This document shows positions 1 through 64,000 of a DNA stretch of 64,000 nucleotides, piece after piece. Below the pieces are notes generated by a model. That model did not search any database. It worked only from the letters and a program-made list of their open reading frames with translations, and had not been told where the DNA came from. This stretch comes from Bernardetia sp. OM2101 (GTDB lineage Bacteria; Bacteroidota; Bacteroidia; Cytophagales; Bernardetiaceae). Position numbers and translations under genes: made by a program. The DNA is taken from the NCBI RefSeq assembly GCF_042180575.1, contig NZ_CP170094.1, positions 1,848,604 through 1,912,603 of the forward strand, given 5' to 3'. Numbering within the stretch: position 1 is the first letter of the stretch; every line of letters begins with the position of its first letter.

Positions 1-1272
1 ATTGATCTTCATTGAGTTGTCCTAATCTTGTATCTCTCAATAATCCTAAGCTCAAACGTGTTGCTGCTAAAGGAGTTTTTAATTCGTGTGAAATGGTTGC
101 TATAAAATGTGTTTTGGCAGCATCCATTTCTGTAAACTTTGTTACATTTTTGAGAAGTATAATCAATCCTGAAAGTTCTTCTGTCTCGGGAAGACTCATT
201 ACTTGCCTAGAAAAAAACAAATCTCGGTCTGCTGACGGAACTTTAATTGTTTTTTCGGCAAACAACTGTCCTTTTTCTATATCCATCAAATCAATCATCA
301 CATGATAAAGAATATCATTATTAACTAACAAATCTGGAATATACATATTGACAGCTTCTTCAGAAGACATATCAAGTAAAATCTCAGCTACTTGATTAAT
401 AAAAAGAATTTTATTTTGAGCACTTACACCAATAATTCCATCTTGAAGATGTTCAATGATTGTTTCTGTTCGTTTTTTCTCAATTAATATTTTTTCTAAA
501 TTAATATTTTCAAATTCAGCTATTTTATTAGACATTTTATTAAAAGAAATGGCTAGTCGTGCAAACTCATCTGTAGAACCTACATGCAGACGTTTCGTAT
601 AATTTTTATTACTCATTTCTTCCAAAGCTAAGTAAAGCTCATTCAAAGGCTTTGTCAAATAAACAGGAAAATAAAATATAAAACCCACCGTAATCAACAC
701 ACAAAACCCTCCGATAATAGCCATATAAAAGAGAGCTTCTTCAGTATTTTGTTGAACTAAGTCATTTTTCTTTATAACTTCATTTTGATTTATTTCTCTA
801 AGTTTGTCTAAATATTCTCTTACAGGTAAGAAGTTCAATCTTAATTTTGAATAATAAAGATTCATATCTGGGAGCTTAATAGAGCCATCTCGCCGTGTTT
901 CATCAAACTCTCTAATCAATTTTGAATACCCAGTAGAAAGAGAATCTAAATATTTTTTTTCCTCTTTACTATCAATAATTTCATCTAAAGAATCAATATA
1001 AACTCTTGTCAGAATATCAAACTTTTTATAACTTTCATAATTAAAATTTTGTTGAGCGACATAACGTATTTGAGAAGAAGAAACTACTTGAAAAGCATCT
1101 GTCAGATTTCGAATAAAAAAGAGAGTTTGATAATTTTCATGAAGAACTTTATCAGATGAATTAGAAAGGCGAGTCAAATAAAAAACAGCAACACCACTAA
1201 TAAGAATGATAATTCCTAACAAAAAAAGTAACCCTGTTGTGATACGTGTCCGAAGAGATGATTTGAATGCCA
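1..1272 (-). CDS. Sensor histidine kinase, N-terminal part; the gene continues past the window start. It has TM segments and a HAMP-like region, and the HisKA H-box IATISHELKTPL sits at the window edge.
   Basis: The minus-strand reading frame starts with ATG at 1270-1272 (MAFKSSLRTRITTGLLFLLGIIILISG...) and stays open to position 1. The H-box motif HELKTPL is translated from nt 1-60. It is absent from the ORF track because it has no stop in the window. Confidence 0.8.
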
Positions 1273-1661
1273 TGTTTGAAAACAGATAAGAAAAAATGTA
1301 TCTGAAAATTGAGTAGTTGGTTAGACTATTTTTTCAAAGTCAATTATAAATCAATTATATTTATAGGTAATTCTATCAAATATACAATAAAAAGAAAGTG
1401 TTTTACAAAAAAAATATTTATTCTTTCCTCTCTGAAAACGTATTGCCTCACAAACTTGTTTTGAAAAATTCGAAATAGCTCCAAAAATATCTGATTCATG
1501 TTCTATTTTTTTGTCATAACTTCTTTAGAATACAAATTTGATTAAAATTAGGTTACTCAAACTCTCTAAAAATTGTTACTTTTGCATATTCATAAGTAAT
1601 AGCAATCTGATACTAATTTGTTTTTCAACTCGTCTCAATTATTTATTCGCCTAACAAAAAT

Positions 1662-3890
1662 ATGGAAATCACGACAACCGAAACAGCACAAAAACTTGGA
1701 CTTACAGCAGAAGAATTTACCAAAATTGAAGAAATACTCGGCAGAACTCCCAATTTTACTGAATTAAGTATTTTTTCTGTTATGTGGTCAGAACATTGTT
1801 CTTACAAAAACTCTATTGTTTGGCTCAAAACACTTCCCAAAAAATCAGATAGAATGCTCGTAGAAGCAGGAGAAGAAAATGCAGGTTTAGTAGATATTGG
1901 AGATGGTTTGGCATGTAGTTTTAAAATAGAATCGCATAATCATCCGTCTGCCTTAGAGCCGTATCAAGGAGCTGCAACAGGTGTAGGAGGAATAAATAGA
2001 GATATTTTTACGATGGGTGCAAGACCTATTGCTCAACTCAATTCACTTCGTTTTGGCAAAATTAGCTCTCCAAAAACACAATGGCTAGTTCGTGGTGTAG
2101 TCAAAGGAATTGGAGATTATGGAAATGCCTTTGGAATCCCAACAGTAGGAGGAGAGGTTTATTTTGATGAATGTTATAATGTAAATCCATTAGTAAATGC
2201 TTTTTCAGCAGGAATTGTAGAAACTGATAAAATTGCTTCTGCTATTTCGTTTGGCGTAGGAAATCCTGTTTATATTGTAGGTTCTGCAACAGGAAAAGAC
2301 GGAATTCATGGAGCTTCATTTGCCTCAAAAGACATTTCAGATGATTCGATAAAAGACCTTCCAGCCGTACAAGTAGGCGACCCTTTCCAAGAAAAATTGC
2401 TTTTAGAGGCAACTTTAGAAGCCATTGCAACAGGACATTTGATAGGAATTCAAGACATGGGAGCAGCAGGAATTACTTGCTCAACTTCCGAAATGAGTGC
2501 AAAAGGAGAACACGGAATGAAAATCTATTTGGATAAAGTTCCGACAAGACAAAAAAATATGCAGCCTTTTGAGATTCTTTTATCAGAATCACAAGAACGT
2601 ATGCTTATTGTTATTAAGAAAGGAAAAGAAGCCGAGTTACAAGCTATTTTTGATAAATGGGATTTGAATTGCGCTCAAATTGGAGTAGTTACAGACACCA
2701 AAAGACTAGAGTTTTATGTAAATGATGAATTAGTGGCTGATGTTCCTGCCGATGATTTGGTTTTGGGAGGTGGCGCACCAGTTTATAATAGAGAATATAC
2801 AGAACCTGCTTATTTTAGTGAATTCCAACAGTTTCAGATTGATGAAATAGAAGAACCAGAAGATGAAAAACTCCCTGAAATTGCTAAATTTTTAATTGGA
2901 CATCCAAATATTGCTTCTCGTCGTTGGATTTCAGAACAGTACGATTCGATGGTCGGAACGGCAAATACTTCTACAAACCAACCTTCTGATGCAGCGATTG
3001 TAAATGTAAAAGGAACAAATAAAAATATTGTTATTTCGGTAGATTGTAATTCTCGTTATGTCAATGCAGACCCAGAAAAAGGAACTATGATTGCCGTTTC
3101 AGAAGCTGCCAGAAATATTGTTTGTAGTGGTGGAGAGCCTGTTGCGATTACAAACTGCTTGAACTTTGGAAATCCATATATTCCAGAAGTATATTGGCAT
3201 TTTGTAGGAGCAATAAAAGGAATGAAAGCAGCTTGTGAAGTTTTCAAAACGCCTGTAACAGGTGGAAATGTGAGTTTTTATAATCAATCTTCGGATGAAG
3301 GTCCTGTTTTTCCTACTCCGACAATCGGAATGTTAGGTCTTTTGGAAGATATTAAGCTCAAAATGACGTTAGATTTTAAAAATGAAGGCGATATTATTTA
3401 TCAAGTTGGTAAATCAAGAAATGATATTTCTTCGTCGGAATATTTGTATTCGTATCATAAGTACAAAGCCTCTCCTGCTCCTTTTATTGACTTAGAAGAA
3501 GAATCAAAACTTCAAAAAACGATTTTAGAACTTATCAAAAACAAACTTATTGTTTCTGCTCATGACGTTTCAGATGGTGGACTTTTCGTAACACTTACAG
3601 AATCAGCAATGGCAGCCAGTAAAGATTTAGGTTTTTCTGTCAAGACGACTTCTCACAAAGTGCGTAAAGATGCTTTTTGGTTTGGAGAAAGTCAGAGTAG
3701 AGTTGTTGTTTCTGTTTCTAAAGATAAGAAAGAAGAATTTGAAGCATTACTCAAAATTCAAAATGTAGATTTTTCAGAGCTTGGAAGCGTGGTTTCTGAA
3801 AAAGTTTGTCAAGTAGATGGAACTATTTGGCTTTCAGTTGATGATGCAAAAGAAGAGTTTGAAGCTACTTTGCCGAAGTATTTGAACTAA
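1662..3890 (+). CDS. purL: Phosphoribosylformylglycinamidine synthase subunit PurL
   Basis: 742 aa. The N-terminus [19 protein letters not shown]...[13 protein letters not shown] and the AIR-synthase-like repeats are typical of small-form PurL. Confidence 0.93.
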
Positions 3891-3970
3891 ATATTTGAAC
3901 TTATTGGTTAATGATCTTTATGATGAATATAAATGAAAATTACCTTTTTTGATAAAATAATTTTGAAGTA

Positions 3971-4011
3971 AAAAGGATATGGAATTTTTTTATGATTCTG
4001 TATCCTTTTTG
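3971..4011 (+). terminator. Rho-independent terminator hairpin after purL (copy 1 of a thrice-repeated terminator sequence)
   Basis: AAAAGGATATGGAATTTTTTTATGATTCTGTATCCTTTTT: an imperfect stem with G:U pairs followed by a T-run. Confidence 0.55.
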
Positions 4012-4110
4012 TTTTATATTAATTTCTTAGATTTGTGTATTCATTGCTAGTCAAAATAATAATAAATCTAAAATTTAACAAGTGTAAGATTTACTGAAAA
4101 ATAAAAAATA

Positions 4111-4674
4111 ATGAAAAAAGTATATCTAACATCATTTTTGGCATTACTGATTACAATACTCTATTTTGGTTTTATTGTACCTTATTACCATTCTAAATAT
4201 GACTGTAATTACACTGCCCCATTGGGAACGTCTAGTATGCCTGATAAGTCTAGGATGGAATATAAATCTAATAAATTACAAGACTCTATTACCAACATAA
4301 TTCTTGCAGAAAATGAAATAATATTGGATAGTTTAATAGAAAAGAGTAAAAATCAAAGCTATACCACTACAATGCTTGTTTCATCTTTTCAAATAGAAAC
4401 AACAATAATCAGTCTTTCGAATTATATAGTGAAGGAAAGTCTAAAATTTGTTAGAAAAGACAAAAATATATCTGTATTTAAGACTGACTTCTATCTTTGT
4501 ACTGCAATTACTAAATATAATTCTTTCTATCCTTTTGGAGATCATTGTAAAATTTACACAGTAAAAATAAATGGATTAATGTACACCGAATTGAATCCTA
4601 GACTAATATTGAATGTTTATAAAGGACTTGATTTAGAATATACTGATGATAATATAGGTTTAGAAAACTATTAA
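4111..4674 (+). CDS. Hypothetical membrane-anchored protein
   Basis: 187 aa ORF with an N-terminal hydrophobic helix (LTSFLALLITILYFGFIV). It lies 10 bp upstream of the GNAT gene. Confidence 0.45.
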   Translation: MKKVYLTSFLALLITILYFGFIVPYYHSKYDCNYTAPLGTSSMPDKSRMEYKSNKLQDSITNIILAENEIILDSLIEKSKNQSYTTTMLVSSFQIETTIISLSNYIVKESLKFVRKDKNISVFKTDFYLCTAITKYNSFYPFGDHCKIYTVKINGLMYTELNPRLILNVYKGLDLEYTDDNIGLENY

Positions 4675-4684
4675 AAAGCCACTT

Positions 4685-5149
4685 ATGAACTTCAGAAAAG
4701 CCACAAAAGAAGACGTTTCAAAAATTGTAGAAATGATTGCTGATGATGAACTGGGACAAAAAAGAGAAAATTTTCAAAACCCATTACCACAAGAATATAT
4801 AAAGGCTTTTGAAGAAATAAATGCTGATAAAAATCAAGAATTGATTGTTGTTGAAGATGAAGGTGCTGATAAAAATACTGAAATTATAGGAACTTTACAA
4901 CTCTCATTTATTCAATATCTGACTTATCGGGGGGGAATTAGAGCGCAAATAGAAGCCGTCAGAATTAGAAAAGATAAAAGAGGATTAGGAATTGGAAAAG
5001 CGATGTTTGAATGGGCTATAAACAGAGCAAAACAGCGAAATGCACACGTATTACAATTAACAACAGATAAAAAAAGACCACAAGCCATTAAATTTTATGA
5101 AGACTTAGGATTCAAATCAACTCATGAAGGAATGAAAATGCACTTTTAG
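4685..5149 (+). CDS. GNAT family N-acetyltransferase
   Basis: 154 aa with an acetyl-CoA binding motif region (RGLGIGKAMFEWAINRAKQRNAHVLQLTT...IKFYEDLGF). Confidence 0.85.
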   Translation: MNFRKATKEDVSKIVEMIADDELGQKRENFQNPLPQEYIKAFEEINADKNQELIVVEDEGADKNTEIIGTLQLSFIQYLTYRGGIRAQIEAVRIRKDKRGLGIGKAMFEWAINRAKQRNAHVLQLTTDKKRPQAIKFYEDLGFKSTHEGMKMHF

Positions 5150-5150
5150 T

Positions 5151-5193
5151 AAAAAAGGATATAGAATTTTTTATAATTCTGTGTCCTTTTTTT
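5151..5193 (+). terminator. Terminator hairpin after the GNAT gene (copy 2 of the repeated terminator)
   Basis: AAAAAAGGATATAGAATTTTTTATAATTCTGTGTCCTTTTTTT. Confidence 0.55.
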
Positions 5194-5240
5194 GAATAAT
5201 TATGTAAATTTAGATAAGATAAAAATGTCTAAACCTTTTC

Positions 5241-6023
5241 TTGATGAAAAAACTATTTTTTGTACTGCTATTGATTTGTAAACTATCTATTTCTTTTGGA
5301 CAATCCAAGGCAGGTTCTATTTGTAAGGAAAAGCATTTTCAAGTTTCGATAGGCATAAATCAAATAAAAGAAAATAATCTCCACCCAAAAGTTCATACAG
5401 GAATTGGATATGAATTGAATTATGGTTTTACGAGAATAAATAAGAATCTTTCTTCTTTTCAAACAAATTTTCTTTATTCTAAAGTCAAGACCGTTTTTGA
5501 AAATCATCCCTCTTCAATAAATTTACACTTCAAATTGAATTATGAGTATTCATTTCTGATACAAAAAACGAATAATTATACTTTTTATAGTGGGATAGCA
5601 ACAGGACTAAATTATGCCATTTCTCATTATCCAAATTGGGATGATAGTCATTTGTATTGGGCAAATTTTATTGATTTGAAGTTTTCTAATAGACTTTATT
5701 ATCAACTTTCTAATGATGATTCTTTTATAGTTTGTCTTCAATTACCCATTCTATTTTTGGTGATCCGTCCAGAAGTAGATAGACAATATAAAATCGATGA
5801 TTTATCTTTTGAAGGATTGATTACTAATTTTCATGCTAATCCTCAACTTGGAACTTGGAATAAGAACAGAGCTATACAATCTAGTTTAGAGTACAAACCA
5901 AAAAGTAAGGCTAAATTTAAAACAGGGTTTCTGTATCAGTTTAGTTATACAAAATTAGATACTTCAAAAAGCAATTCCTTTTCTACTATTCAACATCTTC
6001 TCGGTCTGAAATTATACTTATGA
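5241..6023 (+). CDS. Hypothetical secreted or outer-membrane protein
   Basis: 260 aa with a signal peptide (MMKKLFFVLLLICKLSISFG). It is Tyr/Asn-rich with amphipathic beta-like segments and overlaps the next gene by 4 bp (ATGA). Confidence 0.5.
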   Translation: MMKKLFFVLLLICKLSISFGQSKAGSICKEKHFQVSIGINQIKENNLHPKVHTGIGYELNYGFTRINKNLSSFQTNFLYSKVKTVFENHPSSINLHFKLNYEYSFLIQKTNNYTFYSGIATGLNYAISHYPNWDDSHLYWANFIDLKFSNRLYYQLSNDDSFIVCLQLPILFLVIRPEVDRQYKIDDLSFEGLITNFHANPQLGTWNKNRAIQSSLEYKPKSKAKFKTGFLYQFSYTKLDTSKSNSFSTIQHLLGLKLYL

Positions 6024-7087
6024 AAAAATATATTTGTGTTTGCTGTATTTTATTTTTGTTTGTTTCTTGTTTGGCAGATGAACCTTTCAAATTGAATTAT
6101 ACTGGATTTGAGCCTATTCAAAACTATGATGATTGGATAATTTCTACACCTCAAGAAGAAGAAATAAATACCGAATTATTGAATAAAGCCTATCAATTAG
6201 TTTATGAAGATGAGCGTTTTAAAATGGCAAAAAGTCTTCTTGTTTTTAGAAATGGAAAGTTGGTAGCAGAAGCCTATCCCAATGATAAAAATGATATTAA
6301 TAAATTGGCAAATATTCAATCTTGCACCAAATCTGTAACTTCTATTTTGACAGGAATTGCTATTCAAGATAGTCTTATAGATTCAATAGATGAAAAACTG
6401 TATGCTATCTATCCGACTTATTTTGATGAAGATACAGACAAAAGAGATATAACAATTTCGGATGCTTTAACCATGCGAACAGGTCTTGAGTTTGATAATA
6501 GCAAGCATACACTAGATTTATACAGGACTTCGAAGAACTCTATAAAACATGTTCTTTCCTTCAAAAAAGAATATCCAGCAGGTTTGGTTATGAATTATAA
6601 CGATGGCGCACCTCAGTTGATTTCGAAAGTTATTGAAACAAAAAGCAATAAAAACTTAGAGCAATACGCAGCAGAAAAACTATTTTCAAAGCTCAATATT
6701 ACAAAATGGAAATGGGAAAAAGCCAAAGATGGAACAACATTTGGCGCATTTAGTTTATTTTTAAAACCAAGAGATTTGGGTAAACTAGGACAGTTATTAC
6801 TACAAAATGGAAAGTGGAATACTAAGCAACTCATAGATAGCACTTATCTCAAAAATGCAACAACTACACAAGTTTCGGCTAACAGCCATAATGAACCCTA
6901 TGGATATTATTTTTGGATTTTACCTGCTTGGAATGCGTATTATGCAGACGGACATGGAGGACAGTTTGTATTAGTTGTGCCAAATAAAAATTTAGTGATT
7001 GTTTATACAGCATGGGGATATACAAATCAAATCTTTTGGGATAAAAGTAATGAACTAATGACACTGTTGATAAGTAGTTGTAATTAA
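6020..7087 (+). CDS. Serine hydrolase of the beta-lactamase (class C / PBP4-like) family, lipoprotein
   Basis: 355 aa with a lipoprotein signal (FLFVSCLAD). It has the S-x-x-K active-site motif SCTKS and a YAxxN-like region. Confidence 0.8.
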   Translation: MKKYICVCCILFLFVSCLADEPFKLNYTGFEPIQNYDDWIISTPQEEEINTELLNKAYQLVYEDERFKMAKSLLVFRNGKLVAEAYPNDKNDINKLANIQSCTKSVTSILTGIAIQDSLIDSIDEKLYAIYPTYFDEDTDKRDITISDALTMRTGLEFDNSKHTLDLYRTSKNSIKHVLSFKKEYPAGLVMNYNDGAPQLISKVIETKSNKNLEQYAAEKLFSKLNITKWKWEKAKDGTTFGAFSLFLKPRDLGKLGQLLLQNGKWNTKQLIDSTYLKNATTTQVSANSHNEPYGYYFWILPAWNAYYADGHGGQFVLVVPNKNLVIVYTAWGYTNQIFWDKSNELMTLLISSCN

Positions 7088-7088
7088 A

Positions 7089-7187
7089 CTTTATGAAGAC
7101 TTGGGATTCAAATCAACTCACGAAGGAATGAAAATACATTTTTATTAAAAAGAATATGAGTTTTTTTATAACTCTGTATCCTTTTTT
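7089..7187 (+). repeat. About 90%-identical duplicate of the GNAT gene 3-prime end (last roughly 19 codons) plus its terminator (terminator copy 3)
   Basis: 7089-7187 aligns to 5089-5193. Compare TTATGAAGACTTGGGATTCAAATCAACTCACGAAGGAATGAAAATACATTTT with TTATGAAGACTTAGGATTCAAATCAACTCATGAAGGAATGAAAATGCACTTT. A terminator hairpin variant follows. Confidence 0.8.
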
Positions 7188-7191
7188 ATTC

Positions 7192-7249
7192 CCTCCTCAA
7201 TGACGTTTGTAAACTCATTGAGGCTCAAATGAAGTCGTCAGTCAATGAG
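7192..7249 (-). repeat. Palindromic GTTGACGAC/CTCAATGAG-type repeat element (E1), related to the element at 60609-60691
   Basis: The reverse complement ...CATTGACTGACGACTTCATTTGAGCCTCAATGAG... matches 60611-60645, CGTTGACGACTTCATTTGAGTCTCAACGACGG. Confidence 0.6.
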
Positions 7250-7258
7250 ATTTATAAT

Positions 7259-9790
7259 CTAAAAAGGAGGTTCATCATCAAAATCTACTGATTTTTTATT
7301 CTTCAAGTCATCATCAATCGGATTCATATTATTTCCTTTGCTTTGAAGTGTCGTAAAGCCATCATCTATTGGAGGCATAGAAGAAAGGTTGTCATTTGCA
7401 TTCGGAAAACCACTATCATAGCCTGTATTTCCAGGTGAAAAAGCTCCTTCATCTATATCTTGGAACTTCGTGTATTTACCTACAAACTGTAAAACAACCG
7501 TTTCCAAACTACCATGACGGTTTTTAGCGATGATTACTTCGGCTGTTCCCTGTGTAGGATTTCCCATTTCATCCTGTGTAATTTCATAATATTCTGGGCG
7601 ATAAAGGAAAATTACCATATCAGCATCTTGCTCAATGGAACCCGATTCTCTCAAATCGGAAAGCATTGGTTTTTTATCTCCTCCACGAGTTTCTACGGCA
7701 CGAGAAAGCTGAGAAAGTGCCATTACAGGGACATCCAATTCTTTAGCAAGTTGTTTTAAAGCTCTTGAAATACCTGCAATTTCTTGTTCACGGTTTCCTC
7801 CTCCTTTTCCTGCATCTCCAGACATAAGTTGCAAATAATCAATGACAATCATATCCAAATTATGCTGTGATTTTAGTCTTCTTGCTTTTGCACGAAGTTC
7901 TAGCATGGTAATGGCTGGCGTATCATCAATAAAAATTTTGGAAGCTGAAAGTTGTGTAGTTCTGTGAATAAGTTGCGCCCATTCGTGGTCTGCAATGCTT
8001 CCATTACGTAATTTCTGACTTTCCACTTCTGCTTCTGAGGACATCATACGAGTAAGTAGCTGCTCGGCTGACATCTCCAATGAAAAAATAGCTACACAAT
8101 GGTCGTATTTTACGGCTGCATTTGCCAAGGCTGAAAGAACGAAAGCTGTATTGTGAGTAAGCGTAAAATCATCCGTTACATACAAACTATCAGCACTATC
8201 AATTTTGATACAAGCAGCTTCTTTATTTCCAATAAAATCTATTTTGGTAATGTATTTGAAAAGTGGCGAAAGACTGTTGTTTGTAGTTGTGTGTGTTCCT
8301 GTTTCTAAGTCAGAAAGGCTTGCAGGTAATTCGAATTCTAGCTGAAAAAGGACTTCTCCTTTTTGATTTTTATTTTCTGTGCAAAACACAATTCCTCCCA
8401 ACGAACGAATCAAAAACATAAAATCATCTTTCATACGAGAAGAATCCGTTTGATACTTTCCTCGTATTTCGTTGTGAGCATCTTTAGCCAAGCGTCCCGA
8501 AAAAGCCATCATTCCCTCTAAAAGTTCGGTACGTTGTCTTACACTTGACCATAAATATTCTTGAGGAATAAATGGCTCTTCTGCAAAATTAACCATTTGT
8601 TTACCAAAAGCATGTTGTAGCTTTTGGTATGTTTCTGCCATTCTTTCGCTGGTTTTGAAGGAATTTTTATCAGCCAAAAGACTTGTTTGACCTTGATTAG
8701 ATACAAAAAGACCTACCAAATATCCACTTAAAGGTAATTTTTTTTCGTCCCATTGAATCGGCATAACCATTGGAATATAATGGTTGGGTTTGCCTGTTCC
8801 TGTACGAAGTGTATTTTTTATTTGAGCTAAAGAACGAACAGCTAATTTATTTTCAGATTGTTGAAAAGTAATCCATAAATGCTCCTCACAACATTCTGTA
8901 CTTGTTCCATCTTCAAAACTAACTTTATAAATTGATTTTTTGCCTTGTGGAAAAACGTCTTTTATCTTATAAAACCTCCCATCACTTCCTGCTACTAAAT
9001 CATCTTTTTGGACTTCTCCCATCATCTTCCAACCTGTTGGAGAAAGTAATTTTGCATCTAAAGGTTGTGCCTTTCCCATACCAGGGCGAGCTGCTAAGAT
9101 AATCAAATCCGAACGCTGCCAACCTGCTGTTATTCTATCCAAAGCCGTAAAACCACTCTGAATACCTGTAATTCCTGTTTTATTTTTTCGTTTTTCTTCT
9201 AAATCCTTGAGTGTGTTCAAATACACGGAAGCCATATCAGAGGTTCTTTTTCTGACATTATCTTCTGTAATTTCGAAAAGTTCGCTCTGTGTTTCATCTA
9301 AAAGTTCAAAAGCATCTGTTGTATCTTCAAAGGCATTTTGACGAACCGTCGAAGCGACACCAATCATTTTTCTTTTGATGGCACGTTCTACAATTTCATG
9401 AGCGTGATAAACTACATTTGAGGAAGAGCTTACTTCAGTAGTGAGTCGAACAAGAGAATATGCACCTCCAACAATCTCTAAATTTCCATTTTTTTCTAAT
9501 TGAGTACGAACAGTCAGCAGGTCAATCGGAGAACCTTTTGCAGAAAGTTCCAACATCGCTTGATAGATAAGTTGATGAGCATCTTTATAAAAACTATCTG
9601 CCTTCAAAATATCGACTACATCTTCAAAAGCCTTTCTTTCTAACAAAAGCGCCCCCAAAATAGCCTCTTCCAAAGGAATGGATTGAGGTGGAAGTTTGCC
9701 CATTTCATTCGATAAATCAGAAGCAAAGTTGTTTTGCTTTTTTTTATTGAAAGAACCTTTTTTAGAAAAATTATTGGTTTTGTTATCCAT
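7259..9790 (-). CDS. dnaB: Replicative DNA helicase DnaB with an intein inserted in the Walker A P-loop
   Basis: 843 aa. It has a DnaB N-terminal domain, and the P-loop ILAARPGMGK is interrupted before TAFVLSALANAAV...SLEMSAEQL...IDYLQLM...SQLSR...DLRESGSIEQDAD. The extein is about 536 aa without the insert. Confidence 0.9.
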   Translation of the reverse strand: MDNKTNNFSKKGSFNKKKQNNFASDLSNEMGKLPPQSIPLEEAILGALLLERKAFEDVVDILKADSFYKDAHQLIYQAMLELSAKGSPIDLLTVRTQLEKNGNLEIVGGAYSLVRLTTEVSSSSNVVYHAHEIVERAIKRKMIGVASTVRQNAFEDTTDAFELLDETQSELFEITEDNVRKRTSDMASVYLNTLKDLEEKRKNKTGITGIQSGFTALDRITAGWQRSDLIILAARPGMGKAQPLDAKLLSPTGWKMMGEVQKDDLVAGSDGRFYKIKDVFPQGKKSIYKVSFEDGTSTECCEEHLWITFQQSENKLAVRSLAQIKNTLRTGTGKPNHYIPMVMPIQWDEKKLPLSGYLVGLFVSNQGQTSLLADKNSFKTSERMAETYQKLQHAFGKQMVNFAEEPFIPQEYLWSSVRQRTELLEGMMAFSGRLAKDAHNEIRGKYQTDSSRMKDDFMFLIRSLGGIVFCTENKNQKGEVLFQLEFELPASLSDLETGTHTTTNNSLSPLFKYITKIDFIGNKEAACIKIDSADSLYVTDDFTLTHNTAFVLSALANAAVKYDHCVAIFSLEMSAEQLLTRMMSSEAEVESQKLRNGSIADHEWAQLIHRTTQLSASKIFIDDTPAITMLELRAKARRLKSQHNLDMIVIDYLQLMSGDAGKGGGNREQEIAGISRALKQLAKELDVPVMALSQLSRAVETRGGDKKPMLSDLRESGSIEQDADMVIFLYRPEYYEITQDEMGNPTQGTAEVIIAKNRHGSLETVVLQFVGKYTKFQDIDEGAFSPGNTGYDSGFPNANDNLSSMPPIDDGFTTLQSKGNNMNPIDDDLKNKKSVDFDDEPPF
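8150..9070 (-). other. DnaB intein (about 307 aa) with Ala1, a block-B Trp (CEEHLW), a block-F Cys and a C-terminal THN followed by +1 Thr. This suggests a class-3 intein; the LAGLIDADG-like motifs are degenerate.
   Basis: The insert runs from aa 241 (AQPLDAK...) to aa 547 (...DFTLTHN). The flanks GMGK|TAFVL reconstitute the canonical DnaB P-loop GMGKT. Confidence 0.75.
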
Positions 9791-9884
9791 TTTTTTGAAG
9801 ATGTATCTTTTATTAAACTCTATTTAAACTACTCACACTCTAAAGAGTATGCTACATTTTTTTTGGAAGTGTTTTTATACAAAT

Positions 9885-9915
9885 TTACTAAAAATAATAG
9901 CATAAACTAAAAAAA
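9885..9915 (-). promoter_or_regulatory. Conserved promoter-associated motif, copy 1, upstream of dnaB
   Basis: The minus strand reads TTTTTAGTTTATGCTATTATTTTTAGTAAATTTG. It contains a Bacteroidetes -7-like element TAAATTTG (TAnnTTTG). Confidence 0.5.
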
Positions 9916-9936
9916 TAGATTTTCATTTCTAAAGTT

Positions 9937-10431
9937 TTATTTCTCATTGTTTTGATTCTGCCTATTCCAAATTCGTATTAAATTCTCTATATTTTTTTCA
10001 GTTAGGGTCTGTGTTCTAATCAAAGTTCTTATGCCATGAACCATAACCATAGATGCTTTACCTGTTTCAATAAAATACTTTAGTTCTAATTCACTTTTTA
10101 ACTTAACCAATCCAAATGTAAACCCAACGTCTCCATAACCTTTGAAATTTCCATAGCTTTCATCTGAGGCTTCATTCATATTACCTATTTTCTCATTTCC
10201 GTTTTCTTTCGTGATTAGTCTTTGAGTAGTTAGGATGCTGTAATTTTTTTCATTTATAATAGTTGAGCAAATAATTAGCTCTCCTTCCTTTCGTTGCAGT
10301 TGAATTTTATTATGAGAAAATTCTGAATTGCTAGAATAAAACTTAGTCCATTTGAAATCATAAGGTTTCATAGTGTTTTTTTTAATTGCAGCAATACAGA
10401 TGGCATGTTTAGATTTATCACTTTTGCTCAT
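9937..10431 (-). CDS. Hypothetical protein
   Basis: 164 aa ORF, 46 bp downstream of the lipoprotein gene on the same strand and probably co-transcribed with it. Confidence 0.45.
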   Translation of the reverse strand: MSKSDKSKHAICIAAIKKNTMKPYDFKWTKFYSSNSEFSHNKIQLQRKEGELIICSTIINEKNYSILTTQRLITKENGNEKIGNMNEASDESYGNFKGYGDVGFTFGLVKLKSELELKYFIETGKASMVMVHGIRTLIRTQTLTEKNIENLIRIWNRQNQNNEK

Positions 10432-10477
10432 ATATTTTCAAAATTATTTGAGTTGATTAGAAAACTTAAAAATAGAT

Positions 10478-11266
10478 TCAATCAATACCATAGTTTACAC
10501 GCAAGGCATCACTCCCTCTTAATTCTTCTCTGACATCAATTACGATACCCATATCCAATGAGGTATCCCCTGAAATTTGTACTATGATATATTTTTTTTC
10601 TTTATCAGGAATTTTATCTGTTAGTATTTTTACTTCTTTTCTAAGAGAATCTAAAGTAGTTGTCTTACCATTAAGAACAATATTATGGTCTAAATCTATA
10701 TAAATTTTGATAAGGAATTTTTCTTGTTTCATAATGCTAAAACTAGAAACCATATTCAATATAGAAATACGATAATAAGGTTCTTCAAAGTCTTTTTCAG
10801 AAAATAAACGTCCAACTCGCTTATTGGCATCTATAATTTCATCTGTTGTCATAGTTTCTTGATTTTTAATTACAGAATCCATAAGCAGACCAGCTTCATA
10901 AAATCTATCATTTACAATGGAATCTAGTCCTGTTATATTCTTCTCTACACACTTTTTCCGAAATCCCATAAGTCTTTTATCTAATGCTGTATTATATGGA
11001 ATACTGTCATTTATTTGAGTACTCATTAAGTCTTTATATAGTACAAGATAACTTTTGGCTGAACTATCCTGTAAATGTTTGCTTTCTATAAGTATTTGTT
11101 CGTATTTCTTTGCTTCGCTTTGTAAATCTATGTCTATACTATCATATTTTTCTGTTATACAATCAATGATTAATCTTTCGTTTTTATAATTGATTTTATC
11201 TTGAGCCAAACAAGAAGAACATAATTGCAGAAAAAGTATAATAAAAATATATGATACTGGTTTCAT
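10478..11266 (-). CDS. Hypothetical lipoprotein
   Basis: 262 aa with a signal peptide and lipobox (IILFLQLCSSCLAQ). Confidence 0.55.
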   Translation of the reverse strand: MKPVSYIFIILFLQLCSSCLAQDKINYKNERLIIDCITEKYDSIDIDLQSEAKKYEQILIESKHLQDSSAKSYLVLYKDLMSTQINDSIPYNTALDKRLMGFRKKCVEKNITGLDSIVNDRFYEAGLLMDSVIKNQETMTTDEIIDANKRVGRLFSEKDFEEPYYRISILNMVSSFSIMKQEKFLIKIYIDLDHNIVLNGKTTTLDSLRKEVKILTDKIPDKEKKYIIVQISGDTSLDMGIVIDVREELRGSDALRVNYGID

Positions 11267-11310
11267 TTTTTAAATTTTATTTGTTTTTTTAATCTTCGAA
11301 AGTCTTAACA

Positions 11311-11348
11311 AATTTACTGAAAATAATAGCATAAACTAAAAATTTTTG
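11311..11348 (-). promoter_or_regulatory. Conserved promoter-associated motif, copy 2, upstream of the 10478-11266 gene
   Basis: AAATTTACTGAAAATAATAGCATAAACTAAAAATTTTTGGGTTTT on the plus strand. The minus strand contains TAAATTTG. Confidence 0.5.
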
Positions 11349-11444
11349 GGTTTTAATTTGTTAGTTTATAAAAGTATGGGTTTACTACAAAAAAGAATTT
11401 GAATTATGTTAGACTGAAAACAATAAAGAAGAACAGGAGTTTTT

Positions 11445-12605
11445 TTACCTTTCCATCTTTTGCAAAAACCAATGCTTTTTACTTTTCTGACCATTTTTAT
11501 AAATGAGATTATATTTCTTTTGGTCATTTAAAAATGTCAGAGGAATACCAATACTCAAACCAAGCAAGCCCCCACCAGCAAATTTATAATACCTGTCTTG
11601 ATTAAAATTTCCATTTTTGTAATTTATACTTATTAAGGGTGCAACGACTAAAGTAGTTATTAAAGAAACTCCACTTATAAATTGCCCCGTTGCACCTAGA
11701 GTTTCTCGTGAAGAGGAATTAGTGGAAAGAAAATTTATTTTACGAAGATTAATAGTCGATATTTTTATCGAATCCTTCATACCAAGATAATAGCCACACG
11801 TATAACAATCATTGTTTTTGGTAACCTTCCCAAATTTATTAGCAATCATCAAGTATTCACTCCTTGTTTGAAATTTGAGTGTAGAATCTGATAGGTCAGT
11901 AATAAAACCTGTAAACTGCATTTGAACTTCTAGTATTGAAGAATCATTTGAAAGAGTATCATAATCTATTGTATTGAAATAATTAGTTGCTGCTACTCTG
12001 ATTTTTTTTGTCGTATCTAAAGAATTGACTAGATAAAACTTCTGTTGAGGTTCTTCTTTAGTTTCTTTATCATCATAATTTTCAGTTTTGAGAACATTCC
12101 CTTTATCATCAAAATATGTCCAAGTTCCTATTCTGTTAATATTTACAGGGTTTTTGTAGGATTTTTTTCCTCTATGAAGGGTTTTATAGTTTGAGTGATT
12201 TTTTTCAAATGTATATTTTTCTGTTCGCTCTAACTCTCCATTCGAATAGTAGGTTTTGAACCAGCCCACTATTTGACTAAAAGCCCATTTGTCTTTTTCA
12301 TAGATTTCTACATAATAAACACCTTCTTTGACTACATTTTTATTTTCATCGTACCATTCAATAATACAAGGTTTACAATTTGATAATGATTTTGAAAAAT
12401 TCTTGTAGTATGCTTTACTTACGTAACTTTCCTCTATCGAATAACCATCTTTTTTTACTTGTTGTGTTAGTGAATCTTTCTGAAAGAAAGTCATTTTTAC
12501 TGTTTTTAAATTATCATACTCTTCTATATTTGTTTGTCCTTCCACAACTGTAGAACTCAAAAATAACACTAAAAAAAGAAGTATAGATACGTTTAAATTT
12601 TTCAT
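11445..12605 (-). CDS. Hypothetical exported protein with MORN/YwqK-like repeats and C-terminal hydrophobic segments
   Basis: 386 aa with a signal peptide (ILLFLVLFLSSTVVEG). It has repeats of the form YYSNGELERTEKY and GTWTYFDDKGNVLKTENY. Confidence 0.5.
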   Translation of the reverse strand: MKNLNVSILLFLVLFLSSTVVEGQTNIEEYDNLKTVKMTFFQKDSLTQQVKKDGYSIEESYVSKAYYKNFSKSLSNCKPCIIEWYDENKNVVKEGVYYVEIYEKDKWAFSQIVGWFKTYYSNGELERTEKYTFEKNHSNYKTLHRGKKSYKNPVNINRIGTWTYFDDKGNVLKTENYDDKETKEEPQQKFYLVNSLDTTKKIRVAATNYFNTIDYDTLSNDSSILEVQMQFTGFITDLSDSTLKFQTRSEYLMIANKFGKVTKNNDCYTCGYYLGMKDSIKISTINLRKINFLSTNSSSRETLGATGQFISGVSLITTLVVAPLISINYKNGNFNQDRYYKFAGGGLLGLSIGIPLTFLNDQKKYNLIYKNGQKSKKHWFLQKMER

Positions 12606-12654
12606 AAGAAATATAAATAAAATTTTGAGAAATAAATCTTTATCTATAAAATTA

Positions 12655-12690
12655 ATAGCAGAAACTAAAAATTTTTGGGTTTCTATGCGT
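12655..12690 (-). promoter_or_regulatory. Conserved promoter-associated motif, copy 3, upstream of the 11445-12605 gene
   Basis: AATTAATAGCAGAAACTAAAAATTTTTGGGTTTCT shares the AATAATAGCAtAAACTAAAAATTTTTGGGTTT core with copies 1 and 2. Confidence 0.45.
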
Positions 12691-12798
12691 TGTTATTGGT
12701 CTTCCAGAAGTAAAAAAGAAGTATTTGGTTTTAGTGTTTTTGAAAAATAGGAAAACTAATAATAACGCACATTTTCACAAAAAAAGCTATTTCGCAGC

Positions 12799-13458
12799 TC
12801 AATCTTCAAATTCAAAACGCAAATAATTGATTTTTAGACCTTGTTTTTGCGCTCTGTTTTCATAACGTGTACGTATGCCGTGGTGTTCAGGGTAAAGAGG
12901 CGAGTTGTGCAAATCTCTAGTTACAAACAGATTTTTGATTTTATACTTTGATAATTCTTCCAACGTATAATCATAAAGAGGATCATCATCAGTTTTGATA
13001 TGAACTGTTCCTCCTTTTTTTAAGATTTTTTGATACATATCCAAAAAACGAGAGTTGGTAAGACGACGTTTTCTATCTCTTTTTCTCGGACGTGGGTCTG
13101 GATGAATAACCCAAATTTCACTCACTTCATTTTCCTCAAAAAACTCATCTAACTTTTGTATTTCTGCACGCAAAAAAGCGACATTAAAAGATTCATTATT
13201 TAAAGCATCTGTACTTCCTCGCCATAGTCTATCCCCTTTTACATCTACACCTACAAAATTTTTGTTGGGATAGACTTTTCCTAATCCGACACTATACTCG
13301 CCATATCCACAAGCAAGTTCTAAAACAATAGGTTGTGAAGATGGAAAATGAGTTTTGTTCCAGTTTCCCTTTAAATTTTTATAGGCTTCATCTTCAATTT
13401 GCAATACATTATAACGTTCTAAATTTTCTTCAAAACGCATCATTTTTTTTCTAGCCAT
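12799..13458 (-). CDS. trmB: tRNA (guanine-N7)-methyltransferase
   Basis: 219 aa with a SAM-binding motif (LELACGYGEYSVGLG...VGVDVKGDRL). The length is typical of TrmB. Confidence 0.88.
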   Translation of the reverse strand: MARKKMMRFEENLERYNVLQIEDEAYKNLKGNWNKTHFPSSQPIVLELACGYGEYSVGLGKVYPNKNFVGVDVKGDRLWRGSTDALNNESFNVAFLRAEIQKLDEFFEENEVSEIWVIHPDPRPRKRDRKRRLTNSRFLDMYQKILKKGGTVHIKTDDDPLYDYTLEELSKYKIKNLFVTRDLHNSPLYPEHHGIRTRYENRAQKQGLKINYLRFEFED

Positions 13459-13629
13459 CTTTTCGTGTATTTTAAACGTATATCTAAATACTAATTTTTG
13501 AAAGACCTTAATCTTTTAAATATTCTTATTTTTGTGATTCAATTATAATTTGAGTACAAATATATTTCATTCTATCTTATCTTGCTTCATTGTAAGCCAT
13601 AATTCTATTAATTTAAAGCCTTTTTTGAA

Positions 13630-14178
13630 ATGAATACAGCAAATCCATCAGATAATCTAAACAATCATAACACAGAACAAACACTTTGGAATGGATCTCC
13701 TTCGTGGCTTTTACATCTTGGCAATGTTATTTTTTGGGCAATTTCAGGAGTTGTTCTTCCTTCTTTGATTATTTATTTATGGACAAAAGGAATCGAAAAT
13801 CCAAAATTAGATACTTTCTTTTGGGTGGTTTTGCTTGCCAGTATTATTATTCCTTTTTCAATCGTTTTTCTAAAAATAGTTGATACTCGTTTCATTAACT
13901 ATACTCTCACAAGCGAACGACTTATCATAAAAAAAGGAATTTTGACACGCACAACCGACGAAATAGAACTATACAGAGTAAAAGATATTCGTTTGGTAGA
14001 ACCTTTTTTGCAGCGATTGGTCGGACTCTCAGTACTTGAAATTACATCATCTGACAGAAGCAATCCTAACCTTTCTTTAGCAGGAATAAAAAAGGGCGAT
14101 GAGCTAAGAAACAATATGAGAAATCAAGTAGAACGATTAAGAACAAACAAAAATGTGAGAGAAGTGGATTTTGAATAG
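13630..14178 (+). CDS. Membrane protein with a bacterial PH domain (YdbS/bPH_2-like)
   Basis: 182 aa with two TM helices followed by the motif TSERLIIKKGILTRTTDEIELYRVKDIRLVEPFLQRLVGL. Confidence 0.7.
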   Translation: MNTANPSDNLNNHNTEQTLWNGSPSWLLHLGNVIFWAISGVVLPSLIIYLWTKGIENPKLDTFFWVVLLASIIIPFSIVFLKIVDTRFINYTLTSERLIIKKGILTRTTDEIELYRVKDIRLVEPFLQRLVGLSVLEITSSDRSNPNLSLAGIKKGDELRNNMRNQVERLRTNKNVREVDFE

Positions 14179-14370
14179 ATTTTGGTGGTAAAAAACACAC
14201 TTCAAACGAGAGTTTAAAATTATAAACCAACGAATCTCAACTGTCAATTATCCAGTTCATACTCTAAAAACATACTAACTATGAACAGAGATTAATTCAG
14301 AAGGGAAAAATTATTTATTTGAAATTGAAGGAGTAGATATTTTTTACTAGAAGTATTTTTATTGAGAAAA

Positions 14371-14682
14371 AGAATTGGTTATCTGACAGTTTTTGTGGAG
14401 CGTGTAACAATGAGTAGTTAAATTACAACTCATTAATAGACTTATTTGCCTTTCTGTTCCATAGGAACTTGATATTTATTGGTAGCAAAGTTAAGAAGCT
14501 AGAAACTGTATTCTGTTCCGTTAGGAACTACACATTGGTAGCATTTAGAATAGGTAGTAAAAAATGCTATACAACTCCTACGGAGTAGATGAGTTTTAAC
14601 GTTTCTATTTTTCTACCAATATAAAACTCCTAACGGAGTAAAAATCAAAATTTTACAAAAATTGTCAGATAACCAAAGAATT
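14371..14682. mobile_element. MITE-like element with 20-bp terminal inverted repeats (GGTTATCTGACAGTTTTTGT) enclosing a roughly 200-bp core of paired hairpins; copy 1
   Basis: 14373-14397 and the reverse complement of 14655-14680 match at 19 of 20 positions. The core 14456-14652 (GTTCCrTAGGAAC...ACTCCTAACGGAGT) is about 80% identical to 18853-19043. Confidence 0.6.
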
Positions 14683-14744
14683 TGACTCTGTTCATTTTTT
14701 TTTGCGTTACAACTTATTTGAAACTCATTTTTATCAAAAAATAT

Positions 14745-15671
14745 ATGGATAACTTCAATCAAAAATTCAAGCAACTTTTTTTTGGAATAAGGAAAAACAT
14801 AGCAGAAGAAATTTATTTATGTGCAACAGAAAATCAAAATTCTTTTCATTATGCAATGCTTTGTGCTTTTTTTGATGATAAAATAGGTACAATAAATAAT
14901 AGTAAATTGAGAAAAACACTCAAAGAAGAGTTTATGAACTCCTCATTTTATATTCTCAATTATGATGCACCTTACAAAGGAGGTTATCCAATTCATAAAG
15001 GAATAAAAACTATATTTTCTTCGAATGATGATTTCAAAGGCTTCTTAGAAGAATTAATGAGTAATTATTGGACACAAAAAGAATTTGACTTTGATTCAAT
15101 AGAGTTATTTGAAGATAGAGAACCAAAAAACATAAGAGAAAGAACTTTACATAATCCCCTTCAAACTCCTGCCTCAAATGGAGTTGTTATCCAAAAGCAT
15201 TATTTTTTCAATGTCAAAAATGTAATTGTTTTTTATGAAAAACTTATAAAATCATTCTTTCCAGATTACTCAAAAAATAAATCTTTATCAAAAAAAGGAA
15301 TTCTTAGATACACTAAAGATATTGGAAATCAAATGAGTATTGCTTTATACATTGATACAAATTATATACAGACAGAGCTAAAAAATATGTATTTAGAATT
15401 ACCTCGTATAGAAATTGAAATTCTTTCAAATTCTTTCCATACATTTTTGAAACAAGAAAATTACCTAATAGAACAAGATGAATACCCAATTTATAGAATA
15501 GGCTTTAATTATTTTTTGGGTCAAAATCCTCATCTGTTTAGAATAGGAAATTCTAGTGAAGACAAAGGAATTTTATTTAAAAAATCTATATTTTTCTTTG
15601 AACAGTATTCATTCTTTATAAAAAGATATGCTGAAATAATAGAGAAAAATTTAGCCAAATCTATTCTGTAA
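14745..15671 (+). CDS. Hypothetical protein
   Basis: The ORF track gives 14682-15671. The likely start is the ATG at 14745 (MDNFNQKFKQ...), because the upstream part of the ORF lies inside the MITE terminal repeat. Confidence 0.5.
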   Translation: MDNFNQKFKQLFFGIRKNIAEEIYLCATENQNSFHYAMLCAFFDDKIGTINNSKLRKTLKEEFMNSSFYILNYDAPYKGGYPIHKGIKTIFSSNDDFKGFLEELMSNYWTQKEFDFDSIELFEDREPKNIRERTLHNPLQTPASNGVVIQKHYFFNVKNVIVFYEKLIKSFFPDYSKNKSLSKKGILRYTKDIGNQMSIALYIDTNYIQTELKNMYLELPRIEIEILSNSFHTFLKQENYLIEQDEYPIYRIGFNYFLGQNPHLFRIGNSSEDKGILFKKSIFFFEQYSFFIKRYAEIIEKNLAKSIL

Positions 15672-15780
15672 TAAATACCTATTTTTTTGGTATTCAAAAT
15701 TATTATATAAATAAAAAAAACTCCTCAAAAGAACCATAAAGCATTCTTTTGAGGAGTTTTGATTACTAACAAATTCTATT

Positions 15781-17367
15781 TTAATTTGCCGAAGCAGTCA
15801 AAGCATTTTGCAAATTAATTTTTCCCCAACCGAAGTTTGAATTACGATTTGGATAATAACTTGCCGAAACTTTGAGTTTATTAAGCACTTGATTTCTTGT
15901 AAGGCTTGGATTTGAAGACCAAACTAAAGTTGCCATTCCAGCCGTTTGAGCAGTTGCAACAGATGAGCCTCCAACTGTTGCAGGAACATCACCCGACATA
16001 GCAAGTGTAAGAGGATGACGACCATTTGATGCTTTTTCCATTACCACTACAAAATCAACTTTCGAACCGTCATGACATGCATCACAACGTTGCATATTGT
16101 CTTTTACACCTGTTACAGCTACTGTTTCATTCATTGTAGCAGGAAAAATAACACCAAACCAACCCGAAGACCAGCCAAATGAAGTTCCAGCAGCACAGAA
16201 AATCAAAACATTTCTATTGTAGGCATAACGAACAGCATCAGCAATTTGAGAACTATTTGTAATTCTTCCCAAAGACATACTCGTAACACGAATATCTGAA
16301 CGATTACCAGCAATTACATACGCATCAGAAACACCTTTTGATTCTCTAGAACCTTCAATAAGTACATCTTCTGCTGCACGAACTGTAACCAAATTAGCAT
16401 TGTAAGCAATTCCTGTTGCACTTCCATCTGTACCACGAGAACCACCCAAAACTCCTGTCATAGCCGTTCCGTGTCCACAGTCATCATCTGGAGTTTCAGG
16501 ACTTCCAATCGGAATTCCCCAAAAAGTATCACGAGGAAGTGTTACTAATTTTTCTATTGTTCTACCTTGTGAAAGTCCTTGATTAAGTCCACTTCCATAA
16601 TTATTTTGTGCAAAGCTAGAGCCTGTATCAATAATCATTGCTGTTATTCCACTTCCAGAAGCCGTATTCCAAGCCTGTGAAACATTATGAAAATTGTGAT
16701 TCCAAGAACCTTTTGAATTTGGAGCTAAGGTGGTGTAATCTACTCCGTTTATAAGTCCATTTTCAGGATTACTTCCACTACAACCACTACTAGAAAGTTC
16801 TTTATTAAACTGCTGACCTTTGCTTACATTTGGTTCATAACCCATTGGTTCAGCATAACGAACAAAATCAGATTTACGAAGGAGAGTTAATGTCGTTGGA
16901 TTTTTGATAACTACATCTAAAACAGGAAGTGTATTTTCTTCAAAAGCAATTAATTCTTCACGCTTCAAATCTGGATTTAATTTTCTTTCTGATTCAAAAA
17001 TCATATCCAAAACGTAATTTTTAGCATCATTCCATTCACCTTGATTAATATCTATTTTATCAATAATAGTACGAATATCTTTATTTTGACTTTTGGGTTT
17101 AAAACCAACTGCCAAAACACCATCTGACTTGGAAAGCGCATTCCAAATAATTTGTTCTGATTGTTTGTTCCAATCAAAAGAACCTTCTTTTTTGACAGTT
17201 TCCCAGATTATGTTATCTAAATCAGAACGATCAATAGCAGCATGCTCAATAGCTTGTTCTGTAATAATTTCAGATTCTTGCTGACAAGAAAACATCATAA
17301 AAGCTGCAATAGCCAAAGGAGAATAGCGTCGAACAATCGACTTTGAATTGAAAAAATAAGTTTTCAT
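15781..17367 (-). CDS. S8 family serine peptidase (subtilisin-like), secreted
   Basis: 528 aa with a signal peptide. The catalytic motifs are DTGSS (Asp), HGTAMTGVLGG (His) and GGSSVATAQTAGMA (Ser). Confidence 0.85.
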   Translation of the reverse strand: MKTYFFNSKSIVRRYSPLAIAAFMMFSCQQESEIITEQAIEHAAIDRSDLDNIIWETVKKEGSFDWNKQSEQIIWNALSKSDGVLAVGFKPKSQNKDIRTIIDKIDINQGEWNDAKNYVLDMIFESERKLNPDLKREELIAFEENTLPVLDVVIKNPTTLTLLRKSDFVRYAEPMGYEPNVSKGQQFNKELSSSGCSGSNPENGLINGVDYTTLAPNSKGSWNHNFHNVSQAWNTASGSGITAMIIDTGSSFAQNNYGSGLNQGLSQGRTIEKLVTLPRDTFWGIPIGSPETPDDDCGHGTAMTGVLGGSRGTDGSATGIAYNANLVTVRAAEDVLIEGSRESKGVSDAYVIAGNRSDIRVTSMSLGRITNSSQIADAVRYAYNRNVLIFCAAGTSFGWSSGWFGVIFPATMNETVAVTGVKDNMQRCDACHDGSKVDFVVVMEKASNGRHPLTLAMSGDVPATVGGSSVATAQTAGMATLVWSSNPSLTRNQVLNKLKVSASYYPNRNSNFGWGKINLQNALTASAN

Positions 17368-17602
17368 TTTGTAAAGAGTATTTATATTTGTGTGTTAAGT
17401 CAAAAAAAGTTAATTGACTAATTCTAAGGGCAAATATAAAAATATATTTTAAAAAAAGTGATGCAAGCCGAATATTTTTTCAAAAAAAATTAATTTATCC
17501 AAATTTAATACACCTTTAACAACTTATTCATTCTTAGTTTTATGCAAAAAAAAGAACTTGAGTTTTCAAATTCTTTTTGAGGTGTAATTTTTATTACTTC
17601 TA

Positions 17603-18757
17603 TCAAATCACCAACAAATTACACCCTCTGACATCAGAATAATCAAAACGCCCCAAGACTTGAAACTCTCCCTTTGCATTTATCTTTCCTAAATCCTGTG
17701 TTTCGATAAAGGCACAGCTTTCTACATTTGCCAAATCAATGACATTGATTGCACCACTTTGAATTTGATGATTACTTATACTATTATTCATACTTTCTAT
17801 CTTTTTCAAGTCAAAAGGGTCGTTGGTATCACGAATAATTATTTTGAGACAAGAAGGCGTTTGAAACCAAATTTCTGTGTTTTCATTATTATTTTTCAAA
17901 TTATTTTGGTTTGTATTTTTGAGTGCATAACCTTGAGATAAAAGCTCTGTCATTCCATATTCTGAATCAATCGCCGAGACTCCAAACGCTTTTTTTAAAA
18001 CAGAATGTACTTCTTCTCTTACCATTTCTTTTTTTCGTCCTTTCATTCCTCCTGTTTCCATCACAATTATTTCATTTTTTATAGTGTTTTCTTCAAATTG
18101 TTGTGTCTTTGGTAGGCTATAATTTGGGTAATTTTCTGTCAAAAAATCAGCAAAATCTAAAAGCGCAAATGTTACTCCTAGTAATAAAACTGGTTTTTTA
18201 GGATTCTTTAAAGCAGCTTTTTCTAATTCATTTTTAAGTTTTTCATAATCATAGAGAAAATAATTTGAGTTTGATTGAGCATTCTTCAAAAAATAATCTA
18301 CCATATAAATCAAGGAAGAACCATCACGTTCCAAATAAGAAGGCAAGAGCGCAAAAATCTGAAAATCATTTAATTTTCCATATTCCTTATACAATTCTTC
18401 AAAAATAAATTGACTTGATTTTTCATAAAAATGCAAATCCGAAATAGCATGTTTGCTTCTATTTGTTTGGTCGCTCGTTCCACTACTTGTAAAAATTTGA
18501 TTTGTCTTTACGCCTTCTATTTGCACATTATGTGACTTAAAAAATCGAATAGGTAAAAATGGAATATCATAAATAGACTTTATAGAATTTGCCTTTAATG
18601 AGTCAATATTCAACTTTTCTAAATACTGCTTATAAACAGGATTATATTTTGATTGGAAATAAAATAATTCTAAAGTCTTTTTTTCGAATGCTTCAAAATC
18701 ATTTTTTGGAATAGAGAAGATACTCTCTTTATAATTTTTGATAAAATTTTCGTGCAT
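17603..18757 (-). CDS. LuxE/PaaK-family acyl-protein synthetase-like adenylate-forming enzyme
   Basis: 384 aa containing FTSSGTSDQTNRSKHAISD, which resembles the acyl-adenylate motif of the LuxE/F390-synthetase family. Confidence 0.55.
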   Translation of the reverse strand: MHENFIKNYKESIFSIPKNDFEAFEKKTLELFYFQSKYNPVYKQYLEKLNIDSLKANSIKSIYDIPFLPIRFFKSHNVQIEGVKTNQIFTSSGTSDQTNRSKHAISDLHFYEKSSQFIFEELYKEYGKLNDFQIFALLPSYLERDGSSLIYMVDYFLKNAQSNSNYFLYDYEKLKNELEKAALKNPKKPVLLLGVTFALLDFADFLTENYPNYSLPKTQQFEENTIKNEIIVMETGGMKGRKKEMVREEVHSVLKKAFGVSAIDSEYGMTELLSQGYALKNTNQNNLKNNNENTEIWFQTPSCLKIIIRDTNDPFDLKKIESMNNSISNHQIQSGAINVIDLANVESCAFIETQDLGKINAKGEFQVLGRFDYSDVRGCNLLVI

Positions 18758-18773
18758 ACTTTTTTTTAAAAGG

Positions 18774-19140
18774 TCGCTCGTGAGGACACCATAGCCGTAA
18801 GGTTAAAAATTATTTAACTTTTTAGCTTCACTGCTTTCGTTACACTTCAAGTGTTCCGTAGGAACTTTATATTGGTAGTAAATAAAAGAAAAAATTGTAT
18901 TCTGTTCCGTTAGGAACTACATATTGATAGTATTTTCAATATAAAATGCAACCAATATACAACTCCTACAGAGTAAATGAATTTTATTTTTTCTGTTTTT
19001 ATCTATCCAATATGGAACTCCTAAAGGAGTAAAAAACAAAATTCCTCAATAGCCTCACGGCTATGGTAAGGACACGAGCAACGGTCAGTTTTGCTATCTT
19101 GTGAATAACCCATCCATTGCTTGTGTCCCCACAAGCGATA
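18774..19140. repeat. Nested palindromic repeats: the hairpin GTCGCTCGTGAGGACACGAGCAACGG is split by an inserted element with terminal inverted repeats ACCATAGCCGT/ACGGCTATGGT. That insert in turn carries MITE core copy 2 (18853-19043). An additional GCTTGTGTCCCCACAAGC hairpin sits at 19114-19140.
   Basis: The left half at 18774-18803 and the right half at 19053-19088 rejoin to match the intact hairpin at 51845-51872. The core matches 14456-14652. Confidence 0.7.
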
Positions 19141-19346
19141 TATATATTACAAAACTAAAAACATTCTTTTTCGTTAAGAAAGGAATACTATTTTTGATAA
19201 ACTTTCAATAACTTTTATGAAAGTGATTTAAAAGTAGCTAAAACAAGTATAAAAATGAAATAACAATTTTTATTCTCATAAAAAATTACGATACTTGTTA
19301 GATTAAGATTTAACTGATAAATTCAAAATCTATATAAGTTAAAAAT

Positions 19347-19429
19347 CGTCGGTGGGGACACCGACAATGGCGAGGAGAGTATTACTAAGTCGCTGTTTTT
19401 TCCGTTGTCGGTGTCCCCACTGACGACAA
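19347..19429. repeat. Inverted pair of GTCGGTG-GGGA-CACCGAC type REP-like hairpins immediately upstream of hslU
   Basis: TCGTCGGTGGGGACACCGACAATGG ... CCGTTGTCGGTGTCCCCACTGACGACAA. This is the same family as the elements at 51514, 51933, 52169 and 30734. Confidence 0.7.
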
Positions 19430-19445
19430 AATTGAAAATAAATTT

Positions 19446-20840
19446 ATGATTGACAATAACATCTATTATACGCCCCGACAAATCGTTGAGGAGCTTGACA
19501 AATATATCATCGGACAACACGACGCTAAAAGAAATGTAGCCATTGCGCTGCGTAATCGTTGGAGACGCATGCACGTCAAATCAGATATGCAACGTGAAAT
19601 TATGCCAAACAATATTTTAATGATTGGTTCAACAGGTGTTGGAAAAACAGAAATTGCTCGTCGTTTGGCAAAAGTAGCAAATGCTCCTTTTGTAAAAGTA
19701 GAGGCTTCAAAATTTACAGAAGTGGGTTATGTGGGACGTGATGTAGAAAGTATGGTGCGTGATTTGGTAGAACAAGCTGTCAAACTTATTCAAACTGAAA
19801 AGCGTGATGCCGTAAAACAAAAAGCAGAAAAAGCTGTCGAAGATATTATTTTAGATGCACTTATTCCACCTCTAAAAAATAGACAACCTTCTACTGCACC
19901 TTCTACGGTCGGTTTTTCTGATGAAATGCCTACTTCTGATGCCGAGCTTAATGAAAGAACAAGAGAGCGTTTTAGAGAGAAATTACGTGTAGGAGAATTA
20001 GAAGACCGAAAAATTGAGATTACATTAGAATCTAGTAATAATCCTGGTGTTGGTGTTGTAGGTGGTGCGATTGATGAAGTTTCGATGATGAATCTTCAAG
20101 AAATGTTAAGTGGAATGTTACCTTCTCGTTCCAAAAAACGTAAAGTTACGATTGAAGAAGCTAGAAAGTTGCTTTTAGAAGAAGAAGCCTTCAAACTTAT
20201 TGATATGGATGAGGTAAAAATAGAAGCCATCAAAAAAGCTGAAAATTCAGGAATTATTTTTATTGATGAAATTGATAAAGTAGCCTCTTCGGGAAATAAA
20301 GGTGGAGGAGCTGATGTAAGTCGTGAAGGTGTGCAGCGTGATTTATTGCCGATTGTAGAAGGAAGTGCCGTAACTACAAAACACGGAATTGTAAATACAG
20401 ACCATATTTTATTTATTGCAGCAGGAGCTTTTCACGTTTCAAAACCTTCGGATTTGATTCCAGAGTTACAAGGACGTTTTCCAATTCGTGTAGAACTCAA
20501 TTCACTTACAAAAGAAGATTTCCATAAAATCTTGAAAGACCCAAAAAATGCCCTTAGTAAACAATATGTTTCTCTTTTGGAGTCGGAAGGCGTAAAACTA
20601 ACATATCAAGAAGATGCCTTGGAAGAAATTGCTGATATTGCTTTTCATATTAATAGTGAACTTGAAAATATTGGAGCAAGACGTTTGAATACAGTGATGA
20701 GTCATTTATTAAATGAAATTTTATTTGATATTCCAGATACTATTCCTCCAAATGCTCATGTAGTAATCACAAAAGAAATGGTACAAGAAAAACTCAAAGC
20801 TCTTGTCAAAAATAGAGATTTGAGTCAGTATATTCTTTAA
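19446..20840 (+). CDS. hslU: ATP-dependent protease ATPase subunit HslU
   Basis: 464 aa. It has the N-terminal motif TPRQIVEELDKYIIGQHDAKRNVAIALRNRWRR and the Walker A motif IGSTGVGKTEIARRLAK. Confidence 0.93.
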   Translation: MIDNNIYYTPRQIVEELDKYIIGQHDAKRNVAIALRNRWRRMHVKSDMQREIMPNNILMIGSTGVGKTEIARRLAKVANAPFVKVEASKFTEVGYVGRDVESMVRDLVEQAVKLIQTEKRDAVKQKAEKAVEDIILDALIPPLKNRQPSTAPSTVGFSDEMPTSDAELNERTRERFREKLRVGELEDRKIEITLESSNNPGVGVVGGAIDEVSMMNLQEMLSGMLPSRSKKRKVTIEEARKLLLEEEAFKLIDMDEVKIEAIKKAENSGIIFIDEIDKVASSGNKGGGADVSREGVQRDLLPIVEGSAVTTKHGIVNTDHILFIAAGAFHVSKPSDLIPELQGRFPIRVELNSLTKEDFHKILKDPKNALSKQYVSLLESEGVKLTYQEDALEEIADIAFHINSELENIGARRLNTVMSHLLNEILFDIPDTIPPNAHVVITKEMVQEKLKALVKNRDLSQYIL

Positions 20841-20931
20841 AAAAAGAAAGTATTGTTGATGAAAAGGAAGTTCTAAACATCAACAACAATAATTTTTCAA
20901 AAAAACAAACTATATAGACTATTAAAATCTC

Positions 20932-20975
20932 AAAAATCCATAGCATAGAAAATCTCTATTTTATGGATTTTTTTA
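20932..20975 (+). terminator. Rho-independent terminator after hslU
   Basis: AAAAATCCATAGCATAGAAAATCTCTATTTTATGGATTTTTTT. Confidence 0.6.
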
Positions 20976-21058
20976 TAATTTCTTTTTAGAAAAAAACAAA
21001 ATTTATTTCACAACAATTTATTAAATTGCTACTTCATCCAACCATTTAAAAAAACACT

Positions 21059-22087
21059 ATGTCGACAGAACAGATTATTCTATTTAGTATTCTTGGCGTA
21101 ATCGTATTAGGGCTTGCTTATGTTATCCGAACCTATATTCCGATTAATTTATGGATTACGGCCATTTTCTCAGGGGTGCGTTTGGGTTTACTAGAACTGG
21201 TAGCTATGCGAATCAGAAATGTTCGTCCACGTAAAATTGTTTTGCCTCTCATTAATGCTAGTAAAGCAGGATTGAAGGAAATTACAGCCTCCGATCTAGA
21301 AACTCACTTTTTGGCTGGTGGTAGTGTTGAGGAAGTCGTAAAAGCCTTGATTGCAGCTGACAAAGCAAATATTGATTTGAGTTTCAAACAAGCTGCTGCG
21401 ATTGATTTAGCAGGTAGAGATGTTTCAGAAGCCGTTCAAATCTCAGTTAATCCAAAAGTAATTACAACCAATGCTGTTACTTCAGTAGCCCAAGATGGTA
21501 TTCAGCTTATCACAAAAGCTCGTGTTACACTTCGTGCAAATATTGCTCAATTAGTCGGTGGTGCAGGCGAAGAAACTATTTTGGCTCGTGTTGGTGAGGG
21601 TATCGTAACGGCAGTAGGTTCGTCGCATTCTCACAAAGACGTTTTGGAAAACCCTGATAGAATCTCAAAACTTGTTTTGGAAAAAGGACTTGATGCTGGA
21701 ACAGCCTTTGAAATATTATCGATTGATATTGCAGATATTGATGTAGGAGAAAATATTGGAGCAAAACTTCAAATCGAACAAGCCAATGCCGACCTTAGAG
21801 TAGCAGAAGCAAAAGCTGAAGAACGTCGTGCAATGGCAATCGCAGTAGAACAAGAAATGAAAGCAAAAGCACAAGCGTCAAGAGCAAAAGTAATTGAAGC
21901 AGAAGCTGAAGTTCCAAAAGCACTAGCAGAAGCCTTACGTAGTGGAAACTTCGGAATTATGGATTATCAACGTTTACGCAATATGCAAGCCGATACACTC
22001 ATGCGTGAATCGATTGCAGCTCCAGAAGAACAACCTCAAAAACGTAGAAATGATGATGATGGTGGTTATAATCCTCCTAGAATATAA
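21059..22087 (+). CDS. floA: Flotillin-like protein FloA (YqfA family)
   Basis: 342 aa, near-collinear with B. subtilis FloA (NPLIKAHKAGL / [27 protein letters not shown] / [18 protein letters not shown]). Confidence 0.88.
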
Positions 22088-22107
22088 AAGAAAATTTAAA
22101 AAGAATG

Positions 22108-22147
22108 AAACTCCTATTTTTCAGTTATGAGAACTAGGAGTTTTTTA
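22108..22147 (+). terminator. Rho-independent terminator after floA
   Basis: AAACTCCTATTTTTCAGTTATGAGAACTAGGAGTTTTTTA. Confidence 0.6.
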
Positions 22148-22249
22148 TAAATTGTCATTTTATTTTTATCGAAAACATAGGTCATACACTGTAATTAGTT
22201 TGATAATAGCCTAAAAAGTAGTATTATTGGTAGAACAACTCTTAATGAT

Positions 22250-25200
22250 ATGATAAAAAAACTACATTTTACTTCTCTTTTTGTAGCAACCTATTTATAT
22301 TTCTGTCTGGTCATTAATTTATATGCCCAGCCTCAACTTAATACTACTGCCCAACAAGGACTTACTCCAGACAAAAGTTTAACTCAATATATTCTTACAA
22401 ACTGGACAACAGTAGAGGGAATGCCTTCAAATACAACAAACCATATTACTCAAGATAATATTGGTTTTATTTGGGTTACGGGATATGATGGTTTAGTTAG
22501 ATTTGACGGTGCAAACTTTCATACTTATACTAATTCGACAAACCCTGAATTTAATACAAATAGTTTCACTGCATTAGAAGTAGAAACTAATGAAAGTGGT
22601 AAGGAATCCGAAATTTGGATAGGATCGGAAGGAAATGGTCTTGTACATTACAAAAATCGTCAAATTGAATCTCTTTTTGATACCTTATCAGTACGTATAG
22701 AAACTATCTATGTAGAAAAAAGTAGAAATAATCAGCCCAAACGAATTTGGCTAGGAACAAGAGGAAAAGGGATTTATTTTGTAGAAAATGAAAGATTGAT
22801 AAGGTGGGAAGGAGCAAAAAACACAACTGGACAAATAAATAATTATCAGAATACTACTGTTAAAAAAATAACAGGAGACCAAAAAGGAAATATTTATTTT
22901 GCCATTACTAAAGTTGGGCTTGTTCATTTTGATGGACAAAAAATAAAAGAGTTTACACAAGAAAATGGATTACCTACCGATAATGTTACAGAGATTTTGT
23001 ATGAAGAAAATTATAAAAACACCAAAATATATATCGGAACAACAGAAGGAATAGCTGTTTTAGAAAATAATCAAATCAGAAAATTAGAGTTTACTTCTCA
23101 AGATTATATAAATTCTATTTATATAGATAATTTTAGTAGTATTTGGGTAGGAACAAATAATGGATTACTTAGAATTACCCAAGATAATAAAGTAGAGCGA
23201 CTGAATGAAAGCAATGGTTTGCCTCATAATATAGTTAGAAAAATTATTCAAGATAAAGAAAAAAATATTTGGTTTACTTGTTATAAAGGAGGGATTGTTC
23301 AACTAAAACAAGGAAAGTTTACTAATTATACCACGACAGATGGGCTCTCAAATAACTCAATAAATATATTAGAACCTTTTGATAAAAATACCCTTTTGGT
23401 AGGGTCAGATTTTCCACAACTAGATATTATTCACCAAGGTAATGCTATGGCTTTTGGACACCCTCTCCAACGTATAACAGCCCGTGTAAAAACCATTAAA
23501 AAAGCTTCTGATGGCTCTGTTTGGTTAGGTTCAGACAACGGAGTAATACAACTTCAAAATTTTGACCCATTAGCCAAAATACCTTATACAAAAGAAGTAT
23601 TTTACAATGAAAAAAATGGGCTTTCAAGTAATATTGTAAGAACAATTCTTGAAGATAAAAATCATAATATCTGGATAGGAACACGTACAGGAGGAATTAC
23701 CATAATTTCACCCTCTGGAGAGATTACCTATCACAATACAGACACAGACTTTCCTTCTAATTTTATAATGTCTATAAAGCAAGATGAAAACGGAATTATT
23801 TGGGTAGGAACAAATAATGCTGGTATCATAAAACTCAAAGACAAAAAACAATTAGAACATATCTCAACAGAACAAGGCTTAGTAAGCGACCTAGTTTTTA
23901 GTACATATTTTGATAAAGATAATACAGTTTGGGCAACTACTACACAAGGTATTAGCAAGATTGAAAATAATAAAATTACAAATTTCACAGCCAAAAATGG
24001 ATTACCTGTTTCAAGTATTTTTGATATACTAGAAGATAAAGTTGGTAATTTTTGGTGTACGACAAGTCAAGGTATTTTTGTGATGGCAAAAAAAGACTTT
24101 GAAAAAATTACCAATGGAGAAATTGAAAAAATTCCTTTCGAACTTTTCAATAAAAGTGATGGCATGAAAGAAAGTCAATGTTCGGGTGCATCATTTTCAA
24201 TACAAACTTCAGATGGGAAATTTTGGATTCCTACTGTTGGAGGTGTTGTGTCTATCGATCCTAGCTCTATCCCTACAAATCAAATACACCCTAATGTCGC
24301 TATTAATAAAATTATAGTTGATGGAAACTCTATGTTTACGAACCAAGAACCTGTACTACTTCCAGCAGGTACACAACGTATTGTGTTTGAGTATTCAGGA
24401 CTTAGTTTTGTTCATCCTTCTGATGTAAAGTTTAGATATAAAGTAAAAGGTATAGACAAAGATTGGATATCAGCAGAAGAGGAAAGAAAAGCCACCTATA
24501 CAAACCTTCCTCCTAATACATATATATTTCAATTAGAAGCCTATAATGAAGAAGGATTAAAAAGTGATGAAATAGCTACTCTTGAGTTTAAAATAGAACC
24601 TCTTTTTTATCAAACTACAGTATTCAAAGTTATTACACTTATTTTGTTTTTTGTCATCATTTATTTGGTTTATAGATGGAGAGTGAGGCGAGTAGAAAAA
24701 CGAAATCAAAGACTAGAAAAAACAGTAGAACAGCGTACAGCCGAAATAAATCAACAAAAAGAAGAAATACAAGTACAACATGAAAGATTAGAAAATTCAT
24801 ACAAGAACATCGACCTTGTTAGTAAAATGGGACAACAAATAACGGCTGAACTAGACCTCAAAACTATTGTTGAAATTGTATATATACAAGTAGAAAAACT
24901 AATGTCTACTGATGGTTTCGGAATTGGAATGTACAATGAGTTTAGTAATACACTAGATTTTAAATATTATATCGAAAAAGGTAAAATACAGCCTAATTCT
25001 TCTGATTCTTTAGATAATGATACACTTCTTTCTGTCAAATCATTTACCAAAAAAGAAGAAATTTGGATTAATGATATGGAGAAGGATTATAAACATTATA
25101 ATCAGCTAAAAGAAGTAATTCAAGATGGTATTACTAATGCAGTAATTTATGTTCCTTTATTCCTAAACAATCAAATTGTGGGTGTTTTGACAGTACAAAG

Positions 25201-26083
25201 TTTTGATAAAAATGCCTATAAACCCGAATCAGTTGCTGTACTCAGAGCATTAAGTTCTTATATTACAATTGCTCTTTCGAATGCAAAATCATTTTCTACT
25301 ATTCAACAAAAAAATCAAGAAATTACAGATAGTATCCGATATGCTCAAACCATACAACAGGCTGTTTTGCCAGCAAAAGAAAAATTAAGAGAGGTTTTTG
25401 AGGATAATTTATTGGTTTATCTTCCTAAAGATGTCGTAAGTGGTGATTTTTATTGGTTGAGTCATACGGCTGGAGGAACATATTTAGTTGTTGCAGATTG
25501 TACAGGACATGGCGTTCCAGGAGCATTTATGGCTTTGATAGGTATTTCCATTTTTAATGAGTTGATAAATATTCAAAATATGGAAGAACCTGCTGATATT
25601 TTGGAGAAATTAGATCAAGAAATACAAGATGCTCTACAACAACAACAAGCCAAAAATAGTGATGGAATGGATTTGGTACTTTGTAAAATAGAAACTGAAA
25701 ACCTACAAAATGACAGAACTAAAATTACTTTTGCAGGTGCAAAAAATAGTTTGTTTTTCTCTCATAATGGAAAAATAGAAAGGATAAAAGGAAGCAGACG
25801 TTCGATTGGAGGAAGAAGAAGTCGAAAAAGTAAAACTCCTTTTACTCAAAATATAGTAGAACTAGAAAAAGGAGAAATATTATATTTGACAACAGATGGA
25901 TACATAGACCAAAATGCACCTAACGAACAGCGTTTGGGTACTCAAGCATTTATGGATAGATTAGATACCATAAAAGATATTCCCTTAAAAGAACAACAAA
26001 AACTATTATTAAAAACACTTAAAGATTATCAAAAAGATGCTCCTCAAAGAGATGACATAGCTATTGTAGGTGTAAAATTATAA
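22250..26083 (+). CDS. Multidomain sensor protein. It has a periplasmic two-component-regulator beta-propeller with Y_Y_Y repeats, a TM helix, a coiled coil, and a GAF-like region. The output domain is a C-terminal PP2C/SpoIIE-type serine phosphatase.
   Basis: 1277 aa with a signal peptide. It has repeated GLxxNxVxxIxxDxxGxIWIGT propeller motifs and a TM segment (VITLILFFVIIYLVY). The SpoIIE hallmark GDFYW...VADCTGHGVPGAFM is present. Confidence 0.85.
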   Translation: MIKKLHFTSLFVATYLYFCLVINLYAQPQLNTTAQQGLTPDKSLTQYILTNWTTVEGMPSNTTNHITQDNIGFIWVTGYDGLVRFDGANFHTYTNSTNPEFNTNSFTALEVETNESGKESEIWIGSEGNGLVHYKNRQIESLFDTLSVRIETIYVEKSRNNQPKRIWLGTRGKGIYFVENERLIRWEGAKNTTGQINNYQNTTVKKITGDQKGNIYFAITKVGLVHFDGQKIKEFTQENGLPTDNVTEILYEENYKNTKIYIGTTEGIAVLENNQIRKLEFTSQDYINSIYIDNFSSIWVGTNNGLLRITQDNKVERLNESNGLPHNIVRKIIQDKEKNIWFTCYKGGIVQLKQGKFTNYTTTDGLSNNSINILEPFDKNTLLVGSDFPQLDIIHQGNAMAFGHPLQRITARVKTIKKASDGSVWLGSDNGVIQLQNFDPLAKIPYTKEVFYNEKNGLSSNIVRTILEDKNHNIWIGTRTGGITIISPSGEITYHNTDTDFPSNFIMSIKQDENGIIWVGTNNAGIIKLKDKKQLEHISTEQGLVSDLVFSTYFDKDNTVWATTTQGISKIENNKITNFTAKNGLPVSSIFDILEDKVGNFWCTTSQGIFVMAKKDFEKITNGEIEKIPFELFNKSDGMKESQCSGASFSIQTSDGKFWIPTVGGVVSIDPSSIPTNQIHPNVAINKIIVDGNSMFTNQEPVLLPAGTQRIVFEYSGLSFVHPSDVKFRYKVKGIDKDWISAEEERKATYTNLPPNTYIFQLEAYNEEGLKSDEIATLEFKIEPLFYQTTVFKVITLILFFVIIYLVYRWRVRRVEKRNQRLEKTVEQRTAEINQQKEEIQVQHERLENSYKNIDLVSKMGQQITAELDLKTIVEIVYIQVEKLMSTDGFGIGMYNEFSNTLDFKYYIEKGKIQPNSSDSLDNDTLLSVKSFTKKEEIWINDMEKDYKHYNQLKEVIQDGITNAVIYVPLFLNNQIVGVLTVQSFDKNAYKPESVAVLRALSSYITIALSNAKSFSTIQQKNQEITDSIRYAQTIQQAVLPAKEKLREVFEDNLLVYLPKDVVSGDFYWLSHTAGGTYLVVADCTGHGVPGAFMALIGISIFNELINIQNMEEPADILEKLDQEIQDALQQQQAKNSDGMDLVLCKIETENLQNDRTKITFAGAKNSLFFSHNGKIERIKGSRRSIGGRRSRKSKTPFTQNIVELEKGEILYLTTDGYIDQNAPNEQRLGTQAFMDRLDTIKDIPLKEQQKLLLKTLKDYQKDAPQRDDIAIVGVKL

Positions 26084-26096
26084 CTCTTTTTATAAA

Positions 26097-27155
26097 TTAC
26101 CTATCCAAGTTTTCTTTCCAAGTAGAAAAAGCAGGTCGCTCATTTCCATCCTCATCTAAAAGTCCTGTATCTCTCCAAATACTTCCCAAATCTTTCGAAT
26201 CTTCTGGAAAAAACTCTAATAATCTGTCATAATCTCTATGCGCCCACCAAATTACAAACTCATAATTTTGCTCTTGGGCATTTTCAAGTAGCGTTTCTAA
26301 ATAAATATTTTGTTCTTCTTCTGATGAAGTAATAAATACATTGAGGTTTGGAATAGATAAATCTTGCGCTAAAGCATTCGTTTCTACAAAAGCAATTGGC
26401 TTAGAAGTTTGGGTATGTAAAAAATCAAATGCACCTTGAAACTCTGTCTTTGTGTGTTTTTGCATCACAAAAGCATAAAAACTAACAGCTAAGAAATCTG
26501 ATTTTTGACTATATGTTTTAATATCATCTACAAAATCAGTGCGTTGTTGATACCAACTATGTAAAGTAAATGATTCTGCTAGTTGCAGATTAGGATATTT
26601 TGTTTTTAAACGAATTCTTAATTTATCACCCAAAATTTTATATTCATTCCATTTACCCGAATTATTGGTCAATAATTCATTGACTTCCATTGCCATTACC
26701 AAATAATCAGGATTGAATCTATCTACCAAATACACCAAATAATCAAAATAGGCATTTTCGATATGTGTATCAGAAAGAGAAGTATAAGCAGGGACTTGTT
26801 CATTATATCCTTCCTGTAAATCATTTCTCAACGTATTTAATAAACTTACAGAAAGCAGTAATTGATGTGAATTAATTTTACGGCTAATTTTGCCATCAAC
26901 TTCATCTACAAATTCGGTTGGAAAAGCTGTTTGATTAATGAGAGCTTCCCAAGGAATTTTGCCATCTATGTGTTCAGAATAAATGTCTGCATTTTGTTCG
27001 ATAAAAGAATAGGTAGAATTGACAGCTTCCAAACTAAAATCATAAGGCCAAGTAGTAAAACCCATTTTGTAATTACGTTTTTCTACATCAATATTGTCTT
27101 TCGAACAAGAAAAAAACAAAAGAGAAACAAAAATCAGAGATAGGTAAAATTTCAT
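26097..27155 (-). CDS. Lipoprotein, putative clan GH-A-like glycoside hydrolase (TIM barrel)
   Basis: 352 aa with a lipobox (LLFFSCSKD). A candidate acid/base sits at MAMEVNELL and a candidate nucleophile at AFVETNAL. Confidence 0.4.
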   Translation of the reverse strand: MKFYLSLIFVSLLFFSCSKDNIDVEKRNYKMGFTTWPYDFSLEAVNSTYSFIEQNADIYSEHIDGKIPWEALINQTAFPTEFVDEVDGKISRKINSHQLLLSVSLLNTLRNDLQEGYNEQVPAYTSLSDTHIENAYFDYLVYLVDRFNPDYLVMAMEVNELLTNNSGKWNEYKILGDKLRIRLKTKYPNLQLAESFTLHSWYQQRTDFVDDIKTYSQKSDFLAVSFYAFVMQKHTKTEFQGAFDFLHTQTSKPIAFVETNALAQDLSIPNLNVFITSSEEEQNIYLETLLENAQEQNYEFVIWWAHRDYDRLLEFFPEDSKDLGSIWRDTGLLDEDGNERPAFSTWKENLDR

Positions 27156-27260
27156 ACGATTATGGATTAGTCGAAAAATAAAAAATTATTCAACTAGACC
27201 TATTCAAATTTTATGCTTGATTTTCCTTAGTGTTAAAATACACTTTGATTTAAAATAATT

Positions 27261-28520
27261 CTACAAAAATAACAAAGAAGAATCTCCATAACTCAAAAAA
27301 CGATAATCATTATCCAAAGCCGTTTGATAAATTTTTCTCCAATCTTCTCCAATAAAAGCAGCTACAAGCAAAATAAGTGTAGTTTGTGGCATGTGAAAAT
27401 TAGTAACTAGCGCATCACAAACACGGAAAGTATAAGAAGGAAGAATAAAAATTTCGGTTTCTCCTGTCAGTTTGGATTGATTAGAATCATTCATATACTT
27501 CAAAATTGCTTCAAAACTTTCTTTTTTGGAAGGCAATTTTATTTCAGAATCATAGCTATAAGGTTCTAATTTTTCTACAAAAAAAGTCGTATTTTCTTTT
27601 AAAATAATCTTCGTTCCATACCAGTACAAACTCTCTAAAGTTCGCATGGAAGTTGTTCCGACAGAAGCCGCTTTTTCAGAATCAATGATGCTTCTTATAT
27701 TCTCTTTTGTAACTACAATCTGTTCACAGTGCATTGTATGAGTGGCTACATTTCCAGCATTTTCTTTTTTGACAGGTTGGAAAGTTCCTGCACCTACATG
27801 AAGTGTAAGTTCGTTAGTTTGAATATTTTTGTCTGCAAGATTTTTGAGAACATCTTGTGTAAAATGCAGTCCTGCTGTGGGTGCTGCGACTGCTCCTGCT
27901 GCCTTGCTATAAATGGTCTGATATGTATTAGCATCTTTTTGTGCAGCTTTTCTTTTTATATAAGGAGGCAAAGGCATGACACCTAATTTTTCTACAATAT
28001 CTACAAAAGGAATTTCTATTTTTTGATTATTTTTATCTAGCCTTTTCCATTCTAGTTCTATCAAAAGCTCATTTCTATCAGCTATTTTGGCTTCAATTAG
28101 GATTTTTTGATTATCAATTTCTAATTCTCTTTCTAATGTCAATCCATCTTTCCATCTTTTTAGATTGCCTACAACACATTTCCAGGTACACTTTTCTGTA
28201 TTGAGCATTGCCTCACTAACATCAGCAGTAGGTAAAACTGGATGTAATAAAAATATTTCGATAGTTGCACCTTTTCCATTTTGTCCTTTTTGAGTAGCCT
28301 TTTTTTCAAATAAAAGACGTGCAGGAATAACCTTCGTATTATTAAAATACAAAGTATAATCTTCATCAAGAAAATCAGTAATTTCTGTAAAATGATGATG
28401 CGAAATAGTGCCTTTTTTATAAACTAAAAGCTTCGAACTATCTCGTTTTTCTAAAGGGTTTTGAGCAATTTTTTCGCTCGGCAAATGATAGGTATAATCT
28501 TCTAAATTTATCTTTTCCAC
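27261..28520 (-). CDS. queA: S-adenosylmethionine:tRNA ribosyltransferase-isomerase QueA (with an internal insertion)
   Basis: 419 aa. It has the N-terminal motif DYTYHLPSEKIAQNPLEKRDSSKLLVY and the C-terminal motif TTSMRTLES...GDS. Confidence 0.85.
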   Translation of the reverse strand: MEKINLEDYTYHLPSEKIAQNPLEKRDSSKLLVYKKGTISHHHFTEITDFLDEDYTLYFNNTKVIPARLLFEKKATQKGQNGKGATIEIFLLHPVLPTADVSEAMLNTEKCTWKCVVGNLKRWKDGLTLERELEIDNQKILIEAKIADRNELLIELEWKRLDKNNQKIEIPFVDIVEKLGVMPLPPYIKRKAAQKDANTYQTIYSKAAGAVAAPTAGLHFTQDVLKNLADKNIQTNELTLHVGAGTFQPVKKENAGNVATHTMHCEQIVVTKENIRSIIDSEKAASVGTTSMRTLESLYWYGTKIILKENTTFFVEKLEPYSYDSEIKLPSKKESFEAILKYMNDSNQSKLTGETEIFILPSYTFRVCDALVTNFHMPQTTLILLVAAFIGEDWRKIYQTALDNDYRFLSYGDSSLLFL

Positions 28521-28707
28521 TTTGCAGTTATTCAGTTATCAGTAAACAGTTATCAGTTAATTTCTAATAGCTTTACTATGGGTTTGATAAAAAAATCATC
28601 GAATATATTATGTAAATTAACTCTTAATAGTTTTTTACAAAAAATCTAATCATAATTTTTAATTAGCTTCGCTGCTTTAGCAGGTCGTAATTCGTAATTG
28701 AACAAAA

Positions 28708-29127
28708 TTAGTTTAAAACTGAATTAGTAACATTAAAAGTCATCTTGACAGTTCTTCCTTCATCCAAGAAATCAACTTTATCAGCCAAATTTCTCACTAA
28801 GAAAATTCCTCTTCCTCCGATAGTAAGTAAGTTTTCGGGTGCAGTTGGGTCAGGGAGAGAATTTGGATCAAATCCTTTTCCTTGGTCTTTTATCGTAAAA
28901 AACAATTTTTCTTTTCCCACTTCTAAACTCAAATCGACTTCTTTATTTTTATCTTTTCCATTTCCATGAATAATGGCATTATTGACAGCTTCGGTAACAG
29001 CAACCATAATATTTCCGTATATATCATCATTTAAGTTAAACTTATCACGAGCATTATCTATAAAACTCTCTACAATACGGATATTTTCTAAAAGGGAAGG
29101 TATTTTGATGTGCAAAACTGATTTCAT
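28708..29127 (-). CDS. RsbW-like anti-sigma regulatory factor / serine protein kinase (HATPase_c fold)
   Basis: 139 aa with the motifs AVTEAVNNAIIHGN and DQGKGFDP...GGRGIFLVRNLADKV. Confidence 0.75.
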   Translation of the reverse strand: MKSVLHIKIPSLLENIRIVESFIDNARDKFNLNDDIYGNIMVAVTEAVNNAIIHGNGKDKNKEVDLSLEVGKEKLFFTIKDQGKGFDPNSLPDPTAPENLLTIGGRGIFLVRNLADKVDFLDEGRTVKMTFNVTNSVLN

Positions 29128-29463
29128 AATAGTTGATATGTTGCAATATATATAATTAAAAAAAGGGAATTAATGGTAACAACTAATAAATGAGAATTAA
29201 AATATTAATCCATTCTCAAAATTACTAAATTTAGGGTAGTTACTGGTTTTGTAGTAGAAAATTTCTAGATTCAAATGTCAAATATAAGAATGTTATAAAA
29301 ATAAACTTAGTATTGAGGCTCAATTTTCTCATTTTTTTTGACATTTATTAAAAAACATAGAAAACTATAGAATAAACAAGAAATTATTCTAACCAAATCA
29401 TAACGTAAATATACCTCACAACGTTCTAATTAAATTAATTATCAAAATAATACTATTTCTATT

Positions 29464-29700
29464 GTGATACTAAAAGCTATTTCACGTTTCTTCTCTTACA
29501 TTTTTTTAGCAATCGTTCGATTTTATCAATATTTTATTTCGCCGATGCTTCCTCCTCGTTGTCGTTATACGCCCACATGTTCAGCTTATATGGTCGAATC
29601 AATACAAAAACACGGTGCTTTCAAAGGAGGTTGGAAAGGATTAAAAAGAATTGGAAGATGCCACCCTTGGGGAGGAAGTGGGTATGACCCTGTGGAATGA
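29464..29700 (+). CDS. yidD: Membrane protein insertion efficiency factor YidD
   Basis: 78 aa with a GTG start. It contains [57 protein letters not shown]. Confidence 0.85.
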
Positions 29701-29731
29701 TTTATTTTTGAAATAATATTTCATTTATAAA

Positions 29732-29765
29732 TGTAGGGCAAAGGCTTGCCTTTGACCTACAATGA
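29732..29765. repeat. REP hairpin (TGTAGGGCAAAGGCTTGCCTTTGACCTACAATGAT) at the 3-prime flank of the RAYT gene
   Basis: A perfect palindrome of the GTAGG-CAAAGGC type. Confidence 0.8.
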
Positions 29766-29776
29766 TTACATATATT

Positions 29777-30310
29777 TTATGGCGTAAAAAACGTATCATC
29801 TTCCCAGTTTTCTACATTGTTTTGAATGTAATTTGAAATGTGTTGATATGATTTTTCATCTCTAATAATGTGATCATTAAAACGAGCTTGCCAAGCAGAT
29901 TCTAATCCTAAACGATTTACGTGTTTGGTTACTCCAGACTTAAAACCTCCAATAATAGAGGAAATAGTATCTTTACCTTGATTTTGAAAGCGATTTTTCG
30001 TAAAACCTTCTGAGTTTAGTTCTGTCTTTTCTTCTATTATCATAGGCTTATCTATCGTAATAATTGTGTGCAAATGGTTTGGCATTATTACAAATTCTTC
30101 CAACTCCACATATGTTCTATGAATAGGGATTTGATGCCACAAAACATCAACTATAACACCCACTTTTGAGAGTTCCATTTTTTTATCTTTTATCTTACCA
30201 AAAAAGTGTTCTTTATTTTTAGTGCAAATAGTAATAAAATAAGCACCATTCCAATCATAATTCCACCATTCTGCTCGTATGATAGGCTTTCTGTAATTTT
30301 TATGTTTCAT
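29777..30310 (-). CDS. REP-associated tyrosine transposase (RAYT, IS200/IS605-like HUH Y1 transposase)
   Basis: 177 aa with the HUH motif (IMPNHLHTIITI) and a catalytic Tyr region (SYQHISNYIQNNVENW). REP hairpins flank it on both sides. Confidence 0.8.
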   Translation of the reverse strand: MKHKNYRKPIIRAEWWNYDWNGAYFITICTKNKEHFFGKIKDKKMELSKVGVIVDVLWHQIPIHRTYVELEEFVIMPNHLHTIITIDKPMIIEEKTELNSEGFTKNRFQNQGKDTISSIIGGFKSGVTKHVNRLGLESAWQARFNDHIIRDEKSYQHISNYIQNNVENWEDDTFFTP

Positions 30311-30335
30311 TTTGTTTTATTTGAATTTTTGAATT

Positions 30336-30360
30336 TGTAGGTCAAAGGCAAGCCTTTGAC
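30336..30360. repeat. REP (5-prime arm plus inner hairpin: TGTAGGTCAAAGGCAAGCCTTTGAC) at the 5-prime flank of RAYT
   Basis: An 18-bp segment CAAAGGCAAGCCTTTGAC is duplicated at 30516-30533, on the other side of the microsatellite. Confidence 0.75.
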
Positions 30361-30361
30361 G

Positions 30362-39737: not shown

Positions 39738-40288
39738 ACTGTTTTTGCTCCATTTTCTTTTGCAAACTCTAAAAAACGTTTGAAATTTCTTAAATCTTGT
39801 CCAAAATTATTTCCTATATATCCATCTCCTTTATCAGTATTAAAGTCAGAAAAATAATATTCTGCATCCAGCATATCATATGCTGTTGGCAGTAAAAGTT
39901 TATTTAAGTTCTCAAGTTTTGAGAGTTTTTCTATTAGTGAAGTTACAATTTGCAAAACTTTATCTAAATTGTTCTTTAGTTTAGCCCTTGCTTCTTCAGC
40001 ATTACTTAAAATCTTTTGTTTTTCTTCTTCTGTTTTTGCTAAACCTAGTTCGAATTCTAGAGATTCTTCATCTGGGTAACCCATAATTTGATAAATTATT
40101 GAGATATCAACATTTGTAATTTTACCAATTTGGTCTAACTCTGCTTCATGTCCTACTGAAGCTTCTCTAAACATGAGGTTGCAAAACTGCCTACTTAGGC
40201 TATGTTTGTGAAAAAAATCTCCACTATAAATTTCTTCTATTTCTTGATAATTATCTGTAACAATGTCTATATCAAGTCCCATATTCAA
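39719..40288 (-). CDS. Hypothetical protein; its last 5 codons are now supplied by the IS1 right IR and target-site duplication
   Basis: The present C-terminus is ...ENGAKTVVVFFL*. The reconstructed pre-insertion sequence would read ...ENGAKTVWFMFG*. Confidence 0.5.
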   Translation of the reverse strand: MNMGLDIDIVTDNYQEIEEIYSGDFFHKHSLSRQFCNLMFREASVGHEAELDQIGKITNVDISIIYQIMGYPDEESLEFELGLAKTEEEKQKILSNAEEARAKLKNNLDKVLQIVTSLIEKLSKLENLNKLLLPTAYDMLDAEYYFSDFNTDKGDGYIGNNFGQDLRNFKRFLEFAKENGAKTVVVFFL

Positions 40289-40371
40289 AGAAAATTATAG
40301 ATTTTAGAAAATTGAAATATTAAAGAATAAACCTATTCTAATCATAAAATCAGAATAGATTTATAAAAAAT

Positions 40372-41142
40372 TTACTTCTCCACCACAGCAAAGAAATCAA
40401 AGCATTTATCGGCATCATCAGAGACAAAATAATCACCCATTGTAACCGAACCAACTAACGAATTATCTTGTTCTTGCAATTTTTTACGATTCATTCTATT
40501 CAAAATATCATACGGAATTTGAAGAATTTGTCTAGGCAAGTTTTGTTCTAAATTAAAAATATCTAGCTTTTTGTATTTGGCAACCGATGCTTTATTTTGG
40601 TTGTAATATTCCCAAATTTTTTCATTCCCTGTAATTCCTTTTACATCTACTTTTGAGAAATATTTCTTTAAAAGTGTTTCTAACTCTTGTGCTGTATATT
40701 CTCTTGTGTGCCAAGGATTGCGTGTAAGCGAAAGTTTGATATTTGGCGTTGTAAGTATCATTTTCCCACCCTTTTTCAAAACTCGTTGAATTTCTTTGAG
40801 GTAAAAATTATCATCTTCGATATGCTCAATGACCTGCTGCGTAACCACAGTATCAAAACTTTCATCGGCTTGATTAGCAAACGGTGGAATGTTTTGATTC
40901 AGAAAAGTAAATTCTGGATGTTGTTTTTGCAAATGATTGATGAGTTCTTGATTTTTGTCAAGAGCCGTGTAATGCGTACAATGAGGTTTGAAAAGTTCTG
41001 CACCTTTTCCCACACCACAACCTGTTTCCAAAATGCTTCCACTTACATGTTTGACAGTTTGATGATAAGCAAAAAGCAAACGTTGATGGATTACGTTATC
41101 GCTAGGAATGGTATAAGCTGTTATTTCTGTTGTTTTGAACAT
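40372..41142 (-). CDS. Class I SAM-dependent methyltransferase
   Basis: Motif I ILETGCGVGKGAELF and a post-I acidic residue are present. Confidence 0.8.
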   Translation of the reverse strand: MFKTTEITAYTIPSDNVIHQRLLFAYHQTVKHVSGSILETGCGVGKGAELFKPHCTHYTALDKNQELINHLQKQHPEFTFLNQNIPPFANQADESFDTVVTQQVIEHIEDDNFYLKEIQRVLKKGGKMILTTPNIKLSLTRNPWHTREYTAQELETLLKKYFSKVDVKGITGNEKIWEYYNQNKASVAKYKKLDIFNLEQNLPRQILQIPYDILNRMNRKKLQEQDNSLVGSVTMGDYFVSDDADKCFDFFAVVEK

Positions 41143-41425
41143 ATTTTTAGTATATCGTAACCGTAAACGAGGTAAAAACTGTCGTTTAGGAGCTTTTACA
41201 TAAATTATATAAGTTACAAAGGTCTTAATTTTTCTTGTAAAAACGCTATAAATTAGATTTTAAAACCTTCAAAATCAGATTTTATAGTTTTTTTTGAGTA
41301 CATTTTAGTAAAAATTGATAAATTTTTACTAAATCATTTATGCAATTTTCTAATTCCTTGCATCTATTTATTATAAAATGAGAAAAAATCATCAATCACA
41401 ATCAAAAAACTAACTCTATTTAATT

Positions 41426-42295
41426 ATGAAAACTACTTTGAAATTTTCACTTTATGTTTGGATTCTTTTTTTGCCCCTTTTTGCTTCTTGTCAAAGGGAT
41501 GAATTTACAGAACAAGATTCTTTCGACCTTACACAAGCAAAGATGAATGCAGAAGAAGCACGTAATGAAGCAACAATGAGCAGCTTTGTAAGTAATCAAG
41601 ATGGCACAGAAGGAGGAACAAGTGGTGAGCCAATCGTACAAGGCTTGTATGTCATCAAAACTGGAAATATGCAACTTCAAGTGCAAGATTTGGATAAAGC
41701 AAAAGAAGAAGTTTTGCAAAAAGTAAAAGCAAATAAAGGATTTACTTCGGCTGCTAATTATAATGATTATAGCTCTTCAAAGCAGCAAAATATAACAATT
41801 CGTGTAGCATCTAGTAATTTTGAAAACTTGATGAAACAACTTTCAAGTATTGGTTTTGTAGAAAGTCAATCTCAAAACTCACAAGATGTAAGTGAAGAAT
41901 TTGTAGATATTCAAGCACGTTTGAAATCAAAAAGAGAAGTAGAAAAACGCTATACAGAGATTTTAAAAGATGCCAAGACAATTTCTGAAATATTGAAAAT
42001 TGAAGACAAACTACGTGTCATCCGTGAAGAAATAGAAGCAAAAGAAGGACGTTTGCGCTATTTAAAAGACCAAGTTTCGCTTAGTACAATCAATCTGACA
42101 CTTACTCAAAAATTAGAAAATTATTCTAAACCACCAGAACGTTCATTTTTTAGTCGTCTGTTTGAAAATATGGGCGAAGGTTGGGATGATTTCTTGATGT
42201 TTGTGGTCGGAGTGATGCGTCTGTGGGTATTTTGGATTGTCTTAGCAGGAATTATTTTTGGAATTGTGAGATGGAGAAAAGCTAGGAAAAAGTAA
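41426..42295 (+). CDS. Hypothetical lipoprotein with a coiled coil and a C-terminal TM anchor (DUF4349-like architecture)
   Basis: There is a signal peptide with lipobox (FASCQRD). There is a central coiled coil and a C-terminal TM helix (LWVFWIVLAGIIFGIV). Confidence 0.45.
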   Translation: MKTTLKFSLYVWILFLPLFASCQRDEFTEQDSFDLTQAKMNAEEARNEATMSSFVSNQDGTEGGTSGEPIVQGLYVIKTGNMQLQVQDLDKAKEEVLQKVKANKGFTSAANYNDYSSSKQQNITIRVASSNFENLMKQLSSIGFVESQSQNSQDVSEEFVDIQARLKSKREVEKRYTEILKDAKTISEILKIEDKLRVIREEIEAKEGRLRYLKDQVSLSTINLTLTQKLENYSKPPERSFFSRLFENMGEGWDDFLMFVVGVMRLWVFWIVLAGIIFGIVRWRKARKK

Positions 42296-42343
42296 TTTTT
42301 GCCTAAACCTATAAGGTTTTCGAAAACCTTATAGGTTTATTTT

Positions 42344-43597
42344 TTATAGTCTTGCTGTTACTTTAGACTTATCAAATTTTCCTTTAATATCATAAATAAC
42401 TGTTTTTTCGTGTTTGATAGTATCAAAATTTAATGAATCAAATTCTTTGTGTGAAACTGCCAAAACGATAGCATCATACTTTTCAGAAGGTTTTTTTATT
42501 AAATCAAGAGTGTACTCATGTTTTACTTCGGCTGCATCTGCCCAAGGGTCATAGACTTCTACATTTGCACCAAAATCTTGAAATTCTCTAATTACATCAA
42601 TAACTCTTGAATTACGAATATCAGGACAGTTTTCTTTAAAAGTAATCCCTAACACTAAAATTCGTGCGCCTTTTACGCTGCTACTTCTCTGAATCATTAG
42701 TTTTACTACTTTTGCAGCCACAAAAACCCCCATTGTGTCATTGATTCTTCTTCCTGCCAAAATAACTTCTGGATGATAACCCAAACTTTCAGCTTTATAC
42801 GTCAAATAATAAGGGTCGACACCTATACAATGTCCACCCACTAATCCCGGTTTGAAAGGTAAAAAGTTCCATTTTGTACCTGCTGCTTCCAATACTTCAA
42901 GTGTATCGATATCCATTTTATCAAAAATAAGAGCCAATTCATTGACAAAAGCAATATTCAAATCTCGTTGAGCATTTTCAATGACTTTTGAGGCTTCGGC
43001 TACTTTGATAGAAGAGGCAAGATGAGTTCCTGCTGTAATAATTGACTTATAAAGTGTATTTAATTCTTCTGCTATTTTTGGTGTACTTCCACTTACAACT
43101 TTTTTTATTTTTGAGATAGTATGTTCTTTATCCCCTGGATTGATGCGTTCAGGAGAATATCCACAAAAGAAATCTTGATTAAATTTTAGTCCACTTTCTT
43201 TTTCTAGAATAGGTACACAATCTTCTTCGGTACATCCAGGGTAAACAGTAGATTCATAGACAACAATATCTCCTTTTTTGAGAACCTTTCCGACTGTTTT
43301 TGAAGCAGCAAGAATAGGAGTTAAATCAGGTTTTTTATATAAATCAACAGGTGTAGGAACAGTTACAATATAAATTGTTGCTTCTGCCAGTTTTTCAAGA
43401 CTTGTTGTGAAAGAAAGTTGTTTTGATTCTTGTAAACCTTCTTTATCTACTTCAAGCGTTTTGTCGTAGCCTTTTTTGAGTTCTTCAATACGATTTTCAT
43501 TAATATCAAAACCAATAGTAGAATATTTTTTACCAAACTCAACAGCCAAAGGCAAACCTACATAACCCAAACCAATAATTGCTAATTTATATGACAT
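42344..43597 (-). CDS. Nucleotide-sugar 6-dehydrogenase (UDP-glucose/GDP-mannose dehydrogenase family; UDP-N-acetylhexosamine dehydrogenase-like)
   Basis: There is an N-terminal Rossmann fold (KLAIIGLGYVGLPLA) and the catalytic Cys region (GGHCIGVDPYYL). Confidence 0.85.
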   Translation of the reverse strand: MSYKLAIIGLGYVGLPLAVEFGKKYSTIGFDINENRIEELKKGYDKTLEVDKEGLQESKQLSFTTSLEKLAEATIYIVTVPTPVDLYKKPDLTPILAASKTVGKVLKKGDIVVYESTVYPGCTEEDCVPILEKESGLKFNQDFFCGYSPERINPGDKEHTISKIKKVVSGSTPKIAEELNTLYKSIITAGTHLASSIKVAEASKVIENAQRDLNIAFVNELALIFDKMDIDTLEVLEAAGTKWNFLPFKPGLVGGHCIGVDPYYLTYKAESLGYHPEVILAGRRINDTMGVFVAAKVVKLMIQRSSSVKGARILVLGITFKENCPDIRNSRVIDVIREFQDFGANVEVYDPWADAAEVKHEYTLDLIKKPSEKYDAIVLAVSHKEFDSLNFDTIKHEKTVIYDIKGKFDKSKVTARL

Positions 43598-43734
43598 AGA
43601 AAAAGAACTTTGTTAATTTAAAAAGGGAGAATTGAAAATCAGTTTTATATTTTCAATCTACAAAGTAGCTAATTTTTACTTATATAAAAAAACGAGAAAA
43701 AGTTTATTTTAGGGCTATTTATAAGATTATTTGA

Positions 43735-43926
43735 TTACCCATTTTGAGAATTCTTCAATTCATCTATTTGCTTCAAAATTTCTTCAGCTTCAGCCGTTTT
43801 TAAATCACTGGCTTTTCTATCTATACGAGACAGTTTAAAGGCTTCTTCAGTCATTTTTTTATACGTTTCTGTCAATTTATCAATTTTTGCTTGTATTGGG
43901 TCTTTTTTCTTAAATAATCCGAACAT
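43735..43926 (-). CDS. Small hypothetical protein (63 aa, charged, helical)
   Basis: The only support is ORF length and position in an otherwise empty intergenic region. Confidence 0.3.
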   Translation of the reverse strand: MFGLFKKKDPIQAKIDKLTETYKKMTEEAFKLSRIDRKASDLKTAEAEEILKQIDELKNSQNG

Positions 43927-44072
43927 AGTTGTAATTATTAGTAGTAAATATTTAATTAATGCCCAACTAACACCTTGTTTATGGTTTTGTTTCTTAATTT
44001 TTACTCACAAAAAAAGCCATCAACAAAATTACGTGTTGATGACTTTTTTCTTTTCAAAAGTAGTCTCAAAAA

Positions 44073-45395
44073 TTAGAAACGAAGCTCTACTAACTCCCAA
44101 AATTCTTTTACTTCATCGTTCTGAAAATTCCAATCATATTTCATGATATAATTATTCTTCAAAAACATGATTGCTTCTTTGTGAGTCGCACAACGGTCTA
44201 TTCCTGTGAGTGCATCTTCTAGTTCGTCTTGATTATTCCCAAATAATTTTTTGGTAAAAAGGAATTTTTGATTGAGTGTAATGAGTTCCTTAATCGTCTT
44301 ACCAGAAGGCTTAAAACGTTCTGCAAATGTCGGTGCATCATCATCTGCTCCTGTTGTATATTTATCAGCAAAAGTAGGTTCTTTAATCGTTTCGGCTTGT
44401 TTGGGTGCTACACTTGTAGTCGTTACTGGGCTACCATTTTTTTTCTCTTCGCTCATAAAATTAGGTGCAGAATAAGTAGTATTCTCTTCTGTTACTTCCT
44501 CTCGTTTATATGATTTGAACAAAGGTGTATCTTCTTTTTGAGTAGCTTCTTCTTTTACTTTTTCTATTTTTGGTTCTGTTTTCTTTTCTGCATAAGTTAC
44601 TTCAGAAGGAGCAAAATTGGTTGTTTTTTCTACTTCCTCTTCTTCAAAAGAAGTATCAAAAAAACTTTTCGTTTCTTCTTTTTGAGGTGTTACTTCTGCG
44701 ACAGGTTCAGGAGCTTTTTCTTCTACTTTTTCAGCTTGTTGAGTAGGTTCAGTAAAAGTAACAAATTCTTGAATTTTGAGAGGAACAATATCTCCAAGCT
44801 GACGCAAAACTGTTTTTGGGTCATCATATTCTACATTATTATCTACAATATTTCCGATGGTGTCAATCGCTTTTGTAGCCGAAATCATTCCTGCATCACT
44901 TTTTTCTTCTAAACCTTTTATGATTTGTTCAAAGAGAATTTTATGTGTTTTTACGTATTTTAAAGCAGGTTTGAATTCTTCATTGACACGAATTGTACTT
45001 CCATTTTGAGCCAATTTCTGAACTTCTTGTTCGTAAAAAACATACGGAGCTAACAATAATTGAATGGTATCAGCCACAGATTGTGTAACTAATTTCTCAA
45101 AAGTAGCTTGGTCAATAGAAATATTGCGAGAAAGCATATTCATAAGTTTCTCTAAAAGAGCCTTAATTTCTGGATTTTCATAATCAAAAAATGGACTTTT
45201 GATTTTAGCATTATCAGCTTGCCAATTTTCAAAAAGAATTTTAATGATAAATAAATTTATTTGTTTTATTCCACAAAAATCAGTGAGTTGAGAGCCTGTA
45301 ATACGCTCATGTTTTGCAAAAAACTCCGAACAAACAGCTTTAGCGAATGATTCAGCATAAGCAAGAACAGCGTTATTATTTAATTTGCTTGCCAT
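44073..45395 (-). CDS. Hypothetical protein with an acidic low-complexity E/K/T-rich central region
   Basis: 440 aa ORF. It is ordered at both ends with a low-complexity middle. Confidence 0.5.
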   Translation of the reverse strand: MASKLNNNAVLAYAESFAKAVCSEFFAKHERITGSQLTDFCGIKQINLFIIKILFENWQADNAKIKSPFFDYENPEIKALLEKLMNMLSRNISIDQATFEKLVTQSVADTIQLLLAPYVFYEQEVQKLAQNGSTIRVNEEFKPALKYVKTHKILFEQIIKGLEEKSDAGMISATKAIDTIGNIVDNNVEYDDPKTVLRQLGDIVPLKIQEFVTFTEPTQQAEKVEEKAPEPVAEVTPQKEETKSFFDTSFEEEEVEKTTNFAPSEVTYAEKKTEPKIEKVKEEATQKEDTPLFKSYKREEVTEENTTYSAPNFMSEEKKNGSPVTTTSVAPKQAETIKEPTFADKYTTGADDDAPTFAERFKPSGKTIKELITLNQKFLFTKKLFGNNQDELEDALTGIDRCATHKEAIMFLKNNYIMKYDWNFQNDEVKEFWELVELRF

Positions 45396-45773
45396 AATTT
45401 TATAAGTAATTGGTTTTGGATATTATTTTTAATGGATTAAATTCTATTTTTATGTCTTGTATTGTGTTATACCAATTTGATTATGCTTTTAATGAATTGC
45501 AAGTTCGTCAAAAAGCTAATCAATACATTATTTCAAAACCCTTTTTAAAGGATTTTTTTCAGAAAAAGTTGTCTTTAAAGTGTTATATATAAAGAGTTTT
45601 GCTACTTGTGCATATAAAACTTTCTCTAAATCTAAAATTTTAGCTAAAAATACGAAAACAATTTGAACTCTATTTTATTTTAGTATTCTAAATTTATTTT
45701 CTCTTATTTTTAGGCTCAAAAAAATTAAACTATTTTTAGTTTAATTCTATTTTTCTAGTTAATTCCCAAAATA

Positions 45774-46124
45774 TTGCCAACAATGCCAAAAATCACAATT
45801 CAGAACATGAACGCCGTAGAATTTTCGGCAGACACAAAAAAAAGTTTATTACAAAACATTTTAGATGAACAAATTGACTGGTTGCACTCCTGTGGAGGAA
45901 AAGGAAAATGCACCACTTGTAAGATGATTATTAAAGAAGGCAGCGAAAATCTTACACCAAAAGGAAACGTAGAAAAAAACTTTTTTGCACTAGAAAGACT
46001 AAAAGAAAACGAGCGTTTGGCATGTCAATGTAGCCTCAAAAATAATGTAGAAGAAGATGCAAAATTAGTAATCTGTGTGGCAAATTCTAATAAATTTCCT
46101 CACATTGAGTATTCTGAATGTTAA
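45774..46124 (+). CDS. 2Fe-2S ferredoxin-like protein
   Basis: The cysteine ligand pattern is CGGKGKCTTC...CQC. Confidence 0.7.
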   Translation: MPTMPKITIQNMNAVEFSADTKKSLLQNILDEQIDWLHSCGGKGKCTTCKMIIKEGSENLTPKGNVEKNFFALERLKENERLACQCSLKNNVEEDAKLVICVANSNKFPHIEYSEC

Positions 46125-46158
46125 TCAATTTATTGTGTTCAAAATAAATTGAAAAATA

Positions 46159-46205
46159 CAAAACCATATTTTACCTTTTTAGTAGAATATGGTTTTGTGT
46201 TTTTG
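46159..46205. terminator. Terminator hairpin between the convergent ferredoxin and VOC genes
   Basis: CAAAACCATATTTTACCTTTTTAGTAGAATATGGTTTTGTGTTTTT. Confidence 0.55.
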
Positions 46206-46450
46206 AAACAGACTAGAAAGTCTCCTATAAGTAAATGAGTAGAATTAAATATAACTAAAAATACCGTAACTTATTGGTAAATGATTTATATGATTTTTAA
46301 GATAAAATGAAGATAAATGCAATTTCAAATTTAATTTGTTATTTTATAATACAACTTTGTATTATCCTGTAATTATCATAAAAATCACTCACTAATCAGT
46401 CATTACTTATATTTAATTTTGTCCAAGTACTTATATGTAAATCTATCAAT

Positions 46451-46882
46451 TTATTTCGCAAAAAGTTGGTCTATATTTCTGAAGGCTTTAAACTCTAAGG
46501 CATTATTTTCTGGGTCTAGGAAAAACATAGTTGCTTGTTCTCCTACTTTTCCTTCAAAACGCAAATAAGGCTCAATGACAAATTTTATATTTTTAGTTTT
46601 CAACTTTTGAGCTAATTCCTCCCATTTTTGCCATTCCAAAACAACTCCAAAATGAGGAACTGGAACATCATGTCCATCCACCAAATTAGTAGGATTTGAA
46701 GCAAGTTTTTCTTTTGAGAATTTACTTTCAGGTTTTTGATGAATTACAAGTTGATGTCCAAAGAAATCAAAATCAACCCAGTGAGAATCACTTCGTCCTT
46801 CTGAACATTCCAAAACATCTCTATAAAATTGACGACATTTTTCTAAATCAATGACAGGGATAGCTAAATGAAAAGGCTGCAT
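46451..46882 (-). CDS. VOC (glyoxalase/bleomycin-resistance/dioxygenase) family protein
   Basis: 143 aa beginning [20 protein letters not shown], a typical glyoxalase-fold beta-alpha-beta-beta-beta module. Confidence 0.75.
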
Positions 46883-47060
46883 AGAAATGGTGAATTATTA
46901 ATTGTAAATGGTAAATGGTAAATGAATATAAACAACTAATTAAACTTTTAATTAAAAAGTCGTGTAGTTTATTTATTTCTCATTCCATAGGAGTAATTAT
47001 GAATTACGAATATAAACTACTGAATATCAGCTTATTTAATTCCTACTTCATAGTGTGAAT

Positions 47061-47207
47061 CATACTACTAGACTAGACATTTTCAAATAAATAGGTCAGT
47101 CCCAGAGGGCAGACCGTCTATAAACTAAAAACAAGTAAAATTGACTATAAACGGTCTGCTCTACGAGGCTGACCTATACAGTAATTAGTAAAATGTCTAG
47201 TAGTATG
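47061..47207. mobile_element. MITE-like element (147 bp) with 13-bp perfect terminal inverted repeats (CATACTACTAGAC) and longer imperfect inverted repeats. It is flanked by a 9-bp direct repeat, AGTGTGAAT.
   Basis: The direct repeat lies at 47052-47060 and 47208-47216. The arms 47061-47117 and 47150-47207 are inverted copies around a 7-bp inner stem (CAGACCG/CGGTCTG). Confidence 0.65.
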
Positions 47208-47230
47208 AGTGTGAATTAAAGTATTAGAAA

Positions 47231-49240
47231 TTATTTTTTAACAAATTTCTCTGTCAAAACTTGTCCTGTTTTTAGATTAGATATTCTAAGAATATACAAT
47301 CCTTTAGAGAACGAAGATAAATTTTGATTAAAATTCTGAATTCCTTTTTCATAGTTCTCAGTATTCTTAGCAACTGATTTTCCATTACTATCAAAAATTT
47401 CTAGTTGAATATCTGAATTAGAAGAAGGAATTGCAAAGACAAAATTAACAGTGTTTTGAGCAGGGTTTGGATATATTTTTTGAATCTCAAACTTTGTAAT
47501 TACACCTTGATTATCAATAGCTATTGTTTTGGTATAAGTAAATGTTCCATCCAAATCTACTTGCTTCAATCTATAATAATTGATTCCATTTTGTGGCTCA
47601 TCATCCCAATATTGATAAATTTGATTTTCCATCTTTTTATTTCCACACTTCAAATCTCCTATTTTGACAAAATCCATTGCATCATTACTTCTCTCTATTT
47701 CAAAATGAGAAGTATTAAACTCTCTAGCTGTTGCCCAATGCAATAAATTTTGGTCTTTGACTTTTTCTCCATCAAATTCGGTTAGTTCCAAAGGTAAAAC
47801 CACACAGTCTAATCCTGCTGTTCCAGAGAAAGCAATGTCAAAACCAATACCTGTGGCACTAAAATTATTAATTACAATATAGTATCTTTCTCCAGCTACC
47901 ACATTCAAATCATCATTGAATGGATTACCACCACCTGGATTTTCAGAGTTAGGGTCAGGGTCATTATCACCAAATCCACCTGCTAAACCTGTATCTAATC
48001 CTGTCGTTCCTCCTGCACCTGTACTAGAACTTGCATTACAAGATACACTATTTCCTCCTACTATACCTGCACAAGTATTTGCACGAAAAAGATTAAAATC
48101 ATAATCATCTCCTCCTGGATTTTGAGAATCTATTACAAAGCCTAGAGTTCCAGAAGTTTGAATTTCAAAATTAAGCCAAATAGATTGTAATTCCGTTTCA
48201 TCAAATCCTCCTGTAAAACAATTTCCAATATTACTATCTACTGCTCCAGGACCAAAACTATTCGTATTAAAAGAAGAACTACTACACAAAGGAAAACTAA
48301 CATCACAATCTGAATATTGGTTTTGGATGCAAATATCCATAGTCCCTGTTCCACCATTATTCTCCCATACACGCAAATAATAGGTATTTCCCCCTATAAG
48401 ATTGTACTCTAATATTCTTGACATATTACCAGTTCCTCCATTGTTATCACAATCGATTGATACAAGTGAGCCACATGTACCATCAGGTGCATGATAAAGC
48501 TCCATTCCACTATTTGTAATCGAACCTGCTTCTGTATCAATAACTGCTTGTCCACCTGCTGGAGCTACAAATCTATACCATACATCCTCTGCACCAGTAC
48601 CATTAGCACAAGAAGGGTCTCCGCCGAAAGTATTACTATAAGTAGCTCCTACATTTGTGATTTCTCCAAAAACACACTCAAACTGCCCTACATCTAAATC
48701 AAATGCTCCTGTGCATTCATCGTTAGCTGGGGGTAAAACAGAATGTACACATATACCAAAATCACCTGTTCCTCCATTAAACCCCCACATTCTTATGTAA
48801 TAAATTTGACCATTAACTAAATCAGTTCTTGTAATAAGTGATAAAGTTCCAGCACCTCCATCATCATCACATTCTACAGATGTAAGTGTATTACATGTTC
48901 CATCTGTAGAAGTATATAATTCAATACCTGTATCTCCAAGAGAACCTATTTGTGTTTCAATAGTAATATTACTAGCTACTGCTTCAAAACGATACCATAC
49001 ATCTTCTAAAGTTGTTGGGTCAAAGCCACCACCGAATGCACAACTAGGGTTTCCTCCTGATGCAGCGTTTCCAGATGTAGACCCTACATTTGTACTTGGG
49101 ACAGAAACACAACCTGTTGTGCTAACAATAATGGTAGGAGCAGATGAACAATCGTCAGACTGCCCATATAAATCAATATTAATAAAGCAACACAAAAAAA
49201 CAGTTGCTAAAAAATGAAGTAAGTAATTTTTGTTTTCCAT
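47231..49240 (-). CDS. T9SS-secreted protein with three PPC-like (pre-peptidase C-terminal-like) repeats and a C-terminal Por sorting domain
   Basis: There is a signal peptide. The repeats have the form DVWYRF...YYIRMWGFNGGTGDFGICV. The C-terminal region KIYPNPAQNTVNFVF...LEIFDSNGKSV...GLYILRISNLKTGQVLTEKFVKK matches a T9SS type A sorting domain. Confidence 0.8.
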   Translation of the reverse strand: MENKNYLLHFLATVFLCCFINIDLYGQSDDCSSAPTIIVSTTGCVSVPSTNVGSTSGNAASGGNPSCAFGGGFDPTTLEDVWYRFEAVASNITIETQIGSLGDTGIELYTSTDGTCNTLTSVECDDDGGAGTLSLITRTDLVNGQIYYIRMWGFNGGTGDFGICVHSVLPPANDECTGAFDLDVGQFECVFGEITNVGATYSNTFGGDPSCANGTGAEDVWYRFVAPAGGQAVIDTEAGSITNSGMELYHAPDGTCGSLVSIDCDNNGGTGNMSRILEYNLIGGNTYYLRVWENNGGTGTMDICIQNQYSDCDVSFPLCSSSSFNTNSFGPGAVDSNIGNCFTGGFDETELQSIWLNFEIQTSGTLGFVIDSQNPGGDDYDFNLFRANTCAGIVGGNSVSCNASSSTGAGGTTGLDTGLAGGFGDNDPDPNSENPGGGNPFNDDLNVVAGERYYIVINNFSATGIGFDIAFSGTAGLDCVVLPLELTEFDGEKVKDQNLLHWATAREFNTSHFEIERSNDAMDFVKIGDLKCGNKKMENQIYQYWDDEPQNGINYYRLKQVDLDGTFTYTKTIAIDNQGVITKFEIQKIYPNPAQNTVNFVFAIPSSNSDIQLEIFDSNGKSVAKNTENYEKGIQNFNQNLSSFSKGLYILRISNLKTGQVLTEKFVKK

Positions 49241-49337
49241 AGTATTTTTAATAATTTAATCCATATTTTTCCTAAAAATAATGATAATTATTGAGTTTTA
49301 AATTATTTTTGCCAAAAAAATAAAACAATTCATCATT

Positions 49338-50057
49338 TCAAGCTTTTTTGGTTGTTATTTTAAAACCTACACGAGGAATATTCTCTATTTGGATAGTTTC
49401 ATCTTCCTTCAAATACTTGCGTAATCTTGAAATAAAAACATCCAAACTTCTCCCCAAAAAATAATCATCATCTCCCCAAAGTTCTTTTAAGATAAATTCT
49501 CTCCTCAAAACCTGTTCTTTATTTTTACAAAAAAGCTCTAATAATTCAACTTCTCTTGAAGTAAGAGAATATTTATTTTGGGAAGGAGAAAGCAATAGTA
49601 GATTTTTTACATCAAAACTATACTTTCCTATTTCTATAACGGAATTTTGATCGATAAGATTATGTACTAATAAAGGATTTTCTGTAATTATCGAACGCCT
49701 CAAAAACACCTCCATCTTTAAAACTAACTCTTCTATACTAAAAGGTTTTGTCAGATAATCATCTGCACCAATTCGAAGAGCATGTAAACGGTCTTCTTGT
49801 AATGATTTGGCAGTCAGAAAAAGTATCGGAATTTGTTTATTTTTTGTTCGTATTTTTTGAGCTAACTCAAAACCATCTAGTTTTGGAAGCATGACATCAA
49901 AAATGCACAAGTCAAAGTTATTTTTTTCATCTTCAAAAACTTCAAAAGCTGTTTGTCCATCTTTTATCCATTCAATTTCATAACCTTCTAGTGTTAAATG
50001 GTCTTTTACTACAAACCCTAGTGTAGGGTCATCTTCTACAAATAATATCTTTTTCAT
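49338..50057 (-). CDS. OmpR-family response regulator (receiver plus winged-helix DNA-binding domain)
   Basis: The receiver is MKKILFVEDDP...DLCIFDVMLPKLDG. The C-terminal trans_reg_C wing is GFKITTKKA. Confidence 0.9.
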   Translation of the reverse strand: MKKILFVEDDPTLGFVVKDHLTLEGYEIEWIKDGQTAFEVFEDEKNNFDLCIFDVMLPKLDGFELAQKIRTKNKQIPILFLTAKSLQEDRLHALRIGADDYLTKPFSIEELVLKMEVFLRRSIITENPLLVHNLIDQNSVIEIGKYSFDVKNLLLLSPSQNKYSLTSREVELLELFCKNKEQVLRREFILKELWGDDDYFLGRSLDVFISRLRKYLKEDETIQIENIPRVGFKITTKKA

Positions 50058-50077
50058 AAATTATTTCATTCTCAAAA

Positions 50078-51256
50078 TTATCTTACCCTAGAAAAAGCCT
50101 CAAAAACCCAGTTCAGAATTACCATCATTAGCGATTGAACAGGAACTCCAATCACAAAAGGAACAAAATAATTCATCATTCGCCAAGATTCTTCTACTTT
50201 ATAATAATGATTTCTACTCCACCAACAATACCAGTATTCAGAGCAACAGGTACGACACATTTCATCTGTTCCAAACAAAAACTCACTCAAAACAAGGGAA
50301 GGGATAACGACGATAAGTGTCGCAAAAATGACTTTATTATTAAAAACAAAAGGTAGATTTTTTCCTTTTTTCTTACGGTTTCGTGCTGTTCTTTTTTCGG
50401 TAAGTTTAGGAAAAAGTTTGCGTTTGAATCCCCACATCATAACTAAAGTAGTCAGAATAGGAACAGTCCAATACAAATGTCCGTAATGAATACGCTCTTT
50501 TACCAACCAACGAGTATGATTATCGATTTGAGCTGTGATAACTTTTGCATTAAACCAACTTATCAGAAAACCTATAAAAATGAATACAAAAGCAAAAAGA
50601 AAAGCATCAGTAAGCCAAGGTTTTTTGGCTTGAGGAATGATATAATTTTTATAAAATGCTTTTAATGAGTGTTTTATTGTCCAAAAAGTTTCATTAAATG
50701 CACCTGTAAATTTTGAAGAAGTCGAAAAAGAAGGCAAATTATCAATTTCTATATACTCTCTACCATTCTTTACTGGTTTGGTCTTGTAATAGGTATTTCG
50801 TTTTTGAGAAGTAACCCAAACATACTTTCCATAAAGTTGATTATCATAGGATTTTCCTTGTTCGACAGCTTCTAAAAACGCTCTTTTTCCTACATCAGCA
50901 CGCTTACATTCGATAATTACTTCATCGTTTGTGTGTTGATTATCTGAAAATATAACAATATCAACAAATCTATAACTAGAACCCATTTTTACTTTGCGTT
51001 CAAAAGCTATTCTACTAGGCGAGTATTTTTTTTCTGTTACAAGTTTTATGTATGCCCACGCCCTAACTTCTTCTTCAGGTTCCCAACGCAAGCGCATAGA
51101 TTGATGAGGATAAAAAACATAACGGTCTGTTCCTGTTCCATCGAAGCGAATAAGTCCTTCCAAAACTCCTTGTTTGAGTATTTCGGTCATTTTGTAAGGA
51201 TCTAAGGATTTTACAGTTTTTTTATTATTTCTTGTTGAGGTAGAGTTTGTAGCCAA
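50078..51256 (-). CDS. Membrane protein with an N-terminal PD-(D/E)xK nuclease-like (HsdR-N-like) domain and a C-terminal 4-TM Cys/Trp-rich domain
   Basis: A D...ExK pattern is at FVDIVIFSDNQHTNDEVIIECKR. The C-terminal TM helices include CRTCCSEYWYCWW. It sits 20 bp downstream of the response regulator on the same strand. Confidence 0.45.
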   Translation of the reverse strand: MATNSTSTRNNKKTVKSLDPYKMTEILKQGVLEGLIRFDGTGTDRYVFYPHQSMRLRWEPEEEVRAWAYIKLVTEKKYSPSRIAFERKVKMGSSYRFVDIVIFSDNQHTNDEVIIECKRADVGKRAFLEAVEQGKSYDNQLYGKYVWVTSQKRNTYYKTKPVKNGREYIEIDNLPSFSTSSKFTGAFNETFWTIKHSLKAFYKNYIIPQAKKPWLTDAFLFAFVFIFIGFLISWFNAKVITAQIDNHTRWLVKERIHYGHLYWTVPILTTLVMMWGFKRKLFPKLTEKRTARNRKKKGKNLPFVFNNKVIFATLIVVIPSLVLSEFLFGTDEMCRTCCSEYWYCWWSRNHYYKVEESWRMMNYFVPFVIGVPVQSLMMVILNWVFEAFSRVR

Positions 51257-51404
51257 TTTTTGAATAAATTAAATACGTAAGTTGGATAGAATGAAGCTAA
51301 AATACAGCTAGAATAAAAGTAATACTAAAAATGCGTTTTTTTTACTAAAAATCCTAACTTGATTTATCAAAATACTAACTTTTGCTATTTTTTTTGGCAA
51401 TATT

Positions 51405-52652
51405 TCAAAACTCTCTGTCTTTCCATTTTACCTTTTTTGTTTTCAAAAAATAAATTCCTACTAAGAAATATAAAAATGATTCTATCAAACAGAAAAGAAA
51501 AATTTGTATTATAGTTGTCGGTAGAGACACCGACAAAGGCAAGAGTTTTAATTTTATAAAAAATGAAATAATCAGTAAAAAATTAATTATTGAAATTATA
51601 AAAATTGATAGAATGAAGTAAAAATTTCCACTCAAAATTATTCCTAGTAGTATTCCTAACAAAAAGATAATTCTGAATAAATAAGCTATCAAAATTCCTT
51701 TTTTAAGAAAATTAGAAAACTGCCAAGCTCCACAAAACCAACGATGACGCTGTAAAATCCAATCTTTTAGAGTAGGTTCTGCTTCTGTGAAAGCTAAAGA
51801 TTGAGGATTGAAAAGATGAAGGAAGAATTGATTTTTGTTTATAAGTCGCTCGTGAGGACACGAGCAACGGTGTTTTTTTTGCTTTTCTAATTGTCTGACA
51901 CTTTGAAGTGTCTGACAATTTTGTTTTTCCTGCCGTTGTTGGTGTCCCCACCAACGCCCATTTATGTGATTTTGAAAGGCTTTAAAAAGAGCTACATCTT
52001 CAGTTACTGAAAACTCAATGTTTTCATATCCTCCTATTTCTTGATACGTCTTTTTATCAAAAATGAGATTATTTCCCATTGCAGTTTGTGGAAAATGGAG
52101 TTTTGAAAAAATGGCTAAAATTCCCTGTCCAAAGACCCAGTCTATTATTTGAAAAGTAGTAAGAAATTGTTGTTGGTGTCGCTTCGTTAAAACACCAACA
52201 ACGGCATTATTTAATTTGGGAATTGTCGTTCCCATTACCATTTTTATATATTCTTTTTGATAATATTTTTTTACTAATTCTTTGAGCCAATTTTGATTTA
52301 CTAAAATATCAGCATCTAATAAAATAATGGTTTCTCCTTCTGAATGATTGATTAATTGATGAATAACATTTACTTTGCCTTTCAGATTTATTTCTTTATT
52401 TGAATTTTCTATTTTAAAATACTTAAAATTTATTTTTTGATTTTCTTGAATGAATTTGTTTCTAAATTTCTTTATAATTCCTGCACTCTCATCTATTGAA
52501 TCATCATCTCCAATCAAGATTTCTAATTCAAAATTATTGTTATTTTTTTCTGTTTTGTAAAATTCATTTATAGCTAGTTGTAAATTATCTAAGCAAGATA
52601 AAATTATTCTTTCTTCATTTCTGACGGCTACTAGAATACTTATTTTTTTCAT
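51405..52652 (-). CDS. Family 2 glycosyltransferase carrying four in-frame palindromic repeat insertions
   Basis: The GT2 motifs are ILLDAD, MGNNLIFDKKTYQEIGGYENIEFSVTED and QRHRW. The peptides AVVGVLTKRHQQQ, NGRWWGHQQRQEKQNCQTLQSVRQLEKQKKHRCSCPHERL and LPLSVSLPTT are encoded by GC-rich hairpin repeats. Confidence 0.8.
   Translation of the reverse strand: MKKISILVAVRNEERIILSCLDNLQLAINEFYKTEKNNNNFELEILIGDDDSIDESAGIIKKFRNKFIQENQKINFKYFKIENSNKEINLKGKVNVIHQLINHSEGETIILLDADILVNQNWLKELVKKYYQKEYIKMVMGTTIPKLNNAVVGVLTKRHQQQFLTTFQIIDWVFGQGILAIFSKLHFPQTAMGNNLIFDKKTYQEIGGYENIEFSVTEDVALFKAFQNHINGRWWGHQQRQEKQNCQTLQSVRQLEKQKKHRCSCPHERLINKNQFFLHLFNPQSLAFTEAEPTLKDWILQRHRWFCGAWQFSNFLKKGILIAYLFRIIFLLGILLGIILSGNFYFILSIFIISIINFLLIISFFIKLKLLPLSVSLPTTIIQIFLFCLIESFLYFLVGIYFLKTKKVKWKDREF
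51514..51539. repeat. REP-like hairpin GTTGTCGGTAGAGACACCGACAAAGG inside the GT2 coding sequence
   Basis: It belongs to the GTyGGTG...CACCrAC family, and translation runs straight through it. Confidence 0.75.
51845..51958. repeat. Cluster of three hairpin repeats inside the GT2 coding sequence: GTCGCTCGTGAGGACACGAGCAACGG, then TTGTCTGACACTTTGAAGTGTCTGACAA, then CCGTTGTTGGTGTCCCCACCAACGCC
   Basis: Each matches intergenic copies elsewhere: 18774/19053, 52731-52802, and 19347-19429. Confidence 0.8.
52169..52205. repeat. Hairpin repeat GTTGTTGGTGTCGCTTCGTTAAAACACCAACAACGGC inside the GT2 coding sequence
   Basis: It belongs to the GTTGGTG...CACCAAC family and encodes AVVGVLTKRHQQ in frame. Confidence 0.75.
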
Positions 52653-52730
52653 TAGATATAGAACTCGGTATTATAATTTATGTATTTATCAGTCTATGCT
52701 TCTTTATTAGCTGATTTGCCAACTATCTTG

Positions 52731-52802
52731 TCAGTACACCTTCAAGGTGTCAGACAATTTAGTCCAACATAGCTGTCTGACACTCTGAAGTGTCTGACAG
52801 GG
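52731..52802. repeat. Two GTCAGACA/TGTCTGACA-type hairpin repeats downstream of the GT2 gene
   Basis: CAGTACACCTTCAAGGTGTCAGACAA and GCTGTCTGACACTCTGAAGTGTCTGACAGGG are the same family as the repeat at 51891-51918. Confidence 0.7.
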
Positions 52803-52875
52803 ACATAAAGCAAGAATAGAATACCGAGGTCATGTTAGATATAAATAAGGTTGCTCATGTCCCACAAACAATAAA

Positions 52876-53589
52876 TTACGAAAAAATAAATTCAGCTGAA
52901 TCATTAAAATTGGTTTCAAATTTTTCTTTATCAAAAGATTTTTCCTTTCCTTTTTCTAATCGCTCTATAAATCCTGCACGAGGAATCATATCAGCTCCAA
53001 ACCTAGCCAAATGCTCTGTGTAAACCTGACAATCAATCATTTGAAAATTATTAGCTAATAAGTTTTTTACCAAGACTACAAAACCAACCTTTGAAGCATT
53101 ATCTTCTAGCGCAAACATAGACTCCCCAAAAAAACATGTTCCTACAATCTCTCCATACAATCCTCCTACTAATTCATTTTCTCGCCAAACCTCTACCGAA
53201 TGAGCAAAACCTTCGTAATGAAGATTGATAAAAGCCTGTTGCATTTCAGAAGTAATCCAAGTTCCATGTTGGTTGGGTCGGTAAGCCATTTTACAGTTTT
53301 GCATCACTCTTTCGAAGGCTTGATTAAAAGTAACTCTAAACTGCTGTTTTCTTAAAATCGGTCTAAGACTCTTAGAAAATTTAAAATTTTGAGGTAAAAT
53401 AACAAAACGAGGGTCAGGCGACCACCATAAAACTGGACTATATTCAGAATACCACGGAAAAATTCCGTTATTATAGGCTTTTTTGATTCGTTCTTCTGAT
53501 AAATCTCCACCAACAGCCAAAAGTCCATCATCATCAGAATACTGAACAGGAGGAAAATCTAATGTATTTGGATTAAGACGATATGCCAT
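52876..53589 (-). CDS. aat: Leucyl/phenylalanyl-tRNA--protein transferase
   Basis: 237 aa with conserved Aat regions (GIFPWYSE...PVLWWSPDPR and HSVEVWRENELVGGLYGEIVGTCFFGESMF). Confidence 0.88.
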   Translation of the reverse strand: MAYRLNPNTLDFPPVQYSDDDGLLAVGGDLSEERIKKAYNNGIFPWYSEYSPVLWWSPDPRFVILPQNFKFSKSLRPILRKQQFRVTFNQAFERVMQNCKMAYRPNQHGTWITSEMQQAFINLHYEGFAHSVEVWRENELVGGLYGEIVGTCFFGESMFALEDNASKVGFVVLVKNLLANNFQMIDCQVYTEHLARFGADMIPRAGFIERLEKGKEKSFDKEKFETNFNDSAEFIFS

Positions 53590-53730
53590 GAAATAAAGTT
53601 AGAAATATGAAGTTAGAATTTAGAAGTAAAACCAAAGTTAGAAATTAGATTTTATAAAAAATAAAAAAAGTCTTACAAAAATAAATTTCTGTAAGACTTT
53701 TATGTAAAACTAATGATTAGTTATAATGAT

Positions 53731-55257
53731 TTATGGGAACAATACACCACGATAATCATTTACATTAATCAATGATAATTTTGCATTGTATTTTGCGTTG
53801 ATAGCTTTAATAAATTCATTTCCTGCAAGTGCATAACCACGTTGAGTAAGGTGAATTCCATCTAAACTAAATGCACCACCTGTTACAAAACTAGGGCTAT
53901 AACCAACACCTTGATAAGAAAAACCAGATATTACTTTGCTAAAGAAGTCATTAATATCTACATACGCATATTTTGAACCTGCTGCATCTTGGATAACACC
54001 ATTGTATGCATCAATAGCTGCATTTACTTTTGCTTGTTCACTTACATCTAATACCAGACTTTCAGGAAGAACTGGAAGAGCTTGAAATTCTGGACTAGCA
54101 GTATAAGCAAGAACTGTAAGAAGTATCAAATCATCTGGAGTAGCCGAACGCAAACCTGTTGGATTGGTAGCACTAGGAGTGCTTCTAATAATAAAAGGAT
54201 TTGCTCCTTCTGAAACAGTAGGGCGAAATTGAGATGGTATTGCTTCATAATTTGATTCTACTGCTGCATCTATTGCTCCTTGTACTCTAGCTGCAATATC
54301 GGCTTGTCCTTCTGCACTTGCTAGATAAGCATCTGCTGCTGCTGTTGCCTCTGCTTCACTAAGTCCTGCAGCTATACCCCCATCTATTCTTGCCTGTCTT
54401 AATCCAGCAGTCACTTGTGCTGTAATAGCAGGTCGATTAGCTTCTGCTTGTTGTCTTATTCCACCTTTAATGGTTGCTTCAATTCCTGCATTTACTTGTG
54501 CAGCAAGTGCTGCATCAATTACAAAAGCATTATAAGTAGCTGTTGTGAAATAAGGAGCAGCTAAGATATTAGGGATATTAGCGATTGCCCCACCACTAGC
54601 ACCATCCATCTCAGTCAAGATTTTGTCAAAGTCAGTTCTGAATTCTTCTACTGGAGTGATTGCATCGCCTCCTTGGTCACCACCCGAAGTCGCATAACCA
54701 AGTACGTCATTGTTTCCAATCCAAAGCGTAAAAAAAGTAGGGTTTTGAGCTGCTGCTTCTCCTGCTATTGTAGCTCCAGGGTTAGATGCAAAGCGAGCAT
54801 AGTATGGATTACCTTGTGCCGAACCATAACCAACTTGTGTTAAGTTTTTTACTCTAGCACCTGGTACACCCATATTTTGATAAGGACCTCCACTTGCAAC
54901 AGATGCAAACGCACTTGGGTCAGGAGCAACAGGCGAAGGAGAACCATTAACTAATTGTAGATAACCACTACCATTGCCTGCTGGCATAAGAGGAGTTGAG
55001 AAGTTTAGGCTTGAATTCACTTCTTTCATACTCTTAGCCATCATCTCAGGATAAGAATTGATTTGTGATTCACGATATACTCCCCCATCTGCATAACCTG
55101 CTGTGAGTGAGTTTCCTAAAGCTACATAAGTTGTAAAGTCTGCACTACCACTTACAGGTGTTTCGACTTCAATTTCTGGCTGACAAGCAAAAAGCCCCAT
55201 AGTAGCAAGCATAGCTACACCTGTCCAGCGTGAAAAAAATTTGTTGTATAATTTCAT
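53731..55257 (-). CDS. SGNH/GDSL hydrolase family lipoprotein
   Basis: It has a lipobox (MGLFACQ), GDSL block I (VALGNSLTAGY) and a C-terminal DGIHLT block. Confidence 0.7.
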   Translation of the reverse strand: MKLYNKFFSRWTGVAMLATMGLFACQPEIEVETPVSGSADFTTYVALGNSLTAGYADGGVYRESQINSYPEMMAKSMKEVNSSLNFSTPLMPAGNGSGYLQLVNGSPSPVAPDPSAFASVASGGPYQNMGVPGARVKNLTQVGYGSAQGNPYYARFASNPGATIAGEAAAQNPTFFTLWIGNNDVLGYATSGGDQGGDAITPVEEFRTDFDKILTEMDGASGGAIANIPNILAAPYFTTATYNAFVIDAALAAQVNAGIEATIKGGIRQQAEANRPAITAQVTAGLRQARIDGGIAAGLSEAEATAAADAYLASAEGQADIAARVQGAIDAAVESNYEAIPSQFRPTVSEGANPFIIRSTPSATNPTGLRSATPDDLILLTVLAYTASPEFQALPVLPESLVLDVSEQAKVNAAIDAYNGVIQDAAGSKYAYVDINDFFSKVISGFSYQGVGYSPSFVTGGAFSLDGIHLTQRGYALAGNEFIKAINAKYNAKLSLINVNDYRGVLFP

Positions 55258-55403
55258 AATGAATATATGCTAATTTTTGTATTTTTTTAAATAATATAAA
55301 TTAATGTACTGTAAAATTTAATGATTTTTGTAAATGCTATTTTTGGTTTAATTTTTAATCCTCAAATTAATCACTAACCATTAATAACTAATCACTATAA
55401 TTT

Positions 55404-56693
55404 TTATTCAGCAGCCTTTGAAGAACTACCAAATTTGTAAGAAAGTCCAAAACCAAATATATTTGCACCTGCTTCGAAAGTTCCATCAATTCCACCAGAG
55501 TTTGGTGCTGCTACATTCGAACGTTCTGCTTTATCTACTAATAAATAATGTACATCAATAGTAAATTTTTCGCCTACTGTATAACCTAATCCTAAAGTAT
55601 AACCCATTGTGTTTGCGTCTGGAGTTTCTGGAGTGATGTAACCATCTTCTACTGCTGTTTGGTCATAATAAATACCTCCACGTAATGCAAGTGATTCGGT
55701 AGCCATGTATTCAGCACCTAATTTGAATACAGAAGAATTTTTGTAATTACGCTCTGAAACTGTTTCTGTTGCTCCTAATACAGGTGCATTGTAGTCAAAT
55801 TTCAATTCTTCATAAGCAGACCATCCTGTCATGCTCCATTCTAATGCAAGTTGAAGTTTGTCTGTTGGCTTAATACCTGCTCCAATTGAAAGAACAGAAG
55901 GCAAAGGAAGAGTAGAATTAAATTTTGTAGCCTCAAAACGAGATTGAACTAAACTAGGAACAACAAAAGTTGCCTCTCCATCTTCTACGGTTAAATCTAT
56001 TTTAGAACGATAACTTATACCTAAAGAGAATTTTTCACTCGCTTCATAATAAGCTCCAACATTGAAACCTACTGCTGGATTTGCATTTCCTTCTAATAGT
56101 GCATAAGATTTAGTTCCATCTTGTGCTTCTAAAGGCGCACTACGACGAAGAGAAACAGAACCTGTTGCAATATCTAGTCCTGCACCAATTCCAAATTTTT
56201 CAGAAACTTGATAACTGACTGTTGGCTGTATTACAAAAGCTGCCAAACTAAGTTCATTTAAAGCAAAACGACCTTGCCATTCATCACCCCAAGTTACTGT
56301 AGAACCAAAAGGAGTAACAACACCTAAACCTACATTGAGTTTATCATTAACTTTGTAAATACCATACGCAAAAAATGGTGTAGAAGTTGGAGATGATGTT
56401 TCAGCTCTATACGTACTATTTGGTGCTGCATACTGCACACTAGAACTTACAAAGTTTGCTCCTAGCATAATAGAACTATTTTGTTCCATTGCCATTGCAC
56501 CAGGATTAAAGAATAAACTTGGTGCGCCAGAACGAAATCCGACTGCACAGTTACCCATTGCAGTTACTCGGCTACCTTGCAAGACAACTTGATAACCACT
56601 TGCCATCACATTAGAGCTTGAAAGAAGTAAACCTGCGCTTAACAATCCTGCTCCAATGATGCTTGTAGTTGCTTTTTTGAGAAATTTTTTCAT
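55404..56693 (-). CDS. Outer membrane transport protein of the OMPP1/FadL/TodX family
   Basis: 429 aa with a signal peptide and alternating beta-strand pattern. It ends in a C-terminal Phe (GLSYKF) and is FadL-like throughout. Confidence 0.8.
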   Translation of the reverse strand: MKKFLKKATTSIIGAGLLSAGLLLSSSNVMASGYQVVLQGSRVTAMGNCAVGFRSGAPSLFFNPGAMAMEQNSSIMLGANFVSSSVQYAAPNSTYRAETSSPTSTPFFAYGIYKVNDKLNVGLGVVTPFGSTVTWGDEWQGRFALNELSLAAFVIQPTVSYQVSEKFGIGAGLDIATGSVSLRRSAPLEAQDGTKSYALLEGNANPAVGFNVGAYYEASEKFSLGISYRSKIDLTVEDGEATFVVPSLVQSRFEATKFNSTLPLPSVLSIGAGIKPTDKLQLALEWSMTGWSAYEELKFDYNAPVLGATETVSERNYKNSSVFKLGAEYMATESLALRGGIYYDQTAVEDGYITPETPDANTMGYTLGLGYTVGEKFTIDVHYLLVDKAERSNVAAPNSGGIDGTFEAGANIFGFGLSYKFGSSSKAAE

Positions 56694-57039
56694 AAAACTT
56701 TCACTGTTTGTGTGTGTGAATAAATAATTAATTACGTATTAAAATTTTGAAGTATTCAATTAATAAAGCAAAAGAATAGTTTTTTCGGAAGTTTTCAAAA
56801 CTTAATTTAGTTCTTTTTTCTATTTTGATAAAAAACAAACTGTTTTTTTGAGAAAACTCTAAATTATCTTGCTTATTTTTACTGAAAAGGTATAAAAAAT
56901 TCGGCTAACATACTAATTTACGAAACAATTTTGCCTTTTATTTTATAATTCCTTTTATTTTTTGAAAATAATTTTAATTCAGAAGAAGAATAAAATATCC
57001 TTGATTTAAAATACCTGTTTCTCTAAATAATGTCTGTCC

Positions 57040-58425
57040 TTAACTTAACAAATTCTTAATAAAATTAGGAAGACAAAAAGCAGCTTGTTGTATTTCTTGA
57101 TTATAATAAAATAATTCATCATCAAAATCAGCATCAAAATTTTGATTGTTAGTTTTAAAATAATCTTGATTTTTAGCTGCACACGCAAAACCCCACATTC
57201 CAGTAGGCAACGAAGCCACCGAACTCAAATAAGGTAAAACAGTTTTATTGTTTGGATTGAATAAAAACACTTCTTTTAAAGAATTTATGATGCTCACAAA
57301 ACGCTCTTGATGCCAGCGAGGTGCATCACATTGAGTAGCCAAAATTCCATTTTCGTCTAATAAATTATAGAGTTTTTTGAAAAATGTTGTATCTAAAATA
57401 GGTTCTTGTGTGGTGTCGGCTGCATCTACGATTATTATATCAAATTTTTGTTTGTTGTGGGTAGTTGAGTAATTATTCAAAAATTGATTTGCCTCTAAAA
57501 AAATGAGTTCTAATTTTGGATTTTCTAAAGCACTTGTAAGACTTTCAAAATGAGCTTTGGCAGCTTCTGTAACTGTTTTGTCTTGCTCAATCATGATTGT
57601 TTTTTCTACCGAATCGTAACGCAAAACTTCTCGTGCTGTTCCTCCATCTCCTCCTCCAATAATCAATACTTTAATTCCTGTTTTTTTAGCGTTTAAATTA
57701 TTAGAATGAAAATCAGGATTATGATTATTGTAAAATGTAAAAGCAGGATGAACAAGCATTTCGTGATAAGCAGCTTCATCTTTTTCGGTAGCGACTACCA
57801 AACCATCCAAAACCAATGCCTTCCCAAAAGCAAACGTATCAAAAACTTCTACTTTCTGAAACTCGCTTTGTTTTCTAAATAATAAATCGCCTTTGTGTTT
57901 GAGTGATAAAGCTAAATTTTCATCTCGCTCTGTAAACCAAATCTCTTTACTTATTTGGTTTAATTTTTCTTGGTTTACTTCTTTATTTTCATTTTCTGAA
58001 ACAAAAGCAGGTTTTTCATTTAAAACTGGTCTATTTTGAGCAATATTTTCAGCTTTGTAATCATTTTTCTTTAAGAGTTCTAATTGTCCTCTTCGCATTT
58101 CAATCGTTGAGCCATGACTTGCCGAAAAAGCATCTTTCAAAACGTTGTAGCATTTCCAAGGGTCTGTACTTTCGCCACATGTAAACAAATCAATCGAAGC
58201 AAAACCCCACTCAGGCCACGTATGAATCGCTAAATGACTTTCTTGAATCACGACCACTCCCGAAACTCCGAATGGCGAAAAATGATGAAAAGTAAGATTA
58301 ATAATTGTTGCTCCTGCTTGTTGTGCAGCATTTTGCATGGCGTTTTGTACATACGTAACGTCGTCTAAAAGTGAGGGTTTGCAGTCGTAAAGTTCGACGA
58401 TGACGTGTCTTCCTAGTGCGTTCAA
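57040..58425 (-). CDS. Bifunctional S-adenosylmethionine decarboxylase proenzyme (class 1b, SpeD-like) fused to spermidine synthase (SpeE-like)
   Basis: The N-terminal domain has the self-cleavage Ser at VVIQESHLAIHTWPE. The C-terminal domain has the aminopropyltransferase signature VLIIGGGDGGTAREVLRY... Confidence 0.85.
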   Translation of the reverse strand: MNALGRHVIVELYDCKPSLLDDVTYVQNAMQNAAQQAGATIINLTFHHFSPFGVSGVVVIQESHLAIHTWPEWGFASIDLFTCGESTDPWKCYNVLKDAFSASHGSTIEMRRGQLELLKKNDYKAENIAQNRPVLNEKPAFVSENENKEVNQEKLNQISKEIWFTERDENLALSLKHKGDLLFRKQSEFQKVEVFDTFAFGKALVLDGLVVATEKDEAAYHEMLVHPAFTFYNNHNPDFHSNNLNAKKTGIKVLIIGGGDGGTAREVLRYDSVEKTIMIEQDKTVTEAAKAHFESLTSALENPKLELIFLEANQFLNNYSTTHNKQKFDIIIVDAADTTQEPILDTTFFKKLYNLLDENGILATQCDAPRWHQERFVSIINSLKEVFLFNPNNKTVLPYLSSVASLPTGMWGFACAAKNQDYFKTNNQNFDADFDDELFYYNQEIQQAAFCLPNFIKNLLS

Positions 58426-58513
58426 AAGTTTTTTTTTAGGTGTTTTTTTTGGTAAAGATAAGGAAGAAATACATTTTAAATACAGAGAATGAAAATGAAT
58501 TTTCGTTTTGATT

Positions 58514-59272
58514 TTAGTATTCTTTCATTATTTTCTTGACATCTAAAATAGTAACAGGAGGATAATATGGCGAACAACCATAACGATAATTTATCTTGTA
58601 AGTTGATTTTTCTACCAAGTCAATTACAGATTTAGAAATCTGGTGTTTTTCTTCATCGTATAATAAATATCCATTGAGTTGCTGATATGGATTTAGACTT
58701 GTCATTAGTTTCAATACTTCTTCACTATTTACTCCTTTTTCCTTTAAATCTAAATATATTTTTCCATATTCAGTTGGTGTTCCTGCTGCTCCAACAGCTA
58801 TTCCAAAATCCCCTCTTATATCAAATATACTCTTTGGAAGCGTAGAAATATCTAAATTGGTTTGATACATTTTCTTAAAATAATTTTTACATCCTTCAAA
58901 ATGATTGTCTGAAATAACTGTATCAACAGTATTAGGTGTAATTTTGAAATGTTCAGAAATTATTTCTACAAAACAAATTGTATCTCTAAAAGCAATTATA
59001 TTTACAAATTTCGAATCTTGATAATCATATCGTACTTCTATGAGTGAATCTTTGAAAGTTGTTTCTCTCCAACTTTGCTTGTTTTTATATTCTTCAACTG
59101 CTTTTCCTAGTGTTGCAAGATGAGTTGCAACCATTTTTTCTATTTTTTGCTTTGTATAATTAGAGTCTTCTTGCTCCGTAAAATCCTCTGTATGATTATA
59201 AGCTATCTTTTTTGAACAAGAAGCTAATAGAAAAATAATGTTGATGTATAAAAATATCTTTTGCATTTTCAA
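58514..59272 (-). CDS. Hypothetical lipoprotein
   Basis: 252 aa with the lipobox FLLASCSKK. Confidence 0.5.
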   Translation of the reverse strand: MKMQKIFLYINIIFLLASCSKKIAYNHTEDFTEQEDSNYTKQKIEKMVATHLATLGKAVEEYKNKQSWRETTFKDSLIEVRYDYQDSKFVNIIAFRDTICFVEIISEHFKITPNTVDTVISDNHFEGCKNYFKKMYQTNLDISTLPKSIFDIRGDFGIAVGAAGTPTEYGKIYLDLKEKGVNSEEVLKLMTSLNPYQQLNGYLLYDEEKHQISKSVIDLVEKSTYKINYRYGCSPYYPPVTILDVKKIMKEY

Positions 59273-59371
59273 TCTGTTTTTTTGTTTCTACTCCCTGTCA
59301 ATTTATCTTCCAAAATAAAAAAGAATTGCCATTTACAGCAATTCTTCTTCATTTTATGATTGAATATTTTC

Positions 59372-59653
59372 TTATTTCACTACTTCTACACCTTTCCAAA
59401 AAGCCATTTTTCCACCAATTTCTTTAGCTGCATCTTTTGGAGTTGGATAATACCAAACGGCATTTTTGTTTTCTTCTCCATTTACATCTAAGGAATAATA
59501 CGAAGCTGTTCCCTTCCAAGGACACATACTTTTGTGGTCGCTTTCCTTTAAAAATTCTTTTTTGACAGAATCAGCAGGGAAATAATGATTTCCTTCTATT
59601 TGTACTGTTGTGTCGCTTTCTGCAATTACTTGACCGTTCCAAATTGCTTTCAT
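59372..59653 (-). CDS. DUF427 domain protein
   Basis: 93 aa containing MKAIWNGQVIAESDTTVQIEGNHYFP...CPWKGTASYYSL, typical of DUF427. Confidence 0.65.
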   Translation of the reverse strand: MKAIWNGQVIAESDTTVQIEGNHYFPADSVKKEFLKESDHKSMCPWKGTASYYSLDVNGEENKNAVWYYPTPKDAAKEIGGKMAFWKGVEVVK

Positions 59654-59705
59654 AGTTTGTATTTTTGAGTGAGAGATTTTTAAACTGACAGTTATAGAAA
59701 AAGTT

Positions 59706-64000: not shown

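Follow-up and report, generated by a model that had tools for sequence, protein, structure and literature searches.

An intein with class 3 hallmarks and a probably inactive endonuclease domain in the DnaB P-loop of Bernardetia sp. OM2101

The dnaB gene of Bernardetia sp. OM2101 is interrupted by an in-frame insert of 307 codons, which parts the invariant lysine of the Walker A motif from the threonine that follows it. We consider it highly probable that we are dealing with a class 3 intein, inserted at the classic DnaB-b site, that splices by means of a block-F cysteine, carries an inactive endonuclease and is inherited vertically. Its boundaries are fixed by an intein-free allele, its residues are those of class 3, its sequence places it in a very large intein family, and the selection acting on it could be estimated from six orthologues.

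Insertion site and splicing residues

The dnaB precursor is matched by TIGR00665 (E-value 1.3e-160) in a single stretch running across the insert (residues 33–780, model positions 1–434 of 435). Pfam DnaB and DnaB_C match as well, the latter broken into two stretches. The GMGK motif occupies residues 237–240 and the insert residues 241–547, immediately followed by Thr. The features of the gene are listed below, positions within the intein being marked i.

7259..9790, minus strand: dnaB precursor CDS (N-extein, intein and C-extein), 843 aa plus stop; ORF list, TIGR00665, Pfam
9071..9790, minus strand: N-extein, aa 1–240, C-terminal end ILAARPGMGK (Walker A through the invariant Lys); profiles and ORF
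8150..9070, minus strand: intein, class 3, 307 aa, AQPLD...FTLTHN; boundaries from the empty-site allele P0028 and the DnaB profile
8771..9070, minus strand: HINT N-terminal lobe, i1–100, blocks A and B; pLDDT 91–98, aligned to block B of Msm DnaBi1 and gp41-1
9068–9070, minus strand: block A, Ala1 codon
8873–8893, minus strand: block B, C60-C61-E-E-H64-L-W66; alignment with Msm DnaBi1 and gp41-1
8150..8266, minus strand: HINT C-terminal lobe, i269–307, blocks F and G; C287 alignments, omega 0.08
8210–8212, minus strand: block F Cys287; alignment pairs it with Msm DnaBi1 Cys118 and with Cys107, engineered into gp41-1_WCT
8150–8158, minus strand: block G, Thr305-His306-Asn307; sequence
7259..8149, minus strand: C-extein, aa 548–843 plus stop, starting TAFVLSALANAAV...; the DnaB_C match continues from residue 548
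8147–8149, minus strand: Thr+1 codon, the Walker A Thr and predicted acceptor nucleophile

The nearest intein-free relative, P0028, is a DnaB with 75% identity, and its insertion site reads ARPGMGKTAFVLSAL. Removal of the insert yields a DnaB of 536 aa in which ARPGMGK|TAFVLSAL is restored, identical to P0028 at the junction; the predicted ligated junction, GMGKTAFVLSAL, is thus the sequence of this relative, and the intein-free junction of dnaB is GGTATGGGAAAG|ACAGCTTTCGTT. Hence the insertion is in frame, its removal gives back an uninterrupted host protein, as expected of an intein, and it lies at GMGK|T between the Walker A Lys and Thr, that is, at the P-loop site, called site b of DnaB (PMC6195587) and described as the classic P-loop insertion (PMC5050341). 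The sequence-only reading had placed a 307-aa insert at 8150–9070 between GMGK and T, exactly to the base, and had suggested looking for an intein-free dnaB of a related species at the same site, which P0028 provides. Its boundary and its non-nucleophilic first residue hold too, since P0028 fixes the ends as K|A...N|T, with no Cys, Ser or Thr at position 1. The NCBI entry P0022, "replicative DNA helicase [Bernardetia sp. OM2101]", is 100% identical to the dnaB product. In the window, that is, the whole 64-kb stretch of DNA analysed, a six-frame HMM search yielded no second intein and no second dnaB, and inspection of the C-extein sequence revealed no second intein at RESG|S.

The insert has Ala1, His64 (B10), Trp66 (B12), Cys287 (F4), Thr305 (G5), His306, Asn307 and Thr+1, within the strings AQPLD (i1–5), ECCEEHLW (i59–66), AACIKID (i285–291) and LTHN (i304–307). 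Blocks A, B, F and G of the HINT fold are present, and the C-terminus reads ...THN|T. Class 3 inteins are defined by the WCT triplet, Trp B12, Cys F4 and Thr G5 (PMC2807308, PMC5050341), further residue definitions being drawn from PMC6195587. In the OM2101 insert W66 stands two residues past H64, C287 is in place, and T305 directly precedes H306-N307; residue 1 is a non-nucleophilic Ala in all six orthologues and in 114/114 family copies; and the +1 residue, Ser or Thr and rarely Cys in this class, is Thr. The catalytic splicing residues are all invariant in the six orthologues, A1, H64, W66 and C287 being among the invariant positions.

An intein with class 3 hallmarks at the DnaB P-loop, as the sequence-only reading had it, is therefore supported by alignments, profiles and family copies, and the Ala start, the block-B Trp, the block-F Cys, the LTHN end and the +1 Thr that it listed are all present. 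Its WCT assignment stands as a class 3 arrangement, but the T, which it had taken to be the +1 Thr, is by definition the G5 residue, here Thr305. The Thr+1 is a separate tendency of class 3, apart from the triplet, which the OM2101 insert also follows. The proposed comparison with intein block profiles gave a mixed outcome: scanned by itself against Pfam and NCBIfam, the insert retrieved no family, even at E<=1, whereas alignment to solved inteins displays blocks A, B, F and G. We ascribe the missing match to the sensitivity of the profiles and not to the absence of an intein. On the other hand, WCT grafted onto gp41-1 did not produce a splicing class 3 intein (PMC7664689), and hence the triplet by itself is insufficient proof of activity.

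The conserved promoter motif noted earlier upstream of dnaB and its neighbours does exist, but it is generic and unrelated to the intein.

9880–9887, minus strand: -7 promoter box TAAATTTG, lying some 90 nt before the dnaB start codon

This box matches TAnnTTTG, which we take to be the Bacteroidota -7 consensus. The latter occurs 163 times in the window (107 +/- 11 expected), and the same box precedes the next two minus-strand ORFs (10439–10446 and 11309–11316). Scanning the window for tRNAs and Rfam families turned up a single item, tRNA-Phe at 60777–60851.

The intein family and solved relatives

At E<=1e-30, the intein family comprises about 13,000 cluster representatives, and the insertion site is nearly always GK|T/S. 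Residue statistics were taken over 114 full-length family copies. Conservation is complete (114/114) for Ala1, H64, Cys F4, Thr G5 and Asn and nearly so for Trp (111/114). GK precedes the intein in 85 of these copies, and the +1 position is occupied by Thr in 87, by Ser in 24 and by Cys in three. Position B7 is Cys in 78/114, and both Cys60 and Cys61 are invariant in the orthologues. Relatives of the OM2101 intein are found in 443 phage records, residing in helicases, terminases and similar proteins, and PHROG families of intein-bearing phage ATPases match it (best 2.8e-22). The OM2101 intein is thus a real yet ordinary addition to a very large, phage-associated intein family. The literature searched contained nothing relevant on inteins in Bernardetia, Flexibacter or Cytophagales.

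A phmmer search against PDB returned the gp41-1 intein (6.9e-12) and, at 3.6e-5, the class 3 intein from M. smegmatis DnaB; with the PHROG matches and the empty-site allele, this speaks against a fortuitous likeness. The family profile matches gp41-1 at 1e-18 to 4e-23. Of the inteins with solved structures, the most closely related are gp41-1 and the class 3 inteins from the DnaB P-loop of Mycobacterium smegmatis and M. chimaera. The AF2 model of the intein has a mean pLDDT of 87.5 (91–98 in the HINT lobes). With Foldseek, the top match of the whole model is PI-SceI (TMq 0.72), about 30 solved inteins being matched, and the HINT part aligns with MchDnaB1 and Msm DnaBi1 at TMt 0.8–0.85. The predicted architecture is that of a HINT domain with a PI-SceI-like LAGLIDADG domain.

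Msm DnaBi1, M. leprae DnaBi and M. chimaera DnaB1 (DnaB site b; PDB 6bs8, 6rix) share with the OM2101 intein the host protein and the insertion point, the +1 residue that is at the same time the Mg-coordinating Ser/Thr of the P-loop, and Ala1, WCT, the B10 His and the terminal HN. Sequence identity to them is low, however (pairwise E 3.6e-5). Moreover, the mycobacterial ones are mini-inteins with a linker replacing the endonuclease, whereas the OM2101 intein retains a LAGLIDADG-derived domain of 168 residues; at position 7 of block B, the former have Asp and the latter has Cys, the +1 residue is Ser and Thr, and the host phylum is Actinobacteria and Bacteroidota, respectively. The DnaB intein of mycobacteriophage Bethlehem, the class 3 prototype, is likewise full-size and resides in a DnaB-type helicase, with WCT and Thr+1, but has Pro1 after Gln-1 instead of Ala1 after Lys-1. 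Its Cys F4 is the initiating nucleophile (PMC2807308).

No solved structure is closer in sequence to the OM2101 intein than gp41-1 (PDB 6qaz; WCT variant 6riz). The two have in common the EEHL(W/F) motif of block B and a C-terminus of the form ...(C/D)IEV...LTHN, with Thr G5. Unlike the OM2101 intein, gp41-1 belongs to class 1 (Cys1, Phe B12, Asp F4), is naturally split, comes from a cyanophage-like helicase, and lacks an endonuclease.

The endonuclease-like domain and its evolution

The central part of the intein corresponds to a homing endonuclease with the following features.

8267..8770, minus strand: endonuclease-like domain, i101–268, presumably catalytically dead; Foldseek match to PI-SceI, family profile alignment
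8696–8698, minus strand: N125 at the catalytic Asp position of motif 1, YLVGLFVSNQG; PI-SceI alignment
8573–8575, minus strand: P166 at the block D Lys position; PI-SceI alignment
8498–8500, minus strand: S191 at the catalytic Asp position of motif 2, LLEGMMAFSG (i182–192); PI-SceI alignment
within 8267..8770, minus strand: block H, FLIRSLGG, a non-catalytic helix

Descent from LAGLIDADG endonucleases follows from the family profile, whose matches include PI-PfuI, I-DmoI and, at 6e-14, PI-SceI (the VMA1 intein). With the last of these it aligns over blocks C, D, E and H, in particular at the PI-SceI motifs GDG, KNIP and SDG, where the OM2101 intein has N, P and S. The catalytic residues of PI-SceI are D218, D326 and K301. 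Whereas PI-SceI is a class 1 intein with an active nuclease, the OM2101 domain has N125, S191 and P166 and no strands in the first half-domain. Its acidic helix ends, a feature of active nucleases, are thus replaced. In the alignment with relatives, the first half-domain is shorter by about 33 residues, and the AF2 model has no beta strands in residues 116–176 (pLDDT 57–84 in this region), so the two-sheet, pseudo-dimeric alpha-beta-beta-alpha-beta-beta-alpha saddle is not formed in the model. The second half-domain is predicted to be complete, with four strands at pLDDT >90, and the LAGLIDADG helices are predicted at residues 116–124 and 177–191. Pfam LAGLIDADG_3 (PF14528) matches 9 of 13 relatives and does not match the OM2101 intein. 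Among the 114 relatives, both Asp are kept in 101 and the block-D Lys in 110, both Asp being absent in about three.

The claim that the endonuclease is probably inactive fits these changes: judging by sequence and model, the joint replacement of both Asp and of the block-D Lys, together with the deletion, would abolish cleavage. Two LAGLIDADG-like motifs had been proposed, VSNQG (i123–127) and FMFLIRSLGGIV. The former does belong to motif 1; the latter is the non-catalytic block H helix, which is conserved even in relatives with an intact endonuclease and aligns to ARSLG of PI-SceI (IRSLGG, i221–226). Thus FMFLIRSLGG is block H, and the true second LAGLIDADG motif is LLEGMMAFSG. Similarly, the description of the domain as decayed is right as to the catalytic loss and the deletion but not as to a drifting remnant, since the domain is predicted to be folded and has an omega of 0.17.

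In the six orthologues, omega of the endonuclease-like domain is 0.17 (bootstrap 0.13–0.22), compared to 0.04 in the exteins (0.034 in the N-extein), 0.19 in HINT-N and 0.08 in HINT-C, all values being approximate, as dS (0.5–1.2) is partly saturated. All indels in the domain are in frame, and its catalytic residues were lost prior to the divergence of the six genomes. The domain hence appears, from sequence and model, to be dead yet not drifting freely. In pairwise comparisons, dS of the intein correlates with that of the exteins (r = 0.92), which indicates long vertical inheritance and argues against recent homing. The same dnaB-intein arrangement is seen in eight related genomes or metagenome contigs.

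Other alleles occur in the clade. The sister genome L005 has a class 1 intein with an intact endonuclease at the identical codon, so that the clade alleles at this one dnaB codon are intein-free, class 3 and class 1. In 50-nt identity windows on both flanks of the L005 intein we found no co-conversion tract beyond the normal divergence of the clade. The dnaB gene of contig L001/L006 is broken into three ORFs, the class 3 intein being frameshifted and a second intein containing an in-frame stop. A naturally split intein was rejected here because these assemblies are error-prone: other genes in the assembly are split as well (DAHP synthase, FTHFS), and a sister MAG has a stop within a conserved extein segment (FLY*PEYY).

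Splicing mechanism, alternatives and implications

The splicing chemistry, and splicing in vivo as such, we infer by analogy with the Bethlehem, M. smegmatis and M. chimaera DnaB inteins. The 843-aa precursor would lack ATPase activity, because the insert places 307 residues between the Lys of Walker A and the Thr that coordinates Mg. Cys287 (F4), assisted by His64 (B10), Trp66 (B12) and Thr305 (G5), would attack the Lys240–Ala241 peptide bond, forming a thioester branched intermediate; the N-extein would then move onto the side chain of Thr+1, cyclisation of Asn307, aided by His306, would release the intein, and an O-to-N acyl shift would produce the native GMGKT P-loop and an active DnaB of 536 aa. 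The central domain would be a PI-SceI-type LAGLIDADG endonuclease devoid of both Asp, the block-D Lys and the beta-sheet of the first half-domain. Given these losses, the intein would be unable to home and would be inherited vertically in the Bernardetia clade. Most likely, the dead domain is kept in frame through selection against a misfolded or splicing-blocked precursor, which would ruin an essential protein.

It is quite unlikely that the endonuclease has stayed active, relying on non-canonical residues, and that the intein has remained mobile. The PI-SceI-like fold is retained, the domain is under purifying selection, and Asn replaces the first Asp in 7/114 relatives; however, N125, S191 and P166 are replaced jointly, a loss of both Asp being confined to some three relatives, the strands of half-domain 1 are among the absent residues, and the dS values of intein and extein agree. 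A different splicing route, be it a class 1 nucleophile at a misplaced boundary or direct +1 attack as in class 2 (KlbA type), seems highly improbable. Although class 2 KlbA inteins also begin with Ala1 (PMC2807308) and the closest solved relative, gp41-1, is of class 1, the empty-site allele sets the boundary and leaves no Cys, Ser or Thr at position 1, and class 2 features Cys+1 without WCT (PMC2807308), whereas here we observe Thr+1 and a full, invariant WCT. It is very improbable that the insert is a non-splicing relic, in a dead dnaB copy or somehow tolerated, with a second intact dnaB elsewhere supplying the helicase. The sole point in its favour is that the examined sequence amounts to 64 kb of a 5.9-Mb genome; the strong constraint on the exteins, the invariance of the splicing residues across six genomes, the incompatibility of a Walker A motif split between Lys and Thr with ATP hydrolysis (PMC6195587), and the presence of the arrangement in eight related genomes or metagenome contigs stand against it.

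There is a small chance that the endonuclease-like domain has been exapted, for binding of DNA or ssDNA or as a condition-dependent splicing gate timing replication. As an adjunct, the block-B Cys60/Cys61 might form a redox pair with Cys287, by analogy with Cys48–Cys118 in M. smegmatis DnaBi1; redox control does have a precedent in a DnaB P-loop class 3 intein (PMC6195587). The low omega despite a catalytic loss predating the split of the six genomes, the in-frame indels, the four confidently modelled strands of the second half-domain, and the conservation of Cys60/Cys61 and, in the family, of the B7 Cys are all consistent with this possibility. Yet omega of the HINT N-lobe is similar, selection against breaking an essential precursor suffices with no new function needed, the B7 Cys is family-wide and occurs in mobile copies too, and the DNA-binding sheet of the first half-domain is gone.

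The class 3 assignment brings no new mechanism, as biochemical and structural work on mycobacteria and their phages has already characterised class 3 DnaB P-loop inteins. It adds a previously unannotated example from Bacteroidota, where NCBI names the protein merely "replicative DNA helicase", and, as the insert escapes the intein models of Pfam and NCBIfam, it implies that standard profiles under-detect a very large family. The OM2101 intein represents a clean post-homing stage, being fixed, vertically inherited, located in an essential gene, and bearing a putatively dead endonuclease under purifying selection; it thus bears on the persistence of inteins after the loss of mobility. The intein-free, class 3 and class 1 alleles at one codon form a natural system for the study of intein turnover and replacement. 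Engineering might also draw on the OM2101 intein, as a full-length class 3 representative with Cys-x-x-His in block B. Finally, we hold it as an outside possibility that in Bernardetia the half-deleted, dead domain together with Cys60/Cys61 sets when DnaB becomes active, as a module for conditional splicing or DNA sensing; if true, an exapted domain would gate replication in Bernardetia instead of being passive baggage.

The dnaB insert and its boundaries

The dnaB precursor is the sole long ORF over the insert, and the insert coordinates proposed in the sequence-only reading proved exact. That reading is upheld overall, with four details corrected below.

Features of the dnaB region (window coordinates)
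7259..9790, minus strand: dnaB precursor ORF, 843 aa, N-terminus MDNKTNNF
Residues 237-240, minus strand: GMGK, directly before the insert
8150..9070, minus strand: intein insert, residues 241-547, 307 aa; the next residue is Thr
8873-8893, minus strand: block B, CCEEHLW, intein residues 60-66; H64 is B10, W66 is B12
9880-9887, minus strand: TAAATTTG box, ~90 nt 5' of the dnaB ATG
10439-10446 and 11309-11316, minus strand: TAnnTTTG boxes 5' of the next two minus-strand ORFs

In the precursor, the DnaB N-terminal domain occupies residues 34-134 and DnaB_C is split in two, the larger piece restarting at residue 548 (Pfam). The NCBIfam equivalog TIGR00665 covers model positions 1-434 of 435 as a single stretch across the insert (residues 33-780, E = 1.3e-160). 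Excision of the insert yields ...ILAARPGMGK|TAFVLSALANAAV..., that is, a canonical Walker A motif in a 536-aa DnaB. The database protein P0022, "replicative DNA helicase [Bernardetia sp. OM2101]", is 100% identical to the precursor, and its public annotation, replicative DNA helicase only, does not mention the intein.

With the spliced 536-aa DnaB as the query, the insert was found in six relatives (836-851 aa, 94-97% extein identity). The empty-site allele, P0028, is 537 aa long, 75% identical over the full length, and has the junction ...ILAARPGMGKTAFVLSALTNAAV...; remoter Cytophagales DnaBs (Fulvivirga, Algoriphagus, others) are ~60% identical and 510-540 aa long. The junction is thereby placed at K240|A241...N547|T548, the boundaries being confirmed by the empty site. 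The proposed reconstitution of GMGK|T is thus confirmed both by excision and by an intein-free dnaB in a relative. No other boundary placement gives Cys, Ser or Thr as residue 1.

TAnnTTTG is the Bacteroidota sigma-A -7 consensus, and TAAATTTG fits it. The promoter motif reported earlier is indeed present upstream of dnaB and its neighbours, but it is not specific to them: TAnnTTTG occurs 163 times in the window, a count not attained in any of 100 shuffles, vs an expectation of 107 +/- 11. TAAATTTG is a generic promoter element with no relation to the intein. The sole RNA gene detected in the window (ARAGORN, Rfam) is tRNA-Phe (GAA), at 60777-60851 on the minus strand.

Class 3 hallmarks and the intein family

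Class 3 inteins are defined by a non-nucleophilic residue 1 co-varying with Trp B12, Cys F4 and Thr G5, with +1 usually Ser or Thr (PMC2807308); the block positions are given again in PMC5050341. Residue 1 of the window intein is Ala, which is non-nucleophilic. In block F (AACIKID), C287 is aligned to Cys118 of Mycobacterium smegmatis (Msm) DnaBi1 and to the engineered Cys107 of gp41-1_WCT, and the C-terminus is T305-H306-N307, followed by Thr+1. The class 3 assignment is therefore supported by sequence, Ala1, W66, C287, T305 and Thr+1 all being present. The WCT triplet claimed earlier is complete, but its T is Thr305 at G5 rather than the +1 Thr; as both are present, the conclusion is unaffected. 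The insertion point is the one known as DnaB site b; its +1 residue doubles as the Mg-coordinating P-loop residue (PMC6195587). It also corresponds to the "classic P-loop intein insertion", which separates the invariant Lys from the Thr (PMC5050341). Judged by sequence and structural model, the element belongs to the class 3 P-loop inteins and occupies their known DnaB-b site, and we infer its splicing chemistry from characterised relatives.

Position B7 is Cys in the window intein; the usual residue is Thr, and Msm DnaBi1 has Asp. Cys occupies B7 in 78/114 family copies; among orthologues, neither Cys60 nor Cys61 varies. By analogy with Cys48-Cys118 of M. smegmatis DnaBi1, a Cys next to catalytic Cys287 might pair with it in a redox-sensitive disulfide.

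The insert alone has no Pfam-A or NCBIfam match, even at E<=1; the latter library presumably includes the TIGR models for both intein termini. Among PDB sequences (phmmer), the insert matches the gp41-1 intein at 6.9e-12 (6riz, WCT-engineered) and 4.7e-9 (6qaz, wild-type), the M. smegmatis class 3 DnaB intein at 3.6e-5 (6bs8) and the M. chimaera DnaB1 intein at ~2e-4 (6rix, 6riy). Among solved structures, this natural class 3 family has its closest relative in gp41-1, a split class 1 intein, which the family profile matches at 1e-18, more strongly than the genuine class 3 mycobacterial inteins. A convergent origin has been proposed for class 3 HINT domains (PMC7664689); the clear cross-class sequence homology to gp41-1 is hard to square with that proposal.

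The intein-only query retrieves orthologous DnaB inteins (79-87% identity) and full-length relatives, ~30% identical, in RecA/RadA-like, PhoH, AAA_24, AAA_30 and terminase-like P-loop ATPases, all of the form GK|AQPLD...HLW...C-x-C-I...THN|S/T. The family profile, built from 13 trimmed inteins (alignment A2) and scored against 1.84 billion cluster representatives, matches 35,956 proteins at E<=1e-3, of which 12,935 remain at E<=1e-30. In 114 full-length copies among the best 148 proteins, Ala1, His B10, Cys F4, Thr G5 and Asn G7 are each found in 114/114 and Trp B12 in 111/114; GK directly precedes the intein in 85/114, and the +1 position holds Thr (87 copies), Ser (24) or Cys (3). Phage genome records with relatives number 443, including 131 from mycobacteriophages, and PHROG families (phage helicase loaders, terminases, primases) are matched via intein-bearing members. 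Hence the family is very large, uniform and phage-associated, and the window intein is typical of it. Since ~13,000 representatives at E<=1e-30 contrast with no Pfam-A or NCBIfam match, standard profile libraries seem to pick up too few of its members.

The endonuclease-like domain and its inheritance

The AlphaFold2 model of the window intein (alignment A1) has mean pLDDT 87.5 and pTM 0.87. In the Foldseek search of the PDB, PI-SceI is first (E = 7e-16, TMq 0.72), followed by the Tli VMA intein, the Pho VMA intein and PI-PfuI; the HINT part alone gives TMt 0.8-0.85 with MchDnaB1 and Msm DnaBi1. The family profile matches the PI-SceI endonuclease domain at 6e-14, the family motifs yLLGlLLGDG, kFIP and LLrGLlDtDG falling on YLLGLWIGDG, KNIP and FLAGLIDSDG, which we take to hold catalytic D218, K301 and D326. 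Both Asp are kept in 101/114 family copies and Lys in 110/114. The window intein has YLVGLFVSNQG, PFIP and LLEGMMAFSG at these places, that is, N125, P166 and S191. LAGLIDADG_3 (Pfam) matches 9 of the 13 aligned relatives; it matches neither the window intein nor its orthologue. Between its two LAGLIDADG helices, the window intein has ~33 residues fewer than relatives do; residues 116-176 are modelled as helices only, at a less certain pLDDT of 57-84, and the second half-domain retains its four strands. The substitutions and the shortening support the earlier claim of inactivity, and the endonuclease is almost certainly inactive, judged by sequence and model. The second LAGLIDADG-like motif of that reading, FMFLIRSLGGIV, is instead block H: it aligns to PI-SceI LARSLG and is kept in endonuclease-intact relatives. 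As N125, P166 and S191 are common to all orthologues, inactivation is older than their divergence.

Selection was assessed in a codon alignment of six orthologues: the window, L002 (Bernardetia sp.), L003 (Cytophagales MAG), L004 (Flexibacter sp.), L007 and L008.

Mean pairwise Nei-Gojobori omega (95% bootstrap over codons)
N-extein: 0.034 (0.023-0.049)
C-extein: 0.046
HINT N-lobe: 0.19 (0.125-0.306)
Endonuclease-like domain: 0.17 (0.126-0.221)
HINT C-lobe: 0.08 (0.032-0.194)

The domain had been called decayed. Its catalytic residues are indeed gone, but an omega of 0.17 and indels that are all multiples of three speak against decay. A selected function of the remnant's own would account for this constraint; it is, however, improbable, the HINT N-lobe having an equal omega, so that a separate function is unnecessary. 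Most simply, the intein would be fixed: it is seated in the P-loop of an enzyme that is essential and is open to loss solely by precise deletion, so that changes impairing folding or splicing would be selected against. Pairwise intein dS tracks N-extein dS (r = 0.92, magnitudes alike), which argues for co-descent with the gene rather than re-introduction.

Intein turnover in the clade

Two relatives carry other inteins.

dnaB loci of relatives
L005, 3001-5631: Cytophagales MAG MFD03250.bin.2.105, CAVRCG010000004.1
L006, 3001-6098 (same contig as L001:10001-13101): Cytophagales MAG MFD03250.bin.2.91

The L005 exteins are 95.7% identical to those of the window over 423 aligned residues. At the identical GMGK|T codon, L005 has an unrelated class 1 intein of 341 aa, with Cys1 (CMKKDTYIVMFDG...), C-terminus MTVTHN|T and intact LAGLIDADG motifs, FLGMWLGDGHS (LGDG) and LLAGLLDSDGHY (DSDG); its identity to the window intein is only 21%. 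The product, P0029 (764 aa, ended early by a stop), has precomputed Pfam matches to Hom_end, Hom_end_hint and LAGLIDADG_3. No co-conversion tract is detectable in the flanks of this intein. Thus, two intein classes occupy one site within one tight clade.

L006 has the same class 3 intein as the window and a class 1 mini-intein at RESG|SIEQD, DnaB site a (CLTGDTQI...VHNFVANDIIVHN); the site-a (RESG|S) intein is absent from the window dnaB. The L006 gene is broken: it contains both a frameshift and an in-frame stop. Natural split inteins are disfavoured here, since adjacent genes are also split, and the frameshifts and stops in both MAGs are probably assembly errors.

What is new is the Bacteroidota host lineage, unannotated in this respect, a full-size class 3 intein with an apparently dead but constrained endonuclease, and the occurrence together, in one clade, of dnaB alleles with a class 3 intein, with a class 1 intein and with none.

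Follow-up and report, generated by a model that had tools for sequence, protein, structure and literature searches.

In Bernardetia sp. OM2101, the spacer between hslU and a divergently oriented LuxE-like gene contains a set of nested repeats, which were analysed within a 64-kb stretch of DNA (the whole of which is referred to as the window; loci compared with it carry L numbers). The repeats add ~370 bp of strongly folding DNA to this divergent promoter region. Central to the locus is the 26-nt hairpin GTCGCTCGTGAGGACACGAGCAACGG, here named REP-A, an unbroken copy of which is found at 51845-51870. The copy upstream of hslU is split into two parts (18773-18789 and 19066-19084) by a 276-bp element. 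The split copy, a 29-nt spacer (19085-19113) and the copy at 19114-19139 make up an inverted REP doublet 16 bp upstream of the LuxE-like gene (Table 1). The original prediction placed the intact hairpin at 51845-51872 and the split one at 18774-19088; these and all other sequence features that it named are present, with coordinates off by a few bases, but it overlooked a 10-bp direct duplication flanking the element (GTGAGGACAC and GTAAGGACAC, 9/10 identical). Removal in silico of the 276-bp element and one copy of the duplication, which joins 18773-18789 to 19076-19084, restores the REP-A hairpin with 26/26 identity to the intact copy. The nested repeats at the hslU locus are a real case built from known kinds of element.

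The split and unbroken copies had been regarded as a complete pre- and post-insertion pair within one window. An identical intact copy is indeed present, but the pair is paralogous, not orthologous; in the orthologous LuxE-hslU spacers of four other Bernardetia the whole composite is absent. The contigs of close relatives with an hslU orthologue (L011-L013) start too near hslU to include the insertion site.

Table 1. Positions of REP-A copies, MITEs, REP-B units and target-site duplications in the window
Feature	Position	Strand	Remarks
ISL3-type MITE (copy A) with duplications	14369..14682	+	MITE 14377-14674 (298 bp), core 14456-14652
Left part of split REP-A, GTCGCTCGTGAGGACAC	18773..18789	+	excision restores 26/26 identity to 51845-51870
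Left target-site duplication, GTGAGGACAC	18780-18789	+	last 10 nt of left REP-A part
Type-1 MITE (copy B), 276 bp, without ORF	18790..19065	+	imperfect terminal inverted repeats, target-site duplication
29-nt segment, AGCTTCACTGCTTTCGTTACACTTCAAGT	18824..18852	+	directly 5' of first GTTCC hairpin
Direct REP-B unit 1, GTTCC-GTA-GGAAC + tail TTTATATTGGTAG	18853-18878	+	
Direct REP-B unit 2, GTTCC-GTTA-GGAAC + tail TACATATTGATAG	18904-18930	+	
Inverted REP-B unit, CCAATATAC-A-ACTCC-TAC-AGAGT	18952-18974	+	
Inverted REP-B unit, CTATCCAATATGG-A-ACTCC-TAAA-GGAGT	19003-19030	+	
Right target-site duplication, GTAAGGACAC	19066-19075	+	in right part 19066..19084
Remainder of split REP-A, GAGCAACGG	19076-19084	+	adjoins right target-site duplication
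Partner REP-A copy, ATCGCTTGTGGGGACACAAGCAATGG on minus strand	19114..19139	-	inverted doublet with split copy
Second REP-A inverted doublet, intact	19346..19426	.	arms 19346-19370 / 19402-19426, 92% complementary
Lone diverged REP-A copy, CCGTTATTGGTGTCCTCGCCAATGAC on plus strand	30735..30760	-	
Lone REP-A copy, GTCGGTAGAGACACCGACAAAGG-like	51516..51539	+	within GT2 ORF
'Unfilled' reference REP-A doublet	51845..51958	.	hairpin 51845-51870, inverted partner 51933-51958, inner palindrome 51889-51920; within GT2 ORF

REP-A belongs to a family of short, imperfect palindromes that is repeated in the window, is mostly intergenic and includes three inverted doublets, as is typical of REP/REPIN sequences. 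Its motif occurs seven times in the window against 0.05 expected from shuffle controls, and the core motifs and both types of inverted repeat described below occur twice each against 0.01-0.3 expected; chance similarity of the hairpins, core and inverted repeats was rejected by these controls. The additional hairpins predicted at 19114-19140 and 19347-19429 proved to be further REP-A copies in inverted doublets. The second of these doublets stops 20 bp before the hslU start codon and is orthologous in L048 and L049, and B. litoralis DSM 6794 has a single REP at this position. The reference doublet (51845-51958) lies in frame within a GT2 glycosyltransferase ORF (51405-52652, minus strand), and identical REP-A copies are also found at L002 and L004. 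The lineage of Bernardetia sp. OM2101 carries REP-A chiefly as inverted doublets. No RAYT gene with REP-A copies at its flanks was seen in the window or loci. Some copies start with CGTC (e.g. 19347), and CGTC-tagged REPs have been reported without a dedicated transposase (PMC3733652).

The 276-bp element and its target duplications

The element has the terminal inverted repeats CATAGCCGT.../...ACGGCTATG, an imperfect pair consisting of CATAGCCGTAAGGTTAAAAATT (18790-18811) and its complement at 19044-19065; the end sequence given in the original prediction, ACCATAGCCGT, takes in two bases of the duplicated target. Relatives fall into two types by their ends, and a 10-bp duplication is found in seven elements across both: type 1 in the window (9/10), L007 (10/10) and L005 (9/10), and type 2 in L003 (9/10), L008 (10/10), L009 (9/10) and L030 (9/10). 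In L030, taking out the element together with exactly 10 bp restores the reading frame of an IS1634-like transposase; duplications of 8 bp or 6 bp were considered for type 1 and rejected, as L030 and L009 fix the length at 10 bp. The loop within the duplication, AGGA in the window and TCCT in L007, is asymmetric; it is oriented as the target is and not as the element is, and so represents a true duplication. In L003 and L040 the 29-nt segment AGCTTCACTGCTTTCGTTACACTTCAAGT is found on the 5' side of the second GTTCC hairpin, whereas L001, in other respects near-identical to L003, lacks it; the segment is an optional addition within the MITE.

Three complete relatives have no direct duplication: the flanks of L040 are inverted (8/10), and those of L002 and L006 match at only 4/10 positions. 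The L041 flanks are apparently inverted too when read by eye, although a scripted search found no end pair there. All these cases call for secondary recombination or decay as an explanation, and recombination is made plausible, if not proven, by L005, which has an element in each of the two hairpins of a doublet. Inverted flanks in L040 and L041 could also be taken to mean that the mobile unit is the whole composite, i.e. the REP-A halves with the inner element, spreading with REP-A and having the REP stem as its outermost inverted repeat; REP-A-like sequence adjoins four of the five type-1 copies that are complete at both ends (L041 on its left side only). This we regard as quite unlikely. 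The loop-containing 10-mer is directly duplicated in the orientation of the REP (AGGA/TCCT) in the window, L005 and L007, unlike a fixed terminal repeat; the REP stems vary by site (GCTCGTG, GTCGGTG, GCTTGTG), as they would for independent targets; and a doubly occupied doublet such as that of L005 could yield the L040-like arrangement by recombination.

To our knowledge, single-strand transposition of the IS200/IS605 and RAYT type leaves neither terminal inverted repeats nor a target duplication. Both are found here, CATAGCCGTAAGGTTAAAAATT with its complement and the duplications in the window, L007 and L005, and they point to cut-and-paste DDE transposition. The RAYT/IS200 link that was originally proposed for the locus holds for the REP units of the core, and is not supported for the insertion that split the hairpin. 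The ends themselves resemble those of the IS231 subgroup, for which the signature CAT-------AA--TAA--- and direct repeats of 10-12 bp have been published (PMC2266710 Table 1). The type-1 consensus end, CATGTCCGTCAAGTTAAAAA, matches this signature at 8/8 specified positions and the left end in the window, CATAGCCGTAAGGTTAAAAA, at 7/8, and the 10-bp duplication falls within the published range. CATGTCCGTCAAGTTAAAAA also agrees at 26/28 positions with the end of a repeat carried by plasmids of Bacillus mycoides/cereus; no annotated transposase adjoins this repeat, so that an IS231 identity is only putative. Type-2 ends compare with real E. coli IS4 ends (TAATGCCGATCAGTTAAGG). A search for an autonomous partner with type-1 and type-2 ends matched just MITE copies and the one Bacillus repeat, and a full-text literature search for the end sequence TCAACTTAAG returned unrelated papers only. 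The DDE assignment is thus suggested by two sequence features, the end signature and the length of the duplication.

The REP-B core, its two frames and the Y1 transposase gene

The 190-bp core of the element consists of four REP-B units, two direct and two inverted, in each of which a 5-bp stem closes a loop of 3-4 nt and is joined to a ATATTGGTAG tail. Among 74 units with the GTAG-type tail, the stem is GTTCC/GGAAC in 43 and ACTCC/GGAGT in 22; both stems are perfectly paired, with changes on both sides. As predicted, the core is also found at 14456-14652 between different ends (78% identity over 206 aligned columns). The original prediction held that a lack of further copies would speak for coincidence; they are found at 10 loci in three Cytophagales genomes, and also on two Bernardetia plasmids and metagenome contigs.

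The core at 14456-14652 lies in copy A, whose 21-bp inverted repeats, GGTTATCTGACAGTTTTTGTG, are flanked by a perfect 8-bp duplication, AAAGAATT (8/8; 14369-14376 / 14675-14682). A tblastn search against plasmids found a Bernardetia ISL3 element, on a plasmid of Bernardetia sp. Wsw4-3y2; the end of this annotated ISL3-family IS, GGTTGTCTGACAATTTTTGTG, matches GGTTATCTGACAGTTTTTGTG at 19/21 positions, and the full IS has an 8-bp duplication, AATAAGAT. The sister MITEs L022 (AAAACGAT) and L027 (ATGAATCA) have 8/8 duplications. Judged from its ends and the 8-bp duplication, copy A is an ISL3-family MITE. A 26-aa N-terminal fragment of an IS with copy A ends had no Pfam match. The idea that the core had flipped inside its ISL3 frame was considered and dropped, as retained opposite, decayed type-1/2 arms (window copy, L022) explain the arrangement equally well.

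REP-B units also flank a 153-aa Y1_Tnp gene (PF01797, E=6e-30) in L029, L033, L035 and L036, with two direct units 5' and inverted units 3', and are in addition dispersed in MITEs. The direct pair at 18853-18930 and its spacer are homologous to the DNA 5' of the Y1 gene in L029/L033, and the reverse complement of the inverted pair at 18952-19030 matches the 5' flank in L036/L035. The core corresponds to the flanks of the Y1 gene minus the gene, i.e. a REPIN-like unit. The Y1 protein contains the HUH motif DHIHIL, and its gene has the same neighbours in 4/4 loci (a ~350-aa protein upstream and a DUF58 protein downstream), the proteins of these loci being 82-97% identical. The gene is syntenic, RAYT-like and putatively single-copy in related Cytophagales. 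The protein scores 30.7 bits with the NCBIfam REP_Tyr_transpos model, against a cut-off of 80, and thus falls below the RAYT model; its best NCBIfam model is transpos_IS200 (82 bits against a cut-off of 55), and many of its homologues are named RayT by JGI. No cognate Y1 gene was found by tblastn in the 64-kb window, and a Bernardetia plasmid carries a 56%-identical Y1 paralogue with a different REP variant.

The proximity of REP-B and the Y1 gene raises the question of whether the RAYT-like Y1 transposase itself mobilises the element, in which case its 'ends' would form the outer region of a large REPIN, and some unspecified repair would give rise to the duplication. L033 has a complete four-unit element with arms directly beside the Y1 gene, and in both L029 and L033 the REP units at this gene border on a portion of the type-2 end (…TAAGGTAAGAAATTCT). 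These two loci also have the innermost 15-19 nt of that end (TAAGAAATTCT) next to the gene, so that the boundary between 'end' and 'REP unit' is not sharp. Such a mechanism would also agree with the search for a DDE partner in the window, 50 loci and the Bernardetia plasmids, where no IS231-like DDE transposase gene with the YREK motif and bounded by CATGTCCGTCAAG-type ends was found. We consider it very unlikely all the same, given that the outer end fits the IS231 signature, that the duplication length fits the IS4 family and that the orthologous spacer in L036 has AATCATATTTTA, part of the same flank, without an adjoining MITE; part of the apparent 'arm' in L029/L033 is therefore ordinary flanking DNA. 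It also counts against Y1 mobilisation that we know of no HUH/Y1 transposase that makes target duplications.

The core folds strongly as RNA (z = -8.6 and -9.5), its hairpins are conserved and its stem variants are compensatory, all of which would be expected of a structured non-coding RNA gene or a cis-regulatory RNA of the neighbouring genes rather than of mobile DNA. It is, however, near-palindromic and folds equally on both strands, and neither the neighbouring gene nor the orientation is consistent among copies. Rfam returned nothing relevant for the whole window at gathering thresholds or for 14200-19500 at E<=5. With inverted repeats and duplications bounding the core, and the L030 copy interrupting a transposase gene, an RNA function of this kind is extremely improbable.

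Assembly of the nest and hairpin tips as targets

The locus was originally described as a three-level nest. According to this description, three successive hairpin-into-hairpin insertions would have taken place here (the core into the ACCATAGCCGT palindrome and the latter into the REP loop), all by structure-recognising IS200/RAYT single-strand transposition. The core units are genuine RAYT-type REPs, two unrelated end types enclose one and the same core, insertions into hairpin tips recur and REP dimers within long palindromes have been published (PMC3733652), and each of these observations fits such a series. Against it stand the inverted repeats and 10-bp direct duplication of the element that splits the REP, and the recurrence of type-1 ends and core as one unit in the window, L002, L005, L007, L040 and L041, in at least four genomes. 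No empty end-palindrome (CATAGCCGT...ACGGCTATG without the core) was found among the window and loci sequences searched. Since the ends and core travel together and the empty form was not encountered in that search, they were joined earlier and not at the hslU locus, which displays two levels of nesting; three insertions at this site are unlikely.

Hairpins had also been predicted to be preferred targets of other elements, and hairpin tips are recurrently occupied in several genomes. The position at which type-1 elements split REP-A hairpins is identical in the window, L005 and L007, and related elements occupy this tip in either orientation in other Bernardetiaceae genomes. Type-2 relatives in L003 and L008 occupy the tip of another hairpin, CACTCT-AAAG-AGAGTG, with perfect or 9/10 duplications, and L006 and L001 have the left junction only in a hairpin of this type. 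The further claim that secondary structure is recognised instead of a sequence motif is not supported, as targeting of a symmetric sequence fits too; tip targeting may reflect either dyad symmetry or hairpin extrusion.

Taken as a whole, the preferred explanation, that a non-autonomous DDE MITE with a REP-B tetrad inside landed at the tip of a REP-A hairpin, is probable. The 276-bp MITE would have inserted at the tip of the left hairpin of the doublet upstream of the LuxE-like gene; the enzyme acting in trans was probably an IS231-subgroup-like DDE transposase of the IS4 family. A 10-bp stagger between its cuts, placed symmetrically about the dyad axis of the hairpin, would account for the duplication GTGAGGACAC. 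The REP-B tetrad would have been enclosed by DDE-type ends at least twice, by IS231-like ends at 18790-19065 and by ISL3 ends at 14377-14674; we infer both the transposase that moved copy B and the route by which the tetrad came between the ends. A broader reading, which is possible but rather doubtful, is that these elements are chimeras of two systems, RAYT-like tetrads enclosed by DDE ends at least twice and independently, of which the IS231-like form would home to extruded tips by shape or dyad symmetry rather than by sequence. Homing of this kind is suggested by the two unrelated hairpin families that are hit and by the loop-centred 10-bp duplication. REPINs and RAYT genes have been described as long-term residents of bacterial genomes that are passed on vertically. 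Were the chimera reading true, such a vertically inherited REPIN population would gain a second, RAYT-independent route of spread.

Comparison with known systems

The type-1 MITE resembles IS231 and MIC231 in its ends, which start with CAT and have AA at positions 11-12 and TAA at 15-17, in a duplication within the 10-12 bp range and in marked insertion specificity; like MIC231, it is a non-autonomous cassette of IS ends around foreign DNA (PMC2266710). It differs in its host, a member of the Bacteroidota (Bernardetia) instead of the Bacillus cereus group, in a cargo of a REP tetrad in place of genes, in having the tip of a REP hairpin as its target and in that a cognate transposase was not found in the sequences searched here. 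REPs are known targets of ISs: IS1397/ISKpn1, IS621 and other IS110 members, and the IS4-family element ISRm22 likewise insert within REPs at a constant position, with many independent copies (PMC1525189). In the present case it is a MITE rather than a full IS that invades the REP, with a 10-bp duplication centred on the loop, in another host phylum and another REP family. The hslU locus offers a testable case of hairpin-tip targeting by a putative IS4-family element beyond Proteobacteria and Firmicutes.

The core shares with REP/REPIN-RAYT systems (REPtrons) its short, GTAG-tagged hairpins, which are dispersed and clustered in alternating orientation, and its units form the inverted flanks of a syntenic Y1 HUH gene (PMC3733652; PMC3116915). 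Unlike REPINs, which are doublets, it is a tetrad (2+2), and the Y1 protein scores as IS200-type and not with the proteobacterial RAYT model. The DDE-type inverted repeats and target duplications around the tetrads are undescribed for REPINs. Clusters of REPs within long inverted sequences, with no empty copy found, have been reported for Anabaena GTAG-15 and Halothiobacillus CGTC-1, for which no mechanism was given (Di Nocera et al. 2013; PMC3733652). The enclosing palindromes described here have IS-family end signatures and target duplications and are therefore considered to be transposon ends, which provides a concrete mechanism for the previously unexplained finding that some REP dimers are always inside long palindromes. 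Copy A is similar to ISL3-family MITEs in its 21-bp repeat, which is that of the annotated ISL3 element from Bernardetia, and in its AT-rich duplication of 8 bp, and differs from them in its REP tetrad cargo. At the hslU locus both situations are seen together, a REP cluster riding in a DDE-type MITE and the MITE in the tip of another family's REP. Nests of this kind break short-read assemblies, and it is at these repeats that contigs from close relatives stop.

The split hairpin and its orthologous spacers

The LuxE-like gene and hslU form a divergent pair with a spacer of 688 bp, in which a hairpin of the 26-nt REP-A family is interrupted by an insert (copy B). When the segments 18773-18789 and 19076-19084 are joined, they match the unsplit hairpin at 51845-51870 in all 26 of 26 positions, in agreement with the original prediction of a split hairpin upstream of hslU with an unsplit twin. 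The predicted terminal inverted repeats were also recognized, as an imperfect pair (CATAGCCGTAAGG... / ...CCTCACGGCTATG), and a 10-bp direct repeat on either side of the insert (GTGAGGACAC / GTAAGGACAC) had been overlooked. The REP-A motif occurs seven times in the window, where 0.05 occurrences would be expected by chance. The LuxE-like protein shows 100% identity to its counterpart in Bernardetia sp. OM2101, which places the window in that genome or a near-identical one.

Features of the window discussed in the text
Feature	Position	Strand	Remarks
Copy A	14377-14674		type-3 MITE
Second occurrence of the core	14456-14652		within copy A
LuxE-like gene	17603-18757	minus	
Left part of split hairpin	18773-18789		GTCGCTCGTGAGGACAC
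Insert (copy B)	18790-19065		276 bp, type-1 MITE
Right part of split hairpin	19066-19084		GTAAGGACACGAGCAACGG
Inverted second hairpin copy	19114-19139		29-nt spacer from split copy
Complete inverted REP-A doublet	19346-19426		
hslU	19446-20840	plus	AAA_2/AAA domains
GT2 glycosyltransferase ORF	51405-52652	minus	
Unsplit hairpin	51845-51870		GTCGCTCGTGAGGACACGAGCAACGG
Third palindrome family	51889-51920, 52737-52759, 52774-52800		TGTCTGACACTTTGAAGTGTCTGACA

The orthologous LuxE-hslU spacers of B. litoralis DSM 6794 (L046), Bernardetia sp. Wsw4-3y2 (L049) and two further comparison loci (L048 and L050) all align to the window from 19152 onwards. Neither the REP-A doublet nor the MITE (window site 18758-19151) is present in any of the four, and no 'REP without MITE' state was found among them; the pre-insertion/post-insertion pair that had been proposed is a paralogous one. 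Relatives hold another hairpin at this spot, GACAGACTTTCTAGTCTGTC in DSM 6794 and L050, GGTTCAAGCGTCGACGCTTGAACC in L049 and a decayed form in L048; the REP-A and MITE composite is thus lineage-specific, and this point of the spacer is a hot spot for hairpin or palindromic insertions. The doublet at 19346-19426 is common to the window, L048 and L049, and a single hairpin is found there in DSM 6794 and L011.

Element ends and transposon families

After alignment of all copies, from the window and from comparison loci (labelled L) on Cytophagales genomes, Bernardetia plasmids and metagenome contigs, the elements were grouped by their ends, and their flanking repeats were scored by script. Homology is visible between the type-1 and type-2 ends.

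Element types with their ends, members and flanking direct repeats
Type	End	Members	Flanking direct repeats
1	CATGTCCGTCAAGTTAAAAATT	window copy B, L002, L005, L007, L040, L041	window 9/10, L007 10/10, L005 9/10
2	CAATGCTRTTAAGCTAAGRA	L001, L003, L006, L008, L009, L030	L003 9/10, L008 10/10, L009 9/10, L030 9/10
3	GGTTATCTGACAATTTTTGTG	window copy A, L015, L016, L022, L023, L024, L027	window 8/8, L022 8/8, L027 8/8

At L030 an IS1634-like transposase gene is interrupted by a type-2 element, and removal of the element together with exactly 10 bp regains the reading frame (...ITLNHGYSRDYHPDLKQ...). The duplicated 10-mer includes the asymmetric loop, which is AGGA in the window and TCCT in L007; its reading depends on how the target hairpin is oriented, irrespective of the direction of the element. 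The 10-mer is thus a true target-site duplication, and its interpretation as an extension of the inverted repeat is ruled out. Inverted repeats together with a duplication of fixed length are the signature of DDE-type transposition; neither is known from single-strand transposition of the IS200/IS605 type.

Next to two type-3 MITEs, contigs run out in the type-3 inverted repeat and the beginning of an ORF (MDNLQLYEELLNLPFLRVVSVNIEKH). In tblastn this fragment matched only one annotated ISL3-family transposase, at its N-terminus, encoded on a plasmid of Bernardetia sp. Wsw4-3y2 (weak, E=3). The ISL3 element of that plasmid has the termini GGTTGTCTGACAATTTTTGTG and CACAAAAATTGTCAGACAACC and an 8-bp flanking repeat (AATAAGAT), so that copy A is an ISL3-type MITE. 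In the IS4 family, the IS231 subgroup has been tabulated with the end signature CAT-------AA--TAA---, direct repeats of 10-12 bp and marked insertion specificity (PMC2266710); the type-1 end CATGTCCGTCAAGTTAAAAA agrees with all specified positions of this signature, and its duplication is 10 bp. The type-1 end also shows 26/28 identity to the end of a repeat (CATGTCCATCAACTTAAAAATTTTATAG), a putative IS231, that many Bacillus mycoides/cereus plasmids carry, and the genuine ends of E. coli IS4 (TAATGCCGATCAGTTAAGG / TAATGCCAGTCAGTTAAGC) are similar to type-2 ends (13/19 against L009, counted by eye). As a search of the window, the comparison loci and Bernardetia plasmids for an autonomous partner of the type-1 and type-2 elements found none, their putative IS231-like assignment is drawn from end sequence and duplication length only. 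Genes for IS1182, ISL3 and IS4-family transposases lie adjacent on the Wsw4-3y2 plasmid (L039, NZ_CP147018.1 463479-468553); this 602-kb 'plasmid' also encodes frr (ribosome recycling factor), so that the replicon may be a chromid.

At the hslU locus, where three levels of nesting had been proposed, two events are readable, namely the REP-A doublet and the type-1 MITE in one hairpin tip. The core and type-1 ends are found together in at least four genomes, and no end-palindrome without a core was seen in the window or the comparison loci, so their union is older than the insertion at hslU. At least the inner arm (...TTTATAGTNATTCT-core-AAAATTCTTTATAGCT...) is retained in every core copy, including L004, L010 and the type-3 elements, which makes the type-3 MITEs look like type-1/2 elements enclosed in ISL3 ends.

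The core and its origin

The core of the insert is found again in copy A with 78% identity, there inside type-3 ends, so that its predicted recurrence within different ends is borne out. It is composed of four units, two direct (GTTCC-N3/4-GGAAC, then (T)NNATATTGGTAG) and two inverted (CTACCAATAT-NN-ACTCC-N3/4-GGAGT); both carriers of the core in the window are much more stably folded than their shuffled versions (z = -9.5 and -8.6), and an Rfam search gave no family, even at E<=5. A core-derived pattern was found at 10 loci in three Cytophagales genomes (one Bernardetia sp. MAG and two uncultured Cytophagales MAGs), BLAST located core copies on two Bernardetia plasmids and a single-unit pattern was present in 19 metagenome contigs; the lack of further copies that would have refuted the prediction was thus not observed. 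Three elements, representing two end types, have a 29-nt segment (AGCTTCRCTGCTTTCGTTNCACTTCARGT; window 18824-18852, L003 4470-4501, L040 about 1494-1522) directly on the 5' side of a GTTCC hairpin, which is the first hairpin in the window and the second one in both L003 and L040. L001, in other respects near-identical to L003, lacks the segment, which may be a very small insertion that has a site preference of its own.

In several metagenome contigs the core unit stands in inverted orientation around a 153-aa ORF (start MANTYTQIHIHFVFAVKFR..., containing ...DHIHIL...), the product of which is a Y1_Tnp/IS200-like protein (PF01797, E=6e-30). With NCBIfam it scored 82 bits for the IS200 model (cut-off 55) and 30.7 bits for the proteobacterial RAYT model, below the cut-off of 80; many homologues have been named RayT by JGI. 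Protein identity across L029, L033, L035 and L036 is 82-97%, and the two flanking genes are constant, which suggests that the gene behaves as a domesticated single-copy RAYT and not as a hopping IS200. Two direct units lie on its 5' flank and inverted units on its 3' flank; the 5' flank in L029 and L033 aligns to the left MITE half, spacer included, and that in L036 and L035 to the reverse complement of the right half. The proposed RAYT/IS200 link therefore holds for the core units, which flank a Y1 gene, but not for the splitting insertion, with its inverted repeats and 10-bp duplication.

Among the 74 collected units the stem is GTTCC/GGAAC in 43 and ACTCC/GGAGT in 22, all of these being perfectly paired, and the two variants differ by changes on both stem sides; it is thus the local hairpin that is conserved and not a long-range duplex. 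A Bernardetia plasmid paralogue of the Y1 protein (56% identical) also has a 2+2 layout, with another hairpin, CAGCT-GCAT-AGCTG plus ATATTTGTAG, the pattern expected if gene and REPs co-vary. The core is thus a REPIN-like tetrad of GTAG-tagged REPs (REP-B), as these are understood in PMC3733652. Two Y1 loci whose proteins are 97% identical differ by ~155 bp in the 5' flank (L033 2693-3000 against L029), with the direct repeat ATATTGGTAG at the borders of the differing stretch; this turns a two-unit flank into a complete four-unit element, a sign that REP units turn over rapidly beside the Y1 gene.

Hairpin tips as targets and neighbouring repeats

REP-A is split at one and the same position by type-1 elements in the window, L005 and L007, and these insertions were independent events, since the REP stems vary by site and both orientations are found. 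At the start of L005 (1-400) a second type-1 end adjoins the partner REP, so that both hairpins of one REP-A doublet are occupied; the flanks in L040 (1400-1700) come from two REPs of opposite orientation, one contributing its left half and the other its right half (8/10 inverted), as expected after recombination between two type-1 copies in REPs. Type-2 elements in L003 (duplication 9/10) and L008 (10/10) occupy the tip of another hairpin, (A)CTCACTCT-AA-AGAGTGAG(T), and here too both orientations occur. For L006 and L001 a hairpin of this type is seen at the left junction only, and the type-2 elements of L009 and L030 lie outside such hairpins. An empty look-alike of the type-2 target hairpin usual in Cytophagales MAGs, CACACTCTAAAGAGTATG, is found at window 9834-9851.

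Insertion of IS elements into REPs is well documented, an IS4-family element being among the examples (PMC1525189). The 10-bp duplication has the loop at its centre in each of the two hairpin families (GTG-AGGA-CAC and CTC-TAAA-GAG), which fits a transposase dimer that would prefer a dyad-symmetric or extruded target. Recurrent tip insertions in two hairpin families support the proposal that hairpins are preferred targets, but its second part, that structure rather than sequence is recognized, cannot be separated from a symmetric sequence cue, the present data being compatible with either.

Each component has a counterpart of a known kind: REPs or REPIN-like clusters with a Y1 transposase gene for the core, MITEs with IS4/IS231-like ends and with ISL3 ends for copies B and A, respectively, and REPs as insertion targets for the REP-A tip insertion. 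REP dimers enclosed in long palindromes have been reported without a mechanism (PMC3733652). The combination appears undescribed, in that a RAYT-type REP tetrad is cargo between DDE-type ends of two IS families and one of the DDE-ended forms targets hairpin tips of a second REP family. As a whole, a DDE-type MITE with a REP-B tetrad as cargo in a REP-A tip is a reasonably probable explanation, of which the transposase identity is the weakest link.

The reference unsplit REP-A doublet (51845-51958) lies inside the GT2 ORF and is read through in frame (…GRWWGHQQRQEKQNCQTLQSVRQLEKQKKHRCSCPHERL…), in likeness to the in-frame palindromic elements of Rickettsia. Distant homologues are missing ~44 aa at this point, and the nearest (76% identity) has the insert only in part; a single REP-A at 51516-51539 changes the C-terminal membrane segment. 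One copy of the third palindrome family lies in the doublet spacer within the GT2 gene, and the ~15 nt (CAAAATTGTCAGACA) that TGTCTGACACTTTGAAGTGTCTGACA has in common with the ISL3 inverted repeat CACAAAAATTGTCAGACAACC suggest that the palindrome may consist of two ISL3 end fragments joined to one another. Among other short intergenic repeat families, a terminator-like palindrome (AAAAGGATAYRGAAT...ATTCTGTRTCCTTTTT) is found downstream of three genes (3971-4010, 5152-5191 and 7147-7186), and a ~35-45-nt motif, TAATAGCAKAAACTAAAAATTTTTGGGTTT, is shared by three spacers (9879-9913, 11308-11362 and 12649-12691).

Follow-up and report, generated by a model that had tools for sequence, protein, structure and literature searches.

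The 147-bp element at 47061-47207 of the window (the whole stretch of 64,000 nucleotides analysed here, with a G+C content of 31.7%) is, with high confidence, a MITE that carries the terminal repeats and about 12 subterminal bases of a clade of ~1.2-kb IS4-family insertion sequences (IS) from Cytophagales and Saprospirales. The preliminary description of this DNA had read the element as a MITE, and this reading holds: the element is one of many family members that lie at unrelated sites with 9-bp duplications of their own, autonomous IS elements share its ends, and the orthologous spacer in related Bernardetia strains lacks it.

Direct reading of the sequence and a repeat finder delimit the body of the element at 47061-47207, with no strand assigned. 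With less than 400 bp and no transposase coding capacity (no ORF and no tblastn match), it is non-autonomous and of the size and content expected of a MITE. The sequence CATACTACTAGAC occupies 47061-47073 and recurs as its exact reverse complement at 47195-47207. Both copies of the 9-bp target-site duplication AGTGTGAAT, the left one at 47052-47060 and the right one at 47208-47216 (neither assigned to a strand), directly adjoin these termini, so that the perfect 13-bp termini of a 147-bp element and the exact flanking direct repeat reported previously were both reproduced in all their coordinates. Counting T47060 and A47208 would extend the terminal complementarity to 14 nt, but both bases are part of the duplication; boundaries drawn around this 14-nt repeat left mismatched flanks and were rejected, and the 9-bp duplication was kept. 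A search for perfect 13-nt inverted repeats that span no more than 400 bp and are adjoined by an exact 9-bp direct repeat recovers one instance in the window; 200 first-order Markov simulations of the window produced no instance. The MITE itself is present in one copy in the 64-kb window.

The right terminal repeat (47190-47207, - strand) is the intact 18-nt family consensus CATACTACTAGACATTTT. On the left, the terminal repeat (47061-47083, + strand) is composed of CATACTACTAGAC at 47061-47073, TAGAC at 47074-47078 and ATTTT at 47079-47083; here, a 5-bp tandem duplication, TAGAC, splits the 18-nt repeat and puts its inner third out of register. All other copies in the subfamily alignment described below have CATACTACTAGACATTTT uninterrupted, and the TAGAC insert is confined to the window copy, where it is likely to postdate the insertion and may have disabled any further movement. 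The transposition had previously been called recent, and a recent event is plausible: termini and duplication are perfect, but an insert breaks the left repeat, and the nearest match outside the window, L030 from the Flexibacter sp. CG_4_10 MAG, shares only 88% identity with the window MITE.

Between its ends, the element contains an imperfect hairpin (47091-47177, no strand assigned), the arms of which, 47091-47122 and 47146-47177, are 81% complementary. The inner 7-bp stem noted earlier, CAGACCG (47110-47116) with CGGTCTG (47152-47158) around a 35-nt loop, is correct and sits within a longer, perfect 9-bp stem, GCAGACCGT/ACGGTCTGC (47109-47117/47151-47159). The arms of the whole element had been put at roughly 55 bp; they are indeed inverted copies of each other, but imperfect ones, made up of the 32-nt internal repeat (81% complementarity), the termini and indels. 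A strand of the MITE is calculated to fold with about -60 kcal/mol (z = -8.7), which holds for either strand.

When one genome per species was scanned, the 18-mer end CATACTACTAGACATTTT was found at 114 loci or more. The loci listed carry Cytophagales, Saprospirales or generic Bacteroidota labels, except for L043 from a MAG labelled Roseobacteraceae, and their groups comprise Microscillaceae, Cytophagaceae, Bernardetiaceae, Saprospiraceae, Lewinellaceae and related groups. At least about 36 loci come from the Microscillaceae UBA11690 MAG, at least 16 each from a Cytophagaceae MAG and a Phaeodactylibacter MAG, at least six from Cytophagales MFD03250.bin.2.91 and at least four from a Bernardetia MAG; Neolewinella, Microscilla and Flexibacter are also represented among the matches listed. 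Short elements were defined by pairing 18-mer ends in opposite orientation among the listed loci, which yielded 73 elements with modal sizes of 102, 122 and 145 bp that have common ends and unrelated interiors. The 9-bp flanks of these paired elements are identical in 31 of 72 cases, differ by one mismatch in 18 of 72 and by two mismatches in 8 of 72; a duplication with at most one mismatch is thus present in 49 of 72 family copies, whereas a control in which the right flank was displaced by 15 bases gave no pair with fewer than three mismatches. The duplicated sites vary between copies and show a weak palindromic preference, R-T-N5-A-Y, which AGTGTGAAT fits at positions 1, 8 and 9. Conservation of the ends is near-complete over 18 positions and falls abruptly thereafter, a profile that is partly a matter of ascertainment, as the search selected one end per locus.

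The commonest form within the family measures 102 bp and contains two GC-rich hairpins, GGCCGTGAGGACACGGCC and TTCGTTTGTGTCTCCACAAACGAA (for example, L008, L010, L019 and L036). It occurs in either orientation in the Microscillaceae UBA11690 MAG, the Cytophagaceae MAG and a Microscilla assembly (L038). The 122-bp and 145-bp forms are found in other genomes and have interiors quite different from that of the 102-bp form. At one Saprospiraceae locus (L052, 1592-6448), a chromosome segment of 4857 bp lies between family terminal repeats, with 9-bp flanks that match at 8 of 9 positions; the segment encodes no transposase and has a 419-aa ORF and several small ORFs. It may be a non-autonomous transposon with cargo, or its two ends may be independent of each other. 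The literature searched yielded nothing specific on the terminal sequence or on insertion sequences of Bernardetia, and the MITE family with CATACTACTAGACATTTT ends appears to be undescribed so far.

The window element belongs to a subfamily in which BLASTN and alignment show, between the common ends, an AT-rich subterminal spacer and the hairpin ATAGGTCAGTCCCARAGGGCAGACCGT ... ACGGTCTGCTCTACGAGRCTGACCTAT. Besides L030, its copies include L049 in Cytophagales MFD03250.bin.2.91, with the duplication GTTATTTTT, and L015, L046 and L079 in a Bernardetia MAG, with the duplications AGTAAACTT, AAAAAATAT and GGCAAGAAC; the same MAG also holds the cut-off copy L059 and so carries at least four subfamily copies. 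Units of 139-147 bp with the same internal hairpin are thus found at unrelated sites, with their own 9-bp duplications, in at least four genomes. That the subfamily occupies different sites with duplications of its own implies that the short unit itself has moved repeatedly; multiple copies at unrelated sites are seen for the family and, in genomes other than that of the window, for the subfamily. Across five copies of the subfamily, drawn from three genomes, the arms of the hairpin hardly vary, and they are better conserved than the subterminal spacers. Folding of the subfamily consensus reveals a single compensatory change, confined to a trivial helix of 2 bp. One half-copy relic (L133, 1496-1550), CATACTACTAGGTATTTTTGATAAATAGGTCAGTCCCAAAGGGCAGACCGTTTAA, is carried on a plasmid of Bernardetia sp. 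Wsw4-3y2 and has no recognisable second arm. A metagenome scan with the subfamily core AAACGGTCTGCTCTACGAG returned three contigs of the known L030 locus and three chance matches to GC-rich coding sequence.

The preliminary description had proposed a search for an autonomous element with CATACTACTAGAC termini, and two such elements were found. One is a 1215-bp IS (L006, 2131-3345) with a 378-aa ORF and an exact duplication, CTTCGCTGC, in the same MAG as L049; the other forms a 1190-bp contig of Neolewinella antarctica (L099) with a 371-aa ORF. In both, the ends are identical to CATACTACTAGAC(ATTTT). Further full-length IS elements are present at L123 (1429-2641; ends CACACTACTAGACATTTT, duplication ATGCTCAAC) and, with the variant ends CATACAGCTAGACATTT and the 9-bp duplication CTTCATTTT, at L122 in Persicobacter. 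The elements with MITE-type ends measure 1.19-1.23 kb and contain a single ORF for a DDE transposase of 371-378 aa. A related IS on a plasmid of Bernardetia sp. ABR2-2B (L121) has diverged ends, TACAGTACTGGACATG, at 1410-1425 and 2606-2621, a 9-bp duplication, GGAAATAGT, and a 363-aa transposase that is 36% identical to that of L006; because its ends differ from those of the MITE, it is not an obvious partner. Duplication of 9 bp is thus a property not only of the short elements, as it is also seen at the full-length IS copies L006, L123, L121 and L122.

The L006 protein matches the Pfam model DDE_Tnp_1 (PF01609) with E = 3.9e-21 and the NCBIfam model NF033591, 'IS4 family transposase', with 157.8 bits against a cutoff of 152. 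For L099 (127 bits) and the other homologues, L121 (112 bits) among them, the scores are under this cutoff, yet NF033591 is the best match for each. The Y-(2)-R-(3)-E-(6)-K signature is complete in all three proteins, as YRIRWKIEYCFKHLK in L006, YIKRWRIECLFRHLK in L099 and YYLRWKIECLFRHLK in L121. At E <=1e-10, the L006 protein has 777 relatives, mostly of 377-378 aa. The partner transposase genes mostly reside on ~1.2-kb contigs, the usual fate of repeated IS elements in assemblies. At one locus (L124, 1415-3937), two IS copies (1415-2641 and 2711-3937) are arranged head to tail, 69 bp apart, each with a 377-aa transposase gene. No homologue of the partner transposase was detected within the 64-kb window by tblastn. 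Two protein searches, with the L006 protein and the ABR2-2B plasmid protein as queries, listed no OM2101 transposase of this clade, a negative of no weight given that the ABR2-2B protein was itself missing from the matches. The mobilising transposase had previously been called unknown; its family can now be identified as IS4-family DDE, from the ~1.2-kb IS elements with common termini and 9-bp duplications.

The resemblance between MITE and IS extends past the 18-nt repeat. In both the window copy and L049, some 30 nt of the right arm resemble the right end of the L006 IS, with 28 of 31 positions matching in L049; in the window, it is 47178-47189, the ~12 nt inward of the right repeat, that still resemble the L006 right end. 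Moreover, both arms of the window copy are closer to the right end of this IS than to its left end. Judged by these matches, the MITE arms are derived from IS ends. In L006 (at 3320-3345) and L099, the transposase ORF ends in ...KNV followed by TAG, a stop codon that falls inside the terminal repeat on the right (AAAAATGTCTAGTAGTATG). That the repeat also has to supply the stop codon could be part of the reason for its identity between transposases that are only 38% identical.

In the Bernardetia sp. OM2101 sequence, the MITE occupies a 348-bp spacer between two co-directional genes on the - strand. Upstream lies a gene for a secreted protein of 669 aa with a T9SS C-terminal sorting domain (47231-49240, - strand; TIGR04183, 46 bits), the stop codon of which is 14 bp from the right duplication; downstream lies a gene for a VOC/glyoxalase-family protein of 143 aa (46451-46882, - strand), which has 100% identity with a protein of Bernardetia sp. 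OM2101. This gene order is kept in Bernardetia sp. ABR2-2B (L115) and in Wsw4-3y2 and relatives (L118-L120). The spacer of the latter measures 122-129 bp, is near-identical on both sides (TAATTTCTAATACTTTAATTCA/AATTACTCCTATGGAATGAG) and lacks the MITE, as does the spacer of ABR2-2B, which is only 8 bp long. A check for an empty site in related strains had been suggested; the element is indeed absent from L115 and L118-L120, but a clean empty site (CCTACTTCATAGTGTGAATTAAAGTATT, with a single AGTGTGAAT) was not recovered there, as an adjacent 56 bp are missing too. A metagenome scan with the conserved flank TAATTTCTAATACTTTAATTCA, for filled or empty sites in close relatives, produced no matches.

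Several smaller features of the spacer may be recorded. The 56 bp beside the MITE (~47000-47055) that are missing from L118-L120 include part of the target, are flanked by direct repeats of 7 bp, TGAATTA, and have imperfect inverted ends (46998-47011/47039-47052); this stretch could be a second tiny insertion, or it could have been lost from the relatives by repeat-mediated deletion. A degenerate direct repeat, 46924-46955/47008-47039, with copies 84 bp apart, 72% identity over 32 nt and an exact core, GAATATAAAC, suggests an old local duplication of intergenic DNA. In a metagenome relative with a 92% identical VOC protein (L116, 20-70), the spacer contains a GC-rich palindrome, GTTGTTGGTGTTTTAGCGAAGCGACACCAACAAC, at which the contig ends. 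Small structured insertions seem to accumulate preferentially in the spacer upstream of the VOC gene. A scan for sigma-70 promoters and terminators, which does not model Bacteroidota promoters, marked a promoter-like site at 47086-47059 (- strand) and, within the MITE, a weak terminator-like site; neither was given weight.

The 9-bp duplication had earlier been considered to fit IS1-family chemistry. A genuine and complete IS1-family element is indeed present 8 kb away at 38904-39737 (38896-39745 with its duplications). It has a 260-aa transposase (150 bits against NF033558), terminal repeats that are imperfect, GGTAGTGTTCT.../...AGAACACCACC, and the exact 8-bp duplication ACTGTTTT that the preliminary description had reported; it directly follows an AraC-like regulator gene. 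IS1 elements can make 8-9-bp duplications, and mobilisation of the MITE by an IS1-family transposase, for example, that of this neighbour, might be considered on these grounds. We give it virtually no credence: the neighbour has unrelated ends and an 8-bp duplication, CATACTACTAGAC has nothing in common with GGTAGTGTTCT, as already remarked in the earlier account, and does not resemble the IS1-type inverted repeat (GGTAGTG...) either, and the MITE ends match those of IS4-family elements exactly over 18 nt and, with one of them, over ~30 nt. A different origin, from a full-length IS that inserted here, lost its interior in place and never moved as a short unit, would account for the resemblance of the arms to IS ends and for the single copy in the window. 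It is nevertheless very unlikely, as the 139-147-bp unit resides at unrelated sites in at least four genomes, with several copies in one MAG, and as both arms are like the same (right) IS end, which a simple internal deletion would not yield.

The very stable fold on either strand, the conservation of the hairpin arms over that of the subterminal spacers among subfamily copies and the position of the element 14 bp after a stop codon, between co-directional genes, could also be taken to indicate a structured intergenic element that is selected because it serves the host, for instance as a small RNA or as a hairpin for transcript stabilisation or attenuation, in which case the flanking repeat would be incidental. 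This alternative is highly improbable, given that the family-wide statistics of the 9-bp duplication demonstrate transposition and that the element is absent from the orthologous spacer of the relatives. Nor does a T run follow the hairpin on the transcribed strand, and Rfam at a permissive threshold returned only hairpin-type miRNA models far under their gathering scores. The hairpin has no informative compensatory change, and selection on its structure is neither supported nor excluded. A related idea concedes transposition and regards the hairpin modules as selected cargo, for example, RNA terminators, stabilisers or protein-binding sites, that is spread by the IS machinery, with the window copy, from its place shortly behind a stop codon, modulating expression of the downstream VOC gene. 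It draws on the near-invariant 18-nt end across transposases of 38% identity, on the unrelated hairpin modules and on the conserved arms; we consider it unlikely. If it were true, IS machinery would have spread selected cargo through Cytophagales and Saprospirales genomes.

For the preferred reading, a MITE mobilised by an IS4-family transposase, a route of insertion can be proposed by analogy with IS10 and IS50. The 371-378-aa DDE transposase, supplied in trans from an autonomous copy, would bind the ~18-bp ends CATACTACTAGACATTTT and, as with IS10/IS50-type transposases, would excise the MITE by cut-and-paste, presumably of the hairpin type. The excised element would then be joined to a target cut with a 9-bp stagger, repair of which would generate the 9-bp duplication. 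For the window copy, the insertion point would have been the spacer between the genes for the T9SS-sorted and VOC-family proteins, and the event presumably took place in the OM2101 lineage after its split from ABR2-2B and Wsw4-3y2.

The main value of these results is for annotation, as they provide an end sequence, a 9-bp duplication rule and an IS4-family partner for the MITE family. The CATACTACTAGACATTTT elements are abundant in several Cytophagales and Saprospirales genomes, break metagenome assemblies and could be mistaken for structured RNAs. As regards the window, the insertion in the spacer is explained and the attribution to IS1 corrected; no new biological question is opened.

The IS4 family is defined by a DDE transposase with a Y-(2)-R-(3)-E-(6)-K signature (De Palmenaer et al. 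2008, PMC2266710), and its target duplications are ~8-13 bp, as against 4-6 bp in IS701, ISH3 and IS1634 (PMC2266710). Within the family, the IS4Sa subgroup comprises elements of 1150-1750 bp with ends CA------T and duplications of 8-10 bp, whereas IS10 has CT ends, and IS231 and ISH8 are longer, with 10-12-bp duplications (PMC2266710, Table 1). The partner IS elements share with IS4Sa a single, unframeshifted DDE transposase with a complete YREK motif, a length of 1.19-1.23 kb, ends that start with CA and have T at position 9, and a 9-bp duplication; the window element itself differs in having no transposase. By the tabulated features alone, the partners provisionally fit an IS4Sa-like subgroup best. 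They also resemble IS10 and IS50 (of Tn10 and Tn5), which likewise duplicate 9 bp of target, have terminal repeats of ~18-23 bp that are bound by the transposase, and show a weakly palindromic target preference, here R-T-N5-A-Y. The hotspot consensus of IS10 is symmetric. In contrast to IS10 and IS50, the ends of the CATACTACTAGACATTTT elements begin with CA, not CT, and the transposases are distant, with less than 30% identity to the Acinetobacter plasmid proteins among the matches listed.

The window element is of a textbook kind, a MITE derived from an IS4-family IS. With other bacterial IS-derived MITEs, such as that of Porphyromonas gingivalis (PMC4596501) and the IS231-derived mobile cassettes, it shares a short, AT-rich and non-coding sequence, terminal repeats of IS type, a target duplication as long as that of the parent, an intergenic site and strong fold-back potential. 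What sets the family apart from IS-derived MITEs generally is an 18-nt end that is near-invariant across transposases only 38% identical, combined with many unrelated internal modules.

Follow-up and report, generated by a model that had tools for sequence, protein, structure and literature searches.

In-frame REP-type hairpins at three sites within an intact glycosyltransferase gene of Bernardetia

The 64-kb stretch of the Bernardetia sp. OM2101 genome analysed here (henceforth the window) carries on its minus strand, at positions 51405–52652, an intact open reading frame of 415 aa, the product of which matches, at 100% identity, an NCBI protein of the same organism annotated as a glycosyltransferase. 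The protein matches the Pfam families Glycos_transf_2, Glyco_trans_2_3 and Glyco_transf_21, and the top Foldseek matches of its predicted structure are hyaluronan, cellulose and chitin synthases. Pfam, motifs, model and Foldseek matches agree on the build of a processive-type GT2 enzyme, i.e. a GT-A domain and DxD/TED/QxxRW motifs followed by transmembrane helices, and we accordingly refer to it as a GT2-family membrane glycosyltransferase. The motifs DAD (aa 113–115), TED (aa 217–219) and QRHRW (aa 301–305) are situated between the insert peptides described below and are invariant across the ortholog alignment. The core of the gene is under purifying selection, with a dN/dS of about 0.2 (0.19–0.27 against eight orthologs). 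An initial annotation had described the gene as intact, its frame unbroken by the hairpins it contains and its GT2 motifs preserved between and around them, and the data bear this out.

Five GC-rich hairpins lie within this gene at three sites and encode 63 residues, or 15% of the protein. At site A, a minus-strand hairpin (52167–52204) of family F3 (F1 stem, 12-nt loop) codes for AVVGVLTKRHQQQ (aa 150–162); it has a perfect 11-bp stem, a DNA fold z of -3.3 and a score of 32.8 bits (E 3.4e-6) under the F1 covariance model. Site B, a 40-residue block at aa 231–270, holds three hairpins: the plus-strand F1 hairpin 'a' (51931–51956, CCGTTGTTGGTGTCCCCACCAACG; z = -3.5, 40.6 bits under model R1), the antisense reading of which is GRWWGHQQR (aa 233–241), an F2 hairpin assigned to neither strand (51889–51920, AATTGTCTGACACTTTGAAGTGTCTGACAATT; a single mismatch in its 15-bp stem, z = -6.5) that codes for CQTLQSVRQL (aa 246–255), and the minus-strand F1 hairpin 'b' (51845–51870, CCGTTGCTCGTGTCCTCACGAGCGAC on the sense strand; z = -3.5, R1 44.4 bits) that codes for RCSCPHER (aa 261–270). 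Hairpins 'a' and 'b' form an inverted F1 doublet with the F2 hairpin nested in its 62-nt spacer; once the 32 nt of F2 are subtracted, 30 nt remain, against 29 and 31 nt in intergenic doublets. Site C is a decayed minus-strand F1-type hairpin (51514–51539, CCTTTGTCGGTGTCTCTACCGACAAC on the sense strand; 8-bp stem, z = -5.3, R1 20.1 bits, E 0.01) coding for LPLSVSLPTT (aa 371–380). Four of the five hairpins thus belong to one superfamily, F1, the large-loop variant F3 included. The initial annotation had given the peptides exactly and had placed the hairpins correctly; its count of four members at four places had to be corrected.

With a length of 1.25 kb, the gene holds 4 of the 14 GC-rich hairpins of the window, where about 0.27 would be expected (Poisson P ~2e-4). 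The initial annotation had proposed to test whether the inserts map to surface loops; the predicted model places all three in low-confidence loops: pLDDT falls below 50 at aa 150–156 and aa 237–270, and the site C insert sits in a loop between predicted helices 344–367 and 377–404.

Relatives of the in-gene hairpins, both F1 and F2, were found in the intergenic DNA where they had first been noticed. F1-type copies number nine in the window, five of them intergenic, and the repeat motif counts are higher than in every shuffle. One intergenic F1 doublet consists of an inverse and a forward copy (19341–19372 and 19400–19431; R1 46.2 and 41.2 bits) with a 31-nt spacer. A second (18774–19143) pairs a forward copy (19112–19143) with a split inverse copy (18774–18790 and 19066–19084). 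The split falls in the loop, where some 275 bp of other palindromic repeats intervene, and the inverse copy has the same CTC/GAG stem as in-gene hairpin 'b'. A degenerate plus-strand copy (30733–30764, R1 25.9 bits) lies just upstream of the likely ATG of the next gene (30777), and two intergenic F2 hairpins (52736–52800) are found directly upstream of the GT2 start codon. F1 is, in short, a repeated, short, GC-rich imperfect palindrome located mostly outside genes, as is usual for REPs. As a separate observation, the loop GGGGACAC is compatible with the 'GGGGWSAS' motif that PMC3733652 gives for TIRs adjoining TIRYT genes.

Comparison with orthologs, the orthology of which is backed by synteny, shows that the three segments are absent from all distant GT2 proteins (n = 4), an absence that the initial annotation had proposed to look for, and polymorphic in close ones. 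Bernardetia orthologs range from 347 to 450 aa, and at the same sites their hairpins are variously present, missing, decayed or duplicated in tandem. Within the Bernardetia clade, 17 of 18 carry at least one insert and one carries none, no insert is common to all, and the insert states are patchy on the ortholog tree. The site A hairpin is missing in four orthologs (L002, L003, L005 and L006), whereas L004 has it twice and L008 retains a half-remnant. At site B, hairpin 'a' may be present, partly deleted or absent, while hairpin 'b' is limited, among the orthologs compared, to OM2101, B. litoralis (where it is decayed) and L128. The F2 hairpin is present in 12 of the 18, has grown in L128 to three tandem 54-bp units in frame, and has intergenic copies at other loci (L129–L132). 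The site C hairpin is absent from most orthologs. Some ortholog copies are intact, others at the far extreme are no longer detected by the covariance model, and in B. litoralis the F1b and F3 hairpins are decayed with their peptides retained. No target-site rule, and no target-site duplication such as a MITE would show, was evident between filled and empty sites in these orthologs, which are too diverged for exact junctions. The ortholog tree is star-like, and site B fits either one doublet that was later lost in places or a number of separate insertions.

The F1 family extends well beyond this genus. Its consensus, CCRTTG-nnn-GTG-TCCY-CAC-nnn-CRAY, describes a 10-bp stem with a TCCY loop, a GTYG/CRAC foot that forms the lowest stem pairs, and a 5' CC. 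The pattern CCRTTGnnnGTGTCCYCAC had fully complementary free positions in 95 of the 115 Bacteroidota matches listed, against 0 of 33 among the non-Bacteroidota matches listed, and 14 compensatory stem variants were seen among the former. In the stem alignment 97.1% of cells are paired, four pairs are changed on both sides, and the observed score was reached by none of 500 shuffles. F1 also occurs inside other real genes (N6 methylase, PKS, ABC permease, GNAT and a T9SS protein). These cases were recognised at the DNA level; a protein search with the insert peptides joined together gave no matches, no candidate having enough words in common with them. Bernardetia F1 variants are free of stops in five to six of the six frames, compared with two of six for the GTAG REP of the window, and only 4% of random 26-mers from the window are open in all six. 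Six-frame openness was considered as a selected property and discarded, given that mononucleotide shuffles with an identical composition are open about as often (a fraction of 0.08–0.72 of them at least as open as F1). No GT[AG]G foot was found next to the F1 hairpin, which has GTYG/CRAC instead, and searches of Rfam returned nothing relevant at either gathering thresholds or relaxed E-values. For F2, no transposase could be linked and few copies were found.

At three loci a RAYT-like gene has inverted F1 copies on either side, some 20–50 nt away: in a Spirosomataceae genome (L027; F1 at 3842–3868 and 4440–4465, gene at 3886–4416), in Bernardetia sp. ABR2-2B (L133; F1 at 2957–2988 and 3548–3598, gene at 3001–3540) and, in the same layout, in Hugenholtzia (L134). 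At a fourth locus, L043, such a gene is situated between clusters of F1, about 17 nt upstream and about 90 nt downstream. The F1-flanked proteins have 173–179 aa and conserve PNHIH, WQ and YIH[HYN]NP; they match NCBIfam REP_Tyr_transpos with E 1.6e-20 and 73.5 bits (curated cut-off 80) and score under the family cut-off of Pfam Y1_Tnp. As described in PMC6006769 and PMC5581495, RAYTs of subclass 2.6 (Bertels group 5) are about 179 aa long and mostly from Bacteroidetes, and PMC6006769 gives for them the motifs NH[LIV]H, WQ and YIH[QN]NP and flanks of atypical hairpins, without GT[AG]G and with further copies in the genome. The F1-flanked RAYT-like proteins resemble this group in length, motifs and atypical hairpin flanks. 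Since F1 flanks this Bacteroidetes-specific subclass in Bernardetia, Hugenholtzia and Spirosomataceae, F1 hairpins are REP elements, and by sequence and gene layout F1 is best assigned as the cognate REP of this RAYT clade. No subclass-2.6 RAYT was seen in the 64-kb window of OM2101.

We consider it probable that the hairpins of the GT2 gene are REP-type elements residing in three permissive loops of a functional gene, where they are tolerated and decaying, with F1 as the cognate of a subclass-2.6 RAYT. As non-autonomous selfish DNA they would have landed in these loop regions, and the copies now seen would have survived because they added whole codons and were free of stops in the frame used; they would now be translated as tolerated, neutral loop insertions. 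The 40-residue block of site B would retain the REPIN-like layout of an inverted F1 doublet with F2 nested in its spacer, and later decay, shrinkage or duplication may have proceeded in multiples of three, lineage by lineage. The subclass-2.6 RAYT may be what moves F1, by analogy with E. coli TnpA-REP and the IS200/IS605 transposases, which cleave and join single strands. The initial view that the GT2 segments are dispersed hairpin repeats turned into in-frame coding sequence is supported by family membership and by polymorphism among orthologs.

The inserts might instead be selected additions, either as RNA or DNA hairpins that control gene expression or because Cys/His/Trp-rich loops (GRWWGHQQR, RCSCPHER) contribute to how the enzyme works; variation from 0 to 3 F2 units would then act as a tuning device. 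At least one insert is kept in 17 of 18 Bernardetia-clade orthologs, the F2 unit has been expanded in tandem and in frame in L128, more F2 hairpins lie directly upstream of the start codon, and dS is lower in insert codons (0.23) than in the core (0.62), although only 57 insert codons contribute; this low value could reflect nucleotide-level constraint or gene conversion instead of neutrality. Yet no single insert occurs throughout the orthologs, one of which has none at all, the F1b and F3 hairpins of B. litoralis decay while their peptides stay, the dN/dS of the insert codons is about 0.67 (again over only 57 codons), the inserts have very low model confidence, and identical repeats occur in unrelated genes and intergenic DNA. 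We therefore regard selection for the inserts as unlikely.

A RAYT origin of the spread had been proposed in the initial annotation, and a link to a RAYT does appear likely; the gene it named, however, is a poor candidate. This RAYT-like gene (29777–30310) lies in the same genome region as the GT2 gene and encodes a RAYT-like protein (NCBIfam REP_Tyr_transpos, E 8.7e-15, 54.9 bits, under the cut-off of 80; PDB TnpArep 4er8, E 1e-4), but it belongs to a minus-strand REPtron of a different family (29732–30537). Its flanks are F4 hairpins with a canonical GTAG foot (29732–29761, 30337–30360 and 30514–30537; GTAGG[G/T]CAAAGGC..GCCTTTGAC), and we reject it as the mobiliser because it has these hairpins of its own and none of them is found within the GT2 gene. 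The GTAG hairpin is moreover stop-free in only two of six frames, in four other genomes F1 adjoins RAYTs of another clade, and the two RAYTs align at best over 61 residues, with 36% identity. That this gene spread the GT2 hairpins is very improbable.

Still less credible is a local origin of the palindromes, in which template switching as the DNA replicated, or mere chance within a variable loop, would have produced them and convergence would account for the resemblance. The sites are indel-prone loops and local tandem duplication does happen, but the hairpins have nearly identical counterparts, loop and foot included, at unrelated loci and in Bacteroidota of other orders, and the in-gene doublet has the spacing of intergenic ones. 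A decaying pseudogene or an assembly artefact, for which nothing speaks except the odd peptides, is the least likely reading given an intact, annotated frame under purifying selection and the same inserts in independent assemblies and metagenomes.

REP-type hairpins in permissive loops of this gene offer a compact and well-resolved case of selfish hairpin DNA becoming protein, with 15% of one enzyme derived from repeats and an ortholog series in which inserts at these three loops are seen to arise, decay, lose parts and multiply in tandem. They also provide an explicit consensus and structure for a poorly characterised 'atypical' REP of a Bacteroidetes RAYT clade, so that the F1/RAYT pair can now be tested in vitro and annotators can recognise such peptides. 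More speculatively, and with considerable doubt on our part, F1 and the subclass-2.6 RAYT might form an ancient, Bacteroidota-wide REP system that acts as a general source of loop insertions, F1 hairpins routinely becoming coding because they are nearly stop-free in every frame. If so, GT2 site B would be an expandable in-frame REP cluster, its two F1 hairpins enclosing 0 to 3 units of F2, and its length would alter how the enzyme behaves.

The comparison with Rickettsia palindromic elements (RPEs) made in the initial annotation is a fair functional analogy. Like RPEs (Ogata et al. 2000, summarised in PMC10969869 and PMC3733652), the GT2 hairpins are palindromes found both between genes and in frame within functional genes, and they encode peptide segments that are absent from orthologs and placed where the fold tolerates them. 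The hosts differ, Alphaproteobacteria for RPEs and Bacteroidota here, and the likeness is one of function. The units of the GT2 gene (26–38 bp) are also smaller than those of classic RPE-1 (roughly 100–150 bp). According to PMC3733652, CGTC repeats, including RPE-4 and RPE-6, show no association with transposase genes; F1, in contrast, has a nameable candidate transposase partner.

Closer in size are the intragenic GTAG/CGTC REPs of Di Nocera, De Gregorio and Rocco 2013 (PMC3733652), described as singletons or dimers of 20–40 bp that lie wholly within ORFs and code for 8–30 residues, some genes being hit twice; the GT2 gene has five units at three sites. CGTC REPs are defined there by a terminal CGTC, an 8–9 bp stem starting with A/T, a 4–5 nt loop and a CCA tail. 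F1 carries neither the GTAG nor the CGTC tag so defined, and its membership in the CGTC superfamily was rejected, there being no CGTC tag, A/T first stem positions or CCA tail and agreement in loop length alone. The window also resembles REPINs, inverted REP doublets with a short spacer that are likely the mobile unit (Bertels and Rainey 2011, PMC3116915), in having three inverted doublets, including the one within the GT2 gene, whose spacers are about 30 nt long. The resemblance is one of layout: unlike REPINs, the doublets here often have two different stems, and therefore a doublet is not one long hairpin.

The initial annotation knew of no such case in Bacteroidetes. In-frame intragenic REPs are, however, catalogued in many phyla in PMC3733652, in the consulted supplementary part of which Gramella forsetii is the sole Bacteroidetes genome, and in-frame REP insertions and Bacteroidetes-specific RAYTs flanked by atypical hairpins are both described in Quentin et al. 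2018 (PMC6006769). Our literature search found no paper on Bernardetia repeats, and literal loop sequences returned primer matches only. To the account in the consulted part of PMC6006769 we add a hairpin consensus, phylum-wide compensatory variation and presence in unrelated genes. What is understood of REP and RPE biology is not altered by the GT2 gene, a further and clear-cut case of a phenomenon already on record in Rickettsia and other bacteria.

The reading frame 51405..52652 (-) of OM2101 codes for a 415 aa product identical (100%) to an NCBI protein that is annotated as a glycosyltransferase of this Bernardetia strain. The protein (GT2) has Pfam matches to Glycos_transf_2, Glyco_trans_2_3 and Glyco_transf_21, and the nearest folds to its predicted structure are hyaluronan, cellulose and chitin synthases. 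The palindromic hairpins reported within this gene were confirmed at their positions, but the initial annotation had counted four members at four places and there are in fact five hairpins at three sites: one at site A (52167-52204, aa 150-162), three at site B (51845-51870, 51889-51920 and 51931-51956, together aa 231-270) and one at site C (51514-51539, aa 371-380). The peptides had been given exactly, and the related hairpins in the intergenic DNA of the window are also present. As single-stranded DNA all five fold far better than shuffled sequences (z -3.3 to -6.5) and the inserts encode 63 of the 415 residues. Four of the 14 GC-rich hairpins of the 64-kb window fall inside this 1.25-kb gene, against a chance expectation of about 0.27.

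The gene is not a pseudogene: its core shows a dN/dS of 0.19–0.27 against eight orthologs (335 ungapped codons), and the catalytic motifs are invariant across the ortholog alignment, with DAD, TED and QRHRW situated between the insert segments. The segments map to loops, as had been expected, in the AlphaFold model (mean pLDDT 77), where confidence drops below 50 only at aa 150-156 and 237-270, i.e. within sites A and B, and site C is modelled as the loop joining helices 344-367 and 377-404. In the 57 insert codons common to OM2101 and B. litoralis, a small sample, dN/dS is about 0.67, and dS is 0.23 versus 0.62 in the core; these values fit relaxed protein constraint and, for dS, perhaps some nucleotide-level constraint or homogenisation. 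OM2101 alone also carries four extra codons (KFRN) after IIKK in an AT-rich stretch (52445-52462, aa 64-69), which looks like an ordinary indel without a palindrome.

We aligned 22 homologous proteins (18 from the Bernardetia clade and four distant) and, at the codon level, nine orthologous genes for which the DNA was fetched. Synteny supports the orthology: at several loci the gene is preceded by one for a Leu/Phe-tRNA protein transferase and followed by an HSDR_N_2 gene. The three segments had been predicted to be missing from orthologs, and all four distant ones (two Spirosoma, one Spirosomataceae MAG and one Pontibacter) lack every one of them. Within the Bernardetia clade only one of the 18 proteins (347–415 aa) is free of inserts. 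At site A, OM2101 and B. litoralis have a single hairpin, ortholog locus L004 has a tandem pair and L008 retains a remnant of the right arm; L002, L003, L005 and L006 have none. At site B, all three hairpins occur in OM2101 and B. litoralis; L002 and L007 have two (one partly deleted), L003 has just the middle hairpin, L006 just the first, and L004, L005 and L008 have none. This patchy distribution on a poorly resolved tree requires several gains or losses. Orthologous copies range from intact to undetectable by the covariance model while their peptides remain, which argues against strong selection for hairpin structure inside the gene.

Four of the five hairpins share one design, CC-RTTG-nnn-GTG-TCCY-CAC-nnn-CRAY (family F1), including the site A element (F3), which has the F1 stem with a 12-nt loop and scores 32.8 bits with the F1 covariance model. 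Among the F3 copies of the window, L001, L004, L007 and L008, most have within this loop GCGAAGC, a classic DNA mini-hairpin of very high stability; the window's own copy reads ACGAAGC. The fifth hairpin (F2, 51889-51920) is built on TGTCTGACA and is rarer than F1: in an exact-pattern scan of a metagenome collection it turned up in one further ortholog of GT2 and at four intergenic locations (two distinct sequences). The two F1 hairpins of site B have the same relative orientation as the window's two intergenic F1 doublets (inverse copy, spacer of 31 or 29 nt, forward copy), and the 62 nt between them are made up of the F2 hairpin (32 nt) and a further 30 nt, so that the layout of site B resembles a REPIN-like doublet whose spacer harbours F2. 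In a metagenomic ortholog (L128, 767-1057) the middle unit is triplicated as an in-frame 54-bp tandem repeat. Each unit there comprises one F2 hairpin, the three lie between both F1 hairpins, and the 450 aa of this protein correspond to the length of the stop-free frame.

We scanned 185,579 species genomes with CCRTTGnnnGTGTCCYCAC, a pattern that constrains no base of the 3' arm and none of the three in the middle of the stem, and at least 119 stretches matched. Among the matches listed, the free positions were perfectly complementary in 95 of 115 from Bacteroidota (Cytophagales, Spirosomataceae, Mucilaginibacter, Chitinophagaceae, Saprospiraceae and others) versus none of 33 from other phyla, and at least 14 compensatory stem variants were found. 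In an alignment of 68 distinct copies, pairing holds for 97.1% of cells, four pairs vary on both sides, and the observed score was not reached by any shuffle. Judged by this phylum-wide complementarity, compensation and covariation, F1 is a structured repeat of Bacteroidota at large and not an oddity of Bernardetia. One stem position (columns 7 and 26 of alignment A3) is T-A in 41 copies and T-G in 25; a T-G pair is possible on one strand only, and the alternation suggests a single-stranded form, DNA or RNA, of one particular strand. Head-to-tail tandem arrays of F1 occur in other Bacteroidota MAGs, with periods of about 39 nt (L026, 7705-7928), 34 nt (L037, 1-87) and 52 nt (L012, 4283-4405).

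Of the 117 F1 copies in the fetched loci, about ten are located well inside long ORFs. Several of these hosts are clearly real genes. In one, for an N6 DNA methylase, the hairpin lies inside the region matched by Pfam; in another it falls in a polyketide synthase linker, and further copies sit in genes for an ABC permease, a GNAT protein and a T9SS-sorted protein. The F1 variants of Bernardetia are stop-free in five to six of the six frames, F2 and F3 in four and the GTAG REP, the other family of the window, in two; of 26-mers drawn at random from the window, only 4% lack stops in every frame. A special design of F1 for open frames can be dismissed, as shuffles show that base composition suffices. 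In a further locus (L014, 1534-3171 (-)), a 545-aa membrane protein ORF has a 13-residue unit, MEGSRQSLKPEEK, about four times in tandem, adjoined by two in-frame F1 hairpins (VVVSEDTDNS and IVSGDTDNGE).

The proposal that the hairpins spread through a REP-associated tyrosine transposase (RAYT) probably holds, but not with the gene at 29777-30310 as the mobiliser. That RAYT-like gene, by its motifs, resembles subclass 2.4 and is flanked by a different hairpin, GTAGG[G/T]CAAAGGC..GCCTTTGAC, with the canonical GTAG foot, and no member of this family was found inside the GT2 gene. Directly upstream of it, about 22 tandem GTTTTGT heptamers lie between two GTAG-type hairpins (30362-30515). Two ORFs adjacent to F1 copies in the fetched loci were RAYT-like. 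The one from a Spirosomataceae MAG (L027) lies between inverted F1 hairpins, the first about 18 nt ahead of the ATG and the second about 25 nt beyond the stop; the other (L043) has F1 clusters on either side. Their clade comprises over 2,000 homologs. In the one from Bernardetia sp. ABR2-2B, an F1 hairpin precedes the ATG by 17 nt and the stop is followed by an inverse F1/F3 hairpin, a layout repeated in Hugenholtzia roseola. When the clade is aligned with the window's RAYT, the best match spans 61 residues with 36% identity. Its proteins (173–179 aa; motifs PNHIH, WQ and YIH[HYN]NP) match, in length, motifs and flanks, TnpA-REP subclass 2.6 (Bertels group 5), which PMC6006769 describes as mostly from Bacteroidetes and flanked by atypical hairpins without GT[AG]G that recur in the genome. 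Given the inverted flanks and this match, F1 is most plausibly the cognate REP of subclass 2.6, a RAYT of which would move it.

Other small palindromes (GTTCCGT(T)AGGAAC and ACTCCTAnnGGAGT, each present twice) form a mosaic of roughly 200 bp, which appears twice in the window (18791-19065 and 14447-14652) and also in L004 (11211-11276). One window copy occupies the loop of an F1 hairpin, where AGGACAC recurs at each of the two junctions; the second lies between the F2-like long-range arms GGTTATCTGACA and TGTCAGATAACC. The mosaic may be an element targeting hairpin loops, in the manner of IS1397 at E. coli REPs.

With palindromic repeats in frame within a functional gene, the case is indeed like the Rickettsia palindromic elements, of which this is the hallmark (as summarised in PMC10969869 and PMC3733652). 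The interpretation offered initially is thus partly supported, its claim of novelty being overstated. PMC3733652 already catalogues short REPs inside ORFs of many species, with dimers coding for 20–30 residues and some genes hit twice, PMC6006769 records in-frame REP insertions in RAYT and other genes, and in-frame MITEs have been reviewed (PMC10969869). We found no literature on Bernardetia repeats. The principle of in-frame REP insertion is therefore not new; what is new here is the host lineage, an explicit F1 consensus with covariation and the density of hits in a single gene.
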